A stretch of DNA of 64,000 bases, taken from an uncultured Clostridia bacterium (GTDB taxonomy: Bacteria; Bacillota; Clostridia; TANB77; CAG-508). A model generated the notes under the pieces. That model worked only from the letters and a program-made list of their open reading frames with translations. It made no database searches and had not been told where the DNA came from. Shown here piece after piece: positions 1 through 64,000 of the stretch. Each line of letters starts with the position of its first letter. Within the stretch, counting starts at the first letter, position 1. The stretch covers positions 21,264-85,263 of the forward strand of contig CAQDYY010000004.1 in the NCBI GenBank assembly GCA_948777935.1, given 5' to 3'. The position numbers and the translations under genes are program-made.

Positions 1-9220: not shown

Positions 9221-9303
9221 TGGTGTCGATGGTGGGAATCGAACCCACATGGTTTCCCGCAGGTTTTTGAGACCTGTGCGTATACCAATTTCGCCACATC
9301 GAC
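9221..9303 (-). tRNA. tRNA-Leu (anticodon CAA), type-II tRNA with long variable arm
   Basis: reverse complement GTCGATGTGGCGAAATTGGTATACGCACAGGTCTCAAAAACCTGCGGGAAACCATGTGGGTTCGATTCCCACCATCGACACCA; acceptor stem 7/7 complementary; anticodon loop CTCAAAA; T-loop TTCGATT; 3' end ~100 nt from int. Confidence 0.85.
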
Positions 9304-9440
9304 ATATATTTTATAAAAATTAGGCGTTTTACAATTATGTTAGATATTTGTTAGATGTTAGAACTAATTTCAGCACTAGCAAATATCTAAACATTACTAT
9401 TTTCAATATATTTAGGATTTACATATAAAAAAATCCATTT

Positions 9441-9480
9441 AGATTTTGAGTCGTGTGCGTCTACCAATTCCGCCACTCGG
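9441..9480 (-). pseudogene. truncated 5' half of a second tRNA-Leu(CAA) gene (ends just after the anticodon loop)
   Basis: reverse complement GCCCGAGTGGCGGAATTGGTAGACGCACACGACTCAAAATC then unrelated AT-rich sequence; classic tRNA-Leu 5' half with no 3' half. Confidence 0.55.
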
Positions 9481-9614
9481 GCTTATTGTTATTTTTATGT
9501 TATATTCTTAGCTTTATGACTTATGTTGTAACTTAAGACTTTTCTTCCTAATAACTTTAAGTATATTATCATATTATAAAGAGCCAGTCAAGCACTAGCT
9601 CTCTAATTTTTTCT

Positions 9615-10793
9615 TTACCTTAATATTTCTTCTTTAAATGATTTTCCCTCCAATTGTTCCATACCTAATATATCTAGTATAGTTGCTGATATATCTGCAT
9701 ATGTGCCTCGAATTCCCAAATCTACATTTTCTTTTACTTGTTTACTATATACTAGTATTGGTATATATTCTCTATCATGGTCTGTTGAAGGCGTTGATGG
9801 GTCATTTCCATGGTCTGCTGTTATTATTAACATATCATTTTCTTTCATCTTCCCCATAATTTCTGGAAGCTTACTATCAAAGTATTCTAATGCTCCAGCA
9901 TATCCTTCTATATTGTTTCTATGTCCATATAACATATCAAAGTCTACTAAATTGGTATATATTAACCCTTTTGTATCTTTCTCTATTTCTTTAATAGTTT
10001 GACTAATTCCATCCTCATTCCCATTTGTATGAATCATTTTTGTCATTCCGCGACCTGAAAATAAATCTTGTATTTTTCCTATTGCAATTACTTCTTTTCC
10101 ATTTTCTTTTATAACATCTAGCATTGTTCTACCAAAAGATTCAGATTCAAAGTCTTTTCTATTATATGTTCTTGTGAAATTGTCCTTGCCATCTCCTATA
10201 AATGGTCTTGCTATTACTGTCCCTATATTGTACTCTGGCTTATTTAATATTTCTCTTGCTATTTTACAAATTTCATATAATTTTTGTACTGGAATAACAT
10301 CCTCATGTGCTGCAATTTGAAAAACACTGTCTGCTGATGTATATATTATTGGGTATCCAGTTTTAATATGTTCTTCTCCAAAACGTTTTAATATTTCTGT
10401 TCCAGAACCTACTTCGTTGCATAGAACTCCTTTTATCCCTGCTCTTTTAATAAATTCATCTATTAGTTCTTTTGGAAATGCATTTGGATATGTTTTAAAT
10501 CCATTTCTTAAAATAAAGCCAGACATCTCCCAATGCCCTACAGGGCTATTTTTCCCGACAGATTGCTCTATAGCTTTTCCATATGCACCTATAACATTTT
10601 CTTCTTTTGGTTCATTTACATTTATGTCTTTAATATTATACAATCCCATTTTTTTCATATTAGGTAAGTTTAAGCTAGTATTATTATAAATTCCTCTTAA
10701 TGTATTTGCTCCTACATCCCCATATTTATCTGCATCTGGTAGTTCACCTACTCCAAAACTATCTAAAACAATTACAATCGCTCTATTAATCAT
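9615..10793 (-). CDS. deoB: phosphopentomutase
   Basis: 'MINRAIVIVLDSFGVGELPDADKYGDVGANTL…' full-length DeoB. Confidence 0.95.
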   Translation of the reverse strand: MINRAIVIVLDSFGVGELPDADKYGDVGANTLRGIYNNTSLNLPNMKKMGLYNIKDINVNEPKEENVIGAYGKAIEQSVGKNSPVGHWEMSGFILRNGFKTYPNAFPKELIDEFIKRAGIKGVLCNEVGSGTEILKRFGEEHIKTGYPIIYTSADSVFQIAAHEDVIPVQKLYEICKIAREILNKPEYNIGTVIARPFIGDGKDNFTRTYNRKDFESESFGRTMLDVIKENGKEVIAIGKIQDLFSGRGMTKMIHTNGNEDGISQTIKEIEKDTKGLIYTNLVDFDMLYGHRNNIEGYAGALEYFDSKLPEIMGKMKENDMLIITADHGNDPSTPSTDHDREYIPILVYSKQVKENVDLGIRGTYADISATILDILGMEQLEGKSFKEEILR

Positions 10794-13080
10794 TTTCTTC
10801 CTTCTTTCTTAAATCATATTCATAAACATTAATTTTTATAGTATTAACTTTTAATTCATCTTTTATATTAGTAACTCTAAACTCATCTTTCTCTTTTAAT
10901 ATAGTTTCATAATCACTTAGCTTTATTAAGCATTTTGATTTAATATCCATTCCTAATGGTAATGTTTTATTATTATTATCGTAGTAAATACTGTTTGTAA
11001 AATAAACAATTGGCATATTCTCTTTTATATCTAATTTATATAAATTCAACTCTTTTTCATTAATATTTTCTTTTAACATTTCTTCTGGATTTATACAAAA
11101 TACCTGCATTGCATTTTCTTCTAAGTCTTTATCGCCTACATAATATATTGGAACTGAAATAGGTGAACTGCTTTTATCTATTGCTTCATATATAATGTTT
11201 AAAATATCTAACATTTTATCTTGATATTCTTCTAAGTTTAAATTTTTTGTTACATCTAAAATTTTTAGCTTATCTTTCATGTTTTCTCTATGCTTTTTCC
11301 CTGATAATACTTGTATTTTTGTATTATCTCCTACAACATTTCCAAATAAATCAAAATTTTCTGTATTAAATAAGATTCTTTCTTCTTCAGCTTGTTTTTT
11401 TAGTTCTTTTAGACTCTCTTCTAATAAATCTTTATTATCACAGTCATTTAAAACTTTTAATAGCTCAGTTGTGGCAATAAATATAGCATCTGTTTCTTTA
11501 TTATTTAAATTATTTCTTTGTTTTTTATCAATTAAGTTCCCTATTTCTTTAAAATCCTCATTATAATCAAATACTTTTTCTAATTTATTATCTTGTATTT
11601 GATCTTCCTTAGTTCCCTCTTGTAATAAGTTTTGCTCATCTTTATTTGCAAATTTCCAAAACTCAAATATGTTCTTTTCATGCTTGTCTATTTCCTCAAT
11701 ATATAAAGTAGCATTTTCAATCTTTTTTGATATAGCCTTTATTTTTCGTTCTTGAGCTTCTATATCTAATTTAAAGTTCTTTACATTTTGTAAAACCTCA
11801 TCTAAATCTTTACATATTTTTATTATATCTTCTATTGTGTAATATTCTTTTTGTATAAATTCTATTTCTTTTGTTTCTTCTTTTGGTAATTCTTCTACAT
11901 TTTGCTTTATATCTTCTTGTACATTTTTATCTAATTCTTTTTGTATTTTTTTAGACTTAAAAAAATACTTTACTTTACCAAAAAAAGTTTTCTTACATTC
12001 TAAATACGTAGCTATTTGCTTTTCTTTTATAAAGTATTCTTGCTCTTTTTTTAAACCTTCTTTTTTTAACTTTTCTAGATTTATTTGTAACCTCTTGCTA
12101 TTTTCTAACTCTGTATTTATTTGATTTTTCATATTTTCATATTCTTTTACTAAAAGTTCCATTAAGCTATCATATGTGATCTTCTTTTTGCCATATATAA
12201 AGTCTAGCCCACCTAAATAATTGACTTTTAGTTTGAATTTGTAGTAATGTGGCATTTCTGTATTTAAAATAAATAACGCTTTTAACAATTTATAAAATTT
12301 TTCTACTTCTTCTTTATCTTGAAATTTTATTTTATATTCACTTTGTATATTTTCATACACATGTGCTTTTCCTACAATTTGAAGACTCATATTGCCTTCT
12401 TTATCATAAACTTCATATGTGATTGGCCAATCTTTTGCAAAAAAACATATATATTTTTCAAGGTCTAATATTTGTGAAGATTTTAAGTATTCTCCCGAGT
12501 ATTCTTCATGCGAAATTGGTACATATATGAATTCTTCTTTTTTGGATTTCTTTAGTTCTATTTGCTTTTTTAATAAATAGAAAAAAGCTGCATAATCTAG
12601 ATCTTCTGTAGGTACTAGCATAAAGTATGTGTCTTCTATATCTGAATAGTATATTTGCCATAGGTAATTTGAGTTAAATTTTACAAGAAATGGCACTTGT
12701 TTTTTTAATTCTTTTTGTTTACTCTCTAAATCTTCTATTTCACTTAAATTTACTTGTTTTAGCATTTTTAAAAATGTAGCATAATTTATAATGTTCTCTT
12801 CTTGCTTAGAATCTAAATAATCTGCAATACTCTTTGCTTGTTTATATTTCTCTATAATAGTATTTAACCTATTACATGGTGTTAGTAAAATTCTTATTTT
12901 AGATATAGGAATATATCTATATACTCTATACTTGTTTTCTTCTATATTTTTTGACGGTCTATAATCTATTTTCTTTGTTTGTTTTAAAAAAGCTGGTATT
13001 TTTGCTAAATTCAAGCCAATATATTCTAATTTTGATAATACTGTATCTTCTTTTGTATTCTTTGTCATAATATCCTCCAC
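10786..13080 (-). CDS. large lysine/glutamate-rich coiled-coil protein of unknown function
   Basis: 764-aa ORF, high K/E content, no recognisable catalytic motif; preceded by a ~300-nt leader. Confidence 0.55.
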   Translation of the reverse strand: MEDIMTKNTKEDTVLSKLEYIGLNLAKIPAFLKQTKKIDYRPSKNIEENKYRVYRYIPISKIRILLTPCNRLNTIIEKYKQAKSIADYLDSKQEENIINYATFLKMLKQVNLSEIEDLESKQKELKKQVPFLVKFNSNYLWQIYYSDIEDTYFMLVPTEDLDYAAFFYLLKKQIELKKSKKEEFIYVPISHEEYSGEYLKSSQILDLEKYICFFAKDWPITYEVYDKEGNMSLQIVGKAHVYENIQSEYKIKFQDKEEVEKFYKLLKALFILNTEMPHYYKFKLKVNYLGGLDFIYGKKKITYDSLMELLVKEYENMKNQINTELENSKRLQINLEKLKKEGLKKEQEYFIKEKQIATYLECKKTFFGKVKYFFKSKKIQKELDKNVQEDIKQNVEELPKEETKEIEFIQKEYYTIEDIIKICKDLDEVLQNVKNFKLDIEAQERKIKAISKKIENATLYIEEIDKHEKNIFEFWKFANKDEQNLLQEGTKEDQIQDNKLEKVFDYNEDFKEIGNLIDKKQRNNLNNKETDAIFIATTELLKVLNDCDNKDLLEESLKELKKQAEEERILFNTENFDLFGNVVGDNTKIQVLSGKKHRENMKDKLKILDVTKNLNLEEYQDKMLDILNIIYEAIDKSSSPISVPIYYVGDKDLEENAMQVFCINPEEMLKENINEKELNLYKLDIKENMPIVYFTNSIYYDNNNKTLPLGMDIKSKCLIKLSDYETILKEKDEFRVTNIKDELKVNTIKINVYEYDLRKKEEND

Positions 13081-13104
13081 TTTTTAGTTTCTTTTAAGTA
13101 GTAT

Positions 13105-13400
13105 ATCACAAAAAAATGATTCATACAATTTCAGAATCATTTTTTTCATTGTATACAACAAAAACCCCGCCTTAGCCGTCATTCTCAAGAGATTTTACGG
13201 ACCTGTACTCACACAGGTGGGTGCTTACCTAAATACTCCTGGGTTTCTTACATTCAGTAAGCATACACGCCATATTTAGAGGTCGGCTCCCAATTCCAAA
13301 ACTTGTAGGTTCTAAAATATCTTGTTTGTCGTACTACGCAGGGATTTTAAGACTGTAAGAATCTTTTTGTGGTTTCCACCACTTACGAATTCTTAAATTC
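13105..13400 (-). other. long 5' leader / candidate structured RNA upstream of the 764-aa gene; begins with R3-family hairpin motif
   Basis: 5' end GAATTTAAGAATTCGTAAGTGGTGGAAACCACAAA (R3 motif, stem GTGGT/ACCAC); several further hairpins (CCTGTGTGAGTACAGG; GCTTAC…GTAAGC). Confidence 0.35.
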
Positions 13401-13600
13401 TTTTCTTCTATTTACTTTGTATATTTATATTATCATATGAAAACATATTTTTTCAAATATTGCTTTTTGTTGTTTTTATCCTTTAAACCTATTTTAATTT
13501 GTTTATCTTTAGTTTATATATTATACTCTATATTATTCACATTATTTTAAATGTTGCATAAGTTTTCTTAATTTGATAAAATATTAATTAATGTTTTGTG

Positions 13601-13630
13601 AAAAGACGTGTTTATATACGTCTTTTTTCT
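13601..13630. terminator. bidirectional terminator hairpin (GACGTG-tttatata-CGTC + T/A runs)
   Basis: stem-loop flanked by A-run upstream and T-run downstream, just 3' of uppP. Confidence 0.5.
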
Positions 13631-13635
13631 ATGTT

Positions 13636-14433
13636 CTATAATACAAAAGTCAACACAATAATTGCAATACCTAGAATAACACGATAAATTGCAAAACCCT
13701 TGAAGCTTCCTTTTTTTAGATACTCTAGCAAGAATTTTATTACTACTATTCCTGTTATAAAACTAAATAGCACCCCCATAAAGAAAGCAAGTGTAAATTC
13801 AAAATCTTTTATACTTACTAATACTGCTGCTAAAATAATTGGTGTTGATAGTAAAAATGAATATTTTGCTGCACTTTCTCTATCTAGTTTTAACGCTCTT
13901 GCAACTGTCATTGTTATACCCGACCTCGAAGTTCCCGGAAATGCTGCTGCTATTGCTTGTGATAATCCTATTAAAAATGATTGCTTAAATGTCATGTTCT
14001 CAAGTTTTACTTCTGATTTTGATTTCTTATCTACTACATATAAAACAATACCTAAAACAATAAGTGCTATTGCTATTAGTATCATTTCTATTCCAAATTT
14101 TTCACATATTTTATCTGATAATTTATCTAATACTAAACTTAAAATTCCTGTTGGTATTGTTACAATAACTATGTACCAAAATAATCTTCCTTCTGTTGAC
14201 TTTTTCTTTTTTACAACTTGGTTATATCCTCCTTTAAATAAAGCTAACCAATCTTTAAAGAAAAATATCGTTATTGCAAGTAATGTTCCCAAATGTAAGG
14301 CAACATCAAAACTTTCTGGCATTTCCCACTTAAATATCCATGGTATAATGTTTAAATGTGCTGAACTTGATATTGGTAGCAGTTCAGTTAACCCTTGTAC
14401 TATTCCTAAAATAATTGCTTGTATAATTGTCAT
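13636..14433 (-). CDS. uppP: undecaprenyl-diphosphate phosphatase
   Basis: 'MTIIQAIILGIVQGLTELLPISSSAHL' BacA/UppP signature; polytopic membrane protein. Confidence 0.9.
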   Translation of the reverse strand: MTIIQAIILGIVQGLTELLPISSSAHLNIIPWIFKWEMPESFDVALHLGTLLAITIFFFKDWLALFKGGYNQVVKKKKSTEGRLFWYIVIVTIPTGILSLVLDKLSDKICEKFGIEMILIAIALIVLGIVLYVVDKKSKSEVKLENMTFKQSFLIGLSQAIAAAFPGTSRSGITMTVARALKLDRESAAKYSFLLSTPIILAAVLVSIKDFEFTLAFFMGVLFSFITGIVVIKFLLEYLKKGSFKGFAIYRVILGIAIIVLTFVL

Positions 14434-14500
14434 AATTTTTTACCTCTTTTCCTTTGTTTTTATATAATTTAAATTTTTAATAACTCTTTCCATTTGATTT

Positions 14501-15367
14501 TTAATTATTATCTATTTCTTTAAACATATTTAATAATGTTTCTTTCATAAATTCTGCTGATGTAACTGGTGATACTTTTCCTGGAAGTGATAATGCCCAA
14601 TTAAATTTTATGCCTAATTCTTTTACTGCTTGTTTATCTACTCCCCCTGGTGCAGATGCCAAATCTATAATTAAAGCATCTTCTTTTACTTGTTCTAACA
14701 TATCTTTATCTAATACTACATATGGTATTGTATTAATAATAATATCAAATCTATTTAGATTTTCTTTTAATTCTATTAGATTGATTGGCTCATATCCATA
14801 TGCCTTTATCCATGCAAGATCTGTTGTTTTTCTTGCTTCACATGCTACTCTTGCTCCAATTCCATCTAACATTTTAGATAGCACTTTCCCTATTCTTCCA
14901 AATCCTAGTACTAGTACATTATTCCCATGTAAATTCTTTGGTGTTTCATTAATTGCAATTTGAATTGCTCCTTCAGCTGTAGAAATTGCATTTAATACAG
15001 CTAATTCTTCTCTTTTTATAATATCTAAAATTGTAATGTCTTTTTCTTCTACCATTTCGTACACTTCTTGCTTAATAGAACCTGCAATAAATGTTTTTCC
15101 TCCTATTTCATTTATTAAGTCTTCTATTTGGACTTTTTCCTCACTAAATGGTGTATTTACAAATTCTCCAGTACTAGACAATGGCAATGGTCCTAATACA
15201 ATATCTGCATCTTTTACACATTCTTTTATATTGTTAGTTTTAGTATCTACAAGTTCATGTGCCTTTTCTAGCGCATATGTCTTTACATTATAGTTTTCTT
15301 TTTTTAGCATAGAAGCTAATTTAACAATTCTTAAGTCTCCACCAATAATAGCTATATTTTTAATCAT
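14501..15367 (-). CDS. dpaA: dipicolinate synthase subunit A-like (SpoVFA/DpaA homolog)
   Basis: Collinear with B. subtilis DpaA: IAIIGGDLRI; NAISTAEGAIQIAINET; VLVLGFGRIGKVL…GARV; IIDLASAPGG…LSLPG; no DpaB-like gene adjacent. Confidence 0.8.
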   Translation of the reverse strand: MIKNIAIIGGDLRIVKLASMLKKENYNVKTYALEKAHELVDTKTNNIKECVKDADIVLGPLPLSSTGEFVNTPFSEEKVQIEDLINEIGGKTFIAGSIKQEVYEMVEEKDITILDIIKREELAVLNAISTAEGAIQIAINETPKNLHGNNVLVLGFGRIGKVLSKMLDGIGARVACEARKTTDLAWIKAYGYEPINLIELKENLNRFDIIINTIPYVVLDKDMLEQVKEDALIIDLASAPGGVDKQAVKELGIKFNWALSLPGKVSPVTSAEFMKETLLNMFKEIDNN

Positions 15368-15413
15368 CTAATCACATTCCTTTCTTATTTAATTGTATTT
15401 TTGTTTTCTAAAA

Positions 15414-16616
15414 TTATTCTTCTCTTTCTTTTTGTATATCTTTTCTAATTTCTTTGTATTCTTTTTTATTTGTTTGCTCATTTCGGCTTAATTTTCCTAC
15501 TATTTTAGTTGTTTCTTCTAAATGTTTTTGTACTTTCTTTTCTTTTTTTGTTAATTCTAATGGTTTTGGTTCTACTTCTTCTAAATTAGGAAAGTTCATA
15601 TGTGCTTTTATTGGGATAAATACTGGCTCTTTTTCTGCCTTTTTATACATATATGGATCAATCTCAATTGCTACATTTAAATAATTAATGGCATTTTCCT
15701 TTTCTCCACGAAGCATACATATTTTAGCTAAATTATAGTATGCTTTTGGCTCTAATAGGTTGTCTGCTAATGCATTCATAAAGTATTTTTCTGCTTCATC
15801 TAAATCGTTATATATAAAACTAATTTGTCCTAAACTATAATAAGAATTGTAAAGAAGTGTGTTAATTTCTGCTGCTTTTTCGTAACAAATTTTTGCATTT
15901 TGGAAATCGTTTAACATTGTATATACCATTCCCATATTGTAATATAGTTCATAACTTGTTGGATTATATTTTAATGCTTCATTATACATATTTGCAGCTT
16001 CCTTATAACGTTCTTGTTCACAGTATATATCTCCTAAAAGCTCTGTTGCTTCTATCATATCTGGCTTTTTACGTAATAAGTTTTCTAACATTTCTGATGC
16101 TTCTTGCTTTTTATCTAATTCATTTAAAAGATACGATATTTGATAATATGAGTTATAATCTTTTTTGTTAATATCTATTACTTGTACATATTCGTCTATT
16201 GCTTTTCTCATTCCGCCTTCTTTTTCATAAATTTTAGCTAGCATTTTATGTCCTAAATAACTTTCTGGATATTTTGTTACTAACTTTATTAAAAAGTTTT
16301 TGCTAAGCTTGTTATTATTAAAGAATGTAGCAATTTTACTAAGTGTAATGTATATAAGTTCTGAAAAATTTACATTTTTAAATTCTATATAAATAATTAC
16401 TGCTGGAATTATAACAGAAATTAAATAAATAAGTATTCTTATAAATGTATTTATTTTCCATCTAAATATAATTTCTATGAAATTTATTGCAATTCCAAGT
16501 GCTTGTAAACAAAGAACTACAACATAGTTTGTATCATTTTTCTTAATCATTTTAAAGAACATGATAACAAATAAGGAAAATGCTAATACATTAAATATAA
16601 TTTTTTCTGCTAACAT
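15414..16616 (-). CDS. membrane-anchored tetratricopeptide (TPR) repeat protein
   Basis: N-terminal TM helices followed by multiple TPR-like repeats (AxxYxxA/LG motifs). Confidence 0.7.
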   Translation of the reverse strand: MLAEKIIFNVLAFSLFVIMFFKMIKKNDTNYVVVLCLQALGIAINFIEIIFRWKINTFIRILIYLISVIIPAVIIYIEFKNVNFSELIYITLSKIATFFNNNKLSKNFLIKLVTKYPESYLGHKMLAKIYEKEGGMRKAIDEYVQVIDINKKDYNSYYQISYLLNELDKKQEASEMLENLLRKKPDMIEATELLGDIYCEQERYKEAANMYNEALKYNPTSYELYYNMGMVYTMLNDFQNAKICYEKAAEINTLLYNSYYSLGQISFIYNDLDEAEKYFMNALADNLLEPKAYYNLAKICMLRGEKENAINYLNVAIEIDPYMYKKAEKEPVFIPIKAHMNFPNLEEVEPKPLELTKKEKKVQKHLEETTKIVGKLSRNEQTNKKEYKEIRKDIQKEREE

Positions 16617-16706
16617 GATTTTCCCCTTTCTTTTTGTTTATGTACCTATTTTATGACATTTTTTTAAAAAAGTCCATAGTATTAGCAAAATTTAGAATAA
16701 CTTGTT

Positions 16707-16967
16707 TAATTATTCAATGCTTTTTTGAAAACATCTCTATATGAATAATTTTGTAAGAACCCTCCGTCAGTGCTTCGCACTGCCAGCCACTGCATAAGAT
16801 ATCTGTAATGCTCACTAACGTTCGCTAACAGCTATCTTAACCTCCCTTGAGTAAAGGAGGCTTTTCTCTACATTTTTAAATAAACTATTCTAGTCTAAAA
16901 CAGTAGAGTAAAGGCCCCTTTATTTAAGGGGGCTGTCGTTCGTAAGAACGACTGGGGGTTCTAATAT
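16707..16967 (+). repeat. R2 family structured repeat, copy 1 (~250 nt multi-hairpin element)
   Basis: near-identical to 36127-36380 and reverse-complement of 61381-61590; closing stem AGAACCCTCC/GGGGGTTCT; internal hairpins with UUCG/GNRA-type loops. Confidence 0.7.
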
Positions 16968-17065
16968 ACGCAACATTTTGCCTTTAAGGCTTTGAATAAT
17001 TACTAACTTGCTTAATATATTACCCTATGCTATAATACAAAAAAAAAGAATTAGGAGTTAATTTT

Positions 17066-17627
17066 ATGAGAATTGGAATTGATATTGATGATGTTATTAC
17101 TGATACTTCTTTTGCTATGAAGGATTATGTAATGAAATATGATAAAGATGGAGAAATACAGGAACATATGGTAGATGTAATGCGTGGCGACCCTTCTACA
17201 CCTAATGTTTATAAATTTTGTTTAGATAATTATCTTAAAATTTTTAAAGCTACAAAAGTAAAAGAAAATGCAAGTGAAGTAATTCGGCCGTTTTATTGAA
17301 AATGGACATGATGTTTATATTGTTACTGCAAGAGGAGAAGAAAGAGAATTATTTAAGGGAACTGAAGATTTTACCATAAACTATTTAGAATCAAACAATA
17401 TCCCCTATTCAAAAATATTGTTTAACTGTATAGATAAAGCTTCTATATGTAAAGAAAACAATATTGATTTACTAGTAGATGATTCTATTAAGCATTGTGA
17501 GGCAGTACATAACGAAAATATAAAAAGTATATTGTTTACTTCTGTAGTTAATAAAAATCTTCCCACACAGATTGAACGAGTTGATAATTGGTTAGAACTA
17601 GAAGAAAAAATAAATGGAATGAAATAG
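17066..17627 (+). pseudogene. HAD-superfamily 5'(3')-deoxyribonucleotidase-like (NT5C/YorS-like), split by a frameshift near 17290
   Basis: 'MRIGIDIDDVITDT' DxD HAD motif I; C-terminal part 'IENGHDVYIVTARGE…' continues in a different frame. Confidence 0.6.
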
Positions 17628-17640
17628 TATTTTTTTCTCT

Positions 17641-18699
17641 TTACTTTCCCTTTTCGATTTCTTCTATTTCTTTTTTAGTTGCTTTTGTTAATTCTCGTAT
17701 TTCCTTCAAACTCACTCCTTTTTTTATCATATTACTTATAATTGTTTTTCTTCCTTCCTTTATTCCTTCTTCCCATACCATTTCTACACATCCTAACATG
17801 TCTCCTTCTTCTCCTTTCATTTCTTTTATTAACTCTTTTACTTTTTCTTCTCCTATTTTCCCTTTTAAATTTGCTCTTATGATGCTAATTAAATCATTTT
17901 TTTCTTCTTTTGTTAATTGCTTTTCTATTCTGGGTAATATTCTTCTTAATTCATCTACATTTTCATATTTTTCTATTAAAAATATTTTGTCCATATATTT
18001 ATCGCTTTTTAATAAGTCTTCTTTTGTATATCTATTTATATCTATTAAGTTATATTGTTGTAAATTTAAGTTTTCTAGCCTTTCATCTTGCACTGTACTT
18101 AATTTTCTTTTTACTGTCCATTTTTCTTTTCCTGTATATAATACTATTGGTATTACTGTTGGCACTTCATATTCTTTTGTTTTTATCTTTTCTTTGTCTA
18201 TTGCACTTTTCATTATTTCTAGTTTGTATTCTTCTAGTCTAAAACTCATTGAATAATCCACTCTACTTTGATGCTCAATTAGAAAATATATTTCTTTATT
18301 TTTCATCTTATATACTACATCTGTTTCTTTATCTGTATACTCTTCTGTTATGTATCTATTTGTATATTTTTCTATTTCTTTTTCATCTATTGTTTTTGCT
18401 AATTTTAATGCTTTATTTATAATGTATGTAGCATATTTTTTGTTATCTAATATTTTTCGATATGTTTTATCATGTATATTGTGTATAGTATTAGAACTCA
18501 TTGCTTCATACTTTGCTTCTGTTTCTCTTATTTCAATGCAATGTATTGTTTTTTGTCTTTCTATATACAAATAATCGTAATATGTAAATTTTGCTATATT
18601 CTTTCTTGTAAATATATCATAATATATGTTTGCTTTATTGTCAATATATTTTCTGATTTTTTTCTCTTTTTGACTGGTTTTTATTTTAATTACCTCCAT
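17641..18699 (-). CDS. Rpn/YhgA-like PD-(D/E)XK recombination-promoting nuclease / putative transposase
   Basis: 'IYFLIEHQS' core motif and C-terminal YhgA-like helical repeats. Confidence 0.75.
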   Translation of the reverse strand: MEVIKIKTSQKEKKIRKYIDNKANIYYDIFTRKNIAKFTYYDYLYIERQKTIHCIEIRETEAKYEAMSSNTIHNIHDKTYRKILDNKKYATYIINKALKLAKTIDEKEIEKYTNRYITEEYTDKETDVVYKMKNKEIYFLIEHQSRVDYSMSFRLEEYKLEIMKSAIDKEKIKTKEYEVPTVIPIVLYTGKEKWTVKRKLSTVQDERLENLNLQQYNLIDINRYTKEDLLKSDKYMDKIFLIEKYENVDELRRILPRIEKQLTKEEKNDLISIIRANLKGKIGEEKVKELIKEMKGEEGDMLGCVEMVWEEGIKEGRKTIISNMIKKGVSLKEIRELTKATKKEIEEIEKGK

Positions 18700-18937
18700 T
18701 CTTTTGTAGTTTTCTTTCTAGGTAATTTTAAGAATTAACTTTTAGAATAAAATTCTTAAGATTGTTTTGAAATTAATCTATATTTTTGTCTTTATATTAA
18801 ATATTAAAGCACAATATGATAAATACTGTCAAGAAAAACATTTCGATAAAATTCGACATTCTACAACTATAAAGAAACACCTTAAGCTTAAGAGCATGGT
18901 AAGAACCATGCTCTGTTTTTTAAGTATTTATTTGGAT

Positions 18938-19090
18938 TAGCAACATCCTCTTCCGCATCCACATCCACAGTTTGTGAATAATAATAAGAATATGATGATG
19001 AAGAATAAAATTTCACTGTCACCACAACCTCCAAAAAGGCCTCCACAGTTATTGTTACATCCACATCCACAGTTTCTAGATTCTTCCATT
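18938..19090 (-). CDS. 50-aa Cys/Gly-rich small hydrophobic peptide (not the listed 60-aa frame)
   Basis: ATG at 19090 preceded by AAGGAGGG RBS; translation MEESRNCGCGCNNNCGGLFGGCGDSEILFFIIIFLLLFTNCGCGCGRGCC; followed by hairpin at 18892-18913. Confidence 0.4.
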
Positions 19091-19189
19091 GTTTTTCCCT
19101 CCTTGTTTGTTTTTATATGATATAGTATGAATTTTTTAAAATTTGTGTTACAATATTAATGAAATTTTTTAAAATTAGAGGTAATACAA

Positions 19190-21592
19190 ATGAATAAAAT
19201 AGAATTATTAGCACCTGTTGGTGATTTCGAATGCTTAAAGGCTGCTGTTCAAAATGGTGCAGATGCAGTTTATTTAGGTGCATCAATGTTTAGTGCAAGA
19301 GCTTCAGCTAAAAACTTTGATTTATCTGAACTTGAAGATGCGGTTAATTATGCTCATTTAAGAGATGTTAAGGTACATTTAGCACTAAATACACTAATTA
19401 AAAATAATGAATTAGAAGAAGCTTTGTCTCTTGCAAAAGAAGCATATAAAATGGGAATTGATGCTTTAATAGTACAAGATTATGGCTTATGTTCTATGCT
19501 TTTAAAATATATGCCAGAACTTCCTCTTCATGCAAGCACTCAAATGAGTATTCATAATTTAGAAGGTACAAAAGAATTAGAAAATTTAGGTTTTTCAAGG
19601 GCTGTGCTATCTCGTGAAACTTCTTTAACAGAATTAGAATTTATCAAATCTCATTCTAATATTGAACTTGAAGTATTCATCCATGGTGCTCTTTGTATTT
19701 CGTATTCTGGCCAATGCTTACTTTCTAGTATGATTGGTGGGCGTTCTCGGAAACCGTGGAAAATGTGCTGGAGCATGTAGGCTTCCTTACGAACTTATAG
19801 TAAATTCAAATAAGGAAATCTGTATGGATAAAGGCTATATACTAAGCCCTAAAGATTTATGTGGGCTTAACTTTATTCCAGATTTAATACGTATTGGTGT
19901 TTCTTCTTTAAAAATAGAAGGTCGTATGAAAACTCCTGAATATGTTGCAACTGTTACTAGAGTTTATAGAAAATACATTGATTTAGCATATTCTAATAAC
20001 AAATTTGTAGTAAGCGAGCAAGATAAAAAAGATTTACTACAAGTATTTAACCGTGGAGGCTTTTCTACAGGTCATTTAGATGCAGAACCAAATAGGAATT
20101 TAATTTTTAAAGAAAAACCTAGTAATGTTGGTGTTTATATTGGGAATGTAGCAAATTACAATAAAACTAAAGGACATATTACATTAAATTTAAATGATAA
20201 TTTAACAATTGGTGATACTATTGTTTTTGAAAAGGAAGATACTAAATATAGAATTTCTGAATTAATGATGGGAAAAAATAATATAGAGTATGCAGTAAAT
20301 CGGTCAACTTGTAACTATTGGAAGAATGAAAGGTAATATTAACCCTCGGAGATAAAATTTATAAATTAGAAAGTAAATCCCTTCTTACTAAAGCCAAAAA
20401 TTCTTATCAAGGTGAATTAAAAAAGCACCCTTTATCTTGTTATATTAAAATAGTAAAAAATGCCCCTGTTATGGTTACAGTATTTGCTTATAATATGAAT
20501 TTAGAAGTTAATTCTAATATAATACCCGTAGATGCTACTAATCAACCTATTACTAAAGAACGTGTTATAATGCAATTTTCAAAAACTGGAAATTCTTCTT
20601 TTGTTTTTACTAATTTTGATATTGAATTAGATGATAATTTGTACTTAAATATTGCTGATTTAAATGAATTACGACGTGAGTGTTTAGAAAAAGTATCTCA
20701 TTATATTATAAATAATGCTAAAAGAAAAAATCCAAGAACTTTGCCTACTTCTCTTGATTTTAAAACTGCCAAGAAAAAGATTTCAAAAAAGAAAATATCT
20801 CTTTTATTAAATATTTTAGATGTAAATACAAATTATTCAGAATTGGAAAAAGTAGACCGTATATACATACCATTAAAGTATTTTGCTATGTCAGATTATT
20901 CAAATATTATTAAAAACATAAGTGCTGAATTTGATACATACATTTATATGCCAACTATTATTAAATCAAATTACAGAAATCTATTTACTACTAATATTGA
21001 TAAAGCACTAGAAGAATACAATATAAAAGGGTTTGTTTTATCTAATTTAGGTACATTTAATATGCTTGAAAAGTATAAAGATAACTATGAGTTTATTGGA
21101 AATTATACTTTAAATGTGTTTAATAACTATTCTTTAGAAGCATACCAAAATTTAGGCTTAAATTTAATTACACTATCTCCTGAGTTAAATAAGCAAGATA
21201 TAATAGAAATTTCTAATTTAGCTTGTGTTAGTACAGAACTTATTGTATACGGAAATACTCCTGTTATGACTCTTGGATACTGTGTTTTAGGTAAATCTAA
21301 CAAGTGTTATCCAAATTGTAAATCACTTTGTAAGAGCAAACATAATTATTATTTAAAAGATAGATTAGGACTTTATTTTCCTGTAATCCCAGATTCTATC
21401 CAGACTATTAATACGATTTATAATAGTAAAGTTACATCTCTTGATTTTTCTGAACTACCTATAGATTCTGTTAGAATTGATATTTTAAATGAAAATATTT
21501 TAGAAATTAATAAAATAATTGATACTGTAAGACATGAAAAAAGATTTGAAGGAAAAGATTATACAAATGCTAATTTTATAAGAGAAGTATAG
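19190..21592 (+). pseudogene. U32-family peptidase (collagenase-like), interrupted by two frameshifts (~19755 and ~20330)
   Basis: 'LLAPVGDFECLKAAVQNGADAVYLG' U32 N-terminus; U32 'SGRS-GNRGKCAGACR' motif split across frames by an inserted base (tctCgga); third ORF 20471-21592 is the C-terminal domain. Confidence 0.8.
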
Positions 21593-21603
21593 AATGTAGG
21601 GGC

Positions 21604-21657
21604 ACCGTTTGCCGGGAATACATCGTAGGACCTGACACCACTGTGCCCTTTTTCTAC
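21604..21657. repeat. R1 palindromic repeat unit (orientation B)
   Basis: TGTAGGGGCACCGTTTGCCGGGAATAC…GACACCACTGTGCCC; inverted partner at 22006-22058. Confidence 0.75.
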
Positions 21658-21662
21658 ATTTT

Positions 21663-21974
21663 TTACACTGGATTACTGCTTAGTTTGATTATTAGTTCCA
21701 TATTATCATCTGTTGCCATTTTATTTTTACGTATCTTTCCACATTTTTTGCATTTAAATACTATTACATACCCTTTTTTAGAATTGGTTTCTATACCAAT
21801 TGGCTCTAAATCTCCATGGCACTCTTCTGCCCTGTCTCCTGGATTTATATCTACATGTTTGGAATGTAAACAATATGGGCAATGATTACGGCATGAATAG
21901 CCTAATTTTGGTACTTCTTTGCCACAATTTTCACATATAAATTCTTCATCTATTTCTGTAAATTTGCTTAACAT
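21663..21974 (-). CDS. RNHCP-domain zinc-finger protein
   Basis: 'SCRNHCPYCLHSKH' RNHCP signature with multiple CxxC pairs; likely start is the internal Met (RBS AAAGGA); upstream 33 codons of the listed ORF overlap the R1 repeat. Confidence 0.7.
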   Translation of the reverse strand: MLSKFTEIDEEFICENCGKEVPKLGYSCRNHCPYCLHSKHVDINPGDRAEECHGDLEPIGIETNSKKGYVIVFKCKKCGKIRKNKMATDDNMELIIKLSSNPV

Positions 21975-22005
21975 AGTGTAATCCTTTCTAAATACTAAAT
22001 AATAA

Positions 22006-22058
22006 GGGCACAGTGGTGTCATGTCCATAGATGTATTCCCACAAACGGTGCCCCTACA
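22006..22058. repeat. R1 palindromic repeat unit (orientation A)
   Basis: GGGCACAGTGGTGTCATGTC…GTATTCCCACAAACGGTGCCCCTACA. Confidence 0.75.
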
Positions 22059-22072
22059 TTCTTCTTTTCTCA

Positions 22073-23712
22073 CTAATCTGCAAGTAAACTTCCGCCTATA
22101 AATTCACGTATTAGTGATGTTTTAGGTATTGCTTCTTGTGGAATGGATTCAAAATAACTTAATAAACGAATTAGTCTAGTTGCTTCTGCATATTCTGGTT
22201 GTGTGTTTTTAATTTCTTTTAGTAGTGGCAGTGCATAATCTTTTAATACTCCTAATTCATATATAAGTGATGAATTAAACATACTATTTGCTTCTTCTTG
22301 GAATGGATATATGTATCTTTCTTCTCCACGGTTTACAGAATACCACATTTTTATAGTATGTGTTGCACTATACCCTCTAAATTGATTATCTCTTACAATT
22401 CTTCTAATTAACCTAGTATCTGTTGTTGAGATACGATTGTAGTAATCTATATTTAATACAGTTAATGCACTAATATAGATTTTGTATTTTTGTTCTTTTG
22501 AAATAGAATTTGTTAAACGGTCATTTAAACAGTGGATTCCTTCAATTACTAATATTTCATCATCCGCTAGTTTCATTGTTTCTCCATTATATTTTTTATG
22601 TCCAGTAGTAAAATCAAAAGTTGGAACTTTAATTTCTTCACCATTTAATAATTTTAATAAATGTTCATTAAATAAATTAATATCTAATGCCTCTATACAC
22701 TCAAAATCATAGTTTCCGTTTTCATCTTTGGGGTTATCTTCTCTTTCTACAAAATAATTGTCTACTGATATAGTTACTGGCTTTAACCCATTTAATCTTA
22801 GTTGAATTCCTAATCTTTTCGCAAAAGTAGTTTTTCCAGATGAAGATGGTCCTGCAATTAAAACTACCTTTACTTGCTTATTTTTTGCAATATTATCCGC
22901 AAGTTCGGCAATTTTCTTTTCATGTAAACTTTCAGATAATAAAACTGCATCTTGTGCATTGTCTTTTTTTACTTCACGATTTAGTTTGTAAATAGTATTA
23001 ATTCCAATTAGTTTATATATATCTTCATATTCGTCTAAAGTTGAAACTAATTTTTTATTTTCTACAAATGGGCTAAGTTTTGTTGGTGTTTTCCAATTTG
23101 GATAACGTACAATAAATCCATCTCTATATTTTACAATATCATATACTTTTGTATACCCTGTAGATATTGGCATAACTCCAAAAAAGTAATTGAAATATTC
23201 TTCACAGTAGTATAGTGATGCTCCAAATGTGTTTTCTGTATCTATTTGTATTCTTCCTTTTAATGTTTTTTCTTTTTCGTAAAATTCTTGTGCTTCTTTT
23301 ACGGTCATTTTCACTTTTCTAATTTCTAAGTCTTTATCAATAATTTCTCCCATTTTACTATGAATATTTTGTATCATCTCTTCTGTTACTTTCATATTTT
23401 CTAATTCACAAAACATAGCATTTGAAAGCTGGTAATTTACTGTTAAAAGTGCTTCTGGATATAACTCGTTTAATGCTTTTGCTGCAATATACATTATACC
23501 TCTTATATAAATCATCATTCCATCTTTACTATTTAAATCAATTAGCTCTACATTTGAATTTTCAGTTAATTTTAAGTTTAAACTTCTTACTTCATTATTA
23601 CACATACATGCAATTACTTCTGTTTTTGCATTTTTAATTTCTTCTTTTAATAATTCATATACTGTAACTCCGTGGAGTAGCATCTAATATTCTATTTTCG
23701 TATGTAATTTTC
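22073..23712 (-). CDS. uridine-kinase-family nucleoside kinase with N-terminal TGS-like domain; probable 5' frameshift
   Basis: P-loop 'IAGPSSSGKTTFAKRL'; ATG at 23712 gives MKITYENRILD… in another frame that stops before joining the listed frame at TTG 23683. Confidence 0.75.
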
Positions 23713-23818
23713 ATGTTTTCCTCCTTATCCTATACACACAACATCTTTTTTAGTATATTCTTCTGGTTTTAATCCAATTCTTGTTTTCATATATATTGCA
23801 AATAATAATGTAATAAAA

Positions 23819-24994
23819 CTAGTTCCTATTCCCATTACTATCATAGCATATTGTATTTCCATAATTGTAAGTAAATACGAACCGTACTGCTCCTGCAATT
23901 ACTCTAAAAATACTTGCTATTATACTATATATAGAATATATTTTTGTAAGCATTTCTGGTGTCATAAAGTTACACATATATCTTTTACTTATAATTTTAT
24001 ATACTCCTTTATCTGACATTCTTACAATATATGTAAATATAATAATTGCAAGCATTGGTATTCTATACATTCCCATTACTACAACTGCACCTGCAATGGC
24101 AATTCCTAATGTCATTCTAAGTGATATATATGTTAATGTTTTGTTAGTATGCTTTTCATTGAATTGGTTTGCTTTTACTGCTGCTTTTCCTTGTACCACA
24201 TCTAGTATAGCAAGTATAATACCAATAAATGTAGCAGATACATTTATATCTTTTAATAATGTAGTTTGATATGTTCCAAATAAGCACATTAGTCCCCACA
24301 TAAAACCTAGCATAAGTAGCAAACTTTTTAATCTAGGTGATTTGAATATAAATTTAAACCCATCTTTTACTTCACTTATGCTTTCTTTTACTGTTTTTGA
24401 TTTTTCTTCTTTAACATCAATAAAGTTTAAAGAAATAATAAGTGCAAATAACATAAAAATTATAGCAAGTATAATTGGAATATATGGATTTATATCATAT
24501 AGAAAGCCAGACATAAATGTTGTTATTGCAGATATATAACAATATCTTGAATATCCTTTGCTATTAATTTTTGAAAATATTTTACCTTTTAAGTGTCCTT
24601 CTGGTATTGATTTATTTAGTAATGGTTCTTCTACTATAGATTTAAATGCCCATCCTATTGCTGATGAAAATTGTGATAAAATAATCATAAAATAATTTTT
24701 TGAAAATAAAATTAGAATTACTTCTAATGTCCAAAATATATTTCCTAATATAACACTTTTTCTTGTCCCTACCTTTGAAACTATAACCGTTATAGGAATT
24801 TGTAAAATCATTTTAAAAAATGCATATATTGATTCCATAAAAACAACATTAGCATTTGAAACCCCCTTTACCTGTGTTAAAAATAATACTTTTACTGCAT
24901 TAAAAAATAATACATCAGCTGCTAATGTTTTATATGCTGGATATAACTTCATATTCAATTTTCTTTTTTTTGCAAGTTTTCTTTCTTCTTCCAT
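23819..24994 (-). CDS. MFS-type transporter
   Basis: about 12 predicted TM segments; probable start at MEEERKL with GGAGGA RBS. Confidence 0.65.
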   Translation of the reverse strand: MEEERKLAKKRKLNMKLYPAYKTLAADVLFFNAVKVLFLTQVKGVSNANVVFMESIYAFFKMILQIPITVIVSKVGTRKSVILGNIFWTLEVILILFSKNYFMIILSQFSSAIGWAFKSIVEEPLLNKSIPEGHLKGKIFSKINSKGYSRYCYISAITTFMSGFLYDINPYIPIILAIIFMLFALIISLNFIDVKEEKSKTVKESISEVKDGFKFIFKSPRLKSLLLMLGFMWGLMCLFGTYQTTLLKDINVSATFIGIILAILDVVQGKAAVKANQFNEKHTNKTLTYISLRMTLGIAIAGAVVVMGMYRIPMLAIIIFTYIVRMSDKGVYKIISKRYMCNFMTPEMLTKIYSIYSIIASIFRVIAGAVRFVFTYNYGNTICYDSNGNRN

Positions 24995-25129
24995 TGTTCC
25001 TCCTAAATATCTTTTGCATGTTCTAAATGATTTTATCATAATGATTTTTTAAAATCAATGGATATTGGTATATTTTTGGTTTATCAAGGATATACTTTAG
25101 TAAAGTTATAATTTTAGGAGGTACAAGCT

Positions 25130-25312
25130 ATGAATTTACAAAGATTACACACTATGTTAAATAATAAGGAAAAGGTTGATGTTTATTATGATGAAAGACC
25201 TGTATGGGTTCAAGAAGTTCATGATAATATTGCTAAAATTAGTTTTGTCGATAATTGTGAAGAAAAAGATGTTTATATAGAAGATTTATATGAAAATGAT
25301 TTATATAATTAG
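25130..25312 (+). CDS. small acidic hypothetical protein (60 aa)
   Basis: AGGAGG RBS; strong terminator immediately downstream. Confidence 0.45.
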   Translation: MNLQRLHTMLNNKEKVDVYYDERPVWVQEVHDNIAKISFVDNCEEKDVYIEDLYENDLYN

Positions 25313-25341
25313 AGAGCACTCTTAAGAGTGCTCCTTTTTGC
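25313..25341. terminator. bidirectional rho-independent terminator (GAGCACTCTTAAGAGTGCTC + TTTTT)
   Basis: perfect 8-bp palindrome with T-run; between convergent ORFs. Confidence 0.7.
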
Positions 25342-25573
25342 TAATATATACATCATATGTCTTTTTCTCAAGCTTAAATTTATCTTGCTTTTCTTCAATG
25401 CATATACTAACATCGAATTTTTTTTCAGTATCACATGCTGCATCTTCACTTGACTCCTTCTTGAATTTGTCACAGAAAAAGTCTAATGCCTTTGTATACT
25501 CTTTGTTTTCAACGTGTCCTCTTACCTCTCTATTACTGGGTAAGATTCTTGAAGCTATCGTTGTTTTCATCAT
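25322..25573 (-). CDS. hypothetical Cys-containing acidic protein (weak call)
   Basis: ORF only; 3' end overlaps the terminator hairpin. Confidence 0.3.
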   Translation of the reverse strand: MMKTTIASRILPSNREVRGHVENKEYTKALDFFCDKFKKESSEDAACDTEKKFDVSICIEEKQDKFKLEKKTYDVYISKKEHS

Positions 25574-25643
25574 ATGCCTTCCTCCGTTTATTTTGCATTA
25601 TTTTATACCTATATTATACTATATATTTAAAAAATAATAAATA

Positions 25644-27026
25644 CTAAAATTCGACTTTTTCTTGCAACCATGTATTTAAATCACTAATTTTTACTCTTAC
25701 TTGTTCCATTGTGTCTCTATCACGTATAGTTACAGTGTCATCTTCTAATGTATCAAAATCTATTGTTACACAATATGGTGTTCCTATTTCATCTTCTCTT
25801 CTATAGCGCTTTCCTATTGAACCTGATTCATCATAATCACACATAAACCTCTTAGAAAGGCTAGTATATACCTCTTCTGCTTTTTTAGATAATTTTTTAG
25901 ATAGTGGTAATACTGCTACTTTATATGGTGCAAGTGCTGGATGTAAATGTAGCACAATTCTTGTATCATCTTCTGCTATTTTTTCTTCTTCATAGCTATT
26001 ACATAAAAATGCAAGTGCAACACGGTCACATCCAAGAGATGGCTCTATACAATATGGTATGTATTTTTCATTTGTTTCTGGATCTAAATAGCTTAAATCT
26101 TCCTTAGAATGGTTTGCATGCTGTGTTAAATCATAATCTGTTCTATCTGCAATTCCCCATAATTCTCCCCATCCAAATGGGAAATCAAATTCAATATCTG
26201 TTGTTGCTGCACTGTAGAAAACAAGTTCTTCTTTTGAGTGATCTCTTAAACGTATATTTTCTTCTTTCATACCTAAATCAATTAAGAATTTTTTACAGTA
26301 ATCTTTCCAATATGCATGCCACTCTAAATCTGTTCCTGGTTTACAGAAAAACTCTAATTCCATTTGTTCAAATTCTCTTGTTCTAAAAGTAAAATTTCCT
26401 GGTGTAATTTCATTACGAAATGCTTTACCAATTTGTGCAATTCCCATTGGTAATTTTCTTCTTGTTGTTCTTAATACATTTTTAAAATTAACAAAAATTC
26501 CTTGTGCTGTTTCTGGTCTTAAATATAACTGTGTAGTTGAATCTTCTGTTACTCCTTGGAATGTTTTAAACATTAAATTGAATTTTCTAATGTCAGTAAA
26601 GTTTTCTTTTCCACAATTTGGACATGAAATATGATTGTTTTTAATAAATTCAACCATTTCTTCATCTTTCATTCCATCTGCAATCATATCATTTCCATTA
26701 TCATGTGCCCATTCTTCTATTAATTTATCTGCTCTATGTCTTGTTTTACATTCTTTACAATCTATTAATGGATCACTAAATCCCCCTACATGCCCTGATG
26801 CTACCCATGTTTCTGGGTTCATTAAAATAGCAGCATCTAAGCCAACATTATACCTACTTTCTTGTACGAACTTTTTCATCCATGCCTTTTTAATATTGTT
26901 TTTTAATTCCACTCCTAGTGGTCCATAATCCCATGAATTTGCAAGCCCTCCATAAATTTCTGAGCCAGGATACACATATCCTCTTGCCTTACATAAATTT
27001 ACCATAGTTTCCATTGAATCTAACAT
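25644..27026 (-). CDS. glyQS: glycine--tRNA ligase (alpha2 homodimeric type)
   Basis: '[26 protein letters not shown]' class-II GlyRS signature; full length. Confidence 0.95.
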
Positions 27027-27083
27027 AAAAATACCTCCAAATTTGGTATATTATATACACTTTTTAAGAAATAGTCAATATTT

Positions 27084-27743
27084 TTATTTCTTTTCTTCTT
27101 GCTCTTTTTTTCTAGTTAATTCGTTTTCATATCCTGTTACTGTAATCATTGTTACAAGTATATATATAAGAATTGCAACAGGTATGGCGTATACTCCTAC
27201 TGGAATTCTTAAAATTTGAATTATACTTGCAAATACTGCTTCTGATACAATTAATCTAAGTAATAATGTAATTATTACTTTAAATGCACCTAATTTTAAA
27301 TAACGAATTCCTAAATATGCCAATATAATTATAGTAGTAATAACTATTGGAGCAATATATGGTTTTATTATATCTCTTATACGATAATGTGGTATAGTCA
27401 TGGTTGTTACATTACTATCTATTTCTTCTATTTCATACTTTTCTTTTACTTTGTCTTTTAAAACTGTTAGTTCTTCATCATTTAATTCTTTTATATTAAT
27501 TGCTATGGAATCATTAAATGTTTCGATATTTTGATATTTAATTTCTTTATTTTTAAATACATCTTTTACAATTTGCTTCATATCTTCCACATTAAATTCT
27601 TTTCCAATATAAACATCAATTCTTGTATGTTCTGAATATTCTAAGGAGAAATTTGTTTTCCATATACATGTTACAATTATTCCCACAATTATAATTAAAA
27701 CTGCTATTAGATAAATAATTTTTGGATTTTTTATTTTTTCCAT
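27084..27743 (-). CDS. SecF-like membrane protein (divergent, short)
   Basis: N-terminal TM, extracytoplasmic domain, C-terminal TM bundle; in operon with SecD-like gene. Confidence 0.4.
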   Translation of the reverse strand: MEKIKNPKIIYLIAVLIIIVGIIVTCIWKTNFSLEYSEHTRIDVYIGKEFNVEDMKQIVKDVFKNKEIKYQNIETFNDSIAINIKELNDEELTVLKDKVKEKYEIEEIDSNVTTMTIPHYRIRDIIKPYIAPIVITTIIILAYLGIRYLKLGAFKVIITLLLRLIVSEAVFASIIQILRIPVGVYAIPVAILIYILVTMITVTGYENELTRKKEQEEKK

Positions 27744-27756
27744 ATTCTTCTCCTTT

Positions 27757-29139
27757 CTATTTTCTTACCTCTTTTAAATCAAATAAAAGATTCATTACAA
27801 TATAGTTATATAACATAAGTATTACTATTCCCCAAAATAGTAACATACCAATACTTGCAATAGGTAACCAATTTATAAATGTAAATACAATCGCAATTAT
27901 GCATAATGGTAATAATATACTTACATATCGTTTATATGTTTCTTTTATAATTTCTACCTTATTTCCTTCTGCTTTTTCAAATTTTCTTAATGCATATTGA
28001 AGCATTAGGAAATTTGAAACTAATATACCAATTATTGCAACTATTGCTTCTACTGATATTGTAACATTTGCATAACGAACAACTAGTAATATAATTGCCA
28101 TAAGTCCACATGTTCCTATTATAGCAAATATTCCATTTGCCCTATAACGAATACCCCAATATATAAATCCTATTACTTGAATAGCTATTATTACACACAA
28201 TACTACTTTTATATCTATATTATCGATTGATGCAGAAACATAATTATTTTCAGATAATTCATATTTGATTTTCATTACATCATTTTTAATAAGCCCTGCT
28301 ATTTGATTTGCCTGTTTTACATAGTCAGATATTTCTTCATTTGAAGTTGATGCACTTCCAATAGATAGCTCTAAGCTACCTGTTGTTATAGGTTCATCAA
28401 AATAAGTTTCTAGTAAGGTCTCATCATCTAATTTGATTGATATTTTATTTGTTGTATCATTTCCTTCTTCGTCTTTAGATGATATATATGTTCTTGTAAT
28501 ATCCTCTAATTTTTGTTTTCCTTCTTTATTAAATTCGATACTTAAATATACTCTTGTACCTGTATTTGTATTTCCATAAACTGCTGCTGCATTTTTTATA
28601 TTACTATTATCCATTAATACTTCATCTGTTTTGCTATCTTTTATTTCAAATTTTCCTAAGTAGCTAAGATTTGAAATTGCTGTATCTGTATAATTATCTT
28701 CTGGAATTGCTACAATAACTTCACCATTACTATAATTTAGTCTTAAATCATATTCACTAATTCCCATATTATCTAAACGGTTTTGCATAATTTTCTTTGC
28801 CAATTCATAATTTTTTTCATTTAATACATCTTCAGAATTTACTGGTTTATTTTCTTTAGTATATCCTTCTTTTAATGTACCATCTTCATTGGTTCCATCT
28901 GTTACTACATTTCCTTCAGCATCATATATAATTTCTTCTGTTTTATCACTAATTTTAAATTTTGCTACTCTTGCTCCACTTAAGTTCATTCCCATACTAT
29001 ATTCTGGCATTATGTTTGTCATTTTTCCTTGTTTCTTTATATAGATTCCACAAAATGAAATAAGACATATTGCAATAATTACCAAAACTGTTAATCCTTT
29101 TATTAATTTACTCTTTTTCATTATTTCCTCCTCATACAT
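27757..29139 (-). CDS. SecD-like membrane protein (divergent)
   Basis: topology (TM + large periplasmic domain + C-terminal TMs) and 'QNRLDNMGISE' resembling SecD 'RNRIDALGVSEP'. Confidence 0.45.
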   Translation of the reverse strand: MYEEEIMKKSKLIKGLTVLVIIAICLISFCGIYIKKQGKMTNIMPEYSMGMNLSGARVAKFKISDKTEEIIYDAEGNVVTDGTNEDGTLKEGYTKENKPVNSEDVLNEKNYELAKKIMQNRLDNMGISEYDLRLNYSNGEVIVAIPEDNYTDTAISNLSYLGKFEIKDSKTDEVLMDNSNIKNAAAVYGNTNTGTRVYLSIEFNKEGKQKLEDITRTYISSKDEEGNDTTNKISIKLDDETLLETYFDEPITTGSLELSIGSASTSNEEISDYVKQANQIAGLIKNDVMKIKYELSENNYVSASIDNIDIKVVLCVIIAIQVIGFIYWGIRYRANGIFAIIGTCGLMAIILLVVRYANVTISVEAIVAIIGILVSNFLMLQYALRKFEKAEGNKVEIIKETYKRYVSILLPLCIIAIVFTFINWLPIASIGMLLFWGIVILMLYNYIVMNLLFDLKEVRK

Positions 29140-29161
29140 TTTATTTTCTTAATTTTATTTT

Positions 29162-29821
29162 TTATAATAACTTTGTATTATTAATAACTAATTCAAACCA
29201 TATTCCTAAATATTTAGCTGCATATTTACTCATCATAGTTCTATCCATAAATATTTCAAAATAGTCTAATACTGGGCATATTTCTGTATCTATATTAATA
29301 TTTAATATTACTTTTCTTTCTTCTTTATCTAAATCTAGTTTTGTATTTGTTACTGCATAATTTACTTTATCATGTTTTCCAAATGTAGCAATATTCTTAT
29401 TAACTACCCTATCTCTATGAACATCAGATTTATCTGCTAGAATAAGTGCTGCTGAAATATCACTAACAGCTGTTCCTGTTTGTTCATCATGGTTTCCTAT
29501 TGCCATCATAATTTCAATCCTATCTTTATCACACATTCCCATATCTTTTAAAATGTTATATGCGAGTAATGCTCCAGACTGTGCATGGTCAACACGGTTT
29601 ACGCAATTTCCAATATCATGTAAATATCCTGCAATTTTTGCAAGTTCAATTCTCTCTTCACTATAATCAAATATTCTTAAAATGTCTGCCGCTCTTTTTG
29701 AAACAATACTAATATGCCTTATTGAATGTTCCGTAAAACCTAATACATTTAATTGTTTCTGGGTTCCTTCAATTAAGGCTTGAACTTCCTTATTATTTTT
29801 CACATCCTCTAATGTTATCAT
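29162..29821 (-). CDS. HD-domain phosphohydrolase
   Basis: 'HSIRHISIVSKRA…AGYLHDIGN' HD motif. Confidence 0.75.
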   Translation of the reverse strand: MITLEDVKNNKEVQALIEGTQKQLNVLGFTEHSIRHISIVSKRAADILRIFDYSEERIELAKIAGYLHDIGNCVNRVDHAQSGALLAYNILKDMGMCDKDRIEIMMAIGNHDEQTGTAVSDISAALILADKSDVHRDRVVNKNIATFGKHDKVNYAVTNTKLDLDKEERKVILNINIDTEICPVLDYFEIFMDRTMMSKYAAKYLGIWFELVINNTKLL

Positions 29822-29959
29822 TCGTTACCTCCGTAAAGTTTTTTCTTTTAATGTACCACTTTTCGTATTAATTTATACGCTATAGGTATTCTATAACAAA
29901 AAAGAACACTTTTCAAGTGTTCTTTTAATATATTTTTGATATTTTCATCATGCAAAGTA

Positions 29960-30805
29960 CTATTTTACCAAAGTACTAGGGTCTATATTTTCTCCATTTT
30001 TTGTAATTTCAAAATGTAAATGTGCAGTATCTGCTATTTCAAATGCAGCACTATTTCCTACTGTACCTATACTTTGACCTTGTTTTACTTCTTCTCCTAC
30101 TGTTACAAACTCTGTAGATAAAAGATTTGAATATAATGTTTCATATCCATCTTGATGTTCAATTATAATAGATAAGCCATATCTTGGGTCATTTTTAATT
30201 GACTTTACTTTTCCTGTAGCTGATGCTTTTACAACTGTAGTTTTATCTGCTTTTATGTCCCATCCTAAATGGGTAGTCCACTCCTCTAGTGTTTCTGAAT
30301 AAACTAAATTATCTTTTGCATAGTTTTTAATAATTTCTCCATCTACTGGTTTTGCAAAACCAAAAACTTCTGGTTTTGATTCTTCTTTTTTGGTTTCTAC
30401 TTTTTTATTCTCTTCTTTCTTAGTTTCTTCTTTTTTAGTATTATTTTGTGTTTTTGTTGTTTCCTCTTTTTTAGTTGTATTTTCTATATTAGTATTAGTA
30501 GCTTTTGTGGTTGTATTACTTATTGTATTTTGTGTACTCTTTGAAATAGTATTTTGTATTTCATTTTTTGATTGTTCTACTGTTTTTCCCATTTCAGTGC
30601 TTACCTCTGCACTGTCAGCAGTACTCTCTCTAACTAAACTTGCAATTTTTTGGCTATCAATACTTGCTTGTTTATCCATTTTATTTCCATATACTACAAA
30701 AGTGATAGCAAAAGCGATTAATCCAATTAATACTACGCTACCTCCAATATAAAATAAATTATGATTTTTTTCTTTTCTTTCTCTTCTCCTTGCATCTCTT
30801 CTCAT
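29960..30805 (-). CDS. membrane-anchored M23 (LytM) peptidase, SpoIIQ-like
   Basis: N-terminal TM, K/E/T-rich linker, C-terminal M23 domain 'GYETLYSNL…GNSAAFEIADTAHLHFEI'; adjacent to spoIID as in C. difficile spoIIQ-spoIID. Confidence 0.65.
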   Translation of the reverse strand: MRRDARRRERKEKNHNLFYIGGSVVLIGLIAFAITFVVYGNKMDKQASIDSQKIASLVRESTADSAEVSTEMGKTVEQSKNEIQNTISKSTQNTISNTTTKATNTNIENTTKKEETTKTQNNTKKEETKKEENKKVETKKEESKPEVFGFAKPVDGEIIKNYAKDNLVYSETLEEWTTHLGWDIKADKTTVVKASATGKVKSIKNDPRYGLSIIIEHQDGYETLYSNLLSTEFVTVGEEVKQGQSIGTVGNSAAFEIADTAHLHFEITKNGENIDPSTLVK

Positions 30806-30907
30806 TTTAATTCCTCCTAAACTAAACTTAATTTAGTTAAAGTATTTCCTTTGTTAGAAGATTTATACAATTTATTTTAATTTTTTATTACTACATCTTC
30901 TTTATTT

Positions 30908-31922
30908 CTACATGTCTATAATTTCCACACCTGTATAAAAATGTTTTATAATTTCTTCATAGTTTTTTCCTTGCTTTGCTAAAGAATCTGCACCAGTTTG
31001 GCTCATACCAACACCATGCCCATAACCTTTTACTTCAAATTTTATATTATCTCCTTCTATTGTATACGAAAAATCTGTAGAACGAAGCCCTAATATAGTT
31101 CTTACTTCTACACCTGCAAGCTCTAAATTGCCCACTTTTAAAGTTTTAACACGATTACTATCTGTCATTTCCTTTATTTTAATTGCATCTTCTTTTGTAA
31201 AATCAATTTCTAAATCTGCATGCTTTTCCTTTATTTTACTTACAAACTCATCTTTAGAAAGAGTAAGTTCTGAATAATATTGGCTATATGCATCTTCACC
31301 GTGATGTTTCTACTGCTACTAAGTATGGGTAACTTCCTCCCCATACATTAACAGGTATTTCTGTTTTTCCTCCACTATTAGAATGAAAAAATGCGTTAAT
31401 TGGCTTTCCTTCATATGTAATAATTTTTCCTTTAGTAGAGTACACTGCTTGCTCTATCTTCTTCCAGTTTTCCTCTCTTAAGTTTTCTTCCCATCTTGCT
31501 AATCTATCTTCTTTTGAAACCCATGCTTGGCAACAACTGCTATCATCACAAATATTTGCATTTTCATGTTTTGGGCTTCCTGTTATTTTATAAATCGTAT
31601 AAGTTCTTGCCACTACTGATTGCGCCTTTAATGCTTCTATTTCAAATGTAACTGGCATTTCAGCTGATACTACATGGCATAAATACTCATCTAAATTTAC
31701 CTCTTCTACTTGTCCTGTTTTTGCATGTAATAATTTTATTGTTTGGTAATCTCCGTAATTATATGAAATATCTTGTATTTCGTTTTGTACACTATTTTGT
31801 ATATTATTTTGGATTTCTTCTTCCGTACTTGTTTGTTTTATCTCAAAACTCTTTGTAAAAAGTATTGGAATTAGAAAAATAAACTGAACAAAAAGAATAA
31901 TTGCAATAACAACTTTTTTCAT
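30908..31922 (-). pseudogene. spoIID: stage II sporulation protein D (SpoIID), split by a 1-nt insertion near 31263
   Basis: 'VVARTYTIYK…ICDDSSCCQAW…AFFHSNSGGKTE' SpoIID/LytB domain; …VAVETS continues as GEDAYSQYYSE… in the +1 frame (tcaCggtg vs tcaggtg). Confidence 0.85.
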
Positions 31923-31934
31923 GTTTTGTCCTTT

Positions 31935-32652
31935 CTAACAAGTTAGTTTTAGTTTCATAGAATTTAAAATTTTCTTTTCAATCCTAGATACCTGTACTTG
32001 TGTTATTCCTAAAACTTTTGCTACTTCTGATTGTGTTTTGTCTTTATAAAATCTTAATAAAATGATTTGTTTTTCTCTATCATCTAAATTTTCTATCAAT
32101 TGTTTTAAAGCAATTTTGTCTACAATATTATTTGATTCGTCTTTTGCACATGGTATTTTATCTATAACATTTCTACTATCATCTGAAGAATTCTCTTCAT
32201 ATATAGAAGAAACTGGTTTTAGTGAGTCCATTGCATATGTTATTTCTTCTTTTGGCATTTTTAATGTGTTTGAAATTTCTAAAATTGAAATTTCTTCCCC
32301 TGTTTTTGCCAAATATTGTTTTTGTAATTCTAGTATCTTAATAGCCAATTCTTTTGTGGATCTACTTACTTTTATCATTCCATCATCTCTTATATATCTT
32401 TTTATTTCTCCTAATATATATGGTACTGCATATGTTGAAACTTGTACTTCAAAACTTGTGTCAAATCGCTTCATTGCTTTAATAAAGCCCATACATCCTA
32501 TTTGGTATAAGTCATCTGTTTCATAACCTCTACCAGTAAAACGTTTTACAATGTTCCATATTAGTCCCTTGTTGTTTTCAACAAGTCTTCCCATTGCATC
32601 ATTGTCTCCGTGCCTGAGCTTTTTTAATGTCTAATAAACTATTTTCGTACAT
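31935..32652 (-). CDS. sigF: sporulation sigma factor SigF; N-terminal ~20 codons in a different frame (1-nt insertion)
   Basis: 'YETDDLYQIGCMGFIKAMKRFD…' sigma-70 regions 2-4; MYENSLLDIKKAQ then frameshift (cagGcac) into HGDNDAMGRLVENN…. Confidence 0.9.
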
Positions 32653-32668
32653 GCTAAAGCACCCTTTC

Positions 32669-33151
32669 TTATATTCTAAATGAACTAAATATTTTTCCTT
32701 CGTTATCTTCTTTTTTATCTTTTTTTTGGATTACTTTTTTCATGGTTACCTTTGTTCCAAGTTCTAAAATAGATTCCACTTCTAAATCATCCATAAAGCT
32801 TTCCATAATAGTAAATCCCATTCCAGATCTCTCTAGATCTGGTTTTGTTGTATATAATGGTTCTTTTGCCATATCTACATTTTCAATTCCTTTTCCTTTA
32901 TCTGATATTTCTATTACAATAGTATTTGCAAATATTTTGCATATAATCTCAATTGTTCCTTCTTTATCTTCATAACCATGAATTATTGAATTTGTTACTG
33001 CCTCAGATACTGCTGTTTTTATATCTGCTAGTTCTTCCACCGTTGGATCTAATTGTGAAGCAAATGCTGCTACACTAATACGTGCAAAAGCTTCATTATT
33101 AGATTTGCTTAGGAATTCTAATCTCATTTCATTATCATATAAACTTTTCAT
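32669..33151 (-). CDS. spoIIAB: anti-sigma F factor (serine kinase)
   Basis: GHKL ATPase motifs '[11 protein letters not shown]' and 'DKGKGI…SGMGFTIM'. Confidence 0.9.
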
Positions 33152-33167
33152 TACTTACATTTTCCTC

Positions 33168-33491
33168 CTACCCAATTTTACTTTCTTCTCTAATTGGTAT
33201 AATTTTTAAAACACCACTCATTTCAAATATTTTTTTAACGCTTGTCCCTACATTTATAAGTTCTGCACCTCCACCTAACATTTTTATCATTTTGTATCTT
33301 CCAATTAACATTCCAATTCCTGCACTGTCCATAAAAGTAACTTGATTAAAATCAAACACAATTTTTCTTGGCATATATTTAGTAATTTCATTATCCATTT
33401 TCCTCCTCATTTTTTCTGTAGTATGATGGTCAATTTCTTCTGTTATTTTAAATATCAATTGCTTGTCCTTTTCATTATAATTTGCTTCCAC
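33168..33491 (-). CDS. spoIIAA: anti-sigma F factor antagonist (STAS domain)
   Basis: 'VTFMDSAGIGMLIGRYKM' STAS motif. Confidence 0.9.
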   Translation of the reverse strand: MEANYNEKDKQLIFKITEEIDHHTTEKMRRKMDNEITKYMPRKIVFDFNQVTFMDSAGIGMLIGRYKMIKMLGGGAELINVGTSVKKIFEMSGVLKIIPIREESKIG

Positions 33492-33741
33492 GTTTTTTCC
33501 TCCTCTTTTTTCAAATCTTGTTTATCATTATATATTATATGGTAATATTTTCCAATAGCAAATTTTAAGAAGTTTTAGCGATTTATGAGAACTTTTCGAC
33601 GGCGTTTTTAGACAAAAAAATATTGGTGAATATTCACCAATATTTTTTTGTCTAATAGAAAATCACTCAGTTTTAAGTTAAAGATGTAGGGGCGAGCATT
33701 GCTCGTCCGTGTGGCAAAACCTCTTTTGTTCAATTTTAATT

Positions 33742-34491
33742 TTATTTCTTGTTCTTCTCTACAACAATATCACCAAAGATTTCCTCTTGTGTAGCATGTA
33801 CTTTATCTCGTCTTTCTAATTCCAGTAATCCCGTAAATGCTGTTACAACTTCTTCTTTATTACATTTTGATAGAGAATATAACCTATTAAAAACAAATCG
33901 TGGTTTTTTTACTAATTCTCTAAACATTTCTTTTACTTTACTTGCAACTGTATATGTATCTGTTATTGCAATTTTTTTAATATTATCTGCATGTTGATTT
34001 AATCTACTCTTGTTTCTATTTATTAATTTCAAATATATTTCTTCTAGTACTTCTTTTTTATATTCTTTTTCTAATTGTTGTTTTGGTAATTTTATCTCTT
34101 CTTCTAATTTAAACAATCTACCAGAAAATTCATTATAGTTTTCTCTTAATTTATTTGTAATTTCTTTATATTTCTTGTATTCTATAATTCTTTCAATTAA
34201 TTGCTCTTCTGTAAGTTCTTCTTCTGGTTCTTCTTGCTTTGGTAGAAGCCCTTTTGATTTTATATATAAAAGTGTAGATGCCATAATTAAAAATTCACTT
34301 GTTATTTCTAAATTCATTTCTTCTGCTGCATTTATATATTCTATATATTGGTCTGCTATTTCAGAAATTCTAATATCATATATATTCATTTTGTTTTTAT
34401 CAATTAAATGACATAGTAAATCAAGTGGTCCTTCAAAATTATCTATTTTAATTGCATATTGCTTTGTTTGCATTGTTAATATGTTTTGCAT
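33742..34491 (-). CDS. scpA: segregation and condensation protein A
   Basis: 'IDNFEGPLDLLCHLIDKNKMNIYDIRISEIADQY' ScpA N-terminal signature. Confidence 0.85.
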   Translation of the reverse strand: MQNILTMQTKQYAIKIDNFEGPLDLLCHLIDKNKMNIYDIRISEIADQYIEYINAAEEMNLEITSEFLIMASTLLYIKSKGLLPKQEEPEEELTEEQLIERIIEYKKYKEITNKLRENYNEFSGRLFKLEEEIKLPKQQLEKEYKKEVLEEIYLKLINRNKSRLNQHADNIKKIAITDTYTVASKVKEMFRELVKKPRFVFNRLYSLSKCNKEEVVTAFTGLLELERRDKVHATQEEIFGDIVVEKNKK

Positions 34492-34928
34492 TCTAATACT
34501 TCCTTTATTGTTTCTTCTTTATATCCTTTTTTTGCAAGATATATAGCTATTTCATCATTTTCCATTGTGGTTTTCTTTTTAATAAAAATATTCCTTGCTG
34601 ATTTTCTTTCGTAATCTTGCAGTTCTTCTTTATGTTCATAAAAATAATCTTCTATTTTATCTTTTCCTACACCCTTTGTATAAAGTTTGTATTTTATTTC
34701 TTTTATAGAAAGATTTTTTAAAGACATAAATTCTAAAACTGCTCTTTTTATATAGTCACTATCATCTAAATATCCTGCTTCTTTTACATAGTCTATAATA
34801 TCACACAAGATATCACTTTGTATAGTATTTTGAAATTTATTTTTTACTTCTCTTTCTGTTCTCTTTTTATACATAATATAATTCATAACCTTTGACTTTT
34901 CTTTATCAAATTCTTCTACTGTGTACAT
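34476..34928 (-). CDS. recX: recombination regulator RecX
   Basis: 150-aa helical-repeat protein immediately downstream of recA. Confidence 0.7.
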   Translation of the reverse strand: MYTVEEFDKEKSKVMNYIMYKKRTEREVKNKFQNTIQSDILCDIIDYVKEAGYLDDSDYIKRAVLEFMSLKNLSIKEIKYKLYTKGVGKDKIEDYFYEHKEELQDYERKSARNIFIKKKTTMENDEIAIYLAKKGYKEETIKEVLECKTY

Positions 34929-34980
34929 ATTACCTCCATATTTATCTTAAAGCGAAGACTTTTGTCTTCGCTTTATTTTC

Positions 34981-36021
34981 CTATTCTTCTTCGTCACTAG
35001 ATAATTCTTCTTCACCTAAACTTTTTTCAAAAGCTTTCGCAAAGTTATCTCTTATTTTTTGTTCTACTTCTGCCATTACTTCTGGATTATCTAATAGGTA
35101 TTGTTTTACATTTTCTCTACCTTGTCCAATTCTGTTTCCATTATAACTAAACCATGAACCACTTTTTTCGATAATATCTAAGTTAACACCCATATCTAAT
35201 ATGTTTCCTTCTTTAGATATACCTTTTCCATATACTATATCAAATTCAGCTTCTCTAAATGGTGGAGCTACTTTATTTTTTACAACTTTTACCCTTGCTC
35301 TACTTCCAACAACTTCTCCATCTTGCTTAATATTTTCTGTTTTTCTAATGTCCATACGAACAGATGCATAGAATTTTAAAGCTCTTCCTCCTGTTGTTGT
35401 TTCTGGATTTCCAAACATAACTCCAATTTTTTCTCTTAATTGATTTATAAATATTAGTACTGTTTTTGATTTATTAATTGCTCCTGCTAATTTTCGTAAT
35501 GCTTGTGACATAAGCCTTGCTTGTAATCCCATATGAGAATCTCCCATATCGCCATCTATTTCTGCTTTTGGAACTAATGCTGCAACAGAGTCTACAACAA
35601 TAACATCTAACGCTCCACTTCTTATTAAGTTTTCAGTAATTTCTAGTGCCTGTTCTCCTGTATCTGGTTGTGATACTATTAAGTTATCTATATCTACTCC
35701 TAAATGTTTTGCATAAACTGGGTCTAATGCATGTTCTGCATCTATAAATGCTGCTTCTCCTCCTGCTTTTTGTGCTTCTGCTACTACATGTAAAGCAAGA
35801 GTAGTTTTTCCTGAAGATTCTGGCCCATAAATTTCAATAATTCTTCCACGTGGTACTCCACCTATTCCTAATGCAATATCTAATCCTAATGCACCTGTTG
35901 GAATTGCTTCTATATTCATAGCTTGAAACTCTCCTAGTTTCATAACAGATCCTTTTCCAAATTGTTTTTCAATTTGTGACATTGCTGCTTCTAATGCTTT
36001 TTTCTTTTCTGAATTTTCCAT
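34981..36021 (-). CDS. recA: recombinase A
   Basis: '[13 protein letters not shown]' Walker A and full RecA core. Confidence 0.97.
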
Positions 36022-36126
36022 TTTCTTTTTTTCCTCCTTTAATTTATAAAACGTTTGTTTGTAAATGTATTATCACATTACTTTTTTCATTTGTCAATAC
36101 TTTTTTTAAAAATTTTTTACTGCCTA

Positions 36127-36380
36127 TAATTATTTAATGCTTTTTGAAAACATTTCTATATGATTAATTTTGTAAGAACCCTCCGTCACCCTTCGGGTGC
36201 TAGCCACTGCATAAGATATCTGTAATGCTCACTAACGTTCGCTAACAGCTATCTTAACCTCCCTTAGATAAAGGAGGCTTTTCTCTACTTTTCAAAATTA
36301 ACTATACAAGTTTAAAATTATAGAGTAATGGCCCCTTTACTTAAGGGGGCTGTCGCGTTAGCGACTGGGGGTTCTAATAT
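36127..36380 (+). repeat. R2 family structured repeat, copy 2
   Basis: aligns end-to-end with 16707-16967; hairpin CACCCTTCGGGTG replaces CAGTGCTTCGCACTG (compensatory). Confidence 0.7.
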
Positions 36381-36406
36381 TCATAATTTGAACAATAATT
36401 ATTTAA

Positions 36407-38005
36407 TTACTGCCTATACCAAGTACCAATTCCTTCATATACATTATAGCTATTTGGATTCAATTCCCCTATTAAATTAGGACTATATACTAATGTATTT
36501 TTACTATAATATAAAAACACATATGGCATTTCCTCTTCGTAAATTTGAACTATTCTACTATATTTTTCTCTTAAAACTTTTTCATCTTGTATATTTTTAA
36601 CATCATTTATTAAGCTTCTCATTTCTTCATTATTAAAATTAGCTATATTATTTTCACCAAAATATGGAGATAAATCCGGACTAATCCCACTGTATACACC
36701 TGTTAAAATCATATCATAATTCTTATTTTGTAGATAATTTTGATACTGGCTATCAGATACTTTCCTTATATTAATTTCAATTCCAAATTCTGATAATGTC
36801 TGTTTAATATTTTCTGCTACTTGCACTCTTGCTTCATTACTACTATTTACAACTAAATCAAATCTTAACTTTTGAGTTCTGTAATCTTTAACTCTTTGCC
36901 ATATCTTTTTATTATACATCCAACCTGCTTGTCCTAAAATACTTCTTGCTTTTTCCTCATTTGTTTCATAGATTACTTTTTTATCTTCATATAAGTAACT
37001 ACCAAATTCTAATGGAAAATTAGCTTTATAATATGCTCCTTTATAAATTCCAGCTACTATATTTTCTTTATTGATTAAATATGAAATAGCCTTTCTTACT
37101 TCCACATTTGATAAAATATTTTCTTCACAATTAAAAGCAATATAATCCAAATTTCTACCATAATATTCTTTTTTATAATATCCAATTGTTCCAATATAGT
37201 CTTCTAGCTCTGTAGTTTTAGTAGTAAGTAAATCTATATTCCCTGTTTTAAATGAGTTATAAACTTCTCCCATAGATTGATATTTAATCAATTCTATTTC
37301 TTCTAATTTCGTTTCTTCTACTTCATATTTCCACCAATTATCATTTTTCTTTAATGTGATTTTTGCACTATTTTCTAATACTTTGAATCTTCCAGTTCCT
37401 ACTGGCTTGTTGTTCTTTTCAGTATTTACAAAATCTTCATTTTCATAATAGTAATGTGACATAATTGGAAAAGTTAAATTGTATTCAAAAAATGGTACTT
37501 CCTCGTTTAAATTAATTTTAATTGTATTTTTGTCTATTACTTCAACACTAATTACTTTTTCTACATTATAAGCATAAATAGAATTTGCTCCTATTTCTTT
37601 TAATCTATCTATTGTAAATTGAACATCTTTTGCAACTAGTTCGTTTCCATCATGCCATTTTACGTTTTCTTTTAATTTTATAACATATGATGTATTACTT
37701 TGTTTAGTCCACTCTTTTGCAAGGCACATTGCTATTTTATTGTCACTTGTTATATCTAGTAATGGCTCATATATAAGCCTTGAAATATCTTGTATATTTT
37801 GATTTTTACTTAAAATTGGATTTATCGTATCAAAAGATATAATTGGTGCCCTAATATTTGTAATTATTTTTGTTTCTTCCTCAATTTCCTCAATTACAGA
37901 TTTATTTGGTTCTTCATTTTTTTGCCCATAAATTAAATAACTTGCGCAGCCAATTAAGACTACTACAATTATAATAAATATATATTTTATAATATTAGAT
38001 TTCAA
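36407..38005 (-). CDS. ABC transporter substrate-binding protein, family 5 (peptide/nickel type)
   Basis: N-terminal signal/TM anchor; SBP_bac_5-like sequence. Confidence 0.75.
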   Translation of the reverse strand: MKSNIIKYIFIIIVVVLIGCASYLIYGQKNEEPNKSVIEEIEEETKIITNIRAPIISFDTINPILSKNQNIQDISRLIYEPLLDITSDNKIAMCLAKEWTKQSNTSYVIKLKENVKWHDGNELVAKDVQFTIDRLKEIGANSIYAYNVEKVISVEVIDKNTIKINLNEEVPFFEYNLTFPIMSHYYYENEDFVNTEKNNKPVGTGRFKVLENSAKITLKKNDNWWKYEVEETKLEEIELIKYQSMGEVYNSFKTGNIDLLTTKTTELEDYIGTIGYYKKEYYGRNLDYIAFNCEENILSNVEVRKAISYLINKENIVAGIYKGAYYKANFPLEFGSYLYEDKKVIYETNEEKARSILGQAGWMYNKKIWQRVKDYRTQKLRFDLVVNSSNEARVQVAENIKQTLSEFGIEINIRKVSDSQYQNYLQNKNYDMILTGVYSGISPDLSPYFGENNIANFNNEEMRSLINDVKNIQDEKVLREKYSRIVQIYEEEMPYVFLYYSKNTLVYSPNLIGELNPNSYNVYEGIGTWYRQ

Positions 38006-38944
38006 TTAGTTTTCCTCCATTGTTAATTTTTCTAGTTCCTCTTTGGTCAGTTCTGTAATTTCTATAATTTTTTCTAATTCTATATTCATTTTAAGCAGCT
38101 TTTTTGCTACTTCTACTTTTGCCTCTTTTATACCTTCTTCTCTACCTTCTTCTCTACCTTCTTTTCTTCCTTCTTTTCTTCCTTCTTTTCTTCCTTCTTT
38201 TCTTCCTTCCTCTCTACCCTCTTCTCTTCCAACTACTCTTGCTGCATATTTAGCTTGGTTTTCATCTAATATTGCTTTTCTTCTTAATTCAACAAGTCTC
38301 ATTAATTCTTCGTCACTACTAATCTCTTCTAATTTTTCCATAGCCTCTTGTATTTCTTTATTTGTCTTCATAATTTCAGATACCTCCTTTTGATTTGGAT
38401 TATCTAAAAATGTAATCCAATCTATTAATGCATTTTTACTTCCTTTTGCTTTCATTTCTCTTACTTTTGGTATCTCTATTATATGTATTTCTAATACATC
38501 TGTCAACTTTATATTGTTATTATCTTCTCTTATATGCCAAATTGTATGTGCTTCTTCTATATCCATTAATTTTTTTAGGTTATAATCTAATATTGCTATT
38601 GATATTGTTTGATTTAAATCTTTATATTTATCTCCTACTAACATCTGTTGAGAATATGCTTTACCATTATAATACAATATCCTTTTTTCAATATCTTTAT
38701 TATCTGATAACTGAACTTCAATATTACATATTACTCCATCATCTAGTATCGCAATTAAGTCGAGTATTCCCATTTTATCTTTTGCATATTCTCTTAATAA
38801 ATTTTTATTTTTATCTAATTCTATCTTTTGTATATTTTTTCCTATAATCTCTGATATAAATGCTTTTGTTATTGTTTCATTTCCTTTTCTAAATAGTGCT
38901 TGAAATACAATGTCCATTTTAGGTGGTAATAATTCTTTTTCCAT
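38006..38944 (-). CDS. Rpn/YhgA-like PD-(D/E)XK nuclease (second paralog) with internal (GREE/GRKE)n low-complexity repeat
   Basis: 'ILDLIAILDDGVICNIEVQ' core; C-terminal YhgA-like helices; repeat GREEGREEGRKEGRKEGRKEGRKEGREEGREEG. Confidence 0.75.
   Translation of the reverse strand: MEKELLPPKMDIVFQALFRKGNETITKAFISEIIGKNIQKIELDKNKNLLREYAKDKMGILDLIAILDDGVICNIEVQLSDNKDIEKRILYYNGKAYSQQMLVGDKYKDLNQTISIAILDYNLKKLMDIEEAHTIWHIREDNNNIKLTDVLEIHIIEIPKVREMKAKGSKNALIDWITFLDNPNQKEVSEIMKTNKEIQEAMEKLEEISSDEELMRLVELRRKAILDENQAKYAARVVGREEGREEGRKEGRKEGRKEGRKEGREEGREEGIKEAKVEVAKKLLKMNIELEKIIEITELTKEELEKLTMEEN
38140..38235. repeat. perfect 12-bp tandem repeat (ccttcttttctt x4, flanked by degenerate copies) inside the Rpn gene
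   Basis: repeat unit = 4 codons (GRKE); in-frame length variation possible. Confidence 0.8.
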
Positions 38945-39098
38945 ACTTTATCTTCTCCTTTTATTTTTAAATTTTAAGCTACATATATTTCTTTTTTACA
39001 CCTCCTTTTTTACCCCCTAGATATGCATATACAAAAAAGAGGAAATACGTCTTAATAAAAGCCCCATATTTCCCCCATAAAAATATATCTTTTTGTTC

Positions 39099-39362
39099 TT
39101 AGTCTCTAGATTCTACCACAATTCGAATTCCAGTTCTGTCTTCCCCCTCAACTTCAACCTCTGCGAATGCTGGTACACAAACAAGGTCTACTCCTGTTGG
39201 TGCTACAAATCCTCTTGCAATTGCTACCGCCTTAATTGCTTGGTTTAATGCTCCTGCTCCAATTGCTTGCATTTCTGCTCTTTCATTTTCTTTTACCAAA
39301 CCAGCAATTGCTCCTGCTACTGAATTTGGGTTTGATTTTGATGAAATTTTTAAAACTTCCAT
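39099..39362 (-). CDS. spoVS: stage V sporulation protein S
   Basis: 'MEVLKISSKSNPNSVAGAIAG…' highly conserved SpoVS. Confidence 0.92.
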   Translation of the reverse strand: MEVLKISSKSNPNSVAGAIAGLVKENERAEMQAIGAGALNQAIKAVAIARGFVAPTGVDLVCVPAFAEVEVEGEDRTGIRIVVESRD

Positions 39363-39490
39363 TTTTTCTGCCTCCTAAAATTTAATTTTTGTTTCATTTT
39401 TTTAACAATTATATTTATATTATATTTTAGAATTGTTGTCTAGTAGTTTTTGGTAAAAAAAGGAATTTTTCATCGTCATTTTTAGCCATT

Positions 39491-40273
39491 TTACTGCATT
39501 TTTAGCCTTTTTATATTAGTAATTCGACAATTTTCGTCATCTACTTCAAAAATACAACCACAAAAGCCACATTTACCATCTGCTAATTTGTATCTTTCTG
39601 GTAAACTTGTTTCAAATCGTTTTAGTGATGCACCTACTTCCATTCCAATAACTGATTTTATAGGTCCTGTCATACCTATATCTGTAATATATCCTGTTCC
39701 ATTTTCTAAAATAGTTTCATCTGCTGTTTGAACATGTGTATGTGTTCCAAATACAGCACTTACTTTTCCATCCAAATAGTATCCCATTGCTATTTTTTCT
39801 GCACTTGCTTCTGCATGAAAATCTACCACAATAATATTTGCTTTTTTATCTATTTCTTCTAAAATATGTTTTACTTTGGTAAAAGGGTTTTCTGATAGCA
39901 CATTCATTTCTGTTCTTCCTATTAAATTAATAACAGCAACTTTCTTATTTTTACATTCTACTATTACATATCCCTTTCCTAAAACACCTTCTGTATAGTT
40001 GGCTGGTCTTATTAACCTTTCTTCTTCATTTATAAAAGTAAATACATCTTTTTTAGCCCATGTATGGTTACCAAGAGTTACAACATCTACTCCCATTTCT
40101 ATCATTTGCTTATAATGCTTATGTGTAATTCCCATTCCATCTGCAACATTTTCTCCATTCATAATAACAAAATCTATATTTTCTTGTTTCTTTAATTCTG
40201 GTAATACCTCTTTAGCTTTTTTTAATCCATTTTCTCCAACAATATCTCCTACTGCTAAAATTCTCATTCTCAT
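39491..40273 (-). CDS. ymdB: TIGR00282-family metallophosphoesterase (YmdB-like 2',3'-cyclic nucleotide phosphodiesterase)
   Basis: 'MRILAVGDIVG' and 'GNHTW' metallophosphatase motifs; conserved rny-ymdB-spoVS synteny. Confidence 0.85.
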   Translation of the reverse strand: MRMRILAVGDIVGENGLKKAKEVLPELKKQENIDFVIMNGENVADGMGITHKHYKQMIEMGVDVVTLGNHTWAKKDVFTFINEEERLIRPANYTEGVLGKGYVIVECKNKKVAVINLIGRTEMNVLSENPFTKVKHILEEIDKKANIIVVDFHAEASAEKIAMGYYLDGKVSAVFGTHTHVQTADETILENGTGYITDIGMTGPIKSVIGMEVGASLKRFETSLPERYKLADGKCGFCGCIFEVDDENCRITNIKRLKMQ

Positions 40274-40421
40274 CTTCCTTTCTTTTCGCATGTTTATATT
40301 ATACACTATAATTAACTAAAGTAAAATATTTTTTATTTTAAAACTGTAAAATTTGATTTATGTTAATTTAAATGTTATAATATTATTATGAAACTGTAAA
40401 CAAGCAAAAAGGAGGCAACAC

Positions 40422-40697
40422 ATGAACAATACAAAAGTTTTTATCAATTCAATTTTTATTTCTGGTAAAATTGATACCAGCGATGTGCGGGAATATGTAA
40501 AAATGCACGAAATAAAACAAAACTCATTCATTACTTTGAACAATACTGGCGAATTAATGGTAGTTCCGCCAACACGGCTTCAGCAAAATTTAACAATTGC
40601 AGACTCATTATTTCACAATTTTGTTGAGCAAAAAATTATGGCTGGTTTCGTTTATGGTTTTTTAGAAAGCTTTAAAGAACAATTGAATATTGATTAA
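40422..40697 (+). CDS. hypothetical protein (91 aa)
   Basis: strong RBS AAAAGGAGG 8 nt upstream of ATG; followed by terminator. Confidence 0.5.
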   Translation: MNNTKVFINSIFISGKIDTSDVREYVKMHEIKQNSFITLNNTGELMVVPPTRLQQNLTIADSLFHNFVEQKIMAGFVYGFLESFKEQLNID

Positions 40698-40716
40698 CTT
40701 TTTGCAAGCACAAAAT

Positions 40717-40763
40717 AGACGAGAGAACAAATGATTTTTATTTGCTCCCTCGTCTGTTTTTAT
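40717..40763. terminator. bidirectional terminator between the 40422 ORF and rny
   Basis: GACGAGAG…CTCCCTCGTC stem followed by TGTTTTTATTT. Confidence 0.5.
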
Positions 40764-42301
40764 TTGGCATATTCGATTACACGTGATTCACGAATCACAT
40801 TTACTTTTATTTGTCCTGGATAATCCATTTCATCTTCTACTTTCTTTGCTACATCTCTTGCAAGTAGTGTCATATCTGCATCCGATATTTTTTCTGGTTT
40901 TACTATTATACGAATTTCTCTACCTGCTTGAATAGCAAATGATTTATCTACACCTTCAAATGAATCTGCAATTTCTTCTAATTGCTCTAAACGTTTAATG
41001 TATGCTTCTAAAGTTTCTCTTCTTGCACCTTGACGTGATGCACTAATTGCATCTGCTGCTTGTACTAAAACAGCTTCTAATGTCTGTGGCTCTACATCGC
41101 CATGGTGAGCTTCTACAGCATTTATTACAAGTGGATTTTCTTTGTATTTTTTTAATATGTCTACACCTATTTCTACGTGTGTTCCTTCCATATCATGGTC
41201 TAACGCTTTTCCAATATCGTGTAATAAACCTGCGCGTCTTGCACGTTTAGTATCTAGTCCTAATTCATCTGCCATAATTCTTGCTAAATTTGATACTTCT
41301 ATTGAATGATTTAATACATTTTGTCCATAACTTGTTCTGTATTTTAATTTACCAAGTAACATAACAATTTCTGGATTTAGTCCCATAACACCAGTTTCTA
41401 AAGTGGCTCTTTCTCCCTCTGATTTAATAATAGCCTGTACTTCTTCTTTTGCCTTTTCTACCATCTCTTCAATTTTAGCTGGGTGAATCCTCCCATCTTC
41501 AATTAGCTTCTCTAAAGCAATTTTAGCTACTTCTCTTCTTAATGGATCAAAACCTGATAGAATAACTGCTTCTGGTGTATCATCAATAATCAAATCAATT
41601 CCTGTTAAGTTTTCTATTGTTTTAATGTTTCTACCTTCTCTACCAATAATTCTACCTTTCATATCGTCATTTGGAAGGTTTACAATTGAAACTGTTGTCT
41701 CTGATGTATGGTCTGCTGCACATTTTTGAATTGCATATGTTAATAGTTCTTTTGCTTTTTTAGTAGATTCTTCTTTTGCCTTTGTTTCTTCTTCACGAAT
41801 AATAGCTGCTTTTTCTTGTTTTATTTGTTTTTCTACTTCTGTAAGTAAAAGTTTTTTTGCTTCTTCTACTGATAACCTAGCTATTTGCTGAAGTTTTTCC
41901 ATTTGCTCATTAACAGCATTTTCTAATTCTTTTTCCTTTTCATCTAATTCTTGATATTTCTTATCTGTCTCTCTTTCCTTTTTTTCCAAATTTTCTTCTT
42001 TTTTATCAAGATTTTCTTCTTTTTGTATAATTCTTGATTCTTGTTTTTGAATTTCGCCTCTTCTTTCTCTAATCTCTTGCTCTAAGTCTTTTCTTTCCTG
42101 CATGATTTGCTCTTTTGCTTTAAATATTTCTTCTTTTTTCTTATTTTCAGCTTCTTTGTTTGCAAGTTCTAATATCTGTTTTGCTTCATTTTCTGCACCT
42201 TTGATTTTAGATTCAGCTATTTTTTTGCGTATTGCTACACCTATTGGTATAAATACAATAGCTGAGATTAGAACAGTGGCGATAATGATTACGATTTCCA
42301 T
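40760..42301 (-). CDS. rny: ribonuclease Y
   Basis: N-terminal TM, coiled coil, KH domain, 'LLHDIGK' HD domain. Confidence 0.95.
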
Positions 42302-42474
42302 AATCTTACACCTCTTTCTATTTAATTTTCAATGTTCTAATATATTTAATTTTCTTTTTCTTAATATATTAAACCTACTCTTCTATTTTATATGTATTTA
42401 GCTATACTGTCAAGGTATTTTAGATAAAAATAAAAGCAATTTCATTAAATTTTAATAAAATTGCCTTATTTACT

Positions 42475-43479
42475 TTATTTTCCTAATCTAATATTTCCAG
42501 AGGTTGTTTTTACTTTTAACTCTACATATGGTGCATTACCCATTACATTTCTTCTGTTTGGTAAAGTAGTATTACCAGATACTGTATCTGTAAACATTTC
42601 ACAATTTGACTCTTCATTTAAATACATTCTTACTTCCCCTGATGTTGTTTTTATATTAGAATCTGCTGTTATTTTAAAATCGTCACTTTTTATATTTCCA
42701 GATACGCTTTGCATATCTACACTACCTTCTATTTTGCGGGCCTCAATTTCTCCTGAAGTTGTTTTTGCTTCAATTTCTCCTATAGCATTATTTATAGTTA
42801 TATCTCCCGAAACTGTTTTTAAGTTTATTTTTCCTTCTATACTTTCTACAGAAATATCTCCAGATGTTGTCTTTAATTTTAAATTATCTTCTTTTAAGTT
42901 TTGTAATTTAATATCTCCTGATACAGTTTCTATCCCAATACTTTTTGCTTCAATATCTCCCATTTTTATATCTCCACTTGTAGAAGAAATTGTTAAATCA
43001 TCAAATTTTAAACTTTCGTCCACTTCTATATCACCTGATACTAAACTTATTTTTAAAGTTTTTTCATATTCTTTAGGTATATATACATCATACGCCTTTT
43101 GGTCGAAAAATCCTATGTAAAAGAAATAAATTTTATTCTTTTCACTAATATTTATAGTAGAAGATGTTCTATTTACTTTAAATAATTCATCTTCTTTTAG
43201 TTCTTTAACCGAATATTGAACCACACGCATTTTACTATCTTCTGTAAAATGTACATTTAAATCTGAAGATTTAAATTCTAATTCTATTTTGTCTACATCT
43301 ACTAAATCAATACTTTCTTCTTTTCGTATGTATTCACTTTTTCTTAATTCTTTCCCACTTCCAAAACCTAAAAACCAGTTCCAGTTATTATTATGAATAG
43401 CAAATATTAAAACTTTGGTAAACGAAATAACTAACATCATTAGTACAATAATTAATACAATAATTCCTATTTTTTTCAT
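42475..43479 (-). CDS. DUF4097 beta-helix repeat protein (YvlB-like putative adhesin/cell-envelope stress module)
   Basis: repeated 'TxSGDI' beta-strand repeats. Confidence 0.7.
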   Translation of the reverse strand: MKKIGIIVLIIVLMMLVISFTKVLIFAIHNNNWNWFLGFGSGKELRKSEYIRKEESIDLVDVDKIELEFKSSDLNVHFTEDSKMRVVQYSVKELKEDELFKVNRTSSTINISEKNKIYFFYIGFFDQKAYDVYIPKEYEKTLKISLVSGDIEVDESLKFDDLTISSTSGDIKMGDIEAKSIGIETVSGDIKLQNLKEDNLKLKTTSGDISVESIEGKINLKTVSGDITINNAIGEIEAKTTSGEIEARKIEGSVDMQSVSGNIKSDDFKITADSNIKTTSGEVRMYLNEESNCEMFTDTVSGNTTLPNRRNVMGNAPYVELKVKTTSGNIRLGK

Positions 43480-43480
43480 T

Positions 43481-44137
43481 TTATTCTTCTCCTAACTTAA
43501 ATAATAAATGTATAATGTTTTCTATTAATGTTGCAATTAAAAAGATAATCCAAGAAATATACCAAATTCCAAATGTAAAGCTAACTAGTAGATATATAAT
43601 AACTGTTAGTGTCCATATAATAGAGTCTATTGCTTTTTTCAATTCCTTGTTTTTATCTTTTTTTCCTTTCCATTCCTTAAATTCTTCTACCATTGTATCT
43701 TCATATTTTGTATATTTAGGTCTTGTCATAAAATGATATATTAATATACATGTAGATAGCCCTGCAAGTGCAAGGAACGCTGATGCTGATATAAAATCTG
43801 GCATGCTAAGTTCATCTAATACAATAACTGCTATTAAACTTAAAATATATAAACCAACGCAAATAGAAACTGTAAGACCTGTCTTTTTCCTTGCTTCTCC
43901 TACATATTCTTTATGAATTGGATTGTTCTTGTTTAATTCTTCAACAAGTTCATTTACATCACCAATTTCATCTATTACAGTTTTAAATGCTTCTTCTTCT
44001 TTTTTCCCTTGTTTTAATAAATCTTCATATTTATCTTCTGCATTAGATATAATTTCATCTTTTAAATCATTTGCTCTTTTAGTATTTGGAGCACTTTCAA
44101 ATAGAGTATTAACCTCTTTTCTAATTTTCTCGTTCAT
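43481..44137 (-). CDS. DUF1700-like membrane protein (HAAS-type signalling partner)
   Basis: helical N-terminal domain + C-terminal TM helices; 1-nt gap to DUF4097 gene. Confidence 0.6.
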   Translation of the reverse strand: MNEKIRKEVNTLFESAPNTKRANDLKDEIISNAEDKYEDLLKQGKKEEEAFKTVIDEIGDVNELVEELNKNNPIHKEYVGEARKKTGLTVSICVGLYILSLIAVIVLDELSMPDFISASAFLALAGLSTCILIYHFMTRPKYTKYEDTMVEEFKEWKGKKDKNKELKKAIDSIIWTLTVIIYLLVSFTFGIWYISWIIFLIATLIENIIHLLFKLGEE

Positions 44138-44158
44138 TTTTTCTTCTCTCCCCTTTAT

Positions 44159-44353
44159 TCAAATAATATCTGATTTTTTTGGCATTACAATAGCTGCTAC
44201 AATATATGCTATAATTCCGCCTCCCCAACAACATGAAAATAAAATCCATGCTAAACGTACAAGTGTTGCATCTATATCAAAATATTCTGCAATTCCACCA
44301 CATACGCCATCTAGTTTTTTGCCTTGCTCAATTTTGTACAATTTTTTTTGCAT
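44159..44353 (-). CDS. PspC-domain protein
   Basis: 'LDGVCGGIAEYFDIDATLVRLAWIL' PspC motif. Confidence 0.7.
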   Translation of the reverse strand: MQKKLYKIEQGKKLDGVCGGIAEYFDIDATLVRLAWILFSCCWGGGIIAYIVAAIVMPKKSDII

Positions 44354-44368
44354 AATTTACTCCCCTTT

Positions 44369-44689
44369 CTAAATTAATTTGTCTATTAATTCTTTTGTTA
44401 AGTTCCACTCTTCTATGTTCTTTTTATAAAATTCAATTCCTTCGTTGGTAATAGAATAATACCTTCTTCTTGCTCCACTATTTCCTTCTCCCCAAAAAGA
44501 TGTAATATAACCTGCTTCTTCCAATCTTCTAAAAGCACAATATAATGTTGCATCATTTAATTCATACTTGTTATTAGTTTTTTCTTTAATAGATTTATTA
44601 ATTTCATATCCATAACTATTTCCTTTCATTAAGTGTGCTAGAATAATGGTTTCAGTATGCCCTCTAATAACATCTGCTCGAATTGACAT
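44369..44689 (-). CDS. PadR-family transcriptional regulator
   Basis: 'HTETIILAHLMKGNSYGYEI' winged-helix PadR signature. Confidence 0.85.
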   Translation of the reverse strand: MSIRADVIRGHTETIILAHLMKGNSYGYEINKSIKEKTNNKYELNDATLYCAFRRLEEAGYITSFWGEGNSGARRRYYSITNEGIEFYKKNIEEWNLTKELIDKLI

Positions 44690-44765
44690 TTTATCACCTC
44701 TCTTTTAACATAAACTATTATATATCAATATACCTTATCTGTCAAGGTATATTGTGTAAAAAAAT

Positions 44766-44818
44766 AGGGCACAGTGGTGTCATGTCTATTAAGCATTCCC
44801 TTTAAACGGTACCCATAC
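44766..44818. repeat. R1 palindromic repeat unit (orientation A)
   Basis: GGGCACAGTGGTGTCATGTC…CCCATACA; inverted partner at 46164-46215. Confidence 0.7.
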
Positions 44819-44835
44819 ATTTAATATTTTCTATT

Positions 44836-45678
44836 TTACAAATTTTCTTCTACTTTTTTTATTTCTACTAAATCAATTTTTGCAGGATATGTTGTAGTTA
44901 CCACTCCTGTATATATAACAAGAACTTTATCTCCTTTTTTTAGTTGTATTTGTTGCTTCTCGGGAATTATAAAACTATATTTATCACATTCAAATTCCCC
45001 TGATTTATCATCTGTTTTCACAAAAACTGCCTTTCCATTTACTTTTTCAACTGTTCCTATAAAATTTGGTCCTGTTTCATTAATTTTTGCAGTTTTTAAA
45101 TAACTTGCTATTTCATAATTCTTGTATTCACTAGTTTCTTCTCCATATACAGTTAATTCTAATTTTATATAGTCTTCACTTTCTGTCTTTGTGATTCCAT
45201 AAAAGTTGCCTGGAAGATCATTTTTTATTGTTGATTTTTTATTTGACTTTTCTACAAATCTATCTTTAGAATTATCTGTTACAACAACATATTTGTTTTG
45301 ATATCTTTGATAACATATATCAGTTATTAGCATATCTCCCTCTTTAGTATACTCTATAATTCTTAGTATATCAGATGTACGATTTTTATTAGTAATTTTC
45401 GTATTTTCTATAAACTCATCTAGTATTTCAGCATTATATACTTGTTTATCAGTAATAATAAAGCATCCATCATACAATGCCTGTTCAAAACTATATTCTT
45501 CTGGAAGCCCATCTATTGATAAATATTTTCCTAGTTCTCTATAATTTATCCCTTTATTTCTTAGTTTTTCATTATTTAAAGGATTGTATATCATAAAAAT
45601 TATTGTTGCTAATAGTGAAATAGCTATTATCCCAATCATACTCCATAATAATACACTTTTTTTCATATGTTTCACCAT
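44836..45678 (-). CDS. hypothetical membrane-anchored/secreted protein (280 aa)
   Basis: N-terminal signal/TM 'LLWSMIGIIAISLLATIIFMI'; no recognised domain. Confidence 0.55.
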   Translation of the reverse strand: MVKHMKKSVLLWSMIGIIAISLLATIIFMIYNPLNNEKLRNKGINYRELGKYLSIDGLPEEYSFEQALYDGCFIITDKQVYNAEILDEFIENTKITNKNRTSDILRIIEYTKEGDMLITDICYQRYQNKYVVVTDNSKDRFVEKSNKKSTIKNDLPGNFYGITKTESEDYIKLELTVYGEETSEYKNYEIASYLKTAKINETGPNFIGTVEKVNGKAVFVKTDDKSGEFECDKYSFIIPEKQQIQLKKGDKVLVIYTGVVTTTYPAKIDLVEIKKVEENL

Positions 45679-45827
45679 TCCTTTTCTAATTTTGATACAT
45701 TTTTCATATGTATTTTTGACATTATATCATACTATTTTTTATAATGCAAAATATCTTAATGTGTTCGGTAGTTTCCAAATAGTCTTACAAATTCTTTTGC
45801 TATACTTTTACTAACGGAGGTAGTTTT

Positions 45828-46097
45828 ATGATAATAACTGATGCAATTAATTTGAGGATTAGCGAACTTCTTAAGCAACATGGATTAAGTGTATATGCAC
45901 TTTCATATCGTGCAGGAATTTCAAATTCTATTATTAGTGATTGTAAAAGAGGAAAAGTAAAAGAACTCTCTGTTAGTTCTATTATTCATATTTGTGAAGG
46001 ATTAAACATAGAATTAAAAGATTTTTTTGATGCAGAATATTTTAAAGATGTCGAAGCTATTGAACGCTTCGATAAAAATAGTTCAAAAGTTGTCTAG
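45828..46097 (+). CDS. XRE-family helix-turn-helix transcriptional regulator
   Basis: 'LKQHGLSVYALSYRAGISNSIISDCKRGK' HTH_3-type. Confidence 0.75.
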   Translation: MIITDAINLRISELLKQHGLSVYALSYRAGISNSIISDCKRGKVKELSVSSIIHICEGLNIELKDFFDAEYFKDVEAIERFDKNSSKVV

Positions 46098-46163
46098 TAG
46101 AAAAAGAGAACTTTATAGTTCTTTTTTTATATTATATGAATTTACTCTATTTTAAGTTAAAAA

Positions 46164-46215
46164 TGTAGGGGCACCGTTTGTGGGAATACCAGTTAGACAT
46201 GACACCACTGTGCCC
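46164..46215. repeat. R1 palindromic repeat unit (orientation B)
   Basis: TGTAGGGGCACCGTTTGTGGGAATAC…GACACCACTGTGCCC. Confidence 0.7.
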
Positions 46216-46235
46216 TTTTGTTATATTCTTATGCT

Positions 46236-46769
46236 TTATCTCCAAACATCCCCATTAATATATTGGGTTAATGCCATTATATATGCTGTTTCCGTCAAAT
46301 CAATTCTTGATATTTGATCATGTGTTAAATTTTGAATTGCTCCACCTTTATTATGTCTTTCGTTATCTTCATAAAAAATAGAATTCATTACTTGGCTTAA
46401 ATCTGTATTAATTATATCTTGTACTAACCTCTCTGGCACTGGAAAAGATGCACTTGTACCATAGCTTTCAAAATCATTGTTGTCTTCTATAACAGCAAGA
46501 TTTGTAACCATCCATCTACCTAAAGAATTATATATTCCACTTTCACTAGATAAATATAAATCTGCTTTTATATTATTTTTCATACAATATTCTTTTAAAT
46601 TTCTTACTCTATTTTTAGCTCCTATATATATTTCTTCATTTACTGGTTCTTCACTTACATTAGATTCTACTGGTATACCCTCAATTTCAATATTTTCAAA
46701 ATACCTTGATAATGCCCTTCTTGCACCTTCTATTTTTCCTTGATTTTTTGTTGCAACTAATACTTTCAT
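46236..46769 (-). CDS. inosine/xanthosine triphosphatase-like (YjjX/DUF84, non-canonical NTP phosphatase)
   Basis: 'MKVLVATKNQGKIEGA' start and ITPase-fold residues; start likely at the second Met. Confidence 0.65.
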   Translation of the reverse strand: MKVLVATKNQGKIEGARRALSRYFENIEIEGIPVESNVSEEPVNEEIYIGAKNRVRNLKEYCMKNNIKADLYLSSESGIYNSLGRWMVTNLAVIEDNNDFESYGTSASFPVPERLVQDIINTDLSQVMNSIFYEDNERHNKGGAIQNLTHDQISRIDLTETAYIMALTQYINGDVWR

Positions 46770-46913
46770 TTTATACACCTTCCTTATTTTTAACACACAT
46801 AAAAGCTATGCAATCGTCACATAGCTTTTATTGTTTATATATTTTCCTATTTCATAGCTAGCTAACGCAGACTAGATCTGTAATATTCTACTTCATACTT
46901 CGTATTCATAGAA

Positions 46914-47918
46914 TTAACGGCTCATAGCTTCTTCTACTGCTACTGCTACAGATACAGTACATCCAACCATTGGGTTGTTACCCATACCAATTAACCCCAT
47001 CATTTCAACGTGTGCTGGAACTGATGATGAACCTGCAAATTGTGCATCTGAGTGCATTCTTCCCATTGTATCTGTCATACCATATGAAGCAGGTCCTGCT
47101 CCCATATTATCTGGATGTAATGTTCTTCCTGTTCCTCCTCCTGATGCTACTGAGAAATATTTTTTACCTTGTTCTATACATTCTTTTTTGTATGTACCTG
47201 CAACTGGATGTTGGAATCTTGTTGGGTTTGTAGAGTTACCTGTAATTGATACATCTACACCTTCCATATGCATAATTGCTACACCTTCTCTAACATCATT
47301 TGCACCATAACATCTAACTTTTGCTCTTTCACCATCAGAGTATGCAATTTCTTTAACTACATTTACTTTTCCTGTAAAGAAATCAAAGTCTGTTTGTACA
47401 TATGTAAATCCATTAATTCTTGATATGACTTGTGCTGCATCTTTTCCAAGTCCATTTAAGATAACTCTTAATGGTTCTTTTCTTACTTTATTTGCAGATT
47501 TTGCAATACCAATTGCACCTTCTGCTGCTGCAAAAGATTCGTGTCCTGCTAAGAATGCAAAACATTTTGTTTCTTCTGATAATAACATAGATGCTAAATT
47601 TCCATGTCCTAATCCTACTTTTCTATCATCTGCAACAGAACCTGGAATACAAAATGCTTGTAATCCCTCTCCTATTGCCTTTGCAGCATCTGCTGCTTTT
47701 ACACAATCTTTTTTAATTGCAATTGCTGCACCTAAAGTATACGCCCAAGCTGCATTTTCAAAACAAATTGGTTGAACACTTTTTGTAATATCATATGGAT
47801 TAAATCCTTTTTCTTTACAAATATTTAGTGCATCTTCAAAATCTTTAATTCCGTATTTTTCCATTACTGGTTTAATTTGGTCTATTCTTCTTTCATAACT
47901 TTCAAATGTTACTGCCAT
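46914..47918 (-). CDS. GGGtGRT-family protein
   Basis: contains the name-giving 'SGGGTGRT' motif. Confidence 0.7.
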   Translation of the reverse strand: MAVTFESYERRIDQIKPVMEKYGIKDFEDALNICKEKGFNPYDITKSVQPICFENAAWAYTLGAAIAIKKDCVKAADAAKAIGEGLQAFCIPGSVADDRKVGLGHGNLASMLLSEETKCFAFLAGHESFAAAEGAIGIAKSANKVRKEPLRVILNGLGKDAAQVISRINGFTYVQTDFDFFTGKVNVVKEIAYSDGERAKVRCYGANDVREGVAIMHMEGVDVSITGNSTNPTRFQHPVAGTYKKECIEQGKKYFSVASGGGTGRTLHPDNMGAGPASYGMTDTMGRMHSDAQFAGSSSVPAHVEMMGLIGMGNNPMVGCTVSVAVAVEEAMSR

Positions 47919-48071
47919 TATTTATTCCTCCTCATATATTATTTCTTGAAACGAAGCAAAATCGGTATATTACTAGGAAAACGATTAAAAATTTTTGAGA
48001 TTGTACGTTTGTACACCCAAAAAAATTTTTATGAAGTTTGACACCGCAAGATGCCGATTTTCATTCGTTTC

Positions 48072-48764
48072 TTACTCTTTTCTTGGGTCTATTACCTTAA
48101 CTGCCTCATCAAATCTTCCATATTTTCCACTTGCTTTTTCAATAGCTTCCATTGGTTCAATTCCTTTTTTGATGTTTTCCATCATTTTTCCTAAGTTTAC
48201 ATATTTGTATCCTATAATTTGATTGTCTTTATCAAGACCTATTTCTACTATGTATCCTTCTGCAAGCTCTAAGTATCTTGGGCCTTTTGCAAGTGTTGAA
48301 TAAATTGTTCCCACTTGACTTCTATGTCCTTTTCCTAAATCTTCAAGCCCTGCTCCTATTTGAAGTCCTCCTTCTGAGAATGCAGATTGTGATCTACCAT
48401 ATACGATTTGTAAGAATAATTCTCTCATAGCAGTATTAATTGCATCACATACTAAGTCTGTGTTTAATGCTTCTAGGATTGTTTTTCCTACTAATATTTC
48501 TCCTGCCATTGCTGCTGAATGAGTCATTCCTGAACATCCTATTGTTTCAACTAGTGCTTCTTGTATAATTCCTTCTTTGATATTTAGAGTTAATTTACAT
48601 GCTCCTTGTTGAGGTGCACACCAACCAATACCGTGTGTTAACCCTGATATATCTTTAATTTCTTTTGCTTTTACCCATTTTCCCTCTTCTGGAATTGGTG
48701 CTGGTCCATGGTCCACTCCTTTTGCTACTGGACACATTTCTTCTACTTCTTTTGAATAAATCAT
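48072..48764 (-). CDS. NifU/IscU-like domain protein (partner of GGGtGRT protein)
   Basis: Cys motifs 'GWCAPQQGACKL' and 'IGCSGMTHSA' reminiscent of the IscU scaffold. Confidence 0.5.
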   Translation of the reverse strand: MIYSKEVEEMCPVAKGVDHGPAPIPEEGKWVKAKEIKDISGLTHGIGWCAPQQGACKLTLNIKEGIIQEALVETIGCSGMTHSAAMAGEILVGKTILEALNTDLVCDAINTAMRELFLQIVYGRSQSAFSEGGLQIGAGLEDLGKGHRSQVGTIYSTLAKGPRYLELAEGYIVEIGLDKDNQIIGYKYVNLGKMMENIKKGIEPMEAIEKASGKYGRFDEAVKVIDPRKE

Positions 48765-48818
48765 TTTAATTGCTCCTTTCTAGCATTAATATATATTTTA
48801 AAAATTTTGAAAACATTA

Positions 48819-49541
48819 TTAATTTGTAATTAAAATTTGACTTTTAACCTCTATTTCTTGTTCCTCTACTTCTTTTTCTGTGTTCTCGTTGTTAGATATA
48901 GGTTCTGCCCTTACATCGATATCATCATTTTCATCTATATTTTTTTCTTCTTTTTCATATTTTTTATTATATTGTGTAATATTACTAACTGTCATTTCAT
49001 AAATTGCTTCTTGATATGTAGACTTTTTATTAACTTTATGTCGTTTTTCTTCTAAATATTCTTCTATCATATTTTTTTCTTTTCTTGAGTAACTAGATAA
49101 CGGAATTTCTAAATATTCATGTCTCCATATTAAATGCCTATCATCACTTGTGTATCTTGATTGTTGCAAATTTTCATAACTATATTCTGCATTAAACTTA
49201 CAGTCCTTAACCCACATAGTAACATTGCTCCATGGATTTTCTCCAATAGCTATCATTGCTTTTCTTAATTGTTTGATTTCATTATATAAATTTTCAGCTA
49301 ATTTTAAATAACCATGTTCATCAATATTAAATTTTGTTGGTATTTCATAAACATTTATTGGATTTTTTCTTATCATACTTTTAGGGAAATAGTAGAAAAA
49401 CATTTCTCCTGTTTGTACTTCTTTAAAGTGATCTACCACAGAAGCATATAAATACACACGATCCCATTTTTCAGGGATCATATAAAATAACTGTTTTAGT
49501 ACTTTATCATAATGTTCTTGCATAATGGATTTTGCTATCAT
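48819..49541 (-). CDS. hypothetical protein (240 aa) preceded by R3-family leader
   Basis: ORF with RBS ACGGGGG; acidic low-complexity C-terminus. Confidence 0.55.
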   Translation of the reverse strand: MIAKSIMQEHYDKVLKQLFYMIPEKWDRVYLYASVVDHFKEVQTGEMFFYYFPKSMIRKNPINVYEIPTKFNIDEHGYLKLAENLYNEIKQLRKAMIAIGENPWSNVTMWVKDCKFNAEYSYENLQQSRYTSDDRHLIWRHEYLEIPLSSYSRKEKNMIEEYLEEKRHKVNKKSTYQEAIYEMTVSNITQYNKKYEKEEKNIDENDDIDVRAEPISNNENTEKEVEEQEIEVKSQILITN

Positions 49542-49544
49542 AAA

Positions 49545-49670
49545 CGCCCCCGTTTATTTTTATACTGTAGGAATTTTCTCCCTGTGGGAGGAAAGCTCCG
49601 TACAGGATAAATATGCGAATTTATAGAATTTTTTTGCGGTTTCCACCGCTTAAAAATTCTTAAATTCGTT
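49545..49670 (-). other. R3-family 5' leader element (two conserved hairpins)
   Basis: GAATTTAAGAATTTTTAAGCGGTGGAAACCGC… then CTGTACGGAGCTTTCCTCCCACAGGGAGAAAATTCCTACAG; homologous to 63225-63392. Confidence 0.6.
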
Positions 49671-51198
49671 TTTTTACTAATATACTTTCTCCTGTCATTT
49701 CTTCTGGTTTTTCTAATCCCATAATATCTAGCATAGTAGGTGCTAAATCTGCTAGTTTTCCCGTTTTTAAACTTATATCATTCATTCCAACTAATACTAA
49801 TGGAACTGGATTTGTTGTGTGAGCTGTATGTGGTTCTCCTGTTTTGTAATCTATCATTTGCTCTGCATTTCCATGGTCTGCTGTAATTAATAATACTCCC
49901 TTTACTTCTTCTATAGCTTCTACTACTTTTCCTACACATTCATCAATAGTTTCTATGGCTTTTATTGCTGCTTCTAAGTTTCCAGTATGACCTACCATAT
50001 CTGGGTTTGCATAATTTAATATGATTGCATTATATTTCTTGCTTTTTATTGCTTCTAATACTTTATCTGTTACTTCATATGCACTCATTTCTGGTTTCAA
50101 ATCATATGTTTCTACTTTTGGAGATGGCACTAGAATTCTATCTTCTCCATTATATTGTTTTTCTTCCCCACCGTTAAAGAAAAATGTAACATGTGCATAT
50201 TTTTCAGTTTCTGCAATACGAAGCTGTGTTAATCCTAAACCACTTATATATTCTCCAAATGTATTGCTTAGTGCTTCTTTCTTAAATGCAACATGTACAT
50301 TTGGCATTGTTTCATCATATGGTGTCATACATACAAAATATAAATTTAATGGTTTTGTTTCAAATCCATCAAAGTCACTATCTACTAATGCTCTTGTAAT
50401 TTCTCTTGCTCTATCTGGTCTAAAGTTGTAGAATATAATAGAATCGTTTTCTTTTATTGTTGCAATTGGTGTATCTCCATTGCATATTAGAGTTGGTTCT
50501 ACAAATTCATCAAATATTTCTTTTTGGTAAGAAGCCTCAATTGCACTAATTGCTGTTTGTGCTTTTTCTCCTTCTCCATTAACTATTGCATTATAGCATT
50601 TCTGTACTCTTTCCCATCTTTTATCTCTATCCATTGCGTAAAATCTACCACTAATACTTGCAATTTTACCAATTTCTTTTTCTTTCATCTTTTCTTCTAG
50701 TTTTGTAATATACCCTTCTGCTGATGCAGGTGGTGTATCTCTTCCATCTAAAAATGCATGAACATATACATTTTCTATTCCTTTTCTTTTTGCAAGTTCT
50801 AGTAATGCATACAGATGACGAATATGGCTATGAACTCCTCCATCAGATAATAACCCCATTATGTGTAAGCTCGAATTATTTTTCTTACAGTTTTCTACTG
50901 CTTCATTAAATTCTTGTATACTAAAGAAGTCTCCATCTTCAATAGATTTCGTAATTCTTGTTAATTCTTGGTATACAATTCTTCCTGCCCCTATGTTTGT
51001 ATGACCAACTTCTGAGTTTCCCATTTGTCCATCTGGAAGACCTACATTTAATCCACTTGTATATATATCTGTTGTAGGATACATTTTCATTAGTTTATCA
51101 ATGTTTGGTGTGTTTGATAATTTTACTGCATTTCCTTTTTCATTTGTGTTTTCTCCAAATCCATCTAGAATCATTAACATAGTTAGTTTGTTTTCCAT
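49660..51198 (-). CDS. gpmI: 2,3-bisphosphoglycerate-independent phosphoglycerate mutase
   Basis: 'ILDGFG' and full-length iPGM homology. Confidence 0.95.
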
Positions 51199-51231
51199 AA
51201 ATTTATTACCTTCCTTTTATTTCCTATAAGT

Positions 51232-51978
51232 TTAATAGTTTACAATTCCTGCAAAGTCTTCTGGTTTTAAACTTGCTCCTCCAACAAGTGCTCCATCTAT
51301 ATCTGATGTGTTAAATAGTTCTTTTGCATTTGTTGGTTTTACACTTCCACCATATTGGATTATAACTCTTTCGGAAGTCATTTGTCCATATATTTTACAA
51401 ATTTCGTCACGTATTTCTTTTATACTATTATTTGCATCTTCACTTGTTGCTGTTTTTCCTGTTCCAATTGCCCAAATTGGTTCATATGCAATAATTGTAT
51501 TTTCTACTTGTTCATTTGTTAGACCTTCTAATGCAAGGCGTGTTTGTGCGGTGATTACTTCTTTTGTTTTTCCTTGTTCACGTTCTTCTAAAGTTTCTCC
51601 AACACATACTATTGGTTTTAGTTCATTTGCAAAAGCTGCTTTTATTTTTTTGTTAACTGTTTCATCTGTTTCTGCAAAATACCCCCTTCTTTCTGAATGT
51701 CCTATAATAACATATTCTACGCCAATTGATTTTAGCATAGAACCAGATATTTCTCCTGTATATGCTCCTGTTTCTTCCCAATGCATATTTTGTGCTCCAA
51801 TTTTTACATTACTTCCATTTGTATGTTTTACCATACATTTTAAGTCTAAATATGGTGCACAAAGTATTACTTCTGCACTTGTATCTTTAACAAGAGGAAT
51901 AAATTCTTCTAAATATTTTTTTGCCTCTTCTGGATTTTTGTTCATTTTCCAATTTCCTGCAATTACTTTTTTTCTCAT
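51232..51978 (-). CDS. tpiA: triose-phosphate isomerase
   Basis: 'IAGNWKMN', '[11 protein letters not shown]', 'GGASLK' TIM signatures. Confidence 0.96.
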
Positions 51979-52180
51979 AAAATCTCTCCTTTTAATTTTA
52001 GTTATACTAAATTCTTCTGTAATAGTATTAAATCCCTACGAAGAATCTCGGAGCCATAAGTGGGGACCAATAGAAACCGTCAAAATGCGCAAGCATTTTG
52101 TACAGTTCCACCCAGGAATGGCGACGGTTCGTAGGTATTTAATACTATTACCTAGAACTTATTTATACCTTATCGAAACA

Positions 52181-52232
52181 GGGCACAGTGGTGTCATGTC
52201 TTTTGGGTATTCCCACAAACGATGCCCCTACA
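52181..52232. repeat. R1 palindromic repeat unit in the pgk-tpiA spacer
   Basis: GGGCACAGTGGTGTCATGTCTTTTGGGTATTCCCACAAACGATGCCCCTACA. Confidence 0.7.
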
Positions 52233-52238
52233 CACATA

Positions 52239-53423
52239 TTATTTATTTTGTAGACATTCAATTCCTGGTAATTTTTTACCTTCCAAGAATTCTAGGCTTG
52301 CTCCTCCACCAGTAGAAATATGTGTCATTTTATCTGCTAATCCTGCTTTTTCAATAGCTGCTGCTGAATCTCCTCCTCCTATAATAGTTACTGCATCAAC
52401 TTCAGCTAGTGTTTTTGCTATTTCATTTGTACCAATTGCAAATTGATCAAATTCAAATAATCCTAGTGGTCCATTCCATACTATTGTTTTTGCATTTTTT
52501 AATTCTTCTTTATATAGTTTTATTGTTTCTTCTCCTATATCAAAGCCTTCCCATCCATCTGGAATTTCACTCGCTTTTACTGTTTTACTTTCAGTGTCTT
52601 TGTCAAATTCTTTTCCTAGTTTTGTATCTACTGGTAACATCATTTTTACACCTTTTTGTTTTGCTTTTTCCATTAACTCTAATGCTAAATCTAATTTATC
52701 TAATTCACATATAGAATTTCCTACTCCATAACCTTGTGCTTTAAAGAAAGTATATGCCATAGCTCCACCAATCATTAATGTATCTACTTTTTCAAGTAGT
52801 GCATTTATTACACCTATTTTATCTGAAACTTTCTTTCCTCCTAAGATTGCAACAAATGGTCTTGTTGGATTATCTAATGCATCTCCCATAAAATCAAGTT
52901 CCTTTTCAATTAAGAAACCAGAAACAGCTGGTAAGTAATCTGCTACTCCTGCTGTTGATGCATGTGCTCTATGTGATGTTCCAAATGCATCATTTACATA
53001 GATTTCTGCAAGTGAAGCAAGTTCACGAGCCATTTCAGGATCATTTTTTTCTTCTCTTGAATCAAAACGTACATTTTCAAGAAGCATTACTTCTCCTTCT
53101 TGTAATGAATTTGCTATAGATTTTGCACTTTCTCCTATTACATCATCTGCTAATTTAACCTCTATTCCTAATTCTTTTGATAATTCTTTTGCTACGGGTG
53201 CTAATGAAAACTCTTTTTTTACTTCTCCTTTTGGTCTACCTAAATGAGAGCAAAGAATTACTTTTGCACCATTTTCTATTAAGTATTTTATAGTTGGTAA
53301 TGATGATACAATTCTTCTTGTATCTGTAATATTTCCGTTTTCATCTTGTGGTACGTTAAAATCGCAACGAACCAATACTTTTTTTCCTTTTACATCAATG
53401 TCTTTTACTGTTTTTTTATTCAT
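52239..53423 (-). CDS. pgk: phosphoglycerate kinase
   Basis: '[12 protein letters not shown]' N-terminus; start at MNKK with GGAGG RBS. Confidence 0.96.
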
Positions 53424-53563
53424 GTTACAAACCTCCATCTAGAGTAATTTCTTACTCTAATAATATTTTTATCCATAATGCATTATATCCTATTTTGTTT
53501 TGTGCGATACCATTGTATACTAAAAAAGAATACTTTTCAAGTATTCTTTTCTAGTTTATTAAA

Positions 53564-54580
53564 TTATCCTAATTCTGCAAAGTATTTTATTGTTCTTACC
53601 ATTTGGCTTGTATATGAATTTTCATTATCATACCAAGAAACTACTTGAACTTGATATAATCCTTCATCTATTTTTGTTACCATTGTTTGAGTTGCATCAA
53701 ATAATGAACCATATTCCATTCCTATAACATCTGAAGATACTAAGTATTCTTCTGTGTATCCGTAAGAAGCACTTGATACAGATTTCATTTTTTGGTTAAT
53801 GCCTTCTTCTGTAATATCGTTTCCTTTTACTACAGCTACAAGTATTGTTGTTGAACCTGTTGCAACTGGTACTCTTTGTGCAGATCCTATTAATTTTCCA
53901 TTTAATTCTGGAATAACAAGTCCTATAGCTTTTGCAGCTCCTGTTGTATTTGGAACAATATTTACTGCTGCAGCTCTTGCTCTTCTTAAATCGCCTTTTC
54001 TATGTGGTCCATCTAATACCATTTGATCTCCTGTATAAGCATGAACTGTTGTCATTATTCCTGATTGGATTGGTGCAAAATCATTTAATGCTTTTGCCAT
54101 TGGTGCTAAGCAGTTTGTTGTACAAGATGCTGCTGAAATTATTTTATCTTCTTTTGTTAAAATATTTTCATTTACACCAAATACTACTGTTGGTAAGTCT
54201 TTTCCAGCTGGTGCTGAAATAACTACTTTTTTAGCTCCTGCATCAATGTGTGCCTGTGCTTTTTCTTTAGATGTATAGAAACCTGTACATTCTAGTACAA
54301 CATCTACTCCTATTTCTCCCCATGGTAAATCTTTTGCATCTTTTTCAGAATATATTTTAATTGTTTTTCCTTCTACTGTAATTGAATCTTCTCCTGCAAC
54401 TACACTATCTGCTTTTTCATATTTTCTTTGTGCTGAATCATATTTTAATAGATGTGCAAGCATATCTGGGCTTGTTAAGTCGTTTATTGCAACTATTTCA
54501 TACCCTTCTGCTCCAAACATTTGTCTAAATGCTAGACGTCCTATACGTCCAAAACCATTAATGGCTACTCTAACTGACAT
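53564..54580 (-). CDS. gap: type I glyceraldehyde-3-phosphate dehydrogenase
   Basis: '[11 protein letters not shown]' and '[10 protein letters not shown]' signatures. Confidence 0.96.
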
Positions 54581-54644
54581 TTTAATTCCTCCAATTCTGA
54601 TACTTATAATGTATCTTTTAAATTTATTCTTTCCAGAACATTAA

Positions 54645-54687
54645 CATTTTATACCAAAACAGAACACTTTGCAAGTGTTCTGTTTAA
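54645..54687. repeat. 43-bp direct repeat (copy 1) flanking the HEPN/MNT cassette; contains terminator-like palindrome
   Basis: CATTTTATACCAAAACAGAACACTTTGCAAGTGTTCTGTTTAA identical at 55536-55578. Confidence 0.85.
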
Positions 54688-54693
54688 CTTTTT

Positions 54694-55107
54694 TTATCTT
54701 TCTAAATTCAATATTTGTTTTGCAAAATCTGTTATGTCTTTTAAATGATTTTCTATGACATCTGCAAGTATTTCTTCATCAATTTGTTTATAATCATGAA
54801 TTGCAATATTTCTAAACCCTACCATTTTTTGCATATTTGTACTTATATTTTTTGAAATAAGATTACTTTCTTCTAATTTTATAAATGCTTCTTTTTTGGT
54901 TTGTGGCACTCCCAATTTTCGGTTACTAATAATATACATAGCAATATCTATTGATATTTCACATGCTCTTTGAAGGTTTAATACAATTGGATCTAATCTT
55001 CTATAATCATATAGATTTTCTATATTTCCCTCATATTCTTCCTCTATTCTCTTAATGCATTTTTGTATACTTTCGTATTTGTTAATAATAACTGCCTCAT
55101 TTTCCAT
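54694..55107 (-). CDS. hepT: HEPN-domain toxin (HepT/DUF86-like)
   Basis: 'FRNIAIHDY' R-x4-H HEPN motif. Confidence 0.8.
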   Translation of the reverse strand: MENEAVIINKYESIQKCIKRIEEEYEGNIENLYDYRRLDPIVLNLQRACEISIDIAMYIISNRKLGVPQTKKEAFIKLEESNLISKNISTNMQKMVGFRNIAIHDYKQIDEEILADVIENHLKDITDFAKQILNLER

Positions 55108-55121
55108 TTTTCATCATTCCT

Positions 55122-55505
55122 CTACTTTTTCATTTCATTAATAATAGCTTTTCTAGATTCATTTAAATCTAAATATTCTCTATATGCATCTAATTTATAT
55201 AAATCAAATTTATAACTATCTTTACAATAAATTACTTCTCCATTAATTAATATTTCATATTTAAACCCATCATTTTCTATTGTATCAAGATTTATTAAAT
55301 CAATATCTCTTTCTAATTCATCAGCTAATTTGCCACTAATCGCATATAACTCTTTTTTAGTTATTTCTTTATTTGCTTTAACTGCAATATCTATATCACT
55401 TTCTTCGTTTTGCGTTCCCCTTGCAAAACTACCAAAAATAACAATTGCTTCACACTCTAAAGCATTATTTAATAATTCTATAACTTTATCTTTTATCTCT
55501 TCCAT
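55122..55505 (-). CDS. mntA: minimal nucleotidyltransferase (MntA-like antitoxin)
   Basis: 'IVIFGSFARGTQNEESDIDIAV' GS…DxD NTase motif; 14-nt gap to HEPN gene. Confidence 0.8.
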   Translation of the reverse strand: MEEIKDKVIELLNNALECEAIVIFGSFARGTQNEESDIDIAVKANKEITKKELYAISGKLADELERDIDLINLDTIENDGFKYEILINGEVIYCKDSYKFDLYKLDAYREYLDLNESRKAIINEMKK

Positions 55506-55535
55506 ATAATAATTTCCTTACTCCTAAACTAATTT

Positions 55536-55578
55536 CATTTTATACCAAAACAGAACACTTTGCAAGTGTTCTGTTTAA
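55536..55578. repeat. 43-bp direct repeat (copy 2) flanking the HEPN/MNT cassette
   Basis: identical to 54645-54687. Confidence 0.85.
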
Positions 55579-55662
55579 AATTAAAATTTTACTACATATT
55601 GTTGACATTTTTTAGAAAACATGGTAACCTAATAGAAATATCGAAGATGGAAGGAATATATA

Positions 55663-55788
55663 ATGAAAATTAAAAACAATAATTATGTAAAATTTAATTT
55701 CTTTTTTAGCTTTAGCTTCTTTTTTAGCTACGGCTTATTTGCATATGTATTGTTTTTAATGAGTAAAAATATTATATCTATATTATAG
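55663..55788 (+). CDS. 41-aa Phe-rich hydrophobic small ORF (leader peptide or small membrane toxin-like peptide)
   Basis: GGAAGGA RBS; MKIKNNNYVKFNFFFSFSFFFSYGLFAYVLFLMSKNIISIL; TTGACA -35-like box upstream; terminator 40 nt downstream. Confidence 0.4.
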   Translation: MKIKNNNYVKFNFFFSFSFFFSYGLFAYVLFLMSKNIISIL

Positions 55789-55826
55789 TATTATTTATAG
55801 GTATTGAATAAGATTTTTAATTATCG

Positions 55827-55860
55827 AAAGGAACTCATTAAAAAATGAGTTCCTTTTTTG
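55827..55860 (+). terminator. rho-independent terminator (AAAGGAACTCATT-aaaaa-ATGAGTTCCTTT + TTTTG)
   Basis: perfect 11-bp stem and T-run, between the small ORF and the 345-aa gene. Confidence 0.65.
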
Positions 55861-55951
55861 TTTACTATAAGCTATCACTTAAATAAGTAATTAAATTGCA
55901 CATCTGAGATATAAAATATATGGCAAATTTATTGTCAGAAAGGAGTTAAGT

Positions 55952-56989
55952 ATGAAAAAGACAGAAGAGATATCACAAATGAAAAATTTGATAAGCACAT
56001 GTTTATCAAACAATTTAAATAATGAAAAAGCAGGAGACAAATCAGTCTTTTTTGGAACAGGCTTAGCATCATCACAAGCGCCAAGTTTAGGATTTGGTAT
56101 AGACATTCTAGGTACAATCTTAACGTCATTAAAAGTAAAAAGAATATTAGGTGCAAAGGAAGTATTACATCTAATATCTACAACAGGCTATAATATCAGC
56201 GAAGATACAAAAGAAAATATTGTAAAAAAACAAGAAGAGATAATACAAAAAATAGTATTAAATCTAGGAATACAAAATGAATATAGACTCATATGTTCAA
56301 GCAATTTTATAGAAACACCTAGATTCTTAGAAATAAAAAGTGAAATAGAACATACATTATCTAAGTTTAATGATGCTATTAATTTTGATCAATATGGTAG
56401 TTATACAATCTTACAAACCTCAATATGTAAGTACTTATATGAAAAAGAAAAAGTAATTTTAAAAACAGGTTGGTGTGTTAGAGACACATCAAGACCTTTA
56501 GTAGTATCAAAAGATTATATAAGAGAACTTATAGAGTGTGGACATTTAAATGAATTATATTTTGATGAAATATATAGATATGTTTATCCAGAAGATGAGT
56601 ATTCTTTTATCTATACACCACCAGCAATTGGATTAGATGGTAGATGTTCTCCTCCATATACTGTAACAGAAAATGATAATAGACCTTTAATAGACGAAAA
56701 TATAGATTTGTATGTAAATACATATATAGGTAATATGCAAGAAACAAGAGATTCAAGGAAAAAATTCAAAAAATCGATTGAAAACTGGAGAAAAACAATT
56801 ATTGAACCATATGAAGATTTATTTGGGAAAATAATTGTTTCAGAAGATATTTCTAATCCCCAATTTGAAATTTTAAAAAAACTATCAGCTATTCAAAAAG
56901 AAATTTTGCAAGATATAGATATTGAGCAAAATATAAAAATTAAGAATATTACACGTAATACATCAAATTTTGAAATAGGAGGAATTTAA
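55952..56989 (+). CDS. hypothetical enzyme-like protein (345 aa), translationally coupled to an aminotransferase
   Basis: AAAGGAG RBS; no family recognised; stop 1 nt before the next ATG. Confidence 0.6.
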   Translation: MKKTEEISQMKNLISTCLSNNLNNEKAGDKSVFFGTGLASSQAPSLGFGIDILGTILTSLKVKRILGAKEVLHLISTTGYNISEDTKENIVKKQEEIIQKIVLNLGIQNEYRLICSSNFIETPRFLEIKSEIEHTLSKFNDAINFDQYGSYTILQTSICKYLYEKEKVILKTGWCVRDTSRPLVVSKDYIRELIECGHLNELYFDEIYRYVYPEDEYSFIYTPPAIGLDGRCSPPYTVTENDNRPLIDENIDLYVNTYIGNMQETRDSRKKFKKSIENWRKTIIEPYEDLFGKIIVSEDISNPQFEILKKLSAIQKEILQDIDIEQNIKIKNITRNTSNFEIGGI

Positions 56990-56990
56990 A

Positions 56991-58073
56991 ATGAATTTAA
57001 AAATTTCAGAATATATAGAAAATACAAGCACTAAATATTATGCAGATGCTAAAAAATTAAAGTACGATATAAAAATCGATTGTTCTGATGGAGAAAACCC
57101 ATATGGATGTTCAAAAAAAGTAATGCAATCATTAGCTGAAATTAAAGAAAGTGATATTACAAATTATTCATATGACAATAGTTTAAAACAAGAAATAGCA
57201 AAATATTGGAATATACAAGATAGTAATATTGTGTTATGTTCAGGTTCAGTAGAAGGGTTATATTATATTAATCAATTATTTAAAATACCAAATGCTACAT
57301 TACTTACATTCGCACCACATTTTCCTAATTTCAGCAATCATGCTAAAATGATTGGATATAAATATAAAGAAGTTTTGCTTGATAAAAAAAATAATTATAA
57401 ATATGATATTAATAAATTAATAAAAAGTATAAATAGCTCTGTAAACTTAATTTATATAGACACACCTAATAACCCTACTGGTCAAGTATTAGAAAAATCT
57501 TATGCAATTAAATTAATCGAATATGCTCAGCAACTAGGAATTGGAATTATAATTGATGAAGCATATGGAGATTATTTATCAAAAAACGAATCATGTATAG
57601 ATTTAGTTAATAGCTACACTAATTTAATGGTTATTAGAACTTTTTCAAAAGGATTTGGGTTAGCTGGAATACGTGCAGGATATATAATATCAAATGAAAA
57701 AATATGTAATTATATTGAAAAAATGTTACATCCATATAATATCTCACAATTATCAAGAAAGATGGCTATAAAGGCATTAAAAGATACAAAATTTCTTAAT
57801 GATTGTATAAATAAAACAAAAAGAAATAAAAAGAAATTGCTGGAATCTTTGCCAATTGGATTACAAATGGCGTTTACACACGAAAGTACATCAATTTGTA
57901 TGTTATATTGCGATAAAGATATAGATTTGTGTAAAAAGTTCGCTCAAAAAGGAGTAAAAGTTTATTCGGGTACATGTTTTGATGGAATTGATAAAAATTG
58001 CATTAGATTAAATTTGCCAACAGATAAACAGATGGATTCATTAATAAGTATAATTAGAACAATAAAAATATAA
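56991..58073 (+). CDS. class I/II PLP-dependent aminotransferase (HisC/aromatic-aminotransferase-like)
   Basis: PLP-lysine motif 'TFSKGFGLAGIRAGY'; 'DTPNNPTG' aspartate/aminotransferase motif. Confidence 0.8.
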   Translation: MNLKISEYIENTSTKYYADAKKLKYDIKIDCSDGENPYGCSKKVMQSLAEIKESDITNYSYDNSLKQEIAKYWNIQDSNIVLCSGSVEGLYYINQLFKIPNATLLTFAPHFPNFSNHAKMIGYKYKEVLLDKKNNYKYDINKLIKSINSSVNLIYIDTPNNPTGQVLEKSYAIKLIEYAQQLGIGIIIDEAYGDYLSKNESCIDLVNSYTNLMVIRTFSKGFGLAGIRAGYIISNEKICNYIEKMLHPYNISQLSRKMAIKALKDTKFLNDCINKTKRNKKKLLESLPIGLQMAFTHESTSICMLYCDKDIDLCKKFAQKGVKVYSGTCFDGIDKNCIRLNLPTDKQMDSLISIIRTIKI

Positions 58074-58218
58074 TTCCGGTAGTTTCTTAAAAATATAAAA
58101 ACACCTCTTAAGTAGATTTTGGTTATTTACCTAGTCTACTTAAGAGGTATTATATCAAAGTCTCACCTTTAACTTCTTTATTTTATTATATCAATTCTTA
58201 ATGTGTTTTACATAAATT

Positions 58219-59370
58219 CTATCCAAATATTCCTCTTTTCTTTACAGGTGGTTGTTCATTCATTGTTTTTGCAAGTTCTACTAATAAATCTCTTTGCTCT
58301 TTTGATAAACGCTTTGGTGTTTGTACTTCTACTGTAAATATTAAATCACCTTCATAATTTCTATTTACTGCTTTAAATCCTTTTCCTTTTACTCTAAACC
58401 TTGTTCCAGTTTGTGTTCCTTCTGGTATTTTAAACTTTTCTTTTGAACCATCTACTAATGGAATTTCAAGTTCTGCTCCTAATGTTGCTTGTGTAAATGT
58501 TATTGGAACTGTGCAAAGTACGTTATAGTCTTGACGTGTATATATATTGTGACGTTTAATATGTACTGTTATGTATAAATCTCCTTTTGGTCCACCTTTT
58601 ACACCTGGTGCTCCTTCTCCTCTTAATACAACAGTTTGATTTTCGTCTATTCCTGCTGGAATTTTTACTTTTATTCGTGCTTGTTTCCTAATTGTTCCTT
58701 TTCCACGACAAGCTTCACATGGTTCATGTACTACTTTTCCTTCTCCATGACAAGTTGGACATGTTCTTGTAGTTTGCATTTGTCCTAATATAGTTGTTTG
58801 AACTTGTTTAATTTGCCCTGTTCCATGACACATTGTACATGTATCTACTTTGCTTCCCGGTTTCGCACCACTTCCATTACATATATCACATGTATCATCA
58901 CGACTTATGCTAATTTCTTTTTCTACACCTAAGAAAGACTCTTCAAATGTAATTTCCATATTGTATCGTAAATCTGCACCTTTTTGTGGACCACTCGTTG
59001 TTCTACTAGAACCTCTTCCTCCAAAGCCTCCTCCAAAGAAAGATGAAAAGATATCACCTAAATCTCCCATATCAAAGCCATCAAAACCAGAAGTAGAGTA
59101 TGAATAATATCCTCCACCTGGTCCTCCTCCACCAAATCCCTGTGGTCCATCTGGTCCAAATTGGTCATACATTTTTCTTTTTTGAGAATCTGATAAAGTT
59201 TCATATGCTTCATTTACTTCTTTAAATTTTGCTTCTGCTTCTTTTTTGTTATCTGGGTTAGCATCTGGGTGATATTTTTTTGCAAGTTTACGATATGCTC
59301 TTTTTAATTCATCATCACTTGCATTTTTATCTACACCTAATACCTCATAATAATCTCTTTTTGTAGCCAT
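58219..59370 (-). CDS. dnaJ: molecular chaperone DnaJ
   Basis: J-domain 'YHPD', G/F-rich region, four CxxCxGxG zinc-finger repeats. Confidence 0.96.
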
Positions 59371-59458
59371 TCTAGCCTCCGTTCGAAGTTTAGAAACTAG
59401 AATTTAGAAGTTAGAATATTGCCTCTAACTTCTAATTCCTAATTATCTAACTCACTAA

Positions 59459-61342
<1,884 letters not shown>

Positions 61343-61380
61343 TTATTTTTCTTGGGTTTCTTTTGTATTTTATATGTAAC

Positions 61381-61590
61381 GATTCATAATGAATAAATTT
61401 CCTAAAAACCTCCAGTCAGCTTCGCTGACAGCCCCCTTAAGTAAAGGGGCCTTTACTCTACCGTTTTAGACTAGCACAGTAATTATGAAGTATAGAGAAA
61501 AGCCTCCTTTATTTAAGGGAGGTGTCTCGCGTTAGCGAGACGGTGGGTTCTTACTGCATTTATTTATATAGAGATGTTATTTTACCTCTG
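61381..61590 (-). repeat. R2 family structured repeat, copy 3 (shorter variant) in grpE-dnaK spacer
   Basis: reverse complement aligns with copies 1/2; first variable hairpin replaced by GTCTCGCTAACGCGAGAC; 3' hairpin GTCAGCGAAGCTGAC. Confidence 0.65.
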
Positions 61591-61650
61591 AACTGTTACA
61601 TTTATATAATTTAAAATTAAAAACTTTATTATTTAAAACATTTTTCATAA

Positions 61651-61701
61651 GGGCACAGTGGTGATAATCTCACGGGTATTCCCACAAACGGTGCCCCTAC
61701 A
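61651..61701. repeat. R1 palindromic repeat unit in grpE-dnaK spacer
   Basis: GGGCACAGTGGTGATAATCTCACGGGTATTCCCACAAACGGTGCCCCTACA. Confidence 0.7.
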
Positions 61702-61709
61702 TCATTTGT

Positions 61710-62192
61710 TTAATTTGCTACTACTACCATAGAATGACGTATTACCTTGTTTCCTATTTTGTAGCCCTTTCTAAATTCTTCTTTTATTTCTTTTTCACCT
61801 AGTGTGTCATCTTCTACACTGCTTACTGCTTCATGGTATTCTGGGTTAAATGTTTCTCCTACTGTTGGTATTTGTTCTACTCCTAAGTTCGATAATGTAT
61901 CTATAAGTTGTTTGTATACCATTTCTACACCTTGTTTATAGCTTTCATCCTCTGTTTTTGTAGATACTGCTTTTTCTAAGTTATCTACTACTGGCAATAT
62001 AGATGTAATTATATCTGATATTAACGAATTATATAGTGTTTCTCTTTCTTTTGAACTCCTTTTTTTGAAGTTATCAAATTCTGCCATAAGACGTTTATAT
62101 CTATCTGTCATTTCTTCTAATTCTTGTTTTGTAGAATCTTGCTCAGTCTCAATGTTTTCTTTTTTTTCTACTACTTCTTCATTTTCTTCCAT
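61710..62192 (-). CDS. grpE: nucleotide exchange factor GrpE
   Basis: acidic N-terminus, 'RYKRLMAEFDNFKKR' coiled coil, C-terminal beta domain. Confidence 0.9.
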   Translation of the reverse strand: MEENEEVVEKKENIETEQDSTKQELEEMTDRYKRLMAEFDNFKKRSSKERETLYNSLISDIITSILPVVDNLEKAVSTKTEDESYKQGVEMVYKQLIDTLSNLGVEQIPTVGETFNPEYHEAVSSVEDDTLGEKEIKEEFRKGYKIGNKVIRHSMVVVAN

Positions 62193-62201
62193 TTTGTCCT
62201 C

Positions 62202-63222
62202 CTATAAATCTTTTTCTTTCATTTTTTTACTAATATATTTCATAACAGAAATTACTTTTGAATAGTCCATTCTTTTTGGTCCAATAATGCCTATTGTTCC
62301 TAAGTCTTTATCTCCAACTGAATGTTTAAATGTAACAATACTAAAATCTTTTAGTTGTTCATTATCATTTTCGTCTCCAATGTATACATTTATATCTTTT
62401 GCAATTCCTGAATTTAACATATCTAACACTAATTCTTTTTCATCTAAAAGGTTTACAAAGTTTTTTGCAATTTCCAAACTTTTAAATTCTGGTAAATCGA
62501 ATGCTTTATTTGTTCCTTCTAAATATATCTTGTTTTCTTCTTCAATTACTTTATTTATTTGCTCAATAATTGGTTTTATTACTTCTACACTGTAATTAAT
62601 TTCAGAAAAGATGTATTCTTCCATTGGTTTATCTATTTTACTAAGTGGTTTTCCTTTTAACTTACTATTAAATAGATTATTTAGTGTTTCTACTTGGCTT
62701 ATACTTATATCTTCATCATATTTAATAATAGTTTCCTTTACTAATCCACTATCTGTTACAATTACAACCATTAGCATTCTAGAGCCTAATAGAACAAATT
62801 TAATTTCTTCTATTATTTGCATATCATTTTTTGGCCCGTATAGCAACTGTTGTATAATGTGTAATTTCAGATAAGGTTGTTGTTGCAATTTTAGTTAAAT
62901 CTTCAATTTCATTCACTTTTGTAGATAATTTGTTTTGGATGTATTTTATTTCTTCTAATGAAATATCTTCATCATTTATTAGTTCATCTACATAGAACCT
63001 ATATCCTTTTTCTGATGGTACACGACCTGATGATGTATGAGGCTTATCTAGATACCCATTATCTTCTAACTCTGCTAATTCGTTTCGTACTGTTGCACTA
63101 CTATAATCTAGACCATATTTGTTTACAAGAGTTGCTGAACTTACAGGTTCTGCTGTATTAATATACTCATCTATAACAGCTTGTAAAATTTCTTTTTTAC
63201 GTTTATCTAGCACATTCATCAC
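62202..63222 (-). pseudogene. hrcA: heat-inducible transcription repressor HrcA, split into two overlapping ORFs by a frameshift (~62830-62890)
   Basis: N-terminal winged helix 'ILQAVIDEYINTAEPVSSATL…SSGRVPSEKGYRFYVD' (62824-63222) and C-terminal domain (62202-62888) in different frames. Confidence 0.85.
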
Positions 63223-63224
63223 CT

Positions 63225-63392
63225 CCGTTTTTTTATACTGTAGGAATTTTCACCCAGTTGGTGAAAAGCTCCTTACAGTATAATTATGCGGATTTATAGA
63301 ATTACTAACGTATAACTTATCCGTACGCATTAAAAATGCTACGGTTAAGAAATCTTTGCGGTTACCACCGCTTAGAAATTCTTAAATCCGTT
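63225..63392 (-). other. R3-family leader element within the hrcA operon 5' UTR (between CIRCE and hrcA start)
   Basis: GGATTTAAGAATTTCTAAGCGGTGGTAACCGC… and CTGTAAGGAGCTTTTCACCAACTGGGTGAAAATTCCTACAG. Confidence 0.6.
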
Positions 63393-63418
63393 TAGCACTT
63401 GAAAGTTTCGATTGCTAA
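63392..63418. promoter_or_regulatory. CIRCE operator (HrcA binding site)
   Basis: TTAGCACTT-GAAAGTTTC-GATTGCTAA versus consensus TTAGCACTC-N9-GAGTGCTAA. Confidence 0.75.
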
Positions 63419-63429
63419 TTACTTTTCTT

Positions 63430-63458
63430 ATATTATAACCAAAATTAGCAATTGTCAA
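63430..63458 (-). promoter_or_regulatory. sigma-A-type promoter of the hrcA-grpE-dnaK-dnaJ operon
   Basis: minus strand TTGACA-17nt-TAATAT immediately upstream of CIRCE. Confidence 0.6.
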
Positions 63459-63498
63459 CCCCAATTGCTAATTTTTTTGTGAATTTTTTGTGAAATGA

Positions 63499-64000: not shown

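Follow-up and report, generated by a model that had tools for sequence, protein, structure and literature searches.

The window, that is, the whole 64-kb stretch of Clostridia DNA that was analysed, contains three copies of a structured intergenic repeat, here called R2 (Table 1). All three are present at the places where a first, sequence-only reading had put them, and they can be aligned over the whole structured core. Searches of the window with the two most conserved blocks (up to 3 mismatches) gave 3 matches each, and 0 in shuffled sequence. The gene context is also as first described: copy 1 lies in a divergent spacer, since it is flanked by the gene of a TPR protein on one side and by a plus-strand ORF on the other; copy 2 has recA on one side and the 3' end of a solute-binding-protein gene on the other; and copy 3 lies in the grpE-dnaK spacer, on the sense strand and inside the transcription unit. 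The extents needed correction for copies 1 and 2, which run past the 3' ends originally given for them, to 17003 and 36406. The interior of copy 1 holds no ORF of 50 aa or more.

All three copies are predicted to fold far more stably than shuffled controls, with minimum free energy z-scores of -9.3, -6.2 and -6.2 for copies 1, 2 and 3. The closing stem AGAACCCTCC/GGGGGTTCT, two conserved hairpins (CCTCCCTTnnnTAAAGGAGG and GGCCCCTTTAYTTAAGGGGGC) and two further hairpins whose stems change in sequence from copy to copy had been described from the letters alone, and all can be found. The CTCTAC/GTAGAG stem is present too, but it is imperfect in copies 2 and 3. The loops that had been taken for TTCG tetraloops are in fact TTC triloops, the complement of the GAA or GTA loops on the other arm. 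Copies 1 and 2 carry an additional 55-nt hairpin in the 5' half, between hairpins A and B, which copy 3 lacks; in copy 3 the closing stem is weakened to CCCACC/GGAGG, and a partial conserved leader extends up to about 61578.

Table 1. Coordinates of the R2 copies, their parts and the neighbouring genes in the 64-kb window
Feature	Position	Strand	Remarks
Copy 1, left direct repeat (target-site duplication)	16698..16710		TAACTTGTTTAAT
Copy 1, whole long-form element	16711..17003	+	293 nt
Copy 1, outer AT-rich inverted ends	16707-16724; complement 16985-17002		TAATTATTCAATGC
Copy 1, 5' module	16754..16864	-	covariance-model score 26.3 bits, 55-nt insertion included
Copy 1, P5	16756-16765		AGAACCCTCC
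Copy 1, variable hairpin B5	16768-16782
Copy 1, inserted 55-nt hairpin (OPT)	16785-16839
Copy 1, hairpin A5	16841-16860		hairpin A alone matched by the module covariance model
Copy 1, middle	16866..16908	+	CTCTAC 16866-16871, AT-rich loop, GTAGAG 16903-16908
Copy 1, 3' module	16910..16964	+	covariance-model score 68.7 bits, E 4e-25
Copy 1, hairpin A3	16913-16933		T.G wobble included
Copy 1, variable hairpin B3	16935-16952		GTCGTTC-GTAA-GAACGAC
Copy 1, tail P3	16953-16962		TGGGGGTTCT
Copy 1, right direct repeat	17004..17016		TAACTTGCTTAAT, one mismatch to the left repeat
ORF downstream of copy 1	starts at 17066	+
RecA	34981-36021	-
Copy 2, left direct repeat	36117..36128		TTACTGCCTATA
Copy 2, whole long-form element	36129..36406	+	278 nt
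Copy 2, 5' module with 55-nt insertion	36173-36281		minus-strand match
Copy 2, 3' module	36327-36377
Copy 2, right direct repeat	36407..36418		TTACTGCCTATA, overlaps the stop codon of the solute-binding-protein gene
Solute-binding-protein gene	36407-38005	-
DnaK	59459-61318	-
Copy 3, core element	61403..61553	-	without the 55-nt insertion; grpE-dnaK spacer
Copy 3, 3' module	61403-61454	-	76.4 bits
Copy 3, 5' module	61499-61553	read on plus strand	50.5 bits, E 1e-17
GrpE	61710-62192	-

The repeated unit of R2 is a module of about 52 nt consisting of a tail (P), a variable hairpin (B) and an invariant hairpin (A). Read outward, the tail is TAAGAACCCCC; in the 3' part of the element, hairpin A (GGCCCC-TTTAYTTAA-GGGGGC) is followed by hairpin B (GTC-NNN-loop-NNN-GAC) and the tail TGGGGGTTCT. 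A covariance model of the module was built from 22 solo 3' modules only. On the opposite strand, it also matches the 5' half of each window copy, a match that the 55-nt hairpin interrupts in copies 1 and 2, so a full element consists of a pair of modules facing in opposite directions, with a short middle separating them. Relative to the 3' half, the 5' half is inverted and has diverged in sequence, and the strand-specific features of the two halves, the T.G wobble and the GNA loops, lie on opposite strands. A scan of the window with all filters switched off found no modules beyond the six of the three copies. All full copies end in the terminal inverted repeats (TA)AGAACCCYCC...GGRGGGTTCT(TA), and copies 1 and 2 have in addition the outer ends TAATTATTCAAWGC. 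Such AT-rich outer arms with inverted ends around the core occur in the window's species and a few others, and the window contains no element made of outer arms only; in most MAGs, homology ends exactly at TAAGAACCC and GGGTTCTTA, with no duplication visible. The tetranucleotide GTAG occurs only within the inner GTAGAG of full copies, and the TGTC/CGTC at the foot of hairpin B merely resembles a REP-type tetranucleotide.

Several architectures are built from this module. The related loci contain about 75 solo 3' modules, about 26 full elements and a few minimal P-B-P palindromes (TAAGAACCCCCAGTC-N9-12-GACTGGGGGTTCTTA), so that the commonest form in related genomes is the solo half-element and not the full element. 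Every solo is of the 3' type and retains some of the middle, from 5 to 26 nt or more. With its size of 150-293 nt, its lack of coding sequence and its many dispersed copies, the element falls within the size and copy number of a MITE.

The repeat is widely dispersed among relatives. A 25-nt core pattern was found in more than 93 stretches, all from uncultured Clostridium or Clostridia MAGs of at least 10 species, with at least 16 stretches in one MAG and at least 13 in another. Scanning with the covariance model, of a kind that the sequence-only reading had proposed to build, identified 170 modules; the 767 kb scanned come from at least 10 species of Clostridia MAGs. Modules are also present on 51 further metagenome contigs. 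Scans of viral contigs gave 0 matches, and a phage origin was rejected. Elements lie near stop codons, at a median of 12-36 nt from the end of the upstream gene and in both orientations, and solo modules are oriented 42 vs 32 relative to the flanking genes. Many copies are found inside operons (e.g., rimP-nusA and grpE-dnaK), and many module sites are conserved between species. No insertion target motif could be recognised beyond GGGTTCT(T)(A), and the flanks have background composition.

Comparison with relatives reveals filled and empty sites. In a relative that is 95% identical (L050), copy 1 is absent: aataacttgtttaat occurs once and is followed directly by atattaccc, whereas the window has TAACTTGTTTAAT, the 293 nt of the element and TAACTTGCTTAAT, a 13-bp duplication. 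Copy 2 is bounded on both sides by TTACTGCCTATA, a 12-bp duplication, and the orthologous spacer of another relative (L015) contains a single ATTGTCTATA. Since copies 1 and 2 are missing at the relatives' sites and are flanked by direct repeats of 11-13 bp, they are insertions of mobile DNA. L050 carries an R2 copy of its own at a different site, at a synteny break. A given intergenic site can differ between MAGs: it may be empty or be occupied by a solo module, by a full element or by some other palindrome. The core-only copies of other MAGs show no target duplication, and no clean empty sites were found for them, the orthologous spacers being too diverged or occupied by other palindromes.

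The sampled module-rich DNA (767 kb) offers no conventional mobilising enzyme. It yielded no DDE, Y1 or serine transposase; a scan of 931 ORFs for the HUH and Tyr motifs of Y1 (HUH) transposases returned only two nadD-like false positives, and an all-against-all BLAST search for multi-copy ORFs gave only orthologous housekeeping clusters. A TnpB/IscB gene or a reverse transcriptase, which the sequence-only reading had suggested looking for, was likewise not seen in this DNA. In comparison with IS200/IS605-derived elements, the hairpins at the two ends of R2 lie on opposite strands, and Rfam gave no match of the omega-RNA type. Target duplications of 11-13 bp are typical of DDE transposases. 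Because they are seen at the long form only, the long form may be moved by a different enzyme, and the core may sit within a second element or be carried by one.

The stem covariation that first drew attention to R2 is genuine. Among 129 distinct modules, 97.9% of the alignment cells are paired, and double changes were counted 60, 58 and 19 times at the three pairs of hairpin B that vary; the observed covariation score was reached by 0 of 500 shuffles and by no slid register. Hairpin B exists in 44 sequence variants with at least 15 different Watson-Crick stems, and most of its loops are GAA, GTA or GATA, with a C-G closing pair. Hairpin A, in contrast to hairpin B, is almost invariant, and its T.G wobble is kept in 128 of the 129 modules, each on its own strand. 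C(GNA)G triloops are classic extra-stable DNA mini-hairpins and not typical RNA tetraloops; together with the opposite-strand polarity of the arms, they fit hairpins that act in DNA, and we infer that the R2 hairpins do so rather than acting in RNA. Non-Watson-Crick cells in hairpin B are too few for the asymmetry of G.T vs A.C, by which RNA and DNA pairing might be discriminated. Orthologous copies keep the same hairpin B in 22 of 30 pairs, and in one pair (L073 vs L079) the B stems are entirely different although the flank is 99.3% identical. This switch indicates that some of the variation comes from replacement or conversion and not from stepwise compensatory mutation; part of the covariation could thus be due to template-switch 'quasipalindrome correction' or copy replacement instead of selection.

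R2 had first been read as a dispersed structured ncRNA or a non-autonomous mobile RNA element of no known family, not tied to any one gene class. The absence of a known family holds: at gathering thresholds, Rfam models over the whole window pass only for 6S RNA and one tRNA, and at E values up to 10 the region 16600-17100 yields only chance microRNA-type hairpins far below threshold. That R2 is not a gene-specific cis-regulator is supported, and it is indeed dispersed, non-autonomous and mobile; the parts of the description that find no support are the discrete ncRNA gene and mobility at the RNA level. A sigma-70 scan found no promoter common to the three copies, the best nearby promoter being that of recA. 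With no shared promoter, solos in both orientations, halves that are inverted copies of each other and filled and empty sites, a discrete ncRNA gene is not supported. The role of an intrinsic terminator was rejected: a terminator-like site exists only antisense of hairpin A3, in copies 1 and 3, and orientations are mixed. R2 is best read as a gene-less DNA repeat of uncultured gut Clostridia and not as an RNA gene.

A candidate partner gene was found by searching for inverted module pairs 0.45-3.5 kb apart. In two loci (L011 and L064), an intact ORF of 118-124 aa is enclosed by arms that are perfect inverted copies of each other, hairpin B and the inner CTCTAC/GTAGAG included; in a third (L067), a disrupted ORF lies between arms whose B stems are not alike. 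The three loci have unrelated outer flanks. The enclosed ORF belongs to DUF559 (Pfam PF04480; 104 bits against a cutoff of 20.6, E 4e-30). By tblastn, the gene is present in six module-bearing loci at 52-74% identity, with a product of 115-125 aa. In L141 and L094 it lies between P-B-A and A-B-P arms, which is the position of the R2 middle (the middle of copy 1 in Table 1), and in L140 it lies between two elements. The P arms point outward in L011, L064, L141 and a further lineage, P0088, and inward in L140 and P0116. The 64-kb window itself contains no DUF559 gene. The sequence-only reading had named a MITE with a protein-coding autonomous partner as a finding that would speak against its own proposal, and this is largely what we see, as copies of the element enclose a DUF559 gene.

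The linkage was also examined from the side of the protein. A protein database search returned 640 DUF559 homologues of 115-135 aa, annotated at best as 'endonuclease domain-containing protein', and the loci of seven homologues were fetched by exact protein sequence without reference to repeats. All seven have P-B-A-type modules within about 160 nt of the gene. The model derived from R2 recovers the modules of six of them, at 14-50 bits; those of P0062 (Ruminococcus) are too diverged for the model and were recognised by eye only. Module matches elsewhere in the fetched loci are few, and as a rough estimate the chance of finding a model match so close to the gene in all lineages is about 1e-6. 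The arrangement differs between lineages. P0014 has modules on both sides of the gene, P0044 has a 55-nt perfect inverted pair, and P0050, P0114 and P0116 have modules near the gene; P0062 has a complete element without the gene upstream and, downstream, three or four solos in tandem. In DUF559 lineages other than that of R2, the modules have neither the T.G pair of hairpin A nor the T-run.

In P0088, the complete unit of arms and gene is duplicated. Two copies lie on one Clostridiaceae MAG contig, in the mnmE-mnmG and mnmG-rsmG spacers; the unit measures 470 nt, the copies are 100% identical, and the order is GAATCCCCTC - hairpin - hairpin - gene - hairpin - hairpin - GGTGGGATTC. As at core-only copies, no target duplication is visible. 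In a survey of programmed inversions, DUF559 proteins are one of the gene classes listed as enriched between invertible repeats (PMC9881135), which agrees with the module-flanked DUF559 genes described here. We found no description in the literature of a link between DUF559 and REP- or MITE-like repeats, and the association appears to be undescribed.

The DUF559 protein is predicted to be a small nuclease. D51 (in IVDFYC), E62-x-D64-G65, H68, R80, R93 and N96 are kept among 28 homologues, with residues of catalytic type (D51, E62, D64, H68, R80 and R93) invariant, and the C-terminal tails often read into the adjacent module. By sequence, the nearest solved structure is 3HRL, an uncharacterised Neisseria protein (E 4e-15). 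An AlphaFold model (pLDDT 87) matches 3HRL, then the catalytic domain of I-Bth0305I (E 5e-4, TM 0.63-0.75) and, more weakly, Vsr.

On balance, we favour the view that R2 represents a small palindromic element of mobile DNA linked to DUF559, in the form of non-autonomous copies that lack the gene. Since gene-bearing relatives carry DUF559 in the middle, R2 looks like an internal-deletion derivative of them, as a MITE is of its parent. DUF559 would be the mobilising enzyme of the modules. It may recognise them as extruded or single-stranded DNA hairpins, with recognition by sequence for hairpin A and tail P and by shape for hairpin B, and would nick or cut at the module; host replication or repair would then copy or move the element into intergenic DNA, mostly just past stop codons. 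To our knowledge, no nuclease of 120 aa performs strand transfer, and movement would therefore depend on functions of the host. The three copies in the window, like other copies without the gene, would be mobilised in trans, and solo modules may be partial copies or deletion products. That solos are 3'-only, and that their 5' extent varies, is not predicted by mobilisation through DUF559.

The main rival, which we consider unlikely, sees in DUF559 a selfish endonuclease of the homing type, a parasite of the repeats, which are themselves spread by other means such as a DDE transposase that acts in trans on the outer inverted ends. The modules or the middle of the element would be the target or landing site of DUF559. 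This would suit the resemblance of the protein to the I-Bth0305I catalytic domain, its closest match in fold among characterised proteins, as well as the rarity of gene-bearing copies (6 loci against about 170 modules), the variable arrangement of modules around the gene and the long forms of the window, which with their 11-13 bp duplications and AT-rich outer inverted ends are like DDE-mobilised MITEs. However, efficient homing should have filled most gene-less copies, the 767 kb of module-rich DNA contain neither a transposase gene nor a multi-copy ORF, and the duplication of the P0088 unit with both arms 100% identical looks like arms and gene moving together.

Two further readings are less likely still. 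The modules could be cis elements useful to the host (a terminator, a stabiliser of mRNA 3' ends or a nucleoid-protein site) whose spread is incidental; we regard this as improbable. Placement close to stop codons in both orientations, an antisense hairpin A followed by a T-run in copies 1 and 3 and the conservation of many sites between species are what such a role would lead one to expect, but purifying selection against promoter disruption would also leave elements just past stop codons, orientation is not fixed, copies sit inside operons where termination would harm, modules of other DUF559 lineages have no T-run, and presence or absence differs even between 95%-identical genomes. That R2 is a structured ncRNA gene or an RNA-level mobile element, with hairpins selected for RNA function, is very improbable: the stable folds, the strong covariation with G.U-type wobbles, the sense-strand position of copy 3 in the grpE-dnaK unit and the variable 5' truncation of solos with long target duplications, superficially like retrotransposition, are set against the lack of an Rfam match and of a promoter common to the three copies, mixed solo orientation, strand-specific features on opposite strands in the two halves, loops that are mostly GNA triloops, stable in DNA mini-hairpins, and sampled DNA in which no reverse transcriptase was seen and a DNA nuclease partner was found.

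As a candidate ncRNA, R2 is ordinary, and its covariation is a caution for covariation-based ncRNA screens in repeat-rich MAGs. As the repeats lie at synteny breakpoints (L050) and inside core operons, they matter for MAG assembly and for models of gene expression. The point of interest is the partner, a nuclease of about 120 aa that in several lineages of Clostridia is physically tied to the modules. A functional link would provide a testable function for a large family of domains of unknown function, a candidate enzyme for orphan palindromic repeats and, beside REPIN/RAYT, a second and mechanistically different case of a repeat with a single nuclease. The association is therefore worth testing.

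Among repeat families, R2 belongs with the REP/MITE kind, either as a further member or as a variant, and its pairing with DUF559 is loosely analogous to REPIN/RAYT. Like the REP/REPIN-RAYT systems of Proteobacteria, it consists of short palindromic units that occur in intergenic DNA as singlets and as inverted doublets folding into long hairpins, its stems change in a compensatory way between copies, its families are lineage-specific, and a small nuclease-type gene is flanked by cognate repeats. Unlike REPs, which are single palindromes of 20-40 nt with a terminal GTAG or CGTC, the R2 module measures about 52 nt and has two hairpins and a tail; its partner is a PD-(D/E)XK (Vsr-like) nuclease of the DUF559 family and not a Y1 HUH transposase as in RAYT, its long-form copies have target duplications, unlike REP/REPIN, and its hosts are Clostridia. 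A survey of GTAG/CGTC-tagged repeats makes no mention of Firmicutes or Clostridia (PMC3733652).

R2 also resembles bacterial MITEs in the target duplications at copies 1 and 2. The comparators among modular-hairpin MITEs are the Correia elements of Neisseria, the BOX, RUP and SPRITE elements of pneumococci and the mobile insertion cassettes of Bacillus. In general build, these elements are like R2 in being 100-300 nt long and non-coding, with terminal inverted repeats; they are likewise multi-copy, intergenic and modular and form stable hairpins if transcribed. Unlike these MITEs, R2 has a candidate partner that is no recognised transposase, occurs mostly as solo half-elements and contains one hairpin whose stem is hypervariable yet strictly complementary.

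A possible parallel exists in E. coli. The sole DUF559 gene of strain K-12, ycjD, adjoins fabI; its 3' end runs into a GC-rich palindrome, of which a second full copy lies about 150 nt downstream. This 47-nt palindromic repeat, which we take to be the 'BoxC' family first described beside envM (=fabI), occurs in all 5426 complete E. coli genomes, with a median of 15 per genome, and ycjD is present in 3378 of the 5426. Fragments of ycjD are not dispersed in E. coli, being found at 1-2 places per genome. We know of no function or mobiliser assigned to this long-known repeat. Both cases pair a small DUF559 gene with a dispersed palindromic repeat, but the E. coli repeat differs from R2 in forming one long imperfect hairpin, in which no A/B/P layout is evident. 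Tentatively, the very large DUF559 family may consist of dedicated nucleases of widespread hairpin-module repeats, in gut Clostridia and possibly, with YcjD and the BoxC-type repeat, in E. coli. If this were true, folded DNA hairpins would be what such a nuclease recognises, and it would cause them to be copied or maintained. The partnership would resemble REPIN/RAYT, with a PD-(D/E)XK nuclease of Vsr fold in the place of the HUH transposase, and would constitute a minimal mobile element of a new kind, about 470-600 bp long.

The predicted protein itself finds its nearest characterised counterparts in I-Bth0305I and Vsr, with which the modelled DUF559 shares a Vsr-type fold and conserved acidic and His residues. 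Vsr nicks DNA at T:G mismatches, and hairpin A of R2, like this substrate, contains an invariant T.G pair. Unlike I-Bth0305I and Vsr, DUF559 is free-standing, with about 120 aa and without extra DNA-binding domains. Unlike homing endonucleases, it is found outside introns and inteins and is tied not to one homing site but to dispersed repeats at many loci.

The 5' module of R2, the three-copy multi-hairpin repeat of the window, is in places enlarged by a further structure. A conserved 55-nt hairpin is inserted between its hairpins B and A in both copy 1 and copy 2, as it is in at least 6 elements from other metagenome-assembled genomes (MAGs), and its presence or absence differs at orthologous sites (locus L027 versus L085; L089 versus L079). 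At L050, a locus of the CANOGC MAG that is 95% identical to the window, a long-form R2 copy (L050 4712-5000), that is, one with AT-rich outer arms, marks the exact point at which synteny breaks: the alignment runs from window position 13634 onward, and the other side of the R2 copy is unaligned. The position of the break suggests that a rearrangement took place at the repeat copy.

In other genomes, related modules accompany a gene for DUF559, a small Vsr-like endonuclease. A Clostridiaceae MAG (JAUMVO010000003.1; L155, L156) carries two 470-nt units, 100% identical and composed of inverted hairpin arms and a DUF559 gene. One is inserted between mnmE and mnmG and the other between mnmG and rsmG, all within a single operon, and neither shows a visible target duplication. 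In uncultured Ruminococcus contigs (L151-L154), the DUF559 gene is followed on its 3' side by a tandem array of three or four solo modules, arranged head to tail with a period of ~67 nt (AAAGCCTCCCCTGAAAGGGGAGGGGGACCGCCGCCAGGCGGTGGAGGRGT...); their number varies by sample.

Features of the window. The symbol >= denotes at least.
Feature	Window positions	Strand	Remarks
55-nt hairpin, AAGATATCTGT...ACAGCTATCTT	16785-16839 (copy 1), 36203-36257 (copy 2)		Conserved; two CTAAC motifs
Second dispersed palindromic repeat, GGGCACAGTGGTG...TATTCCCACAAACGGTGCCCCTAC	21996-22060, 44757-44821, 52176-52214, 61639-61703		
Further repeat family, AGAATYTTTTTGYGGTTWCCACCRCTTA...	13358-13407, 49557-49674, 63230-63396		
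43-nt hairpin element, form AAAACAGAACACTTTGCAAGTGTTCTGTTT	29887-29929, 53511-53553, 54645-54687, 55536-55578		Four copies, two identical
12-nt tandem repeat, CTTCTTTTCTTC-like	38110-38229		>=8 units
6S RNA	13160-13347	-	Rfam match, 85 bits
tRNA with long variable arm	9224-9303	-	Rfam match
460-aa ORFs	25644-27026, 27757-29139		Equal length
219-aa ORFs	27084-27743, 29162-29821, 31935-32594		Equal length

The window also contains other repeats. The 6S RNA and one tRNA are its only Rfam matches, and one copy of the further repeat family immediately adjoins the 6S RNA gene. At two of this family's positions, a conserved 74-nt segment that could fold into a hairpin precedes the repeat. The 43-nt hairpin element is terminator-like, and the 12-nt tandem repeat lies within a 312-aa ORF (38006-38944, minus strand), in whose product it yields a low-complexity Glu/Lys-rich stretch. 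The recurrence in tandem of same-length 460-aa and 219-aa ORF pairs (25644-29821 and 31935-32594) suggests duplicated gene cassettes.

Escherichia coli K-12 has a sole DUF559 gene, ycjD (L169, NC_000913.3 1351040-1351760). A GC-rich palindromic repeat forms the end of ycjD, a further copy then follows 3' of the gene, and part of the ycjD 3' end is present a second time between the two. The repeat occurs at ~15 copies per genome in 5426 of 5426 complete E. coli genomes; ycjD is found in only 3378 of the 5426.

The second dispersed palindromic repeat of the window meets R2 in several places. Its copy at 61639-61703 directly adjoins R2 copy 3. Nested members of the family are held in the middles of R2 elements from other MAGs (L008, L075/L076), and R2-type sites in L084, L089 and L026 are occupied by related GTAG-headed palindromes (e.g., GTAGGGGCGAGCATTGCTCGTCC and GTAGGGGTCGATG..CATCGACCCCTAC). 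REP elements start with GTAG, as does the complement of this second repeat.

Follow-up and report, generated by a model that had tools for sequence, protein, structure and literature searches.

Repeats on either side of an RNHCP-domain gene in uncultured gut Clostridia are probable GTAG-headed REPs of a REP/RAYT system

The 53-nt repeat R1, two copies of which lie on either side of a small RNHCP-domain gene in a 64,000-nt stretch of DNA from an uncultured Clostridia bacterium (hereafter the window), is very probably a long-hairpin member of the GTAG-tagged REP superfamily and part of a REP/RAYT system of low-GC uncultured gut Clostridia. At the level of sequence, R1 passes every test for the REP of such a system, an assignment that follows from its GTAG head, its imperfect palindrome, its high copy number and the presence in related species of a RAYT gene that is itself flanked by R1. 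On comparative sequence grounds, the RNHCP gene is an old, vertically inherited resident of its locus and not a mobile cassette. The repeat itself is far beyond chance; the bracketing of the RNHCP gene by two copies of it is not.

The locus consists of two convergent genes with the small minus-strand RNHCP gene in between. On the plus strand, an ORF of 373 aa (20471..21592) encodes the C-terminal part of a U32 peptidase, with DUF3656 and Peptidase_U32 domains, and carries the left-hand R1 at its 3' end. On the minus strand, a udk-like nucleoside kinase of the PRK family (22073..23683, 536 aa) carries the right-hand R1 at its 3' end, and the RNHCP gene (21663..21974, minus strand; Pfam PF12647, E = 3.5e-32) is co-directional with udk and lies downstream of it. 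The RNHCP protein had been counted as 104 aa and actually comprises 103 aa followed by a stop codon. A longer ORF of 136 aa uses a GTG start, and its 33 extra N-terminal codons are translated repeat, as had been proposed from the sequence alone: the Pfam domain covers residues 10-95 of the 103-aa form, and AAAGGA precedes the ATG by 8 nt. On related contigs, the gene has been called as 103 aa in some cases and as the 136-aa form in others. The left-hand R1 (21595..21648, GTAG-head strand plus; nhmmer score 57.2 bits) reads TGTAGGGGCACCGTTTGCCGGGAATACATCGTAGGACCTGACACCACTGTGCCC, then TTTTT; it starts 2 nt past the U32 stop codon (21592) and ends 14 nt short of the RNHCP stop. The right-hand R1 (22006..22058, GTAG-head strand minus; 61.8 bits) is found 14 nt past the udk stop (22073) and 31 nt upstream of the RNHCP ATG. 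The two copies have opposite orientations, and their alignment shows ~85% identity and two 1-nt indels. The sequence-only reading had reported two R1 units in opposite orientations around the gene, and both are real; it placed the right one exactly and quoted the sequence of that copy, and it put the left one at 21604-21657, 9 nt too high.

No space is left for a separate promoter between the hairpin and the RNHCP ribosome-binding site (RBS) in any lineage, so that RNHCP is probably read through from udk; co-transcription of the two genes is the most likely arrangement. The one promoter-like sequence detected in 21300-22400, TGGACA-17-TATTAT, lies partly within the right-hand R1 and was set aside, as such sites are no commoner than in shuffled sequence and the RBS spacing that results in L003, a related contig, is implausible. 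A 7-nt tandem duplication, TATTTAG TATTTAG, is present at 21983-21996 between the right-hand R1 and the RNHCP RBS and is absent in L003. The U32 peptidase occupies 19190-21592 (plus strand) as three ORFs of 196, 200 and 373 aa. The same three parts are called on related contigs from every lineage, except that L007 has a fused 424-aa middle and C-terminal part; the gene is either an old pseudogene or truly split. Elsewhere in the window, 13160-13347 (minus strand) is a 6S RNA (85 bits) and 9221-9303 (minus strand) a tRNA-Leu(CAA).

R1 is a repeat with many copies. Its two half-patterns match five times each in the window, against 0.00-0.01 expected, and together define six copies, all of which are confirmed by nhmmer with an HMM built from those six. 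The four copies away from the RNHCP gene are located at 44767..44819 (minus strand; 16 nt past the stop of gene 44836-45678, minus), 46164..46215 (plus; 66 nt past the stop of 45828-46097, plus, with the stop of convergent 46236-46796, minus, 20 nt away), 52181..52232 (minus; 6 nt past the stop of 52239-53438, minus) and 61651..61701 (minus; 8 nt past the stop of 61710-62192, minus). Read as TGTAGGGGCAC...GTGCCC, all window copies begin 2-66 nt past the stop codon of a gene transcribed into them. Directly downstream of the copy at 52181 and upstream of gene 51232-51978, a GC-rich and seemingly structured leader of ~120 nt (52060-52180, minus strand) gave no credible Rfam match, the sole match being a miRNA family at E = 0.47. 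Outside the window, an exact-pattern scan using one genome per species found more than 93 stretches in ~18 MAG species among the matches listed, and the R1-bearing MAGs among these matches are all described as uncultured Clostridia, Clostridiaceae, Clostridium or Eubacteriales, many of them from mouse gut. With the HMM, 132 distinct R1 copies were detected in sampled DNA totalling 830 kb, which came from ~18 MAG species of uncultured gut Clostridia. The copies sit in spacers, ~10% of which contain one, and apparent cases inside ORFs are accounted for by spurious short ORFs. The consensus, TGTAGGGGCACCGTTTGTGGGAATACC-[~9 variable nt]-GACATGACACCACTGTGCCC(TTTT), is more than 90% conserved outside its centre (124 copies), in species whose overlapping genes are just 65-84% identical to those of the window; the sites that R1 occupies are not conserved between species.

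The fold of R1 is that of an imperfect hairpin. TGTAG directly abuts GGGCAC in five of the six window copies, the sixth having GTAT, and the head is more than 90% conserved in the 124 copies. The 6-bp foot GGGCAC/GTGCCC pairs in 120-123 of 123 aligned rows and a tiny inner GG/CC pair is also consistent, the rest being mostly unpaired. The fold z-scores of the six window copies range from -0.3 to -3.1 and hence mark them as imperfect hairpins: the claim that each unit is itself a hairpin holds for the GC-rich foot, and has to be qualified for the only partly paired interior. No covariation is present in the stem in the alignment of copies, because the sequence is nearly invariant and offers almost no variation; the stem therefore draws its support from folding energy only, weakly for some copies. 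No target-site duplications, a feature that the sequence-only reading had proposed to look for, are detectable around 124 R1 copies, and flank k-mer matches (k = 2-6) are barely above the shuffled expectation.

A candidate enzyme for R1 is encoded in related species. With E. coli RayT (from NC_000913) as a phmmer query against all six-frame ORFs of the sampled loci, three homologues were detected at ~1e-8, in L025, L057 and L084. In L025 and L057, as well as in L113-L125, the RAYT gene has R1 on both sides, inverted and with the heads outward, at a distance of 9-35 nt (17-35 nt on the start-codon side, 9-12 nt on the stop side). In L025, the inverted flanks remain symmetrical for another 13 nt, up to a second GTAG. 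L113-L125 are thirteen further contigs from independent samples that share the RAYT gene, the inverted R1 flanks and the neighbouring genes, which argues that the RAYT gene is single-copy at a fixed locus. The proteins are ~150 aa in length, possess an HIH motif and a tyrosine within Y-I-I-N-N-P, and score above the Pfam Y1_Tnp cut-off. Their best NCBIfam match is REP_Tyr_transpos (NF047646; 1e-18, 63-68 bits, below the curated cut-off of 80), with transpos_IS200 at 21-28 bits. The sole PDB match is 4ER8, the E. coli TnpA-REP, with the HUH motif aligned and the tyrosine at the Y(I/x)xNP position. Relatives in the databases are unnamed, called 'transposase' or, by JGI, 'REP element-mobilizing transposase RayT', and the nearest named ones are from Bacteroidota. 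No RAYT gene is present in the 64-kb window, and look-ups of three RAYT variants did not return the assembly taken as the window's genome (GCA_948687905.1, contig CAPQQM010000002.1) among the matches listed; by analogy with its relatives, this genome presumably carries a RAYT gene as well.

Two further observations concern the RAYT locus. In L113, L114 and L116-L125, the left R1 beside the RAYT gene has an insertion of ~40 nt exactly in the hypervariable centre; both arms are left intact, indicating that the centre tolerates insertions. In L084 (6173-6688) and L126-L135 (for instance, L127 1501-2800), the R1-associated RAYT gene is decayed, with HIH changed to HIY, and its 3' end and the right-hand R1 are replaced by a second Y1_Tnp gene of 246 aa on the opposite strand. 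Inverted GTTTTTGGGGACGGAGAAGAA repeats enclose this second gene, and the junction shows a tandem duplication.

R1 is one of several GTAG-headed hairpins in these genomes. In the sampled DNA, 293 distinct sites carry the heptamer GTAGGGG where 13 would be expected. R1 accounts for 113 of them, and ~170 head other GC-rich palindromes that fall into several recurrent classes (examples are TGTAGGGGCGACCATTGGTCGTCCG, TGTAGGGGTCGGCGTCCTCGACGACCCG, TGTAGGGGCGATTATTAATCGCCCG and TGTAGGGGCACGGCGCACCGTGCCC). A member of a different, short class is located in the window at 33685..33709 (plus strand; TGTAGGGGCGAGCATTGCTCGTCCG), and this class recurs in L022, L061, L081, L088 and L102. Taken together, the sampled loci contain roughly one GTAG-headed hairpin per 3 kb. 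Right behind REPs of various classes (L038, L059, L065, L072 and L103), a small motif recurs that consists of GTGGCGAAGCCAC and then TTTT; it is also part of the hairpin on the U32 side, downstream of RNHCP, in the R1-free contigs L001 and L002.

In the literature, REPs are defined by a conserved GT(A/G)G head and, after it, an imperfect palindrome whose middle is non-complementary; the closest named systems are the E. coli REP/BIME elements with RayT (YafM) and the REPs and REPINs of Stenotrophomonas and Pseudomonas (PMC2817692, PMC3733652, PMC3479197). Like these gammaproteobacterial REPs, R1 has a 5' GTAG head that abuts a GC-rich imperfect palindrome with a non-complementary middle (PMC2817692, PMC3733652, PMC3479197), its copies are numerous, dispersed, extragenic and mainly downstream of genes, several REP classes are found in one genome, and target-site duplications are absent; a Y1/HUH gene between two inverted copies of one REP, at one conserved chromosomal site, is likewise shared with the gammaproteobacterial RAYTs. 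In contrast to them, R1 resides in a gut Clostridia lineage with 28% GC. It is also longer (53 nt) and less palindromic than the classical REPs of 20-40 nt, and has a long interior that is conserved in sequence although mostly unpaired, around a hypervariable centre; its 6-bp foot is shorter than the 7-20 bp of one published search rule (PMC6006769), its copies are mostly singletons as opposed to REPIN doublets or BIMEs, a T-run is frequent after the foot, and the associated RAYT falls below the NCBIfam equivalog cut-off, with its nearest named relatives in Bacteroidota.

Two other kinds of mobile element share part of these features. As in IS200/IS605 elements, the R1-associated RAYT belongs to the same catalytic family (Pfam Y1_Tnp), hairpins flank the gene, target-site duplications are lacking, and the strand and orientation bias of R1 is compatible with action on the lagging-strand template. 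Unlike in IS200/IS605 elements, the RAYT gene is single-copy at its fixed locus and only the hairpins are amplified, its two ends are the same sequence inverted and not distinct left and right ends, and its score is far higher with REP_Tyr_transpos than with transpos_IS200. With the MITEs of DDE transposons (Correia, RUP and ERIC-like elements), R1 shares the form of a short, non-coding, dispersed intergenic repeat with inverted symmetry, but it has neither target-site duplications nor DDE-type terminal inverted repeats, and combines a GTAG-headed hairpin with a Y1 enzyme. The description of R1 as MITE-like thus fits loosely, in that R1 is a dispersed miniature repeat of a kind thought to be mobilised in trans, but not with regard to target-site duplications.

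The position and orientation of R1 follow the genes around it. In co-directional spacers, the order stop, TGTAG...GTGCCC, start is observed 63 times against 12 times reversed (p = 2e-9), and in 110 of 132 copies (83%) the head lies on the strand that carries most of the local genes. The spacers that hold R1 (75 co-directional, 13 convergent and 11 divergent) are distributed roughly like the background (431, 101 and 94, respectively). Y1 transposases of the IS200/IS605 family act on the lagging-strand template. By analogy, the sense strand of most genes in these genomes would have the sequence of the lagging-strand template, the strand on which RAYT would act. Since the genes are strongly co-oriented and their sense strand would thus coincide with the lagging-strand template, the orientation bias fits RAYT mechanics and selection at the level of the transcript alike. 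Cases that discriminate between replication and transcription are few and do not agree: replication is favoured in 4/4 for R1 and in 3/6 for all GTAG hairpins.

The same bias is what would be seen if R1 copies were primarily terminators or stabilisers of RNA 3' ends that are kept by selection after genes, the association with RAYT being incidental. We consider this reading improbable as a full account of R1. It is favoured by the position of the head, a few to tens of nucleotides past a stop codon in all six window copies and in most elsewhere, and by the sister lineages, which carry other hairpins at both sites flanking RNHCP. The sequence that follows the foot is also T-rich. Behind GTGCCC, the frequency of T at positions one to four is 66%, 70%, 53% and 50%; among 124 copies, 62 contain three or more T within the 4 nt behind the foot and 52 contain five or more within the next 8 nt, the stem-loop being long and interrupted. 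About half of the copies, the U32-side one (GTGCCCTTTTT) among them, have TTTT immediately behind the foot; the udk-side copy has TTATTATTT. However, a T-run is missing in half of the copies, a scan of 21300-22400 for canonical terminators found none, 11 copies lie in divergent (start/start) spacers and 12 are reversed, and one R1 copy is located directly upstream of the RAYT start codon. Gene 45828-46097 already has an AT-rich hairpin and T-run of its own behind it, at 46098-46135 (AGAAAAAGAGAACTTTATAGTTCTTTTTTTAT), ~30 nt ahead of the R1 copy at 46164; R1 is therefore not needed as a terminator there. Moreover, terminator function alone leaves the near-identity across species of ~44 nt of mostly unpaired sequence unexplained, and the conserved GTAG head is among the features by which RAYTs recognise DNA (PMC3479197). 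For the copies themselves, a terminator role could nonetheless be the main selective reason for their position, about half of them having a T-run.

The sequence-only reading had interpreted the locus differently, namely as a cassette or composite transposon, with RNHCP and its inverted R1 pair inserted as a single mobile unit between the convergent U32 and udk genes. In its favour, the gene is small, the repeats are only 14-31 nt from its ends, and the heads-outward inverted geometry is the same as around the RAYT gene. Comparison with relatives makes this reading very unlikely. The 103-aa RNHCP protein was found by exact look-up on 16 contigs, all of which keep the order udk, RNHCP, U32. Both R1 units are present in L003, which is 95.7% identical to the window, but neither is present in two lineages that are ~90-92% identical (L001, L004, L008 and L010 on the one hand, and L002, L005-L007 and L009 on the other) and whose RNHCP protein is 100% identical. 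In the distant MAG L079 (~70% identical in udk), the order udk, RNHCP, U32 is likewise kept, with no R1 in the spacer. The proposed comparison with genomes lacking the insert therefore yielded RNHCP genes without R1, and no udk/U32 junction without RNHCP was found. Against L001-L003, the RNHCP coding sequence has 5-12 nucleotide differences, all of them synonymous, and udk has 51-90 differences; RNHCP has therefore diverged along with its neighbours, at this locus and under purifying selection. Target-site duplications, as stated above, are absent.

The geometry of the pair likewise needs no cassette. When six R1 copies are placed at random in 47 spacers of at least 20 nt, ~51% of placements leave one gene or more with R1 on both sides. 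The inverted, heads-outward arrangement is automatic, because each GTAG head faces its upstream gene and the flanking genes converge, so that the orientation of each copy is accounted for by the gene upstream of it. R1 shows no enrichment around RNHCP, a point that the sequence-only reading had proposed to examine. What had been named as the picture that would speak against a cassette, an abundant REP present after most genes and not enriched around cassettes, is essentially the one obtained, as R1 is abundant and mostly just downstream of genes, except that it occupies about a tenth of the spacers and not most of them. Hence, the two R1 copies are best regarded as independent occupants of the spacers on either side of RNHCP, which came or went independently of the gene.

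In the sister lineages, other hairpins occupy these positions. On the udk side, L002 has GGGTAGGGGCAGAATCTATTTCTGCCCTTA, in which the head (GTAGGGGCA) and the foot (TGCCCTTA) are as in R1 and the interior differs, and L001 has a decayed GCAG-headed hairpin of another class. On the U32 side, both R1-free lineages have an AT-rich hairpin, TAGGAAAAGT(G/A)GCGAAGCTACTTTTCCTA, that overlaps the U32 stop codon. Because R1 replaces other hairpins at both sites, no clean insertion boundary or target motif can be fixed there. The udk-RNHCP spacer is a REP hot spot across species. In L079, three GTAG-headed hairpins, each from a different class and none of them R1, are clustered in this spacer (658-898) in a BIME-like manner; two of them are forward and one is reversed. 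A variant of the cassette reading, in which RAYT could excise or transfer R1-RNHCP-R1 as a REPIN-like unit with cargo, would, if true, provide a route for REP systems to capture and move host genes; with the locus syntenic in every relative examined, we regard it as hardly probable. That R1 encodes a structured small RNA or a cis-acting regulator (a riboswitch or sRNA, for instance) might be suggested by the high sequence conservation of its apparently unpaired segments but is extremely unlikely, given copies (more than 100) in both orientations at sites that are not homologous, weak folds, a hypervariable central loop that tolerates an insertion of ~40 nt, and no match of R1 to Rfam, either across the whole window at gathering thresholds or in 21500-22150 at E <= 1.

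For R1 as the REP of a REP/RAYT system, the following mechanism can be envisaged. The active strand would consist of 5'-TGTAG, the GGGCAC foot, a largely unpaired interior with a hypervariable centre, GTGCCC and often TTTT. We hypothesize that the Y1/HUH protein RAYT recognises GTAG and the hairpin as single-stranded DNA and copies or maintains R1, in which case the mobility of R1 would be driven by RAYT. Indirect evidence for such mobility comes from lineages that differ in whether R1 is present and from the differing sites it occupies in different species. Such an action would explain the conservation of more than 90% across species, the absence of target-site duplications and the one dominant orientation. 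E. coli REPs have classically been described as intercistronic attenuators or stabilisers. By analogy, R1 may form a 3' stem-loop when transcribed and could have a terminator or stabiliser effect on RNA, attenuating read-through from udk into RNHCP or protecting the upstream mRNA.

REP/RAYT systems are a known kind of system, encountered here in a lineage for which we found no published description of R1 repeats in a literature of which we covered a part. A survey of GTAG REPs names hosts only in Proteobacteria, Cyanobacteria, Chloroflexi and PVC, and a phylogenomic study of TnpA-Y1 proteins names Clostridia for the IS200 subclass only. Segmented filamentous bacteria (SFB) had been considered as host in view of the 28% GC, the mouse-gut origin and the sporulation genes, and were set aside as unproven: rRNA and SFB primer sites are absent, and papers on SFB genomes do not mention repeats of this type. 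The present data indicate a full REP/RAYT system in a group of uncultured gut Clostridia of low GC content, with several GTAG-headed classes and at least one RAYT gene flanked by its own REP. Firmicutes hosts are absent from the REP surveys consulted, and the system is of modest interest as a Firmicutes REP system. The RNHCP gene gains no new context from its R1 flanks. For annotation, R1 accounts for spurious N-terminal extensions of ORFs in these MAGs, such as the 136-aa RNHCP call, and flags probable assembly breakpoints. Finally, an AT-rich and strongly strand-biased genome offers a setting in which replication, through transposition of single-stranded DNA, may be separated from transcription, through a function at RNA 3' ends, as the cause of REP orientation.

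Follow-up and report, generated by a model that had tools for sequence, protein, structure and literature searches.

In Bacillus and Clostridium, the operator through which CggR controls the gapA operon is a tandem direct repeat upstream of gapA, and the regulator gene itself lies just upstream of gapA. Correia elements, ERIC and REPIN sequences are short palindromic intergenic repeats with effects on transcription, and their copies can be substrates for recombination. Repeats that carry promoters or terminators, including the Neisseria Correia elements, ERIC and REPIN, are named in the description of putative mobile promoters, i.e., highly similar promoter sequences located before non-homologous genes (Nijveen, Matus-Garcia and van Passel 2012, PMC3575422). 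The type VII HepT/MntA family of toxin–antitoxin systems has RX4HXY and GSX10DXD as its defining motifs, and in this family MntA AMPylates the HepT RNase, neutralising its toxicity (Yao et al. 2020, PMC7641770).

The window analysed here (a stretch of 64,000 nucleotides from an uncultured Clostridia bacterium, contig CAQDYY010000004.1) contains a HepT/MntA pair that, as the first-pass annotation had reported, is flanked by identical 43-bp direct repeats. The 43-mer CATTTTATACCAAAACAGAACACTTTGCAAGTGTTCTGTTTAA has two exact occurrences, at 54645-54687 and 55536-55578 (plus-strand coordinates), and an exact pair of this kind was absent from all 100 dinucleotide-preserving shuffles. The features of the locus are given below; tpiA and gpmI come after gap and pgk on the minus strand.

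29888..29930, minus strand: element D, with palindrome AGAACACTTGAAAAGTGTTCT (29903-29923), a T-run and a putative -10 TAGAAT
52239..53423, minus strand: pgk, 394 aa as called in an identical MAG contig
53511..53553, minus strand: element C, between gap and pgk, with palindrome AGAATACTTGAAAAGTATTCT, T6 and a putative -10 TACAAT at 17 nt
53564..54580, minus strand: gap, GAPDH, 338 aa
54645..54687, minus strand: element A, a copy identical to B, with putative -35 TTGCAA (54674-54669) and -10 TAAAAT (54651-54646)
54694..55107, minus strand: hepT, predicted type VII HEPN RNase toxin, 137 aa (Pfam, NCBIfam NF047751)
55122..55505, minus strand: mntA, predicted type VII antitoxin and minimal nucleotidyltransferase, 127 aa (Pfam, NCBIfam NF047752)
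55536..55578, minus strand: element B, hairpin and T-run, with putative -35 TTGCAA (55565-55560) in the loop, a 17-nt spacer and -10 TAAAAT (55542-55537)
55952..58073, plus strand: strain-variable two-gene island, a 345-aa protein without family match and a class I/II aminotransferase
58219..59370, minus strand: dnaJ, the conserved gene on the left-hand side of the cassette slot

A 3.75-kb part of the window matches contig CAPQQM010000002.1 of MAG GCA_948687905.1 at 100% identity, and the same arrangement of repeats and cassette was seen in more than 10 independent assemblies, so that the repeats are not an assembly artefact. Element C repeats the 43-mer a third time over its full length, at 79% identity. 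Together with the bases beyond it, it is identical in a relative with 96% GAPDH identity (L016; relatives are given here by their L numbers) and changed at 3 of about 48 positions in L017, while the spacer around it diverges. Element D sits 3' of an M23 peptidase gene and 5' of an HD-domain gene (29162-29821), a position kept in six other species. Two related palindromes had been noted at 29893 and 53527. Both exist; the first is actually located at 29903-29923, and the one at 53527-53547 differs from the sequence originally quoted by two compensating bases (AGAATAC...GTATTCT).

The protein pair itself has the hallmarks of its family. MntA matched the Pfam Polbeta/NTP_transf_2 families and the NCBIfam MntA_antitoxin model (NF047752; 95.1 bits vs. 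a cut-off of 60), and its translation carries GSFARGTQNEESDID, a GSX10DXD motif. HepT matched Pfam HepT-like (92.8 bits) and NCBIfam HepT_toxin (NF047751; 145 bits vs. a cut-off of 60), and RNIAIHDY in its translation corresponds to the RX4HXY motif of the HEPN family PF01934. The two genes lie on the same strand, mntA upstream of hepT with 14 nt between them. In a PADLOC search MntA matched only generic nucleotidyltransferase candidates (PDC-S09), and nothing was matched by HepT, by the 345-aa island protein or by the 133-aa cassette protein of L016. The earlier assignment as a HEPN and minimal nucleotidyltransferase pair thus holds, with Pfam, the NCBIfam models and both motifs in agreement; judged by these sequence features, it is an ordinary type VII toxin–antitoxin module whose proteins show nothing unusual.

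Because the genes are all on the minus strand, the repeat is to be read on that strand, where it is TTAAACAGAACACTTGCAAAGTGTTCTGTTTTGGTATAAAATG. It consists of a 13-bp hairpin and a T-run; TTGCAA spans the loop and 3' arm, and TAAAAT follows after exactly 17 nt. The corresponding sequences are TTGAAA-17-TACAAT in element C and TTGAAA-17-TAGAAT in the copy at 29903, and the design of a hairpin plus -35/17/-10 is present in four of four window copies. The sigma-70/sigma-A promoter pattern with its spacing of 17 ± 1 nt is matched by TTGMAA-17-TAnAAT in every copy in the window and following almost every clade copy. A terminator-like palindrome inside the 43-mer had been proposed, and folding agrees with this: on the gene strand the hairpin and T-run fold at −17.5 kcal/mol in B (z −5.3) and −15.1 kcal/mol in A (z −3.8), element C reaches −18.2 kcal/mol (z −6.5), and the four window copies together span −12 to −18 kcal/mol with z from −3.5 to −6.5. 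The window elements lie a few bases past a co-directional stop codon (the element A hairpin begins 9 nt past that of hepT) and 30–70 nt ahead of the next start codon, a distance that is mostly ∼45–100 nt for the clade copies. Each thus has the stable stem-loop and U-run after a co-directional gene that mark an intrinsic terminator, although the U-run is only UUUU in the 43-mers; the T-run of both is short, TTTT and then GG, so termination at these two copies may be weak.

The simplest reading of the element, from its sequence, is a combined terminator and promoter, with both putative activities resting on consensus matches. On the gene strand, the module would comprise an A-tract, a 9–13-bp stem (AGAAYACTT/AAGTRTTCT) and a T-run that make up an intrinsic-terminator-like hairpin, whose loop and 3' arm would double as the -35 (TTGMAA) and spacer of a sigma-A-type promoter, with the -10 (TAnAAT) exactly 17 nt on. 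Since a terminator-like hairpin is fused to a promoter, such a module would end one transcript and start the next: each copy would stop the upstream transcript, or stabilise its 3' end, and restart transcription for the following gene. For minus-strand transcription, B would then start mntA-hepT, A would end mntA-hepT and start gap, and C would end gap and start pgk. The two-gene island separates dnaJ from element B in the window strain and is missing between them in L007, L154, L157 and L158; in strains without it, B is found directly past the dnaJ stop codon (L007, L046, L126, L067) and would serve as the dnaJ terminator. Against the promoter side, a consensus scan of this AT-rich region picked out 32 promoter-like sites, below the 48.5 of shuffled sequence. 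The same design with unrelated stems occurs in window hairpins at 44742 (TTGACA-17-TATAAT) and 63460, and the mntA promoter of L141 likewise has a hairpin with the -35 in the loop and a different stem. A reading of the loop as a GNRA tetraloop was discarded, the symmetric centre being 3 nt (GCA/GAA) rather than a 4-nt loop, and no Rfam covariance model matched positions 51000-59000 at E-values up to 1.

A scan for AGAAYACTTGMAAAGTRTTCT, with one genome taken per species, returned at least 118 loci, nearly all in uncultured Clostridia MAGs from animal and human guts; hosts among the matches listed include Clostridium sp. CAG:273, Clostridium sp. CAG:354 and Ca. Merdicola. TTTTT-G-N-TATA-N-AAT trails nearly every match among those listed. 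For the 111 copies among them that could be oriented, the gene directly downstream encoded GAPDH (45), PGK (38), TPI (11), an HD-domain protein (6), MntA (3) or something else (8), such that gap, pgk or tpi followed in 94 cases (85%). This association persists where GAPDH is 44–48% and PGK 55–80% identical to the window proteins. Copies are few per genome (four in the 64 kb of the window, one or two per 8-kb locus). The regulon idea was checked at the fourth window copy, element D: the genes downstream encode an HD-domain protein and a 460-aa protein and are not carbohydrate genes, and naming the family of the HD-domain protein yielded nothing beyond “HD domain.”

From this distribution, the 43-mer is a putative clade-wide regulatory module that predates the insertion and heads glycolytic genes of uncultured, low-GC gut Clostridia. 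Its occurrence at orthologous, gene-specific sites across the clade means that it is neither a random dispersed terminator nor a product of insertion. The first-pass annotation had set its insertion hypothesis against the possibility of a common terminator repeat dispersed over unrelated sites; the element does stand at many sites without any insertion, but these belong to a narrow set, gap, pgk, tpi and a few more, and not to unrelated places. A phage origin was also considered and rejected: the viral collection (2.9 million contigs) gave three element hits, which were unrelated and lacked the promoter tail, and a search of it for HepT relatives found none.

To the upstream side, a co-directional ORF precedes the element in 99 of 108 copies among the matches listed, ending a median of 34 nt away. 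Covariation was computed on 132 distinct copies. In these, 96.1% of cells were paired, a share that never exceeded 66% once partners were slid; since the palindrome itself served as query for the loci, conservation inside the search pattern is partly circular. Both partners had changed in 51 cells, where shuffles gave 8.7 ± 2.3 and none of 500 reached 51; related sequences inflate this count, the species not being independent of one another. Compensatory changes were seen at five pairs, including columns 5/27 outside the search pattern. One-sided changes that still pair are rare and, read on the gene strand, yield G-U (columns 10/22, 7/25, 11/21 and 6/26). At columns 10/22, the C..G and T..A states are both present in the window genome, at the gap and pgk elements, and mixed sites are rare. 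Base pairing of the hairpin is supported by this covariation. The stem sequence is also kept far beyond what pairing alone needs and is tied to one functional gene set; a plain terminator does not explain why it should be kept across species and before three different genes.

One candidate explanation for this excess conservation is an operator role of the palindrome, either as its main function or alongside another: a dimeric transcription factor would bind it and control a small regulon of gap, pgk, tpi, the HD-domain gene and mntA-hepT. The 43-mer pair would then amount to neighbouring promoters of the same regulon, with the toxin–antitoxin pair co-regulated with glycolysis, all of which is compatible with a terminator role. 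Centred at about -32, the palindrome is placed such that a bound protein would occlude the -35. The concentration of 85% of copies, among the matches listed, before three glycolytic genes fits an operator, as do the handful of copies per genome, the retention of the 21-bp sequence itself, and not just of its pairing, between species with PGK 55–80% identical, and the lack of cggR upstream of gap in the relatives examined. Promoter and palindrome are moreover separable, since the promoter survives when the palindrome decays: in Clostridium sp. CAG:575, CTTGAAAAGT...GATATAGAAT is retained before gap and the palindrome is lost, and in genomes with a strict element at pgk the gap promoter is often without the palindrome, the promoter being kept in several. 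That same frequent loss before gap also speaks against an operator, and no candidate regulator was found. The half-sites covary even though both states coexist in one genome, and a protein tolerating both would not demand covariation; the G-U intermediates, the extension by A-tract and T-run, and the position right after co-directional ORFs point instead to an RNA hairpin. Among the CcpA cre, Rex, CodY, CIRCE, ARG box and HexR operators we know of no convincing fit to the palindrome. We regard the operator as a tentative proposal with somewhat less in its favour than against it, and continue with the combined terminator and promoter as the preferred reading.

The first-pass annotation had also remarked that no cggR precedes gap and placed the cassette where this regulator would normally be. 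The absence is real, in that no cggR-like gene lies between dnaK/dnaJ and gap in the window; displacement by the cassette is unsupported, as none of the ORFs upstream of gap in 40 relatives, where callable, looked SorC/CggR-like by eye. These ORFs belong to many unrelated families (e.g., a dihydroorotate-dehydrogenase-like protein, glucoamylase and DnaJ). The features of a CggR-controlled gapA operon are not found here: mntA/hepT or diverse genes lie upstream, and the element is an inverted repeat. Nothing in the sequences compared indicates that the cassette has displaced cggR.

The unit of element, mntA and hepT was found in at least six genomic contexts, in each of which a copy of the element stands at the 5' end of mntA. 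It follows dnaJ in the window species, L046 and L126, a GGGtGRT gene in L134, a 596-aa ORF in L069, a 294-aa ORF in L115 and a 253-aa ORF in L139, where the stem is the compensated ATAATAC...GTATTAT; HepT identity across these other-context loci is 76–85%. A second element 3' of hepT is absent in L069 and L134, so the cassette brings one 5' copy, and the copy 3' of hepT in the window belongs to gap. In L069 a different terminator follows hepT, and in L134 a promoter-like half-element lies before a tRNA gene.

The place between dnaJ and gap is polymorphic for presence of the cassette and forms a slot with compartments delimited by repeat copies of 40–60 bp. An empty site with a single element, which the first-pass annotation had proposed looking for in related genomes, exists in L067 (dnaJ-element-gap, with gap only 47% identical though PGK, TPI and DnaJ are ∼90%) and in L017 (another gene, element, gap). 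L062 is similar, with dnaJ, 230 bp, a chimeric element (ATAACAC...GTATTCT) and gap; no toxin–antitoxin remnant was found in its 230-bp spacer between dnaJ and the element, and the chimeric element is only suggestive as a trace of recombination. In L016 a 133-aa gene without family match lies between two elements ahead of gap. L158 has dnaJ-element-mntA-hepT, then a decayed element, a 689-aa gene, a remnant of the hepT 3' end, an element and gap. In L157 and L126, hepT is internally deleted and mntA is kept.

Because other cargo is found between element copies at this same place (the 133-aa gene of L016, the 689-aa gene of L158), the earlier suggestion that the module had “recombined between palindromic units” is an apt account of what is seen here. 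The companion suggestion of an insertion with duplication of local sequence fails, as the 43-mer is a pre-existing clade-wide module that accompanies mntA-hepT in at least six contexts. The cassette would travel as a unit of element, mntA and hepT, occupying a variable slot between dnaJ and gap, and cargo would enter or leave this slot by homologous recombination between module copies, either through integration and excision of a circle with one module copy or through unequal exchange. Homologous recombination at the repeats is the most likely explanation of the slot pattern, with the mechanism one that we infer from the loci compared, which showed neither a recombination intermediate nor a clean excision junction. 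Replacement via flanking homology after DNA uptake is the alternative to recombination at the repeats. Overall, we consider it probable that the two 43-mers represent a single regulatory module present in neighbouring copies, a terminator-promoter for glycolytic genes, and that they bound a recombination-prone cassette slot.

Direct repeats that flank a cassette exactly, and a cassette missing from some relatives, would also fit a transposon or site-specific integrative element with the toxin–antitoxin pair as cargo, the repeats being its target-site duplication or its terminal repeats. No transposase or integrase was found in or beside the cassette, however, and in more than 100 genomes the same sequence heads gap, pgk and tpi with no insertion present, i.e., the repeat pre-exists at insertion-free sites. 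Target-site duplications are typically far shorter than 43 bp. With the element being only 5' of the cassette in L069 and L134 and no HepT relative in the viral collection, this origin is largely refuted and we give it next to no weight. Scarcely more probable is that the 43-mer belongs to a REP/MITE-like family of dispersed repeats, selfish or neutral, whose intergenic location is a matter of chance. The copies are palindromic, intergenic, multiple and near-identical, as in such families, but they are few per genome, their positions are orthologous and gene-specific across species, and the fixed 17-nt register to the -10 box is conserved; among 2.9 million viral contigs three hits were obtained, all of them unrelated, and Rfam gave no match. 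Both leave the terminator-promoter module as the preferred reading.

An exact match between A and B sets the window strain apart, since copy pairs in sister strains differ at 1–4 of 43 positions. In sister strains with the same GAPDH protein there are three differences in 43 (A/C in the loop, one stem base and G/A in the -10), and L154, L157 and L158 show further combinations. Between the window and the sister strains, four differences were counted in ∼2.9 kb, and three of these lie within the two repeats, which together make up 86 bp (binomial P ∼1e-4). In L126, a different species, the flanking copies are identical over 42 bp and both have the rare compensated pair ATAACAC...GTGTTAT. These patterns indicate that element copies probably exchange sequence within a genome (concerted evolution), which would account for the two being identical in the window strain, as opposed to recent duplication.

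The toxin–antitoxin pair is routine; the value of the locus lies in a repeat that marks the glycolytic genes of a large, MAG-only group of gut Clostridia and can help to locate promoters and operon boundaries when their genomes are annotated. The repeat is also a concrete case of promoter reuse for accessory genes, and if recombination took the route proposed above, the slot between dnaJ and gap would show how, in nature, short regulatory repeats can act as sites where cassettes are cut out and joined in with no recombinase of their own. A more far-reaching combination, in which the palindrome is the operator of a candidate regulator replacing CggR, HepT/MntA is wired into the glycolysis regulon and the modules are recombinase-free recombination sites, strikes us as unlikely. 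If it were true, the levels of a toxin and its ATP-dependent antitoxin would track glycolytic activity, and a regulator binding the palindrome would define a glycolysis regulon for a clade without the usual cggR-gap arrangement.

Compared with the type VII HepT/MntA systems described by Yao et al. (2020; PMC7641770), the pair in the window has the same order of mntA then hepT, the same domains (PF01909/PF18765 and PF01934) and the same motifs; it differs in that its putative promoter is a conserved hairpin-promoter element common to glycolytic genes and that two relatives show toxin-only decay, with hepT deleted and mntA kept. Like the CggR-gapA system, the locus has a conserved cis-element at the promoter of a glycolytic gap operon, but here the element is an inverted repeat that overlaps the -35 and recurs before pgk and tpi, and there is no adjacent cggR. 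Similar promoters before non-homologous genes, within a genome and across species, are shared with the promoter reuse described by Nijveen, Matus-Garcia and van Passel (2012; PMC3575422), whereas the unit here is ∼40 bp, is fused to a terminator hairpin with the -35 in its loop, is tied to gap, pgk and tpi, and bounds a slot with variable cargo. With Correia elements, ERIC and REPIN it has in common that it is a short palindromic intergenic repeat; in contrast to these, it has few copies per genome and neither terminal inverted repeats nor target duplications, its orientation and register are fixed to gene starts, and its positions are orthologous across species. Set beside these systems, the element is an undescribed yet mechanistically unsurprising composite cis-element with a notably specific gene association.

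Upstream of gap (the GAPDH gene), relatives carry genes other than the type VII antitoxin/toxin pair mntA-hepT of the window, bordered by intact or decayed copies of the conserved hairpin-promoter element (locus coordinates follow locus names):

L016, 80-481: gene for a 133-aa protein, just upstream of gap and flanked by two element copies
L158, 1240-4000 (also present in L159): 689-aa Glug-like gene, between hepT and gap

The 133-aa protein, for which no family match was found, is encoded in place of the window's TA cassette; the GAPDH of that species shows 96% identity. The strains carrying the 689-aa gene (L158 and L159) have nearly identical GAPDH; the upstream border of this gene is a decayed copy of the element, with ATTATGA as its loop and the -35 lost. 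On its downstream side come about 17 nt left over from the 3' end of hepT and then element A, the copy that precedes gap, which is intact. The toxin gene is also internally deleted, with mntA retained, at L157 3480-3560 and L126 2760-2860. These two losses are independent events; in both loci mntA remains as an orphan antitoxin, which points to decay that begins with the toxin.

Between dnaJ and element B, the copy that precedes mntA, the window holds an island on the strand opposite to its surroundings:

55952-58073, plus strand: two-gene island, a 345-aa protein gene and a class I/II aminotransferase gene

The 345-aa protein had no match in Pfam, NCBIfam or PADLOC. Strains L007, L154, L157 and L158 lack the island, and in them the element lies directly 3' of the dnaJ stop codon. 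At the corresponding end of dnaJ in the window, just 3' of the stop codon, AAAACACATTAAGAATTGATATAAT (58180-58215, minus strand) bears a weak likeness to the element; it may be what remains of a decayed copy that stayed behind once the island had come to lie between dnaJ and element B.

Other variation lies within and downstream of the operon:

L067, 6071-7141; L070; L085, 448-1452: divergent GAPDH gene, in the same position as gap in the window
51979-52238: pgk-tpiA spacer, 260 bp, with a long imperfect inverted repeat (arms 52000-52042 and 52128-52170)
46914-49541, minus strand, downstream of gpmI: genes for a YezG-like immunity protein, a 230-aa protein and a GGGtGRT-family protein

In L067, L070 and L085, which are close relatives, GAPDH is only 47% identical, whereas PGK, TPI and DnaJ reach about 90%, and the gap-pgk interval lacks the element; apparently gap itself was replaced. 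At the spacer position L016, L017, L067 and L088 have one more gene, coding for about 180-200 aa, with a Pfam match to NUDIX in L016 and L017, the two loci that this result covers. The match of the 230-aa protein downstream of gpmI is NifU-like and weak. L134 has the TA cassette immediately 3' of the orthologous GGGtGRT gene and upstream of a tRNA gene.

Terminator-like hairpins with TTGACA in the loop occur twice more in the window, each between co-directional genes:

44700-44760, minus strand: TATAAT at 17 nt
63430-63480, minus strand: TATAAT at 15 nt

This compact genome, with 28% GC, seems generally to place the -35 in the terminator loop.

Follow-up and report, generated by a model that had tools for sequence, protein, structure and literature searches.

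Leader-peptide attenuation is textbook knowledge in proteobacteria, and a leu/phe leader motif was reportedly described in Lactococcus by Weinberg et al. in 2010. The closest described systems are the pheL-pheA and pheM-pheST attenuators of gamma-proteobacteria (Rfam Phe_leader; PMC3082878), in which a run of Phe codons lies in a short ORF ahead of an intrinsic terminator and the hairpins exclude one another, and which control pheA and pheST by sensing charged tRNA-Phe through ribosome stalling. For Firmicutes, a handful of leader-peptide attenuators have been reported, and aminoacyl-tRNA synthetase and amino-acid genes are normally controlled by T-boxes (PMC1262725, PMC2965389). Examples are a His leader that precedes hisS paralogues and hisZ in bacilli (PMC2965389) and the Leu-rich attenuator of ilv-leu in S. 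aureus (PMC5794164). Leader-peptide attenuation of an aminoacyl-tRNA synthetase operon in Firmicutes was stated as unknown in 2005 (PMC1262725).

Here, we analyse a locus within a 64,000-nt stretch of DNA (the window), in which the segment 55602-55862 is very probably, going by sequence comparison, a transcription attenuator of the ribosome-mediated, leader-peptide type with charged tRNA-Phe as its signal. It resembles the pheL and pheM systems in its Phe-run ORF, its terminator and its competing hairpins, in having pheA and pheST among its presumed targets, and, as we infer, in its use of ribosome stalling. However, it differs from them in lacking an Rfam sequence or structure match, in its longer peptide (30-43 aa), in its Phe codons, which are located apically in hairpin 1:2 and not in strand 1, in its host, a low-GC Bacillota lineage, and in that one family serves at least four operon types. 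What would be new is thus the leader family with its Phe regulon in uncultured low-GC Bacillota; the kind of mechanism is known. With the Firmicute attenuators it shares the use of classical attenuation where the phylum normally employs T-boxes. Those systems differ from it in the amino acid or the genes concerned, and the targets here include an aminoacyl-tRNA synthetase operon, pheST.

The physiological signal, the charging of tRNA-Phe, and the terminator/antiterminator output would be common to this leader and to a Phe T-box (RF00230), but the leader would sense the signal through translation and not by binding the tRNA. A further parallel is the rtpA (anti-TRAP) operon of B. subtilis, where, according to what Chen and Yanofsky are said to have found, a Trp-codon leader peptide, rtpLP, affects how the next gene is translated. 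That operon also has a T-box (PMC10327191), such that two devices for one amino acid, T-box and leader peptide, stand in series, as they do in two relatives of our locus (L007 and L016). The leader described here differs in that the amino acid is Phe and that it has its own terminator and antiterminator, such that both stages would act on transcription.

Searches of Rfam returned no leader family (Phe_leader, leu/phe leader or others) at E<=10 between 54500 and 58600, no leader family at the gathering threshold across the whole window, and none at E<=1 in the related loci L024, L026 and L028. There was no T-box (RF00230) in the window.

Architecture of the leader and its competing helices

The ORF, the ribosome-binding site, the terminator and the coupled gene pair of the preliminary description were all found where it had placed them (Table 1). 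The ORF has 41 codons and its product is exactly MKIKNNNYVKFNFFFSFSFFFSYGLFAYVLFLMSKNIISIL; the count of Phe codons, given before as 13, is 10 (8 TTT and 2 TTC). In a window of 28.2% GC, a density of 8 Phe in 11 codons is reached by 2 of 1564 six-frame stop-to-stop segments, and 12 further segments reach 7 in 11. Phe density by itself is therefore extreme but not unique in the window, and at 28% GC it is weak evidence; it is conservation in related loci that raises the leader above chance.

Table 1. Features of the leader, the gene pair and the intergenic repeat (window coordinates)
Feature	Position	Strand	Remarks
Putative promoter of the leader transcript	55602..55630	+	TTGACA 55602-55607, 17-nt spacer, TGG-TAACCT extended -10, hexamer 55625-55630
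Shine-Dalgarno GGAAGGA of the leader ORF	55649..55655	+	7 nt before ATG
Leader peptide ORF, pheL-like	55663..55788	+	start codon, RBS and open frame present in all 10 diverged loci
P1 anti-antiterminator hairpin, 5' arm (region 1)	55669..55691	+	pairs with 55738-55760
Candidate regulatory Phe-codon cluster	55693..55725	+	codons 11-21 = F-N-F-F-F-S-F-S-F-F-F, 8/11 Phe
P1, 3' arm (region 2, first part)	55738..55760	+	shares 8 nt with the antiterminator arm
Antiterminator 5' arm UUUUUAAUGAGU (region 2, second part)	55753..55764	+	inside the leader ORF, ORF nt 91-102
Intrinsic terminator (attenuator, regions 3:4) and T-tract	55826..55862	+	14 pairs, loop 4, -17.1 kcal/mol
Antiterminator 3' arm ACUCAUUAAAAA (region 3)	55833..55844	+	terminator 5' arm plus loop
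345-aa TyrRS-fold pseudo-synthetase	55952..56989	+	predicted structure and motif comparison
360-aa HisC-family PLP enzyme AT2	56991..58073	+	PF00155 5.7e-52, residues 27-354
Long inverted repeat CCTCTTAAGTAGA ... TCTACTTAAGAGG	58094..58147	.	between the convergent AT2 and dnaJ genes; read from sequence

For comparison we used ten diverged leaders, that of the window and those of L009, L018, L024, L008, L013, L026, L028, L007 and L016. The RBS, the start codon, the Phe block, AUGAGU, GAACUCAUU and the terminator are retained in all ten, with GGAG or GGAGG lying 6-10 nt ahead of an ATG or TTG start in every homologous leader. Phe occupies codons 14, 15 and 26 throughout and codons 13, 17, 20 and 21 in 8 or 9 of the ten, and nine leaders keep the cluster, L016 being left with 4 Phe codons only. 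Insertions and deletions within the Phe block preserve the frame, with 6 nt added in L008 and 3 nt missing from both L007 and L016, and near the cluster there are synonymous changes (AGC/AGT, TAC/TAT, GGC/GGT). The promoter, which is putative, was assigned by conservation: TTGACA-17-TGnTAAYCT/TATAAT recurs at equal distance in L009, L018, L008, L024, L013 and L028. A consensus promoter scan did not report it, since its -10 matches at only 3 of 6 positions.

The terminator stem (55826-55857) begins 37 nt past the leader stop codon and runs into T6-G-T3. It is the sole terminator-like site between 55000 and 58500 (shuffle mean 0.6), and a terminator stands at the equivalent place in all ten leaders. 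The preliminary description had called for a search for an alternative RNA pairing that reaches into the ORF, and such a pairing exists: UUUUUAAUGAGU is the exact complement of ACUCAUUAAAAA, giving 12 Watson-Crick pairs. Of 2000 shuffled versions of the leader ORF, 2 match this length, and all ten leaders retain the pairing. Across these, 94.8% of the cells are paired as opposed to 37-59% with the partner slid, in a control that is biased toward a structure derived from one sequence of the set. Within the 3' arm, GAACTCATT is invariant in all ten, and L026 shows one compensatory change (U-A to C-G); the core pairs never vary and hence carry no covariation information.

The P1 hairpin pairs ORF nt 7-29 with nt 76-98 at a fold energy of -25.8 kcal/mol. 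In the same comparison 89.8% of its cells are paired, against 34-45% with the partner slid, and six pairs are altered on both sides, which gives a covariation score above that of all 500 shuffles. One of these compensatory pairs (U-A to C-G, in L018 and L024) uses a nucleotide that is also part of the antiterminator arm, and such sharing is the signature expected of mutually exclusive helices.

We also folded nascent RNAs that were cut before the 3' arm of the terminator and in which a ribosome occupied one of the Phe codons of the central cluster, up to and including codon 21. Whichever of these codons was occupied, the 5' arm of the terminator pairs with the ORF region in all seven leaders tested, and in six of them its partner is the antiterminator arm. 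In the seventh, L007, the antiterminator arm is used only from Phe18 on, and earlier stalls pair an upstream segment of the ORF. When the ribosome is left out, the antiterminator still forms in L009, L013, L007 and L016, which indicates that P1 is not a strong sequestor everywhere. Full-length minimum-free-energy folds always include the terminator, so that the switch must be kinetic, as in other attenuators.

The mechanism that we propose would work as follows. The conserved promoter would start a transcript of about 225 nt that bears the 41-codon ORF. When Phe-tRNA-Phe is plentiful, the ribosome would pass through the Phe block, the arm UUUUUAAUGAGU would be covered by the ribosome or recaptured by P1, and with this arm unavailable the terminator would form and transcription would stop. 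When Phe-tRNA-Phe is scarce, the ribosome would stall at the Phe codons. These lie in the apical part of P1, where a stalled ribosome should keep this hairpin from forming; as they are placed between regions 1 and 2, and not within region 1, the argument is a purely steric one. The freed arm would then pair with ACUCAUUAAAAA as soon as the latter is transcribed, the terminator would be pre-empted, and RNA polymerase would continue into both downstream genes. In this scheme, the stalling and its kinetics are presumed, as is the exclusion of P1 by a stalled ribosome on steric grounds. L013, L026, L028, L007 and L016 differ in frame and stop from about codon 29 on; their stop codons fall inside the antiterminator arm or shortly after it, and a terminating ribosome would mask the arm. 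In leaders of the window type, 22 nt separate the arm from the stop codon, and a terminating ribosome thus leaves the arm uncovered, so that the OFF state depends on P1 re-forming.

Other readings of the small ORF and its terminator

The preliminary description had mentioned, as an alternative to attenuation, a small membrane peptide resembling type I toxins. A functional hydrophobic membrane peptide, of this or another type, with a terminator that just closes its own unit, would fit the hydrophobic product, the good RBS and the terminator behind it, and one gene caller did annotate the ORF as a protein (P0162). Nevertheless, we give this reading next to no chance. The leader frame and the stop position are conserved only to about codon 29, and farther 3' the nucleotides are conserved as RNA, such that the C-terminal third of the product is not conserved as a peptide. 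The length of the product varies among homologues from 30 to 43 aa, and the conserved portion is the Phe run itself. Moreover, the ORF pairs with the terminator, the element is always on the same strand as, and immediately 5' of, Phe-related operons, and a conserved antisense promoter or RNA was not seen. That much of the apparent peptide conservation falls on paired RNA, and that P1 and an inner hairpin covary, would also fit an RNA switch that works without translation and has a protein, tRNA or metabolite as its ligand, the ORF being incidental to a U-rich RNA. TTT codons arise easily at 28% GC, and L016 retains the RNA elements with just 4 Phe codons. However, the RBS and start codon are kept at a fixed distance in all ten leaders, the lengths of the Phe-block indels are divisible by three, and the U-runs sit in loops and in frame as UUU or UUC. 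The leader itself has no T-box or other Rfam match, and a Phe-specific regulon is explained directly by a Phe-codon sensor, which together make a switch of this kind improbable.

There might also be no regulation at all, if the terminator served to end read-through from upstream and the gene pair were transcribed from a promoter of its own between 55863 and 55951. This spacer between terminator and gene, about 90 nt long in the window, holds an A/T-rich stretch with TATAAAAT, and in L012, where the leader is absent, the pair is expressed from a promoter. Yet a promoter scan of the spacer found none, and in L007, L008 and L016 the spacer is only about 25-30 nt long, which leaves no room for one. 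The conserved promoter sits ahead of the leader, and the antiterminator logic would be purposeless if transcription began behind it. We regard this reading as very improbable. Attenuation by a leader of the pheL type for an aromatic-amino-acid function, which the preliminary description had put forward, is supported by the antiterminator pairing and, in relatives, by the Phe-related genes found behind the leader and the Phe-specific T-boxes found ahead of it.

A probable Phe regulon and the pseudo-synthetase/aminotransferase pair

In L024, the leader precedes a HisC equivalog (343 bits as compared to a cutoff of 276.55) and a prephenate dehydratase with an ACT domain (hisC-pheA), and in L026 it precedes pheS-pheT. 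In L008, it stands before the pseudo-synthetase/aminotransferase pair, with pheS-pheT following 18 nt downstream. A membrane protein gene likewise belongs to the regulon of the leader family. In uncultured Bacillota of gut or rumen type, one uncurated leader family delineates a small Phe regulon that comprises pheA-hisC, pheST, the membrane protein and the orphan gene pair. The occurrence of the leader before pheA and pheST in relatives most likely ties the pseudo-synthetase and the aminotransferase to phenylalanine supply.

The pair is not always under the leader only. A Phe-specific T-box controls it in L007, L016 and L019; in the first two, where the T-box scores 118 and 108 bits and carries UUC-A at the specifier position, T-box and leader follow each other in tandem, each with its own terminator. 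Depending on the lineage, the leader substitutes for a T-box, is arranged in series with one, or has been lost, and this distribution constitutes a natural series for the exchange or stacking of two sensors of one signal.

The 345-aa protein, which had been described as belonging to an unknown family, can now be placed more precisely as a pseudo-synthetase of TyrRS fold, on the basis of an AF2 model and Foldseek. In sequence it has no match in Pfam (PF00579 and the CDPS families included), NCBIfam or the PDB. The model has a pLDDT of 85.6 and a pTM of 0.86, and the best 50 matches listed by Foldseek in the PDB are all TyrRS (E ~1e-8, TM 0.5-0.6, probability 1.0). The predicted fold, a Rossmann catalytic fold plus a C-terminal helical domain, resembles TyrRS (class Ic, PF00579) over the whole length, and the amino-acid-binding motif Y-x3-Q is retained. 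In contrast to TyrRS, the protein has lost both ATP motifs as located by position and secondary structure: SLGF (residues 45-48) stands in place of HIGH and SPPYT (residues 233-237) in place of KMSKS, both invariant in the clade. A further difference from TyrRS is that the gene for the protein is Phe-controlled and coupled to that of a PLP enzyme. The two positions that bind the Tyr hydroxyl are hydrophobic in the clade of the window protein (Phe and Ile/Leu), a comparison that was made by a weak profile alignment (E 0.06-0.09) and positional correspondence and not by computed superposition. The pocket residues look Phe-type, and the clade in which the pocket appears to have changed type, from Tyr to Phe, is precisely the Phe-controlled one.

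The wider family counts 216 remote relatives (about 216 clusters at 50% identity among 1.8 billion representatives), of which two have a genuine TyrRS as fusion partner and one retains the S4 domain of TyrRS. Some relatives adjoin a YbaK-type deacylase. For this Pfam-less family of TyrRS-like pseudo-synthetases, the assignment to a regulon is the first functional handle.

HisZ is a HisRS-like regulatory subunit of HisG and provides a precedent for an aaRS paralogue that serves an amino-acid biosynthetic enzyme, though it is class II, unlike the pseudo-synthetase. Cyclodipeptide synthases (CDPSs) such as AlbC (PMC3105412), as well as HisZ, are likewise aaRS-derived proteins in which ATP-dependent activation is lost and the amino-acid pocket is kept. 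CDPSs have no C-terminal domain, and their catalytic Ser lies two residues past a conserved Gly (PMC3105412). The pseudo-synthetase has the C-terminal helical domain and, in G35-T36-G37, an invariant Gly (G37) where the catalytic Ser would be expected, and it matches no CDPS family of Pfam, so that it does not fit the description of a cyclodipeptide synthase. A review of aaRS duplications has a table without a paralogue function for TyrRS, describes cyclodipeptide synthases of TyrRS/TrpRS fold separately, and notes that the pseudo-dimeric TyrRS of trypanosomatids carry catalytically dead copies (PMC9437257).

The second gene of the pair starts 1 nt past the stop codon of the first, with GGAGG inside the end of the pseudo-synthetase gene, an arrangement by which AT2 is to all appearance translationally coupled to the pseudo-synthetase; AT2 directly follows it in all loci of sufficient length. 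The translation of AT2 carries the motifs FSKGFGLAGIRAGY, NPTG and DEAY, and the Schiff-base Lys motif is present. The original label, a HisC/aromatic-type aminotransferase, was roughly right as to the HisC family, but AT2 is a diverged paralogue: against TIGR01141 (hisC) it scores 223.3 bits, below the cutoff of 276.55, and its orthologues in L008 and L007 score 234.1 and 220.5.

As to what the pair does, we tentatively suggest a Phe-supply module in which AT2 would make Phe from phenylpyruvate, with the pseudo-synthetase as a Phe-binding partner that regulates it or handles its substrate, much as HisZ does for HisG. A more doubtful proposal is that the two proteins constitute a new aaRS-derived step in the supply of Phe or of Phe-tRNA, switched on by starvation for charged tRNA-Phe. 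This could possibly take the form of a TyrRS-family counterpart of HisZ/HisG or of AsnA, with a Phe-pocket paralogue that regulates the aminotransferase or hands over its substrate, or possibly, in its most radical form, that of a tRNA-linked route like SepRS/SepCysS, in which the PLP enzyme would convert a precursor bound by the synthetase-like protein. An aaRS-derived step is compatible with the retention of the pocket and of the C-terminal, tRNA-side domain, with the relatives that have S4, a TyrRS fusion or a YbaK-type neighbour, and with the fact that the pair is always co-translated and stands under three independent kinds of Phe control.

Downstream of AT2, the inverted repeat 58094-58147 probably marks the end of the operon; the terminator scan did not report it, as its loop exceeds 8 nt. 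The notion that the whole cassette is an accessory insertion holds insofar as the module of leader and pair lies in differing neighbourhoods in different lineages, but not beside dnaJ, where it is conserved down to relatives of 84% identity. The strain-variable element next to dnaJ is the HEPN/MNT module.

The leader ORF and its conservation

The preliminary description had placed a small Phe-rich reading frame with its own ribosome binding site, followed by an intrinsic terminator and two genes, in this part of the window, and all of these elements were found (see table). The number of Phe codons has to be corrected, as the leader ORF contains 10 (8 TTT and 2 TTC) rather than the 13 stated there. 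A terminator scan of positions 55000-58500 returned the leader terminator as the sole terminator-like site. Phe richness by itself would not carry the claim of a leader, because two of the 1564 six-frame segments of this window, whose GC content is 28.2%, reach 8 Phe in 11 codons, a density that is thus extreme, not unique. The second such segment, at approximately 62.12 kb, lies upstream of dnaK on the minus strand, and we take it to be antisense to grpE, because the near-identical locus L001 has grpE there.

Features of the leader, the gene pair and the Rfam-annotated RNAs in the window
Feature	Position	Strand	Remarks
Leader ORF	55663-55788	+	encodes MKIKNNNYVKFNFFFSFSFFFSYGLFAYVLFLMSKNIISIL
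Shine-Dalgarno sequence	7 nt before leader ORF start	+	GGAAGGA
Terminator	55826-55857	+	followed by a T-run; stem begins 37 nt past the stop codon; -17.1 kcal/mol
345-aa ORF	55952-56989	+	first gene after the terminator
360-aa ORF	56991-58073	+	1 nt after the 345-aa ORF
6S RNA	13160-13347	-	Rfam, 85 bits
tRNA	9224-9303	-	Rfam

Conserved elements were determined from an alignment of ten distinct leaders, namely that of the window and those of nine related loci. The ribosome binding site, the start codon (ATG or TTG) and the terminator are conserved in all of them, as are a peptide block, F-N-F-F-F-[S/N]-F-S-F-F-F-S-Y-G-x-F-x-Y, and the motif UUUUUAAUGAGU; GAACUCAUU is invariant. Insertions and deletions within the Phe block preserve the frame (L008, +6 nt; L007 and L016, -3 nt), and synonymous changes (AGC/AGT, TAC/TAT, GGC/GGT) occur. 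Past approximately codon 29, the frames and stop positions diverge among the leaders, while the nucleotides remain conserved. Five of the leaders (L013, L026, L028, L007, L016) have their stop codon inside the UUUUUAAUGAGU arm or immediately behind it. In L013 (3840-3945), the terminator is duplicated in tandem, ATAGAACTCATTAAAATTAGTTCTAT being followed by ATAGAACTAATTAAATTAGTTCTAT with a T-run after each; in the second copy, the CAT engaged by the antiterminator arm is lost.

Genes behind the leader

A search of 5.8 billion proteins gave no more than 13 relatives of the 345-aa protein. In the contigs fetched for these relatives, the gene for AT2, a HisC-family PLP enzyme, directly follows the 345-aa gene in every sufficiently long locus, and the region upstream of the pair is homologous in most of them. 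When the 41-aa leader peptide was used as a protein query, it gave a single match, P0162, which led to locus L024, and a DNA-pattern scan of metagenomes yielded three loci. One metagenome match to the pattern, L027, was rejected as a leader, since it is a chance match within a coding region.

The genes that follow the leader belong to Phe metabolism in several of these loci. In L024, the leader precedes an aminotransferase that qualifies as a HisC equivalog (343 bits against a TIGR01141 cutoff of 276.55) and a prephenate dehydratase with an ACT domain. In L026, it precedes pheS-pheT, and in L028 a membrane protein at the contig end. In L008, the pair itself is followed by pheS-pheT 18 nt downstream. 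From promoter to terminator, the leaders of L018 and L024 are 82% identical and those of L026 and L028 88%; it therefore appears likely that single lineages carry several leader copies ahead of different Phe operons. The prephenate dehydratase gene of L024 is split into two ORFs (1599-2406) and pheS of L026 is frameshifted (351-1390). Both are probably assembly or sequencing errors, though pseudogenes are possible.

In L007 and L016, a genuine T-box (118 and 108 bits, respectively) lies upstream of the leader. This T-box ends in a terminator of its own, and its specifier position reads UUC, with A as the next nucleotide; these loci would have two sensors of the same signal in series, each with its own terminator. 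L019 (1-300) has kept the Phe T-box and has the leader ORF only as a truncated remnant without Phe block or terminator. L012 has neither T-box nor leader, the region upstream of the pair (3930-4156) being limited to a promoter and a poly-A run of 20 nt. The regulatory region upstream of the pair is thus labile across loci.

Alternative pairings and the probable attenuation mechanism

An alternative pairing between antiterminator and terminator, as an attenuator of this type calls for, is present in the window. Nucleotides 91-102 of the ORF (55753-55764) are perfectly complementary to 55833-55844, which comprise the 5′ arm and loop of the terminator, with a duplex energy of -10.7 kcal/mol; a complement of this length was reached in 2 of 2000 shuffles. 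Over the ten leaders, 94.8% of cells are paired, as opposed to 37-59% when the partner is slid, and there is one compensatory change, in L026. A further hairpin within the ORF, P1, is formed by nt 7-29 with nt 76-98; its inner hairpin consists of the Ser, Tyr and Gly codons, and the whole structure has an energy of -25.8 kcal/mol. Here, 89.8% of cells are paired (34-45% when slid), six pairs are changed on both sides, and the covariation score exceeds that of all 500 shuffles. In L018 and L024, a compensatory P1 change from U-A to C-G affects a nucleotide that is shared with the antiterminator arm, where it is tolerated as G-U, which is what mutually exclusive helices predict.

When the stalled ribosome was imposed as a hard constraint, full-length minimum-free-energy folding gave the terminator in every case. 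We judged this uninformative, as it is the outcome expected of a kinetic switch, and, because the decision is kinetic, nascent RNA was folded instead. With the ribosome placed on each of the central-cluster Phe codons (through codon 21), the segment from its downstream edge to the terminator loop was folded. In each of the seven leaders tested, the ORF region then paired with the 5′ arm of the terminator, and in six of them it did so through the antiterminator arm. In L007, this arm was used only from Phe18 on, while earlier stalls led to pairing of an upstream ORF segment. In folds without a ribosome, P1 captured the U-run of the antiterminator arm in the window, L018 and L008; this was less clear in L009, L013, L007 and L016.

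The leader is thus very probably a classical 1:2 / 2:3 / 3:4 attenuator, with P1, antiterminator and terminator as the three helices, that senses charged tRNA-Phe through its own translation. The pheL-style interpretation of the preliminary description is supported by the sequence elements, by the alternative pairings with their conservation and covariation, and by the Phe-specific regulon. A ribosome stalled on the Phe codons would be held in the apical part of P1 and prevent closure of its 13-bp A/U-rich basal helix. In leaders of the window type, the OFF state would depend on P1 re-forming behind the ribosome, because the stop codon lies 22 nt beyond the antiterminator arm.

The same mechanism operates at pheL and pheM of gamma-proteobacteria (PMC3082878). 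In trpL and pheL, the regulatory codons lie within strand 1, whereas here they lie between strands 1 and 2. Rfam scans of the leader region, the whole window and the related loci matched no leader family; in the related loci, they found T-boxes in L007 and L016 only, and in the window, the gathering-level hits were confined to the 6S RNA and the tRNA, with no T-box or riboswitch among them. The element therefore represents a new family of a regulator type that is already known. In Firmicutes, leader peptides are uncommon. Lactococcus has a leu/phe leader motif, and B. subtilis a T-box plus rtpLP arrangement. A Leu attenuator is found in S. aureus (PMC5794164), and Naville and Gautheret described His leaders in bacilli, noting that none had previously been known outside Proteobacteria and Actinobacteria (PMC2965389). 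[quoted passage not shown] The added interest of the present leader lies in its phylum, in its tandem and replacement relations with Phe T-boxes, and in the assignment of an orphan TyrRS-like/PLP pair to the Phe regulon.

The gene pair and its surroundings

The 345-aa protein had no sequence match in Pfam, NCBIfam or the PDB. Its AF2 model is confident (pLDDT 85.6, pTM 0.86), and all 50 PDB matches listed by Foldseek are tyrosyl-tRNA synthetases, aligned over the whole length (E approximately 1e-8, TM 0.5-0.6). A profile search of 1.84 billion representatives yielded 216 remote relatives, two of which are fused to a complete TyrRS. A further one, P0016, still has the S4 domain found at the C-terminus of TyrRS, and the gene after it encodes a YbaK-type tRNA_edit protein. 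The fusions, P0047 (796 aa) and P0052 (756 aa), combine the pseudo-synthetase domain in either order with a TyrRS in which HIGH and KMSKS are present, and they recall the TyrRS pseudo-dimers of trypanosomatids. A scan of genome contigs gave only relatives of 36-40% identity, in termite-gut Bacillota MAGs, without aminotransferase or leader. Three loci with remote relatives (L022 7935-9775, L023 673-2405, L029 493-2390; 34-40% identity) likewise have neither. In two termite-gut MAGs, the relatives adjoin VanW-like genes, and L022 also has a two-component system nearby.

By position and secondary structure, S45-L-G-F48 occupies the place of HIGH and S233-P-P-Y-T that of the KMSKS loop, and both are invariant in the clade of AT2-linked, Phe-regulated proteins. 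KFKKS (270-274) was rejected as a KMSKS motif because the model places it within a helix (266-291), and S45 as a CDPS-like catalytic Ser because the CDPS Ser corresponds to G37. In MjTyrRS, tyrosine is held by Y32, Y151, Q155, D158 and Q173 (PMC3105412). Our residue correspondence to this enzyme is based on positions and a weak HMMER profile alignment, in which Y-x3-Q-x2-D of the family aligns colinearly (E 0.06-0.09) to Y151, Q155 and D158; an hhalign comparison of the family with two TyrRS domains gave a wrong, low-probability alignment and was discarded. In the broad family, which includes the 216 remote relatives, the Y32 equivalent is mostly Tyr and that of D158 often Asp. In the clade, they are Phe and Ile/Leu. 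Both hydroxyl ligands are thus lost and the alpha-amino ligands Y151 and Q155 kept, which we read as a putative Tyr-to-Phe switch of the pocket. Residues 324-345 (nt 56921-56986) form a disordered tail (pLDDT <50), and most clade members have a conserved G-G-[R/K/I] at the C-terminus.

AT2, which matches PF00155 and has the Lys motif, stays consistently below the HisC equivalog cutoff (220-234 bits), unlike the aminotransferase next to pheA in L024, which passes it. By analogy with HisZ, which serves HisG, AT2 might be a dedicated aromatic aminotransferase with the pseudo-synthetase as its Phe-binding partner, a working hypothesis in which our confidence is rather low. An enzymatic role of the pair, for instance on prephenate or arogenate, is possible, as is one linked to tRNA; our confidence in any specific biochemical role is low. 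We found no description of a TyrRS-like/aminotransferase pair in the literature. A review of aminoacyl-tRNA synthetase duplications gives no paralogue function for TyrRS in its table, while enzymes of the TyrRS/TrpRS fold, the cyclodipeptide synthases, are covered in its text (PMC9437257).

Directly upstream of the leader, the minus strand (54694-55505) encodes a HepT-like HEPN RNase (137 aa, PF01934) and an MNT nucleotidyltransferase (127 aa, PF18765), a toxin-antitoxin pair. In several short-read assemblies from this species, a break occurs at about 55549, roughly 404 nt ahead of the 345-aa gene, and L009/L010, an 84% relative, has different sequence at this position; the module therefore looks strain-variable. 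A perfect 10-bp inverted repeat, CAGAACACTT-TGC-AAGTGTTCTG (55551-55573), separates the leader promoter from the divergently oriented MNT gene. It is kept in L009-L011, where the toxin-antitoxin module is absent, and may serve as an operator or else as a bidirectional terminator or insulator.
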